Assembly (NCBI GenBank): GCA_051532055.1
Contig: JAOPTX010000089.1
Coordinates: forward strand, 1-12,085
Origin: Fibrobacterales bacterium
Lineage (GTDB): Bacteria > Fibrobacterota > Fibrobacteria > Fibrobacterales > JAOPTW01
Length of the DNA stretch: 12,085 bases
Reading direction: 5' to 3'
The stretch's first letter is position 1. Each line of letters begins with the position of its first letter. The position numbers and the translations under genes are program-made. This document shows, piece by piece, positions 1-12,085 of this stretch. The notes beneath the pieces were generated by a model. It saw only the letters and a list, made by a program, of their open reading frames with translations, did no database searches and was not told the DNA's origin.

Positions 1-50
1 TTGGTGTTCAAGAACTCTAAGTTTGCCCGTTTTCGTTCGTCCTTTGCCAT
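1..50 (-). CDS. 5' end of a divergent gene truncated by the window edge (MAKDERKRANLEFLNT...); candidate integrase/tyrosine recombinase by position only
   Basis: Minus-strand AAGGAGG (56-62) lies 5 nt before ATG at 50, and the frame is open to the window edge. Only 16 codons are visible, so the product is inferred from its position divergent from the first cassette. Confidence 0.6.
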   Translation of the reverse strand, partial: MAKDERKRANLEFLNT

Positions 51-70
51 TCTGTCCTCCTTTTGGTTTT

Positions 71-98
71 CCTAACTGTATCATTGTTTACAGTTAGG
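71..98. promoter_or_regulatory. Perfect inverted repeat, 10-bp arms with 8-bp spacer; candidate operator or recombinase-binding site
   Basis: CCTAACTGTA (71-80) / TCATTGTT / TACAGTTAGG (89-98), directly upstream of the divergent gene's RBS. Confidence 0.5.
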
Positions 99-109
99 TG
101 AGGGAGAGG

Positions 110-143
110 CTCTATCCCTATAATAGAGAACGTTGTGGGAAAT
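110..143 (+). other. attI-like primary recombination site (core GTTG at 132-135)
   Basis: ACGTTGTGGGAAAT fits the RC-GTTG-N6-AT cassette-start motif, and 132-141 is the exact reverse complement of 1459-1468. No attC-like left arm precedes it, unlike all later junctions. It contains TATAAT at 119-124. Confidence 0.6.
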
Positions 144-155
144 GGCTAACCTTTG

Positions 156-1385
156 TTAATATAAATCATTTCTGTATGGGCTATTATTTCCATCACAGGC
201 TTCTTCTTCATTAACTTTCTCAGATGAGAAAAACTTTGATTTTTTTGGAATGGTATATTCTGGATAACAAGCATCAGGTAAGTAATGTTGATTTAAACTT
301 AATTGGGATTCGATGAAATTCTCATGAAATTTTTCTGGAATTAATGAAAGTATATACCCGAAATAACAACCATAATAATATTCAGAAAACTCGAAAGAAG
401 CCCCTAAACATTGAGGAAAAATTTCAAATGGTTCGACGTTAATTAACAGTTTCGAAGCTATAGATGTGTAACTGCTTTCATTTTTATTTAACAATAGTTT
501 CAAGTGGAATGACTTTGATCTTTCTTGAGTATCAGTGATCATATCAATAGAATCGAGAGATAAGCTGTTTATTGTTTGGTAATTGTTGATATTGAAATCG
601 ATAATAGCAATAACTTTTTCATAAATTGATTTATGATTTGCCCAAAGATTTAATTCTTGTAATTTTAGTTTGCTTGAATCTAAGTTAATTCTATCTCGTT
701 GATACAATTCAAGATTAAGAAAATTTGCTAGCACATTTGGGTCACTATAATTATGTAAATGATATAGGCTTATTTTCATACTCTCGTTTAACAATGATTG
801 GCAATAATTATAACGGTTTTTATAACTGATTAAAGTAAATCCATGTTTTTGACTAAGGAAAGGTTGTGAATTGTAAAAACAAGTCAGAATTGATTTTACA
901 GAAATTAGACTATCAGGGATTGTTATAGGATTTGATAAATCTTTTAACCTGGGTTTTATGTCTGCCCTTTTTTCTAAATGATGGGCTAACGAAATTTGGT
1001 TTTTAATCAAATTATATGTTTTTACTAATCGTTTTTTAAAATGTAAATTTGGAAATTTTAATATTACTTCATTCCGTTTCACTAAAGGCGCTAGAAGCAT
1101 AACTGAACTAGTTGAATCGAAGAAAATTCGATGGAAATCGGCTGTTATTTTAATATATTCATCTGGGAAATCGGCTAATTTTAATTTTAATGCTTTATTA
1201 ATTTTATTATAACTCTTGAAATCACTCTGTTGTAGTTCATTAATTTTAAGCGAATCTTTAATACGAATGAATATTTTTTGAATATCAGATATTTGCTTTA
1301 TTTCATAGATTAATTTTTCGTCTTTAATATCAGGATAGCAATTTACAATAAAAACTATTGAAACATATATTAGGTAATTACGCAT
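156..1385 (-). CDS. Hypothetical protein, probable lipoprotein (cassette 1, reverse orientation)
   Basis: ORF of about 409 aa from ATG at 1385 (the track starts at TTG 1394). The N-terminus MRNYLIYVSIVFIVNC resembles a lipoprotein signal peptide. No recognisable domain. Confidence 0.75.
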   Translation of the reverse strand: MRNYLIYVSIVFIVNCYPDIKDEKLIYEIKQISDIQKIFIRIKDSLKINELQQSDFKSYNKINKALKLKLADFPDEYIKITADFHRIFFDSTSSVMLLAPLVKRNEVILKFPNLHFKKRLVKTYNLIKNQISLAHHLEKRADIKPRLKDLSNPITIPDSLISVKSILTCFYNSQPFLSQKHGFTLISYKNRYNYCQSLLNESMKISLYHLHNYSDPNVLANFLNLELYQRDRINLDSSKLKLQELNLWANHKSIYEKVIAIIDFNINNYQTINSLSLDSIDMITDTQERSKSFHLKLLLNKNESSYTSIASKLLINVEPFEIFPQCLGASFEFSEYYYGCYFGYILSLIPEKFHENFIESQLSLNQHYLPDACYPEYTIPKKSKFFSSEKVNEEEACDGNNSPYRNDLY

Positions 1386-1461
1386 TGGGCTCAAAAAAAG
1401 GAATATACAGGTTAATAAAGCTAATATTTTTTAGATCAATTTACGAATAATTTAAAACTTC

Positions 1462-1538
1462 CCACAACAAGCATAGCAGTCAACGTTTTTTTTATGCACT
1501 GAAGTGCAAAAACGCTGCCAACTCTGCAGACGTTGGGC
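1462..1538 (+). repeat. attC-like site 1 (77 bp, family A)
   Basis: CCACAAC...GTTGGGC with inner stems CGTTTTT/AAAAACG and TGCAC-TGAA-GTGCA. The inner 63 nt differ from site 7 at one position. Confidence 0.85.
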
Positions 1539-1716
1539 CCAATAGGTGATAGGATACAGAAGTAGATAGGGAAAGAAATTTATTTACATCGGTTAGTGCC
1601 ACGTCCTAGTGCCGTTATTTTAAGATTAAATAAATAAGGAATTTGGTTGGTAGAAAACAGGACTCGAAAATAGGGAGAATGTTAGTTACTTTTACTTGAA
1701 TACAAAAGAGGGCGAT

Positions 1717-3306
1717 ATGTATAAAATAGTAGTAAGTGTACTGGTATTCTTTATGCTAGCAAAAGGAACCTTTGCGAGCAGTATGATTGTGGGGGATAGC
1801 TCACTTCCTTATAGTATAATGAATGAATCTCAAGTGTGGGATGTAGATACAGTACATCTCTACAATTTAGTTTTATTCAAAGATTCAAATGAATTGACCA
1901 TCACTCCAGGTACAACAGTAATAATGCATAGTGATTCTGCACGTTTAGAGGTGTTTGGTCCAGGTTTTACGGCTGTTGGAACTAAAGAAGATTCAATCAT
2001 TTTTACAACTACTGATTCAAATTATATGGGGGGAGGGCTTCAAGCTTCTCAAAAAATTAGAATTGAATATTGTAAATTTGAATATCAAGAAAGTAATTCT
2101 AAAGATGGAATATTGTTTGCTAGTTCTAACCCATTAGATTCAATGATAATTAGACATTCACTTTTCCAAAATAACCTAGGTCGAAATGCAGTTTCTTTTT
2201 CAGGAAAAGCGTACCATCTGATTGAATCCAACACTTTTCGTAATAATACTCGAGCTATCAAAGTTGCAAATGCACCAAATACCTGGATACAAAATAACAC
2301 CTTTATTGAAAACAGCTCTACTCAGAGTGGCGGGGCTATTCTTATTGAAGGGAATGGTGACCCTTCTGGGTATTTTATCAATAACTGGTTTATTCGTAAT
2401 AAATCAGAGAAAACAGGTGGAGCTGTTCTCATTGAAGATCAGGGGACGGCTCACTTCTATGGTAACTACTTTGATGGTAATATGAGCAATGGCAGTGGCG
2501 GCGCAGCTGCGGCTATTAATGGTGGGGAGTTTATTTTTATCAACAATACTTTTGCCAATAATAGAGGGGGTAATAGTGGCGGCGCCTATTACGCAGATAT
2601 TGGATATGCTGCAATTATCAATTGCCTTTTTTATAACAATAGTGCGCGGGCCGATGGGGAAGAACTCTATGATAGAGTAGGAGGCACCCCACCAACAAAA
2701 TACAGTAAATTCTATTTAAGGGAAGATGGTGACCCTACTGCCGATAGTATGCGCCTTCATTTTGCTGCTACAGATGCTTATGAGTCTTATATTGATCGTG
2801 GTGTTCTCAATTTCGATACCGTTAGTTACCCAACTTATCATAATGGACTACCTCCAATCTACATGCCTTACTATGATATTAATGGCAATCCACGTGTAGC
2901 AGGAAAATCAATTGATCTTGGCGCTATTGAACTGGTTAATGATACACTATTGCCCGATACCAGTTGGTATAGTCAGATTCCAATCAATCTTAATGATACA
3001 ACTTCGTTGGTTGACTCTAATGTCACTTCAGTAGTAAGTTACTTATCAAAACAGGTTTTTACTGAGATTCATATTACCAACTACTCATCACATATTACTT
3101 TTGATTTAGAACCAGGAAGTGGAATTAGGGGTAGTGCAAATGGAGCACTGTATACATTGTTTGGAAAAAAAATAACAGGCCTTAAGAAAATATCTCAATC
3201 TAAGTGGTCACTGCAATCTCAATCAGTATCACATGGAGTATACTTGGTTGTTATCGAGTCTACTGCAGGAGTTATTTTAGCGCGACAGATGGTTTCGATT
3301 AAGTAA
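1717..3306 (+). CDS. Secreted right-handed parallel beta-helix repeat protein with choice-of-anchor Q-like motif and C-terminal secretion (T9SS-like) tail (cassette 2)
   Basis: GAGGG RBS before ATG 1717. Signal peptide ending in TFA. Repeated FxxN and GGA(I/V/A/Y) motifs. DINGNPRVAGKSIDLGAIE motif. C-terminal LYTLFGKKI...GVYLVVI beta-sandwich pattern. Confidence 0.8.
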   Translation: MYKIVVSVLVFFMLAKGTFASSMIVGDSSLPYSIMNESQVWDVDTVHLYNLVLFKDSNELTITPGTTVIMHSDSARLEVFGPGFTAVGTKEDSIIFTTTDSNYMGGGLQASQKIRIEYCKFEYQESNSKDGILFASSNPLDSMIIRHSLFQNNLGRNAVSFSGKAYHLIESNTFRNNTRAIKVANAPNTWIQNNTFIENSSTQSGGAILIEGNGDPSGYFINNWFIRNKSEKTGGAVLIEDQGTAHFYGNYFDGNMSNGSGGAAAAINGGEFIFINNTFANNRGGNSGGAYYADIGYAAIINCLFYNNSARADGEELYDRVGGTPPTKYSKFYLREDGDPTADSMRLHFAATDAYESYIDRGVLNFDTVSYPTYHNGLPPIYMPYYDINGNPRVAGKSIDLGAIELVNDTLLPDTSWYSQIPINLNDTTSLVDSNVTSVVSYLSKQVFTEIHITNYSSHITFDLEPGSGIRGSANGALYTLFGKKITGLKKISQSKWSLQSQSVSHGVYLVVIESTAGVILARQMVSIK

Positions 3307-3409
3307 TTATGAAGTGGATATTCGAACTAGGTAACAAAACCCTTTCTTGTGATTAAAGCCGATGTAAATAAATTTCTTAGGTGAGACATTATTGATAATC
3401 ACCTACTGG

Positions 3410-3487
3410 GCTCAACAAGCATAGCAGTCAACGTTTTTTCTATGCACTGAAGTGCAAAAAACGCTGCCAACTCTGCGAGCGTTGTAG
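3410..3487 (+). repeat. attC-like site 2 (78 bp, family A)
   Basis: GCTCAAC...GTTGTAG. Near-identical to sites 1 and 7, with one extra A and GAGC instead of AGAC before GTT. Confidence 0.85.
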
Positions 3488-3592
3488 CCAATTTAAAAAG
3501 GGACAGGTAAGTGCCTTTGGCAATAATTAGAAAAAACAAAGCCCAACTCTCCACCTAAAAAATCTCAAAACAGAATAAATACCAAGAATGCC

Positions 3593-3615
3593 GTTACCTT
3601 GGGGTAACCTTTTTT
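3593..3615 (+). promoter_or_regulatory. Palindrome GTTACC-TTGG-GGTAAC followed by a T-run; operator or intrinsic terminator upstream of the TIGR02147-like gene
   Basis: 6-bp perfect arms at 3593-3598 and 3603-3608, then T6 at 3610-3615. Confidence 0.4.
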
Positions 3616-3675
3616 CGTCTAATTCTATTGTAAGCCAATTTTAATATATATACCTTATGCAAGAGGTAAAAAACT

Positions 3676-4503
3676 ATGATAAATATTTTTGAATACACTG
3701 ACTATAAAAGCTTTCTAAGTGACTTTTACGAGTTTAAAAAAGGAGAAAACTCTAACTTCTCCTACCAAACCCTTGCTACTAAGGCGGGGTTTAAGAATAA
3801 AGGATTTGTGTATAATATTTTTAAAGGAAACAAAGGATTGTCAAAATCCAATATCTTTAAGTTAACACAGGCACTTAGCCTAAATAAAATAGAGACAGAA
3901 TACTTTGAAACACTCGTTACCTTTCAAAATGCAGAGTCTTTAGAGGAAAGGAATTTTCATTTTGAAAAAATGAATACACTTTATGCTAAAGGAATAGCTA
4001 AAGAGCCTTTGAGAATTAGACAAGATAAATTCGAATTATATTCAAATTGGCATCATTCAGTAATTAGGTCATTAATCGACATGTATCCATTTGAGGGTGA
4101 TTATAAATGGCTTTCAAAAAAGGTAAAGCCTTCCATTACAGTAAAAGAGGCAAAGGCTTCAGTTGCTCTATTAGAAAAGCTAGAACTTGTTGGAATAAAT
4201 AAGAACGGGAAATATGCTGTTAAAGATAAAAATATTACAACAGGTAAATCGGTACTTAGTTTAGCGGTTCAAAATTTCCATTTAGAATGTACTGAACTGG
4301 CAAAACAAGCCATTTTATATACACCCTCTACTAGGAGAAATATTACAGGACTAACTCTTGGTATTTCTGAAAAAGCTTATCACACAATTTGTGCTGAGAT
4401 ACAAGCTTTTCAAAAAAACATTATTAACATCGCAAATGCAGACATGAATTCAGATAAAGTGTACCAATTCAACTTTCACCTGTTTCCACTTTCTGAAGCT
4501 TAA
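3676..4503 (+). CDS. TIGR02147 family protein (Fibrobacter paralogous family, DUF4423-like, N-terminal HTH-like region) (cassette 3, gene 1)
   Basis: 275 aa. Characteristic IFEYTDYKSFLSDFYE start, FSYQTLATKAGF, YSNWHHSVIR, RRNITGLTLGIS and VYQFNFHLFPLS end. GAGG RBS. Confidence 0.9.
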   Translation: MINIFEYTDYKSFLSDFYEFKKGENSNFSYQTLATKAGFKNKGFVYNIFKGNKGLSKSNIFKLTQALSLNKIETEYFETLVTFQNAESLEERNFHFEKMNTLYAKGIAKEPLRIRQDKFELYSNWHHSVIRSLIDMYPFEGDYKWLSKKVKPSITVKEAKASVALLEKLELVGINKNGKYAVKDKNITTGKSVLSLAVQNFHLECTELAKQAILYTPSTRRNITGLTLGISEKAYHTICAEIQAFQKNIINIANADMNSDKVYQFNFHLFPLSEA

Positions 4504-4518
4504 CTAAAAGGACAAATC

Positions 4519-6270
4519 ATGAAACATACATTAAAATATCTTTACCCTTTACTACTATCACTATTTTTTACGTATTGCAGTATGGGGGAATCTAATCTTA
4601 CCGGTAATTCAACTCAAACGGGTAATCCTGAATTGGCAATGATACTCTATAATACTGATGGGACTGTAGCAGATAGTGCAACTGTCGAAGTTTATGAAAT
4701 TGAGAGTACTACAATCGCTTTTAAAACAGTTACTGATAGTAATGGCCAATACTCCCTTTCTGGTTTAAATGGAACGTATAATATTTGGGCATCAAAAGAT
4801 TCATTAGCTGCTTTTCAGGATTCAGTATATATCTTCTCGGATACAAATTATGTAAGAAGAGATACATTGAAATCCACTATACATGCACGAGGTAAAGTAG
4901 CATTGCAACCTGGGGATGATTTCCAGACTGTTACCGTGAATGTACTGGGGTCATATAAATTTGCAAATGTTGATTCATTAGGTTTCTTCACTTTATCAAA
5001 TATGCCCAAAGGTGAATATAATTTAAGATTCGAAACAACTCTTCCAAATTATACAACTACCTATTCACCTGTAACAATAGTTAGTGATACATCGTTCACA
5101 TATGTCGATCCTTTTGAGTTGATCTATACTGGTATTCCATTGGTTACAGGACTAATAGCTCAATATGATACTACTAGCGGTGTGATGACTGTTTCTTGGG
5201 ACTCGATATCATATCCTGGAATTCAAGAATACTTGGTTTATAGACAAGAAGATTCGGCAAAAACTATTGCTACAATCCCTGTAGGAAAAACTACAAGTAA
5301 TATTTTTAGTGATTCTCTTTATTCAGGTGATTTTCCGTATATTAATGATCAGTTATCTCATAACTTACAGTATAGAGTAAAAATACGGAATACTTTTGAT
5401 GAAGAGGGAGGGGTTAATGGGTATGCTCAAGCTACAGCAGTCCCCTCTCAACCATTGAGAGCTTTTGCAGGGAATGATATTCTTGTCCTTACAAATAGTG
5501 TTGTGAATTTACAAGGTTATGCAACTGGGTTAAGGGATATTGTAAAGTACGAGTGGGCATTTGGGTCTATGGATAATTTTGTTCAGACTAGTACAGGGGA
5601 TACAAATGTTGTTGCTCCAAGTACAGAGATAGATAACTATCCATGCTTTTTTCGAGTTACAAATAGTGATGGCATAATTGTCACTGACTCATTAATTCTA
5701 GATGTAGAGGGGATTATCGTTTCATCACATAGTTCAAATGAAATAGTTACTGAAGTATTTACTTTACAGGGGATGGCTTCATCAAATGTTACAGAAATTA
5801 GAGTTGAATTCATGGGGGTAACTGTAAGTGCAGTAAACAATTCAAATAGCTGGAGGGTTGATGTTGACTCTAGGATTGTATATCCAAGTTTTGAGACAGA
5901 AATTATAATTATAGGATTAAATGAATCAGAAGTGATTTCATCTAAATCAATGATAGTGTCAGTTAAAAATCAAGACCCAATAATAGGCAAGTGGTCTTGT
6001 TCTAAAAAATATGATCATTCAACAACGGCTAACGCCCCTGTAATTGATGAGTTCTTATCAAATGGTAGTCTAGGGCAAATTAATATATTTAATGGAGATC
6101 CTAAGTCATGGATGTTAAATGGAAAAGATTATTACTTATACGGAGCGTATAATGGCTTAATTACAATTTCACCTACTTTTCACAATTACAACCTTATGAG
6201 TTATACATTGAATAAAGACAATGCAAACTATGCAACAAGCAATTCAACTATAACATGTTCTAGAATGTAA
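4519..6270 (+). CDS. Lipoprotein with carboxypeptidase-regulatory-like domains, FN3-like, PKD-like and Ig-like beta-sandwich domains (cassette 3, gene 2)
   Basis: 583 aa. AAAGGA RBS, 15 nt after the previous stop. Signal ...LFFTYC then GNSTQTGN. TVTDSNGQYSLSGL.GTYNI and VDSLGFFTLSNMPKGEYNL repeats. AFAGND...IVKYEW PKD-like pattern. Confidence 0.8.
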   Translation: MKHTLKYLYPLLLSLFFTYCSMGESNLTGNSTQTGNPELAMILYNTDGTVADSATVEVYEIESTTIAFKTVTDSNGQYSLSGLNGTYNIWASKDSLAAFQDSVYIFSDTNYVRRDTLKSTIHARGKVALQPGDDFQTVTVNVLGSYKFANVDSLGFFTLSNMPKGEYNLRFETTLPNYTTTYSPVTIVSDTSFTYVDPFELIYTGIPLVTGLIAQYDTTSGVMTVSWDSISYPGIQEYLVYRQEDSAKTIATIPVGKTTSNIFSDSLYSGDFPYINDQLSHNLQYRVKIRNTFDEEGGVNGYAQATAVPSQPLRAFAGNDILVLTNSVVNLQGYATGLRDIVKYEWAFGSMDNFVQTSTGDTNVVAPSTEIDNYPCFFRVTNSDGIIVTDSLILDVEGIIVSSHSSNEIVTEVFTLQGMASSNVTEIRVEFMGVTVSAVNNSNSWRVDVDSRIVYPSFETEIIIIGLNESEVISSKSMIVSVKNQDPIIGKWSCSKKYDHSTTANAPVIDEFLSNGSLGQINIFNGDPKSWMLNGKDYYLYGAYNGLITISPTFHNYNLMSYTLNKDNANYATSNSTITCSRM

Positions 6271-6299
6271 TTGTAAATATTTGTCCCTTTTTAAACTGT

Positions 6300-6378
6300 C
6301 TACAACAGCCGAAGCACGCAAGCTTTTATCTATGCACTGAAGTGCAAAAAGCCTGCGTACATTCGCCAGACGTTGCCT
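6300..6378 (+). repeat. attC-like site 3 (79 bp, mosaic)
   Basis: CTACAAC-AGCCGAAGCACGCAAGCTTTT...AAAAGCCTGCGTACATTCGCCAGAC-GTTGCCT. The apical TGCACTGAAGTGCA is shared with family A, while the arms resemble sites 5 and 6. Confidence 0.85.
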
Positions 6379-6548
6379 GCAATTACAAGTGACTGAAAGT
6401 GTATTGGTAAAATATTTTCAAATGGTGCAGAAAGGCCCACGTCCTGTGGGCTGAATATATCTAAATCTTGAGTCCCTACTGGAATTGAACGTAAGTTTTC
6501 GTATATTTCTAATACAAGCTTTATCAATCATATTTTCTAGGGTTTATC

Positions 6549-7724
6549 ATGAAAACATTTTTATTACTTCTGCTCATTTTATCACTTCTTGCATGTAATG
6601 ATGAAACCACAGTTGCATCGGATCATAATGAATTATCATCAAGTAGTTCAATGATCAATACAAGTGTTCAACATGGTCTTATAAGTTCTGCACAATCTAT
6701 CTCAAGTGACTTTATTGATTTAGTTTCATCTAGTTTTAATTCAGAAAGCTCTGGTGTTACAATATCCACAGAATCTGGCACTAAGGAACACTATATAAGT
6801 TATAGTACAAATGATAATAACTCTTCATCGGAAGATGGTTACGCAAAGGGGGGAATAACAGGGAAATATGATCACTTATTTGCACATACTGCTAAATATC
6901 CAGATCCTGAAAAGACACTTTGTGAACAATTACCAGGTTATTTTAATTCTAATATTCGATTGGGAGGGGTTGCTGCATTTGGAGTGTCAAATAATGGAAC
7001 AATGTATTTATTAGATTCAAACAAACTAGATTATGGGCCGAAATGGAATTTATTTCGAGGTGATAAATATTTACGTAATCAGATAATTTCAGGTTATGAT
7101 CATGGGGATGGTGAGTATGAGATTGAATTTGAAAATGTAATTGACAAATTTGGGAACCTTAATGAGTCTAATATTGTTGTTCATTTTGAAAACAATAAAG
7201 TTGATAGTATTATTCCATGTCCTGCTAATAATAGTGATGAATGTGAATCCCTAGATATTATAGAGTGGAATGATATGGAGTATGAAGTGAAAAATTATCT
7301 GTCAATGAGTAGAATTAGACATGTTGGGAAAACAATAGAAAATGAATATTTGATTGTTTTAGAGGGAGTTTATCAAAGTTCAGAAGATCAATCGATTACA
7401 TTTTTCGGGAAACCTGGTGAATTAGTAATTGCAGCTCATTGGGAAAGTGAGTTAGGGGGTGGTTTTGAAGCATTTAGAATTGGTGATTTTCGGTACGAAA
7501 TGAAAAAAGAAGATGTTTATGATGATCAATGGTACTTAAAAGAATATTCTCTTAAAAAAATTAATATTAAAGATTACCTCGATAACGTAAAACCCCTAGA
7601 GTCAACGACTCAAAACCTTTATAATGTAGAAATAACAGATGAATTGCTTGGGTCTCTAGGATTTGATTGCAGTGAAAATATAACACGAAGAGAAAGAACT
7701 GGTTCTGTTATACCTTATATTTAA
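6549..7724 (+). CDS. Hypothetical lipoprotein with Ser-rich N-terminal linker (cassette 4)
   Basis: 391 aa. MKTFLLLLLILSLLAC lipobox, then a Ser-rich region and an acidic, probably beta-rich domain. Confidence 0.8.
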   Translation: MKTFLLLLLILSLLACNDETTVASDHNELSSSSSMINTSVQHGLISSAQSISSDFIDLVSSSFNSESSGVTISTESGTKEHYISYSTNDNNSSSEDGYAKGGITGKYDHLFAHTAKYPDPEKTLCEQLPGYFNSNIRLGGVAAFGVSNNGTMYLLDSNKLDYGPKWNLFRGDKYLRNQIISGYDHGDGEYEIEFENVIDKFGNLNESNIVVHFENNKVDSIIPCPANNSDECESLDIIEWNDMEYEVKNYLSMSRIRHVGKTIENEYLIVLEGVYQSSEDQSITFFGKPGELVIAAHWESELGGGFEAFRIGDFRYEMKKEDVYDDQWYLKEYSLKKINIKDYLDNVKPLESTTQNLYNVEITDELLGSLGFDCSENITRRERTGSVIPYI

Positions 7725-7760
7725 TTTGTCTAATAAAAAATAGATCAACAATATAGTCTT

Positions 7761-7804
7761 TCCCGCCACTCCACATCCCTGGTTGCGTGGCGGGAGCACC
7801 TTTT
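7761..7804 (+). terminator. GC-rich stem-loop downstream of the cassette 4 gene; possible terminator
   Basis: TCCCGCCAC (7761-7769) pairs with GTGGCGGGA (7787-7795). The T-tract is short and offset. Confidence 0.35.
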
Positions 7805-7851
7805 AAAAAAAATTCAAAATCAACAGTATCTCGTAAGTCACTTGTAACTGC

Positions 7852-8036
7852 AGGCAACAGGGTGAGCAAGCAATAACCGTTTCGTAAGTGAACTGCATTC
7901 AGCCGGTCGCTAAAGCTCCTCGTCCTCATGCAACCCAAGCAAAGCTAGGGAGTTCACTAACTCCACTTTTTAATCCAAAATCGTAAAGACCGATTTTGGA
8001 TTAAAATTACTGCCAACTGGCACCCGGACGTTGTAA
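7852..8036 (+). repeat. attC-like site 4 (185 bp, long branched type)
   Basis: AGGCAAC-AGGGTGAGCAAGCAATAA...TTACTGCCAACTGGCACCCGGAC-GTTGTAA. Internal branches include a perfect 16-bp stem (7968-7983/7991-8006) and a segment shared with site 6. Confidence 0.75.
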
Positions 8037-8321
8037 GACATTGGCACACAATCTAGAGGGGCCGTGTGGGCTAAAATTTAAAAAAATATAATCACAGCTC
8101 TGGCAGTTCGTTGCATTTTTTAAAGCCCACCTGACAAGTAGACTGAATCACTGGGCTTTCATATTGCATGACATTGCTTTCCTTTTAATTTGAAAGCAAT
8201 ACTCGCTTTGCTCGTGTCATGCAATATTCAGCCCTTTAAGCAGCTCACCCTCCCTGAATGTGTAGTTTAGTCAGGTGTAGTGGCTATTTGCCCCTCTAGC
8301 TTGGCACCAACGTCTTACAAC
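8030..8321. other. ORF-less, highly structured cassette 5 (possible ncRNA, promoter cassette or structural ssDNA element)
   Basis: Bounded by the inverted repeat 8030-8044/8307-8321. No ORF of 60 aa or more. Multiple nested stems, e.g. ATATTGCATGACA 8161-8173 with TGTCATGCAATAT 8215-8227. Confidence 0.7.
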
Positions 8322-8383
8322 AACCGTAGCACGCAATAGTTTCTTTTAATATGAAACTACTGCGTACTCCGGCCACGTTGTGC
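8315..8383 (+). repeat. attC-like site 5 (69 bp, shortest)
   Basis: TTACAAC-AACCGTAGCACGCAATAGTTTC-loop-GAAACTACTGCGTACTCCGGCCAC-GTTGTGC. Confidence 0.8.
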
Positions 8384-8395
8384 AATATTATTCAG

Positions 8396-8422
8396 TGGGA
8401 GCAAATAGTCGCTTCGCTCCCA
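8396..8422 (-). terminator. Stem-loop just after the stop of the reverse-oriented cassette 6 gene; possible terminator
   Basis: TGGGAGC (8396-8402) pairs with GCTCCCA (8416-8422), 13 nt past the stop codon at 8436. No clear U-tract. Confidence 0.3.
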
Positions 8423-8435
8423 GTGATTTTAAAAT

Positions 8436-10631
8436 TTAATTGAGAAGTAGTGGAGTTATTATTGTGGGTACAATGTTTTTATTTATGTAACTTATGTTAT
8501 CTAAGTAACCATCTCCCATTGCCCATCTCAAAGTATGTTGACCAGCAGGTATGTCGATCGTTTCAGTAAACCAAACTCCATTTTGCCCCAGGTATTGCCT
8601 TTGTGTAAGTGGTTTTTCGATGTCATTAATTAAGAACTTAGTTTCAACAAATTCAGGACTTCTGTTTCTAGAGTTGTCAAGTGGACCTATAACATGAAAA
8701 TTATTTTGCATCCATCTAAATGATAATTCGCCAGGTCCATAAACCTCAGCAGATACATATTGAGGGTCTGCAAATAAGTGGTCACAATTGGTGTCGTAAC
8801 TGTAGTCAACAGTGTATCCTTGGTTGTATAAAGCCATTCCACCGGTGGCTCCTGGTACAGGTAAAAATTCGATTTTATCATCAATTGAAAATGATAGGTA
8901 GGAATTGTCTAAAACTTGGTTTACTGGCGAACTATATAAGTAATTTGGTTCGTAAATATAGGGAGGGATTCTATGTTCATCTACTAATTTGGTTTGATGA
9001 ACATCAACTTCATATTTAGTTATAAATTCATTATATTGTTTTTGTCCGTGTCCATCTGTATATTCAAATTTTAAATAGACATCCATCATCATCTTAGGGC
9101 GCCCTATCACAGAATTTGCATAACTAGAGTATGTTGGATCTATTGCGATTATTTTTATTTCATCAAAAGGTTTAAGTGGTACCTCATCATAATCAATTCC
9201 ATATTCATTATGTTGTAAAATGCCCCACATTTCGTATGGTAACTTTTGGTTAATGGGTAGAGGGGATCTTGGGATACCAGTACTTCTACTAATTTCAGAG
9301 CTCATTTTGAATTTGTATTTCGCGTTTACTAATTTGTTACCTGATTCTGGGTTAATAACTAAATTACCACCTCCTACTGGGTCTTGAACATGTATGTAGT
9401 GTGTGTTTGTTCCTTTAACAACCACAAGTGTAGCTTTAGGTAAATCCTTTAATTTAAACAGACCTAGTTTTTTAATTTCTTCAGATTTTGCAACGTAGGG
9501 AATTTCAGCTTGATTGTCATAATTTGTTCCTAATATTGGAACGCTTGATTCAAAAGGTGTTGGTGATATGTTTTGAATGTTACCATCCAACTGTACTTTT
9601 GATTCTTTAAAATTAATTGTTGTATGGCCAGCGTATCTAGCAACTTTTGTAATTAGGTCTAAACCTCCAATTTTTTCACTTAAATCATTTTCTGTGACTT
9701 TTTCTAGTTTTTCTCTGAGCTTATCATAATCACTTGAAAGAGGAAGCATTTTAACAAATTGATTTTTAATGCCGTCAAGAGCCATTCCACCAACAAAAGG
9801 AACTAAATAGTCTCCGGCTTTCTTTAGGCCTGTGCCGATTACACCGTTAAACAGATCGTCATTATCATTTGTTGGGATAGGTTCTTTTATTGTACCTGTC
9901 ATTTGGATGTCATCAATACGAACTTTATTGGTTTCAAAATGAAATATTAAAGATTCATCGGTAATATCTTTTTCTTGATAATCTAAAGGAATATCAAGTA
10001 CAAACCATTTTTTCACAATGTTTTTATTAAGTACTTTTTTCTCGAGAGGCATTGTTTGTGTGTTATAATGGTGAGGAAGTCCCCAGTTTTCAGGTAATGA
10101 AAACTCTCCATGTCCAAGAAAATAATGATGATTTGAAAATGTATCGATGTCTTTTTTAATGGCAACTCGACTCTCTAATGTTTGTGCCTCAGTATCATCT
10201 ATGTAGTTATAAATATAATAGCGAAGGAGACCACGATATTTATTATATAAGACAAAATATGGCACGGCTTCCCTTATACCATGTTTGGTAAAGTCATTAG
10301 GATCTGAGTAAACTTCACTATTAGTTGAGTAATCCTTAGAATCAGTAACAAAGATACGGCGCGTATAAAGTGTCCATCCGTCAAGATTGTTTTCGGTCTC
10401 TTTTAGGCTAAAGTAACTATTATATCCGTCTTTTATGGTAGGTTTCCCAGTTGATTCCATACTATAGACATCACCCTGGTATGAATTAAATTCGTTCCAC
10501 CAGTTTGAATCCCACCATTTCCAACTATGGGAAGGATCGTGGTTAGCAAGCATTGCATTTGGAGGAATATAACCTGCATTTACGAAAGTAATAAGTTGAG
10601 TGAGAATGAAAAATATTATTGCTTTTTTCAT
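8436..10631 (-). CDS. Large secreted hypothetical protein with C-terminal beta-sandwich domain and hydrophobic PxIIxPLLLN tail (cassette 6, reverse orientation)
   Basis: AAGGA RBS precedes ATG 10631, giving 731 aa with signal peptide MKKAIIFFILTQLITFVNA. The track start at 10745 lies within the cassette terminal repeat. C-terminal GPGELSFRW...IPAGQHTLRW pattern. Confidence 0.8.
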   Translation of the reverse strand: MKKAIIFFILTQLITFVNAGYIPPNAMLANHDPSHSWKWWDSNWWNEFNSYQGDVYSMESTGKPTIKDGYNSYFSLKETENNLDGWTLYTRRIFVTDSKDYSTNSEVYSDPNDFTKHGIREAVPYFVLYNKYRGLLRYYIYNYIDDTEAQTLESRVAIKKDIDTFSNHHYFLGHGEFSLPENWGLPHHYNTQTMPLEKKVLNKNIVKKWFVLDIPLDYQEKDITDESLIFHFETNKVRIDDIQMTGTIKEPIPTNDNDDLFNGVIGTGLKKAGDYLVPFVGGMALDGIKNQFVKMLPLSSDYDKLREKLEKVTENDLSEKIGGLDLITKVARYAGHTTINFKESKVQLDGNIQNISPTPFESSVPILGTNYDNQAEIPYVAKSEEIKKLGLFKLKDLPKATLVVVKGTNTHYIHVQDPVGGGNLVINPESGNKLVNAKYKFKMSSEISRSTGIPRSPLPINQKLPYEMWGILQHNEYGIDYDEVPLKPFDEIKIIAIDPTYSSYANSVIGRPKMMMDVYLKFEYTDGHGQKQYNEFITKYEVDVHQTKLVDEHRIPPYIYEPNYLYSSPVNQVLDNSYLSFSIDDKIEFLPVPGATGGMALYNQGYTVDYSYDTNCDHLFADPQYVSAEVYGPGELSFRWMQNNFHVIGPLDNSRNRSPEFVETKFLINDIEKPLTQRQYLGQNGVWFTETIDIPAGQHTLRWAMGDGYLDNISYINKNIVPTIITPLLLN

Positions 10632-10746
10632 ATATATCCTTAAAGATTTGTTATTAGTATGTGTATTAGACGAATATGGTACTTGAATTGGGAATTTTTT
10701 TTCAAATCCGCTTCGCGCGATAAAGATACTCCCACTGAATAACATC

Positions 10747-10928
10747 GCACAACAGCCGAAGCAAGCAATTAACCTCTCCTCAATTCGTGTAGTTCAGCCG
10801 GTCGCTACGCTCCTCGGATTCACTACAACCCAAGCAAAGCCTGGAACTTATTGAGTCGTTTTGCTTCGCCATTTTCCTGAAAATGAAAATGACGGCAATT
10901 AACTGCTTACGTTCGGCAAGCGTTGAGT
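10747..10928 (+). repeat. attC-like site 6 (182 bp, long branched type)
   Basis: GCACAAC-AGCCGAAGCAAGCAATTAA...TTAACTGCTTACGTTCGGCAAGC-GTTGAGT. Shares TTCAGCCGGTCGCT and ACCCAAGCAAAGC with site 4. Confidence 0.78.
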
Positions 10929-11077
10929 ACAATACCAAAGAGCGAGACAGTATTTTAAGATATGAAGTATAGATCTGTATTTTAGATATATCGTTTTGAG
11001 GTATTCTTATGATAATACGCCAATATAATCCTAATTGATTTCTATAATTGATGGTGATTTTATGAAGTGAGTTCACT

Positions 11078-11896
11078 ATGTTAATTAGGTTTGTATTAAT
11101 AGTTATATGTGTTTTAACCATGAGTTGTTTTAAATCTGAGTCTGATTTGGGTGTAACTCAGGATACCGGAATACGCTTTAATTTTTTTGATTTGCCAAAT
11201 AATTATTTGGATAGTCTAAAATCAACATTGGAAAGTAATGATATAAATCAGTTAAATGATGTAGGATTAAAAAATTTACAGGTGTTTATTGAAAACAGTA
11301 TTATACAAGGAACTAGGTCAAATAATATATTAGGTAACTATTTTTGGTCTGTGCTCTATAATTTACCGGAATTTGTTGAGGAAAAGAATAACGGCTATTA
11401 CTGGGAATCCGAAAAACAGTTGATAAATGAAAAACTTAAATCTTATGCAATTTATCGTATAGCAAGAGATCAGAAAAATATTACAAGAATCTACGAAATA
11501 TTTAAACCATGGGTGGAATCTTTAGTTAGTAAAGAGTATGCAGATTCAATTGGTGTAACAAGTTTTATAACTCAACGAATTAGAGTACTTGATACTCTTC
11601 AAAAACTAGACTTTAAGAATCCATTCGATAATGTTAGTAATTTTTTAGATTCCGCGACTGGGGTATGGCGGCAAGTAGAAAATTCACATTATTATGACAC
11701 TGTAACAAATGGTAATGCTATGACTGCTGATGAATTGAACTATATGTTATATCAGGAGTTGGTAAAGTATAATACATCTTTTGAAGTTGTAAATTTGACG
11801 GGGTATGACTTTTGGTTTAGGAGATATCGGGAAGATAATATTGACGTGGTATATTCAATATTAAAAGATTTAGAACAATTGTTTTCTGATGAATGA
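11078..11896 (+). CDS. Hypothetical lipoprotein (cassette 7)
   Basis: 272 aa. MLIRFVLIVICVLTMSC lipoprotein-type signal. Probably helical, no recognised domain. Confidence 0.8.
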   Translation: MLIRFVLIVICVLTMSCFKSESDLGVTQDTGIRFNFFDLPNNYLDSLKSTLESNDINQLNDVGLKNLQVFIENSIIQGTRSNNILGNYFWSVLYNLPEFVEEKNNGYYWESEKQLINEKLKSYAIYRIARDQKNITRIYEIFKPWVESLVSKEYADSIGVTSFITQRIRVLDTLQKLDFKNPFDNVSNFLDSATGVWRQVENSHYYDTVTNGNAMTADELNYMLYQELVKYNTSFEVVNLTGYDFWFRRYREDNIDVVYSILKDLEQLFSDE

Positions 11897-11995
11897 CTTT
11901 TAGTTTTATATGAACTGTGTGAATTTTCATATATACTATTAAATATCGAGTTATCTATCATGAATATCACAGCTTCGCATGCTCTTTGGTACTAT

Positions 11996-12072
11996 ACTCA
12001 ACAAGCATAGCAGTCAACGTTTTTTCTATGCACTGAAGTGCAAAAACGCTGCCAACTCTGCAGACGTTGGTG
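11996..12072 (+). repeat. attC-like site 7 (77 bp, family A)
   Basis: ACTCAAC...GTTGGTG, near-identical to site 1. It is followed by GTTG-GTGGAC-AT, the start of an 8th cassette. Confidence 0.85.
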
Positions 12073-12085
12073 GACATAGGAATGG

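Follow-up and report, generated by a model that had tools for sequence, protein, structure and literature searches.

The 12,085-nt contig analysed here over its whole length (the window; GCA_051532055.1 JAOPTX010000089.1), which comes from an uncultured Fibrobacterales bacterium of marine origin, forms part of an integron-like cassette array on the chromosome and has a GC content of 34.0% versus 39.7% for the genome. Its hairpin sites are called class B, as opposed to the class-A sites that adjoin the true integron integrase (IntI) of the same genome. We give a probability of roughly 0.6 to the reading in which the class-B array is an integron-like platform run by P0001, a XerA-like tyrosine recombinase encoded on contig C46.

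The half-patterns CAACA-N5-AGCA-NN-CAA and CTGC-NN-AC-N9-12-GTTG each match seven times in the whole window, always on the plus strand, versus 0.00 (200 shuffles) and 0.03 (shuffles) matches expected. These are the seven co-oriented sites, at the places that a previous inspection of the DNA (the sequence-only reading) had given for them, and its spacer counts were also reproduced, with a left spacer of 7 nt in 7/7 sites (R-to-L counting) and the right spacers that follow (sites measured from CAAC to GTTG):

1465-1535, plus strand: site 1, 71 nt, right spacer 9 nt
3413-3484, plus strand: site 2, 72 nt, right spacer 9 nt
6303-6375, plus strand: site 3, 73 nt, right spacer 11 nt
7855-8033, plus strand: site 4, 179 nt, right spacer 12 nt
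8318-8380, plus strand: site 5, 63 nt, right spacer 9 nt
10750-10925, plus strand: site 6, 176 nt, right spacer 11 nt
11999-12069, plus strand: site 7, 71 nt, right spacer 9 nt

That the cores mostly breach the RYYYAAC/GTTRRRY consensus was confirmed by eye, two of the seven left cores satisfying RYYYAAC and two of the seven right cores GTTRRRY. The fold was evaluated on an alignment of 19 short sites of the genome, five of them from the window, in which CAAC and GTTG are invariant (19/19) and the stem is backed by covariation: paired cells reach 79.9%, versus 69.4% in shuffles (0/500 reach the observed value) and 27-41% with slid partners, compensatory changes are present in 7 of 24 pairs, and the covariation score is 0.243 versus 0.063 when shuffled. 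In all 19 sequences three pairs are non-standard, being A·C or C·A according to the invariant columns. In the class-B alignment the L box pairs 8 on 8 with no bulge, and the bottom-strand folds of the window sites show a partly paired spacer, with surplus unpaired bases on the R'-L' arm of the short sites (in site 3, five, with one opposite). The bottom strand is the more stable one in all seven window sites and, over the whole genome, in 28 of 29 (mean -19.3 vs -14.7 kcal/mol). As had been proposed, these sites, with no bulge in the L box and with longer spacers, depart from the canonical attC geometry, as far as the accessible part of PMC2727003 describes it. The sole Rfam match, RsaJ, is a chance one (22 bits, gathering score 100). 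Our own stem-rule scanner for AACA ... CGTT hairpins was dropped, with 221 hits genome-wide and four of the seven window sites missed.

The window is divided as follows, flank values giving the pairing between the ten bases after one GTTG and the ten before the next CAAC:

1-130, minus strand: right end of an IS110/IS1111-family insertion sequence; transposase start codon at 50 (minus strand), the gene running off the contig
131-135, plus strand: CGTTG, R' remnant of a class-B site that the insertion sequence interrupts, assigned by the insertion-sequence junctions and by flank pairing
133-1535, plus strand: cassette A, whose 412-aa ORF (156-1394, minus strand) is reversed, with site 1
1533-3484, plus strand: cassette B, with ORF 1696-3306 (likely ATG at 1717) for a secreted beta-helix NosD-like protein and site 2; flank 8/10
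3482-6375, plus strand: cassette C, with ORFs 3676-4503 and 4519-6270 and site 3; flank 8/10
6373-8033, plus strand: cassette D, with ORF 6549-7724 (391 aa, no family match) and the long site 4; flank 9/10
8031-8380, plus strand: cassette E, with no ORF of at least 50 aa, and site 5; second copy on C100
8378-10925, plus strand: cassette F, whose 769-aa ORF (8436-10745, minus strand) is reversed, with the long site 6; flank 8/10
10923-12069, plus strand: cassette G, with ORF 11078-11896 (272 aa) and site 7; flank 8/10
12067-12085, plus strand: start of the next cassette, first bases TTGGTGGACATAGGAATGG; the contig ends here

Cassettes are thus 0.35-2.9 kb in size, some of them with two genes. 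Flank complementarity is 8-9/10 in all six site pairs of the window and at least 7 in 14 of the 20 neighbouring pairs of the genome, versus at least 7 in 0/29 same-site pairs and at least 8 in 3.1% of 812 other pairs; the rule fails in the six remaining neighbouring pairs (scores 3-6), between some of which undetected sites may lie. Cassette E exists twice, at 8025-8380 of the window and at C100:10101-10457, with 98.6% identity over 357 nt. The two copies are alike from the upstream (A)CGTTG to the cassette's own CGTTG, their flanks being unrelated, so that the duplicated unit has CGTTG at both limits and its own hairpin at the downstream end. A copy so similar in two contexts argues for recent movement, and flank complementarity together with a copy cut at the GTTG cores upholds the cassette array with integron logic put forward in the sequence-only reading.

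A scan with a model of the sites (R1), also proposed there, returned 33 class-B sites in this genome (E<=1e-5), spread over 14 contigs and clustered in co-oriented arrays; such sites were found in two of 41 genomes of the order (this one and a congener, G001), and one other genome has a match among the 150 sampled in the phylum. This bears on the reading of the hairpins as ordinary intergenic repeats (REP/BIME-like or MITEs) that would lie between fixed genes and take no part in recombination. They are indeed palindromic, amount to about 40 genomic copies and are targeted by an IS1111-type element, relatives of which also target REP sequences according to the accessible text of PMC11187229. 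However, cassette-specific flank complementarity and the sharp limits of the duplicated cassette contradict such repeats, and the co-oriented clustering on 14 contigs, the unrelated first cassettes at a locus that is syntenic between this genome (G000) and G001, and the match in a single other genome of the phylum sample also speak against them; we consider this reading very improbable.

Two elements at the left end had been singled out, a divergent gene and a lone core. The upstream divergent gene (156-1394), taken as a possible recombinase, is cargo inside cassette A, with DUF7634 as sole Pfam match (17.8 bits, under the cut-off of 27) and no recombinase domain. The lone core is no attI: it is the right end of the class-B site split by the IS110/IS1111-type element, and the ten bases after it pair 7/10 with those preceding site 1. 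Bases 1-136 are 97.8% identical to C122:1719-1854, on a contig that carries the entire 441-aa transposase (PF01548 and PF02371 both match). In the genome, three left and six right junctions of this insertion sequence lie at one fixed point of class-B sites, the right end adjoining CGTTG, CATTG or CGCTG at six places; the window contig cannot be joined to C46.

As for the rest of the cargo, which consists of secreted proteins and lipoproteins of unknown function, the product of cassette B matches Pfam NosD (40.9 bits), ORF 3676-4503 belongs to the TIGR02147/DUF4423 Fibrobacter paralog family (TIGR02147, 279.6 bits) and ORF 4519-6270 encodes a lipoprotein with CarboxypepD_reg domains (Pfam). The 769-aa protein of cassette F has a homolog, among 41 related genomes, only in G001 (39% identity), where it ends 10 bases upstream of a class-B site. 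Two of the seven large ORFs are reversed relative to the sites. NCBIfam recognises only TIGR02147 and a weak NosD match among the window ORFs, PADLOC assigns a defence family to 0/7 of them, and no immunity or defence family was found in the window cargo with Pfam, NCBIfam and PADLOC. The start of the next cassette is also found after an insertion-sequence end on C136 and, in G001, both after the recombinase-proximal junction and after the first site. A DNA search of the window against G001 gives matches at sites and cassette ends only, and it says little on shared cargo because orthologs of the two genomes stand at 70% amino-acid identity.

Class-A sites, with a 4+4 unpaired spacer and extrahelical G and T (bulged on the R''-L'' arm in both of the whole sites folded), are found on seven contigs, including that of the true IntI (C108; 372.6 bits on a cut-off of 265), which they adjoin. 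The insertion of this IntI carries what we take to be an LPxALxRK...WQWxFP-like motif. None of the seven class-A and 14 class-B contigs was found to hold both classes, and R1 matches neither on the IntI contig, even at E<=10, nor within C44:6000-24000, C44 being the contig with a second, IntI-like gene.

P0001, in turn, is a 364-aa tyrosine recombinase (C46:14354-15448, minus strand) divergent from its array, with a GTTG junction 187 bp beyond its start and then two class-B sites; the bases after this junction pair 9/10 with the first cassette's own site. It reaches 230.2 bits on NF040815 (XerA type, cut-off 220) but stays under the cut-off of 265 on TIGR02249, with a match split in two that totals 183.6 bits, shows a gap of 37-41 residues at the position of the IntI insertion (alignment and BLASTP) and has an extra N-terminal four-helix domain. 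Its predicted fold (pLDDT 87.5) is closest to XerA 5hxy and IntI 2a3v, and R225, K250, H314, R317, H340 and Y349 are invariant in alignment A3, in keeping with the conserved active-site columns. A distinct tyrosine recombinase had been suspected behind the array, and one lacking the IntI insertion does adjoin class-B sites both on C46 and at the syntenic locus of the congener. In G001 the layout of recombinase, junction and class-B cassettes is the same (recombinase identity 56%) and the gene upstream of the recombinase is orthologous (70% identity); the first-cassette proteins compared are unrelated, the junction lies about 155 bp from the start codon (187 bp in this genome) and the two junction regions are dissimilar in sequence. 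The sites of both congeners are 82-95% identical in DNA, versus 70% amino-acid identity for the orthologous core protein. Among the 41 genomes of the order, P0001 homologs are found in the same two that hold class-B sites.

All this must be weighed against a reading without P0001, in which the class-B arrays would be clusters of sites lacking a nearby integrase (CALINs), served in trans by the IntI of C108 or the IntI-like gene of C44, with P0001 at its place by chance or through a secondary insertion. In favour of this, the genome has an intact IntI (372.6 bits, cut-off 265), the attC sequences that IntIs accept differ widely (PMC4889954 and PMC2727003, in their accessible parts), class B retains the AAC/GTT triplets and, on the bottom strand, the G after AAC, which is common in attC sites (same part of PMC2727003), the exchange point is canonical, no recombinase lies within the window and many class-B clusters are far from any recombinase (sites on C3, C47 and C72, for instance, are far from P0001). 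Nonetheless, a single-base bulge is lacking on the R''-L'' arm of class B, where class A of the same genome has a bulged G and T and where the extrahelical G of attC is described as 'absolutely conserved' and essential for strand choice (PMC2727003, accessible part); the two classes were never found on the same contig, R1 being blank beside IntI and in C44:6000-24000; and the layout of P0001, junction and class-B cassettes is kept in a congener whose recombinase is 56% identical. Co-occurrence cannot tell P0001 from IntI because a true IntI and a second, IntI-like gene are present in both class-B genomes as well. The only genome that separates the candidates, G002, has an IntI, no P0001 homolog and no class-B site. 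On balance, service in trans by an IntI appears unlikely, although it deserves to be taken seriously.

Under the preferred reading, with P0001 as the most likely acting enzyme, each cassette ends in a class-B site whose bottom strand, once single, folds into a hairpin made of an R box of 5 bp (CAACA/CGTTG), an L box of 8 bp (GCANNCAA/CTGCNNAC), between the two a spacer that is partly paired and has 2-5 additional bases on its R'-L' arm, and a variable tip. At four invariant positions the top strand has A·C mismatches where the bottom strand has G·T wobbles, for which reason only the bottom strand folds well. The bottom strand is then the probable substrate, and we infer that the four wobbles replace the extrahelical G of classical attC sites as strand selector. 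Strand exchange would take place within the G/TTG of the right-hand core or directly beside it, at the position used by integrons, and an excised circle would therefore rebuild the long R stem (AC-N6-CAACA ... CGTTG-N6'-AT).

Is such a system active today? Another possibility is that of a fossil array, which one enzyme or the other used to mobilise but which is now static, with repeats that serve at most as terminators or insulators. Copies of the IS110-family element split at least three to six sites, some cores are degenerate (CGCTG, CGATG, CGTCG, GTTT), and no excision junction was detected in the assembled contigs of one public run. This DNA run contains the window (share of sampled words 0.97), of which it may be the source, and is kept as assembled contigs only. 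The sequence-only reading had also proposed a search for circular-junction reads; the contigs of this run gave eight joints, all but one at a depth of 6-27 versus about 480 for the main form, and none was counted as an excision product, since they are explainable by paralogous sites. The joint from 7854 to 11999 (depth 485) was rejected as an excision, being equal to the genome locus C45:5388, with the same left flank. Against a static array stand the 357-nt cassette copy, 98.6% identical in two contexts, the intact active-site columns of P0001 and the sites that are more conserved between congeners (82-95% in DNA) than the orthologous core protein (70% in amino acids). A fossil is quite improbable, and a class-B system that still moves cassettes under P0001 is the reading that we favour.

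Similar arrangements are found in other phyla. In Flavobacterium and Spirosoma, insertion-less 347-aa recombinases head arrays of sites of about 126 nt (YAACA ... RRRA-CGTTR), which keep the flank rule (6/6 in 10 of 12 consecutive pairs and 5/6 in the other two). On 36 loci of P0001 relatives from other phyla, R1 gave four weak matches (16-27 bits) besides the congener's site, three of which fall on sites found independently by repeats and the fourth in locus L057; this hints at a shared architecture, short of detection. In a tree of 45 recombinases (quick method), the Fibrobacterales clade (100*) lies outside the Bacteroidota array clade, with 86% SH-aLRT for this placement and open neighbouring forks, and no conclusion on a common origin of both systems is drawn because the deep forks are open. 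Within the phylum, a genome of another family (G130) has one R1 match, a single site of 42.5 bits and as such too little to build on; a co-oriented recombinase without the insertion lies about 5 kb upstream of it.

The definition of an integron, as in IntegronFinder or in Mazel's work, requires an integrase that carries, near patch III, an insertion of about 35 residues specific to IntI, and both definition and searches rest on this insertion and on attC sites with extrahelical bases. We tentatively propose, at somewhat less than even odds, that this one genome houses two orthogonal gene-capture systems: a classical IntI/attC integron and a system with a Xer-type recombinase, ancestrally without the IntI insertion, whose sites have their asymmetry on the opposite arm and their strand choice set by fixed G·T wobbles at four positions (A·C in the complementary strand). 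In that case, integron-style recombination of folded single strands would require neither the IntI insertion nor the extrahelical bases, and the Xer-type systems of Fibrobacterota and Bacteroidota would be an older sister lineage of integrons or else have arisen independently. The genome offers a natural control, i.e., a canonical integrase with canonical sites versus an insertion-less Xer-type enzyme with sites of different geometry. Were P0001 proven to move cassettes, gene capture by folded hairpins would extend beyond the present definition of integrons, standard searches might under-count such arrays in the Fibrobacterota-Chlorobiota-Bacteroidota group, and the G·T/A·C code would provide a simple rule for strand choice. 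Because the cargo consists of lineage-specific secreted proteins and lipoproteins, with no resistance genes, the system is of evolutionary and mechanistic rather than clinical interest.

Among known systems, the insertion sequence of the window resembles the IS1111-attC group (ISPst6, ISKpn4), as presented in the accessible text of PMC11187229, in being a DEDD/IS110-family element with one fixed insertion point at one site end and a longer non-coding region downstream of the transposase gene; unlike that group, it targets the non-canonical class-B site, directly 5' of CGTTG. With its seven sites on one strand, less than 4 kb apart (largest gap 2.8 kb), and no integrase on the contig, the window also resembles, in layout, a CALIN (Cury et al. 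2016, PMC4889954, accessible part), a category drawn from hits of the IntegronFinder attC model (at least two within 4 kb, no IntI nearby). The same survey holds that tyrosine recombinases near attC without the intI_Cterm domain 'are not IntI', whereas class-B sites are syntenically tied to a recombinase without an insertion of that type.

A Xer-type recombinase beside an integron-like array is already in print for the rAID-1 systems of Bacteroidales (Ross et al., bioRxiv 10.1101/471110; PMC12247911; both in their accessible parts), in which a XerD-family tyrosine recombinase adjoins a low-GC array of short genes with conserved intergenic motifs, the low GC and the repeated motifs being shared by the window, and whose structure is said to suggest active gene acquisition. 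The criterion used there is a XerD-like recombinase at the 5' end that shares at least 44% identity with BF9343_RS08045 (B. fragilis) and is followed by at least two co-directional genes. In contrast to the divergent P0001, the rAID recombinase is co-oriented with its array; its cargo consists of T6SS immunity genes, and not of secreted proteins and lipoproteins of unknown function; and the accessible description gives motifs without hairpin geometry, exchange point or strand asymmetry. The novelty that had been claimed is accordingly partial: Xer-type arrays as such were known, while the site geometry is undescribed in the literature found, a search of non-subscription journals having returned no paper on the hairpin geometry or exchange points of such arrays, with the rAID-1 papers as the nearest.

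The closest parallel is found in sedentary chromosomal integrons such as the Vibrio cholerae superintegron, which share with the class-B system co-oriented cassettes that end in an imperfect AAC/GTT hairpin, exchange at the right-core G/TT, a bottom strand that folds preferentially, a recombinase divergent from the array with an insertion junction (putative in the class-B system) adjoining it, a fixed chromosomal locus with variable cassettes, and the targeting by IS1111-type elements. Unlike their integrases, P0001 lacks the IntI-specific insertion and has the additional N-terminal four-helix domain. Class-B cassettes are large (0.35-2.9 kb, some two-gene), and their sites have spacers of 7 + 9-12 nt instead of the 5 + 6 nt of attC. 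Where attC sites carry extrahelical bases, class B has no such G or T on the R''-L'' arm and has instead 2-5 extra bases on the R'-L' arm by the R box, a fixed CAACA/CGTTG R core followed by six cassette-specific bases, and four fixed G·T wobbles on the bottom strand.

The seven co-oriented hairpin sites that the sequence-only reading had described in the window are confirmed, with each half of their consensus occurring seven times, always on the + strand, against 0.00 and 0.03 occurrences expected from 200 shuffles. The window (contig C89, 12,085 bp) belongs to an assembly of 5.17 Mb in 181 contigs, 94% complete, and its G+C content is 34.0%, compared with 39.7% genome-wide. The features concerned are as follows, the sites being measured from CAAC to GTTG:

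1-130, - strand: insertion-sequence end, by likeness to the copy on contig C122
1465-1535, + strand: site 1
3413-3484, + strand: site 2
6303-6375, + strand: site 3
7855-8033, + strand: site 4, long (179 nt)
8318-8380, + strand: site 5
10750-10925, + strand: site 6, long (176 nt)
11999-12069, + strand: site 7

The spacers were also counted correctly (7 nt on the left; 9, 9, 11, 12, 9, 11 and 9 nt on the right), and the departure from the classical integron cores holds, RYYYAAC being met in two of the seven sites and GTTRRRY likewise in two when judged by eye. A covariance model of this kind of site, hereafter class B, finds 33 of them on 14 contigs of the genome (E<=1e-5); it recovered five of the seven window sites in one search and six in another, missing the long site 4. 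The two long sites have in common an inserted inner module (...GTTCAGCCGGTCGCT...CAACCCAAGCAAAGC...), and at least six further contigs (C141, C45, C100, C33, C72 and C47) have stretches related to it that are 68-249 nt long.

An alignment of 19 short sites of the genome, five from the window and 14 collected from other contigs by a strict pattern search, agrees with a fold in which an R box of 5 bp is followed by a stem of 15 bp, whose first 8 bp are the L box, and by a small helix at the tip. Paired cells amount to 79.9%, versus 69.4% after shuffling (none of 500 shuffles reaching the observed value) and 27-41% with slid partners, and compensatory changes are seen in seven of the 24 pairs. 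Three pairs are non-standard throughout, being A·C or C·A by virtue of invariant columns (17/83, 25/70 and 31/64), and a fourth A·C position lies in the flanks, formed by the C before the left N6 and the A after the right N6. Read on the opposite strand, these four positions are all G·T wobbles, which is in line with the greater stability of the bottom strand in all seven window sites and, across the genome, in 28 of 29 (means of -19.3 kcal/mol, versus -14.7 kcal/mol for the top strand). The L box has no bulge, and the R'-L' arm carries 2-5 surplus unpaired bases beside CGTTG.

The limits of the cassettes can be read from their flanks. The 10 bases 3' of each GTTG are complementary to the 10 bases 5' of the next CAAC, i.e., that of the cassette's own site, at 8-9 of 10 positions in all six window pairs and at seven or more in 14 of 20 neighbouring site pairs of the genome; as a control, the two flanks of the same site reach seven in none of 29 cases, and other combinations (n=812) reach eight in 3.1%. 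Furthermore, an ORF-less cassette (8025-8380) recurs on contig C100 with 98.6% identity over 357 nt. That copy is bounded by the upstream (A)CGTTG and its own CGTTG, with different neighbours on both sides, and the hairpin upstream of it, 179 nt long in the window, is short on C100. Together, the flank rule and the limits of the duplicated cassette define the unit as TTG-flank, cargo, complementary flank, CAAC, hairpin and CG. This is the layout of an integron cassette, with exchange at the right-hand core, and the cassettes bounded by class-B sites are mobile.

As for the content of the cassettes, the ORF-less one measures 347 nt in all and contains an imperfect palindrome of some length (about 8160-8250, within 8034-8317); it may hold a promoter, or code for a small RNA or a tiny peptide, and a search of Rfam yielded nothing. 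The ORF at 3676-4503 belongs to TIGR02147/DUF4423, a Fibrobacter-specific paralog family (279.6 bits), so that at least part of the cargo originates in the gene pool of the lineage itself. Window positions 6376-6455 and 7760-7854 match C45:1544-1623 and 5294-5388 of the same genome, so that two cassettes with about 1.5 kb and 3.8 kb between sites have about 80 nt of their start and 95 nt of their end in common, including terminal inverted repeats reaching about 22 bp past the GTTG/CAAC cores. Families of cassette ends, serving repeatedly for different cargo, seem to exist.

The left end of the window was read differently before. The insertion sequence found there is present on C122 (87-1848, about 1.76 kb) with a complete transposase of 441 aa (PF01548 and PF02371, IS110/IS1111 family), the longer of its non-coding regions lying downstream of this gene, and its ends are also found on C46, C141, C136, C33, C75 and C47; C47 holds just about 45 nt of the right end (68766-68790), which may be a remnant. 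The three left and six right junctions in the genome all fall at one position in class-B sites, where the right spacer gives way to CGTTG. Since they always lie just 5' of CGTTG, what had been taken for a lone core at 131-135 is the severed right end of a class-B site split by the insertion sequence, whose copies also account for the scattering of class-B arrays over many small contigs. Relatives of the IS110/IS1111-type family target one end of attC sites, as described in PMC11187229. The divergent gene (156-1394, - strand), envisaged as a possible recombinase, has no recombinase domain and is cargo of the first cassette.

A distinct tyrosine recombinase, as had been suspected, does adjoin class-B sites, although on contig C46 and not in the window:

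C46:14354-15448, - strand: P0001, XerA-like tyrosine recombinase, 364 aa

At 187 bp past its start codon there is a GTTG whose next bases pair at 9 of 10 positions with those flanking the first class-B site downstream; this junction is followed by a two-gene cassette and then by a second cassette with a second site, cut by an insertion-sequence copy at the contig end. The best profile of P0001 is NF040815, of XerA type (230.2 bits, cut-off 220), and it scores just 183.6 bits, in two pieces, on the integron integrase profile TIGR02249 (cut-off 265). Its active-site columns are conserved, R225, K250, H314, R317, H340 and Y349 being the same in all 18 sequences aligned, and the AlphaFold model (pLDDT 87.5), with two tandem four-helix domains followed by the catalytic domain, is closest to XerA (5hxy) and VchIntIA (2a3v).

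The search with TIGR02249 gave a sole true integron integrase in the genome (C108:7906-9270, - strand, 372.6 bits), and P0001 aligns to it with a gap of 37-41 residues exactly at the IntI-specific insertion. The sites adjoining this IntI (class A) have TAAC/GTTA ends and measure about 125 nt. On the bottom strand, the two whole sites folded have an R stem of 8 bp, another helix of 4 bp, a spacer left unpaired over 4+4 bases, and a T and a G bulging from the R''-L'' arm, i.e., the textbook attC geometry as presented in PMC2727003. By BLAST, class A is found on seven contigs of the genome, none of which holds class-B sites by the covariance model, and this model gives no match on the contig of the IntI, even with the threshold relaxed to E<=10. 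A second IntI-like gene (C44:9986-11191; L038:3987-5192) encodes 401 aa that score 193.6 bits on TIGR02249, under the cut-off, with an insertion kept at the IntI position, in which the motif has diverged. The gene is also conserved in G001, the congener (C36:137226-138104), and the covariance model finds no class-B site within C44:6000-24000.

Of 41 genomes belonging to the order, only this one and its congener have P0001 homologs (E<=1e-40) and class-B sites, and true IntI is present in these two and in G002, where neither a class-B site nor a close homolog of P0001 is found. In the congener, the homolog (56% identity) likewise precedes a GTTG junction, after which come a single cassette and that genome's top-scoring class-B site; the genes upstream of the recombinase are orthologs (70% identity), and the first-cassette proteins compared are unrelated. 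In a phylum sample of 151 genomes, the covariance model matches only this genome and one other. G130, from another family, carries one class-B-like site (C103:975-1083, locus L087, 42.5 bits). It lies downstream, at a distance of about 5 kb, of a tyrosine recombinase of 436 aa in the same orientation (6086-7396), whose match to P0001 lacks the insertion.

Beyond the phylum, 36 loci came out of a scan through genomes representing species, and 13 of them encode recombinases of 347-361 aa without the insertion that form one well-supported Bacteroidota clade (NCBIfam was run on two of them). Seven of the 13 have at least 3 kb of downstream DNA, with repeat arrays in six, and in five others the sequence stops no more than about 1.1 kb from the gene, as it would if the assembly had been interrupted by repeats. 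The repeats are sites of about 126 nt (YAACA ... RRRA-CGTTR) in which the base before AAC co-varies with the base after GTT; of 12 consecutive pairs read for the flank rule, which is again tied to the cassette's own site, ten are complementary at 6/6 positions and two at 5/6, and the bottom strand is stabler in 17 of 23 sites. The architecture is thus common to the Fibrobacterales and Bacteroidota arrays. In the recombinase tree, the Fibrobacterales enzymes do not group with the Bacteroidota clade, and the deep forks are unresolved.

The sites, their fold, the exchange point, the mobility of the cassettes, and the adjacency and synteny of the recombinase are observed, and a mechanism can be proposed on them. 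Xer enzymes act on folded single strands, as in the case of the CTX phage. P0001 would bind the bottom strand, once folded, at its R and L boxes, and cleave in the R' core, the exchange partner being presumably the junction beside its own gene or another site. The G·T/A·C positions, together with the one-sided bulge beside R', would give strand choice and polarity, and would stand in for the extrahelical G that is read by the IntI insertion.

The main inference of the sequence-only reading, an array of integron logic, possibly with a distinct recombinase, is supported, the enzyme not being the upstream gene. A literature search returned no description of a comparable site geometry, of a G·T code or of such a system in Fibrobacterota. 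As stated in Cury et al. 2016 (PMC4889954), IntI is defined by its insertion, and recombinases near attC sites without it “are not IntI”. Regarding Bacteroidetes, the IntegronFinder 2.0 article (PMC9024848) mentions just In0 elements and one complete integron, and rAID-1 clusters, named for recombinase-associated acquired interbacterial defence, are reported for 226 out of 423 Bacteroidales genomes (Ross et al., bioRxiv 10.1101/471110). The particular value of the present case lies in a classical integron and a Xer-type one within a single genome, each with a separate class of sites.

Follow-up and report, generated by a model that had tools for sequence, protein, structure and literature searches.

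Each complete cassette in a 12,085-nt stretch of DNA from a marine Fibrobacterales bacterium (the window, meaning that whole stretch) begins with a sequence that returns, inverted, at the far end of the same cassette. The locus therefore raises the question of what these matching ends are: a working part of the site at which cassettes recombine, a trace of the way in which cassettes are made, or something else again.

An integron-type array with matching cassette ends

The window is an integron-type array, in which gene-sized units alternate with seven attC sites, imperfect palindromes in direct orientation that measure ~55-180 nt and have AAC and GTT at their boundaries (Table 1). Genome-wide there were ~31 matches to the covariance model R1, with stem pairs that covary; an energy-based de novo attC finder was dropped, its raw minimum free energy having favoured long segments. 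The left arm of each cassette begins at the G of the upstream attC's GTT and the right arm ends at the C of its own attC's AAC. The crossover falls between the G and the TT of the 3′ box, and each cassette takes its attC along at its 3′ end; a second copy of cassette 5 (C100:10107-10398, 98.6% identical) has the same downstream core (63/63 nt) and a different upstream core, the homology stopping at GTTG. A transposon or MITE with terminal inverted repeats was also considered and rejected, as the units stand head to tail with only attC cores between them, their ends always start with GTTG and finish with CAAC, and no target-site duplications were seen.

Table 1. Features of the window, and the recombinase genes next to the same attC family (numbers without a contig name are window positions; arm matches are given as matches/length)
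Feature	Position	Strand	Remarks
IS110-family insertion sequence, right end	1..131	-	in attC upstream of cassette 1
IS110-family transposase gene	starts at 50	-	runs off contig
Cassette 1	132..1468	+	arms 132-143 / 1457-1468, 11/12; shortest stem of the window
Cassette 1 ORF	156-1394	-	sole ORF of cassette 1
attC core s1	1466..1534	+	AAC to GTT, 69 nt; model R1 86.1 bits, alignment A1
Cassette 2	1532..3416	+	arms 1532-1550 / 3398-3416, 17/19
Cassette 2, second tier	1573-1592 / 3359-3378		perfect, 20 bp
attC core s2	3414..3483	+	70 nt; model R1 79.8 bits
Cassette 3	3481..6306	+	two ORFs; arms 3481-3505 / 6282-6306, 23/25
attC core s3	6304..6374	+	71 nt; model R1 90.9 bits
Cassette 4	6372..7858	+	arms 6372-6394 / 7836-7858, 22/23
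attC core s4	7856..8032	+	long variant, 177 nt; regex and BLAST; missed by model R1
Cassette 5	8030..8321	+	292 bp, no ORF; arms 8030-8044 / 8307-8321, 14/15
Cassette 5, further arm match	8053-8062 / 8290-8299		10/10
attC core s5	8319..8379	+	61 nt; model R1 62.4 bits
Cassette 6	8377..10753	+	ORF on minus strand; arms 8377-8401 / 10729-10753, 23/25
attC core s6	10751..10924	+	long variant, 174 nt; regex and BLAST
Cassette 7	10922..12002	+	arms 10922-10943 / 11981-12002, 20/22
attC core s7	12000..12068	+	69 nt; model R1 86.5 bits
Cassette 8 left arm	12066..12085	+	cut by contig end; identical to C136:111-130
Recombinase next to the window's attC family	C46:14354-15448; G001:C3:16982-18061		

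All seven end pairs of the preliminary description were recovered, position for position and match for match, and with one gap allowed the ends of cassette 5 pair over 28 of 33 aligned columns. The repeats had also been said to differ between cassettes, which holds inside the window and fails genome-wide, where 28 cassettes share 14 arm families. The right end that had been predicted for cassette 8 was borne out at the level of its family, through the C136 cassette, whose left arm equals the last 20 bases of the window and whose right arm ends ...CCTACGATCCACCAAC; right arms of this family number 10 in the genome.

Left arms scored against the right arms of other cassettes (n = 420) served as a chance control; their median was 4.0 and their 95th percentile 8.0, compared with 10-20.5 for the cognate pairs of the window, and high non-cognate scores arose only between cassettes of a shared arm family. 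Chance alone does produce un-anchored inverted repeats of comparable quality (e.g., 7180-7202 / 9921-9943, 22/23), and a genome-wide scan at ≥17/20 matches returned 102 rows for CAA/TTG-anchored repeats versus 98 for GTT/AAC-anchored ones, so that the significance of the matching ends rests on their exact anchoring at successive attC sites and not on length alone.

The left edge of the window, positions 1-131, is a separate matter. At three places (window 132, C136:111 and C122:1850) the same IS end abuts a different cassette left arm, these IS ends split attC sites on C122, C46 and C136 as well as in the window, and the ORF of the element on C122 encodes DEDD_Tnp_IS110 and Transposase_20 domains (PF01548, 52.5 bits; PF02371, 53 bits). 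With a DEDD transposase, Transposase_20 and site-specificity for attC, the element is presumably akin to the IS1111-attC group of the IS110 family, whose insertion a few bases upstream of the attC GTT, always in one orientation, it also shares. This likeness is confined to window 1-131 and does not extend to the end repeats, and the host here is a member of the Fibrobacterales.

One sequencing run, probably of the source sample and consisting of contigs only, contained three joints, of which that from 7854 to 11999 reproduces the arrangement of the C45 contig; the other two have sides of <30 and depths of 13-20, versus ~480. A circle junction or clean excision product was not seen in the run's contigs, which are uninformative on this point either way.

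Length and architecture of the proposed outer helix

The preliminary description had contrasted the ends with classical cassettes, to which it attributed about 7 bp of complementarity. In the textbook description of attC the R box is 7 bp (PMC5371416). The figure for classical cassettes proved an underestimate, 7-13 bp being measured; the stems here have roughly double the length of those in the classical arrays measured. Among 28 cassettes of the window's attC family, genome-wide, the median end match was 23 nt (range 10-33), as against 11 nt (range 4-15) in a Vibrio VCR array (n = 25; Mann-Whitney p = 1.7e-9, for cassettes that are not independent), 9-13 bp being usual for VCR cassettes in the majority of cases. 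Class 1 cassettes had end matches of 8-12 bp, and four pairs of a second attC family of the same genome, beside a canonical IntI on C108, gave 10, 7, 9 and 9 bp when read by eye. At the Vibrio loci L164 and L166 the regex missed sites and several pairs scored only 4, the informative pairs (score ≥8.5) having 9-11 aligned nt. The controls leave out four further loci: Kangiella L142 and Fibrobacterota L152, neither with a clear array, L143 (also Kangiella), which was scanned for anchored repeats only, and L150 (also Fibrobacterota), whose repeats were not parsed confidently. Long stems recurred in four cassettes of a genome of the same genus, G001, and the family has short-stemmed members too, i.e., cassette 1 and C100:12054, with only 10-14 nt.

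Outside G000, and among the 41 relatives and 80 genome-contig loci searched, model R1 matched only in G001; a loose IUPAC pattern found 118 stretches in genome contigs, with one of the 80 rescanned loci real by model R1 (L062, which is G001), and a stricter pattern found six loci in metagenome contigs, none of them matching the model. A literature search found no paper on extended complementarity of attC cassette ends, and passages of PMC3053210 say nothing about stem length.

Counted from the G of GTT, the outer helix spans 22 bp, and its first four positions read GTTG in 28/28 cassettes; positions 5-10 and 13-22 covary, being paired in 20-28 of the 28 with three to four base-pair types each, and at position 23 pairing drops to 13/28. 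Position 11 is A on the left arm and G on the reverse-complemented right arm in every cassette, i.e., a T.G wobble on the bottom strand and an A.C mismatch on the top strand (in G001 the A/G difference is present in 3/4), and position 12 is T throughout. The other mismatches at positions 5-22 lean the same way, 22 being of the bottom-wobble and 6 of the top-wobble type (binomial p = 0.0037). Comparison inside arm families gave 44 compensated differences, in which both arms had changed and the pair was kept, 50 that are one-sided and 10 in which both arms had changed and the pair was lost, while the C46/C47/C115 family has seven compensated changes and no uncompensated ones. The one-sided differences show that many stems are decaying. 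From the covariation among related cassettes of the two genomes, pairing appears to have been kept by selection, and copying between arms could produce the same pattern.

The earlier proposal that excision as a circle would let the arms lengthen the attC hairpin was upheld by modelling, in that in-silico junctions are predicted to fold more stably than the array context. Folded with DNA parameters (n = 21), the circular junction averaged -39.2 kcal/mol on its bottom strand and -31.6 kcal/mol on its top strand (~7.6 worse), compared with -23.7 kcal/mol for the bottom strand in the array, and the bottom strand was the stabler in 21/21 folds. The best reading of these predictions is that the outer helix favours folding of the bottom strand.

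The same asymmetry bears on the idea that the ends act at the RNA level, by pairing in the transcript, by terminating transcription or by insulating one cassette from the next. The end modules described below do contain terminator-like hairpins (e.g., 7762-7794 and 6434-6452), and yet we regard such a role as extremely improbable: the arms are 0.3-3.8 kb apart, the sense strand of plus-strand genes is the one that carries the A.C mismatches and folds the worse, and the two Rfam matches both fell far below gathering scores.

In many respects the array is like the classical integrons (class 1 and Vibrio VCR), which also have directly oriented AAC...GTT imperfect palindromes between genes, cassette-specific end complementarity, a bottom strand that folds better and a crossover between G and TT, so that a cassette's first bases are complementary to the inverse core found at its 3′ end. 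It is unlike them in the length of the helix outside the crossover and in the invariance of positions 11 and 12. The bulges may differ too, to judge from minimum-energy folds, which are predictions only: single-base bulges fall on the AAC-bearing bottom-strand arm in s3, s5, C100_new and C46a, opposite to the expected double-prime (GTT-bearing) arm, on which the T bulge of a class 1 control was placed, VCR folds being uninterpretable.

In our judgement, then, the matching ends are probably the two halves of a selected outer helix of an enlarged attC site, one that is complete only in the excised circle. As is general for integron cassettes, the attC is crossed over between the G and the TT of its 3′ end, so that the helix's distal strand, beyond the crossover, would be found at the opposite, 5′ end of a cassette in the array and would meet its partner only when that cassette is excised as a circle. 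In the free circle the helix would then make folding of the single-stranded bottom strand dependable, and it may offer the recombinase a full-length duplex arm for binding, ~11 bp between the cleavage site and the wobble, binding arms of 11 bp being familiar from tyrosine recombinases in general; it would thereby favour insertion of the circle over excision from the array.

Shared end modules and the origin of the arms

The preliminary description had read the arms differently, as cassette-specific copies in which one end was templated from the other, by fold-back or template-switch synthesis, when the cassette was created. On such a view the complementarity would now be a neutral, decaying scar. 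It is not hard to see the appeal of this reading: arm sequences differ widely between families and yet each pair matches, the one-sided differences fit decay, and the second, 20/20 tier of cassette 2, behind an internal loop, and the 33-nt pairing of cassette 5 look like recent copying. The tier of cassette 2 is, moreover, something that a fixed 22-bp helix does not explain. Nevertheless, several observations argue against a relic of genesis. Faithful arm-to-arm copying should leave the very reverse of a constant A/G difference at position 11, and neither the single architecture, with its common end at position 22, nor the excess of bottom-strand wobbles would be expected of it. Close arms carry compensated changes, most clearly in the C46/C47/C115 family.

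Furthermore, the arms are common to cassettes with unrelated cargo. The end modules of cassette 4 (~84 nt on the left, ~100 nt on the right) recur in C45 and C141 cassettes that carry other genes: among the C89, C45 and C141 cassettes the left ~84 nt are 82-92% identical and the right ~90-100 nt 83-87%, and the interiors are unrelated. Arms that are shared together with ~85-100 nt of flanking module cannot be relics unique to a cassette, and must pre-date the cargo. We therefore consider templating at creation very unlikely.

The same modules invite the suggestion that all of the cassettes descend from an ORF-less unit like cassette 5, into which cargo was swapped, and that the helix has no role in recombination. 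The inherited unit would be a scaffold of ~250-300 nt (right module, attC and left module), the complementarity of which may have been refreshed by hairpin repair. Besides the modules shared across unrelated interiors, cassette 5 itself, short, ORF-less and present twice, speaks for such descent, as do hairpin motifs that recur in left and right modules from one arm family to another. What inheritance alone leaves unexplained is the pairing at variable positions in 14 diverged arm families, and the constant wobble. An inherited scaffold is compatible with a selected outer helix and is its rival solely on whether the helix has a function; as an account that denies the helix one, we think it unlikely.

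Recombinases beside the attC families

Which enzyme would use these sites? Next to the window's attC family, ~186 nt from its first cassette, G000 and G001 each encode a 364-aa tyrosine recombinase, the two being 56% identical, and alignment A2 has the HxxR motif and the C-terminal tyrosine among its invariant columns. Like IntI, this C46-type enzyme is a tyrosine recombinase oriented divergently beside the first cassette; unlike IntI, it is without the ~40-residue insertion of the canonical integrase and has an extra N-terminal part of ~100 residues. Against TIGR02249 it scored 183.6 bits, under the cut-off of 265, its match falling into two stretches with model positions 180-237 left out, and against NF040815 (XerA-like) it scored 230.2 bits, over the cut-off of 220. 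Full-length relatives at ≥55% identity number at least four among the matches listed from a search of 5.8 billion proteins.

We infer that this adjoining, IntI-like recombinase may be the one that uses the enlarged site. Against its serving the window array, both genomes also encode a canonical IntI (C108, 372 bits; G001:C27, 287 bits), and the window contig is unlinked to either platform. The canonical IntI adjoins a different attC family or lies on a different contig, and since G001 has one as well, the presence or absence of IntI could not decide the matter. A comparable system is that of the XerCD recombinases and the CTX phage, where a Xer-type enzyme acts on a folded single-stranded attP hairpin. 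The likeness is in a ssDNA hairpin that mimics a duplex site with full-length arms; unlike the situation here, XerCD/CTX is a phage integrating at dif, with no cassette array and no attC-like two-box site.

A bolder reading, which we put forward tentatively as a possibility, is that these genomes carry a parallel, second integron-type system. Its IntI-like recombinase would have lost, or never had, the insertion that reads extrahelical bases, the 22-bp arm would compensate for this, and the wobble would mark the reactive strand. If so, the system would stand, as a form still alive today, between Xer-type and integron-type recombination, and its conserved scaffold, with an ORF-less member, would show that cassettes are made by exchange of cargo. 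Tools that demand a canonical IntI would label such arrays integrase-less.

The long-stem cassettes are apparently a selected, if unusual, variant of the integron gene-capture system. A 22-bp helix designed family-wide and split between the two ends of a cassette would yield a full recombination site only in the free circle, and so would build an asymmetry between excision and insertion into the cassette itself. The link to a recombinase without the IntI insertion bears on the origin of IntI from Xer-like enzymes, and the shared end modules, together with the ORF-less cassette, offer something concrete from which to approach the formation of cassettes.

The cassette array and its paired ends

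The window, all of contig C89 (12,085 nt, 34% G+C) in a draft genome of 5.17 Mb, carried seven imperfect palindromes in the same orientation, bounded by CAAC...GTTG and lying between gene-sized units; five were 61-71 nt long and two were 174-177 nt. Compensated changes occurred in 7 of the 11 predicted pairs of their stems, a covariance model built from 17 sites of this attC family located about 31 sites, spread over some 15 contigs, and contig C108 encoded a canonical integron integrase (TIGR02249, 372 bits vs a cut-off of 265). Based on the palindromes, their covarying stems and the presence of a canonical IntI in the genome, the window is an integron-type cassette array. The attC family was matched in two of the 41 genomes of a relatives search, the genome studied counted among them, and was real at one of 80 genome-contig loci and at none of six metagenome loci; G001, of the same genus, was the only other genome found to have it in these searches. 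The two long attC variants had an internal segment in common, GTTCAGCCGGTCGCTA...GCTCCTCG...CAACCCAAGCAAAGC, which also occurred in long sites on contigs C100, C45, C141, C47, C72 and C33, and this insert is conserved, not a random loop. Of seven cassette proteins compared with Pfam, four had no match; the others were a NosD-like beta-helix protein, a DUF4423 protein and a CarboxypepD_reg-domain protein.

The preliminary description had each cassette bounded by a long terminal inverted repeat, and all of its end pairs were found, with the match counts it gave. In every cassette the left arm began at the G of the upstream attC's GTT and the right arm ended at the C of AAC in the cassette's own attC. 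Non-cognate arms (n=420) had a median score of 4.0 (95th percentile 8.0), as compared to 10-20.5 for cognate pairs in the window. Repeat length by itself is without significance, since an un-anchored repeat (22/23) lay between the coding regions of cassettes 4 and 6, and repeats of at least 17/20 were equally numerous genome-wide whether CAA/TTG-anchored (102 entries) or GTT/AAC-anchored (98); what counts is the exact attC-to-attC tiling of the array. The un-anchored repeat, though matching some real arms in quality, is probably a chance product of A/T-rich DNA. Neighbouring sites defined by the model scored at least 10 in 15/21 pairs, and for several low-scoring pairs the true partner lay at an attC variant that the model had missed; the final table for the family held 28 cassettes from the whole genome. 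The ending predicted for the truncated cassette 8 was borne out at the level of the arm family only: the last 20 bases of the window are identical to those that open an intact cassette on contig C136 as its left arm, and the right arm of that cassette ends ...CCTACGATCCACCAAC, and ten right arms of the same family occur in the genome.

Anatomy and folding of the outer helix

Counted from the G of GTT, helix positions 1-4 were GTTG in all 28 cassettes, while positions 5-10 and 13-22 were paired in 20-28 of them, with three or four base-pair types each, and pairing fell to 13/28 at position 23. Position 11 was invariant in another sense: the left arm had A and the reverse-complemented right arm G in 28/28, so that the bottom strand forms a T.G wobble where the top has an A.C mismatch, and the adjacent position 12 was always T (28/28); in three cassettes one extra right-arm base lay beside these positions. 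The other helix mismatches were wobbles on the bottom strand in 22 cases vs 6 on the top (binomial p=0.0037, an overstated significance since the cassettes are related). When junctions were circularised in silico, the bottom strand was the more stable in 21/21 (mean -39.2 kcal/mol vs -31.6 for the top strand), and the attC in its array context folded at a mean of only -23.7 kcal/mol. For the bottom strand, minimum-energy folds predicted single-base bulges of the attC core on the arm that bears AAC, and a T bulge on the opposite arm in the class 1 control; these are predictions, for which the VCR controls were uninterpretable.

The textbook R box of attC is 7 bp (PMC5371416). With one scoring scheme applied to all sets, the 28 cassettes had a median of 23 aligned nt (10-33), as compared to 11 (4-15; at least 14 in 1/25) for 25 cassettes of a 26-site Vibrio VCR array (L162). 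By eye, the ends matched over 12, 8 (12 of 13) and 12 bp in three class 1 plasmid cassettes, over 8, 9 and 10 bp in three from another Fibrobacterota genome, and over 10, 7, 9 and 9 bp in four cassettes of a second, 114-nt attC family beside the canonical IntI of the genome studied, where a fifth end pair gave 5 and a site may be missing. Classical cassettes thus match a few bp beyond the R box, but no classical set came near 20 bp. In G001, four cassettes had similarly long stems, with A/G at position 11 in 3/4. The literature searched, including the accessible portions of PMC5737381, PMC5371416 and PMC3053210 and with subscription papers mostly outside its reach, held no description of such extended end complementarity.

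Shared end modules and the origin of cassettes

Contrary to the preliminary description, the arms were not cassette-specific: at 70% identity the 28 cassettes fell into 14 arm families, the members of which are alike only at their ends. Cassette 4 and cassettes on contigs C45 and C141 matched at their left ends over about 84 nt (82-92% identity) and at their right ends over 90-100 nt (83-87%), with unrelated interiors. Within families, 44 differences were compensated on both arms, 50 were one-sided, and 10 affected both arms with the pair lost. Short hairpin motifs recurred inside left and right modules across arm families: a CCCAC-GTCCT-GTGGG hairpin lay 60-90 nt inside left ends of different families, often with an A/T-rich run after it, and terminator-like hairpins near right ends shared CATCCCTG in their loops. 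An IS110-family insertion sequence (DEDD_Tnp_IS110 and Transposase_20), with a hairpin in its non-coding end, sat inside attC sites a few bases before GTT, in a single orientation throughout, its right end joined to three different cassette left arms.

Cassette 5 (292 bp) had no ORF, contained further inverted repeats, and may represent an 'empty' scaffold or else encode a small RNA. Its two copies, 98.6% identical, had the same downstream core (63/63) and different upstream cores, so the crossover is at the canonical G|TT. The sharing of end modules and the existence of an ORF-less cassette suggest an origin of new cassettes through the exchange of cargo in an existing scaffold, which is compatible with the arms being an outer helix.

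Coordinates of features in the window and on other contigs
Feature	Window	Elsewhere
IS110-family insertion sequence	1-131	C122:77-1849; C136:1-110; C46:18944-18967
Hairpin in its non-coding end	71-98	
Pfam-negative cassette proteins	156-1394; 6549-7724; 8436-10631; 11078-11896	
Cassette 2, second 20-bp tier	1573-1592 / 3359-3378	
CCCAC-GTCCT-GTGGG-form hairpin	1596-1613; 6434-6452	C45, C47, C72, C136, C141; G001 (L159 8822-8845)
Un-anchored inverted repeat	7180-7202 / 9921-9943	
Terminator-like hairpin (example)	7762-7794	
Long attC variants	7856-8032 (177 nt); 10751-10924 (174 nt)	
Cassette 5 copies	8030-8321	C100 10107-10398
Second integron		C108 (L017) 7906-9270, 9822-10357; also C32, C157, C31, C74, C30

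The arms are best read as an outer helix maintained by selection in an enlarged attC; this helix would be complete only in the excised circle because the crossover splits it. The preliminary description had likewise extended the hairpin in the circle, and that part of its interpretation is supported. It had also suggested that one end is templated from the other during cassette creation, which would make the complementarity a neutral scar; the templating idea has some support in cassette 5, the ends of which pair over 33 nt, and in the perfect second 20-bp tier of cassette 2, which lies beyond the main arms past a 22/19-nt internal loop and was absent from cassettes of the same arm family. However, the fixed length of the helix, the covariation of its positions, the constant wobble with its neighbouring T and the excess of bottom-strand wobbles argue for function instead of such a scar.

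Recombinases beside the two attC families

A divergent tyrosine recombinase of 364 residues adjoined the first cassette of the window-type family on contig C46, and on C3 in G001 (proteins 56% identical), with about 186 nt between the start of its gene and that of the cassette. It scored below the IntI cut-off (183.6 vs 265) and just above that of the XerA-like family NF040815 (230.2 vs 220), was present in 2/296 genomes of the phylum, and, itself included, had four full-length relatives in the protein collection that were at least 55% identical. It was without the insertion of about 40 residues found in the canonical IntI of C108, a 454-aa protein extended N-terminally by about 135 residues. 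In the VCR-IntI structure, the IntI insertion reportedly reads extrahelical bases of attC. The outer helix may offer a full-length duplex arm to a recombinase without that insertion, and the position-11 wobble may mark the reactive strand. As a canonical IntI is encoded in both genomes too, the array in the window may be served by either enzyme. The genome has two recombinase platforms together with large cassette arrays.
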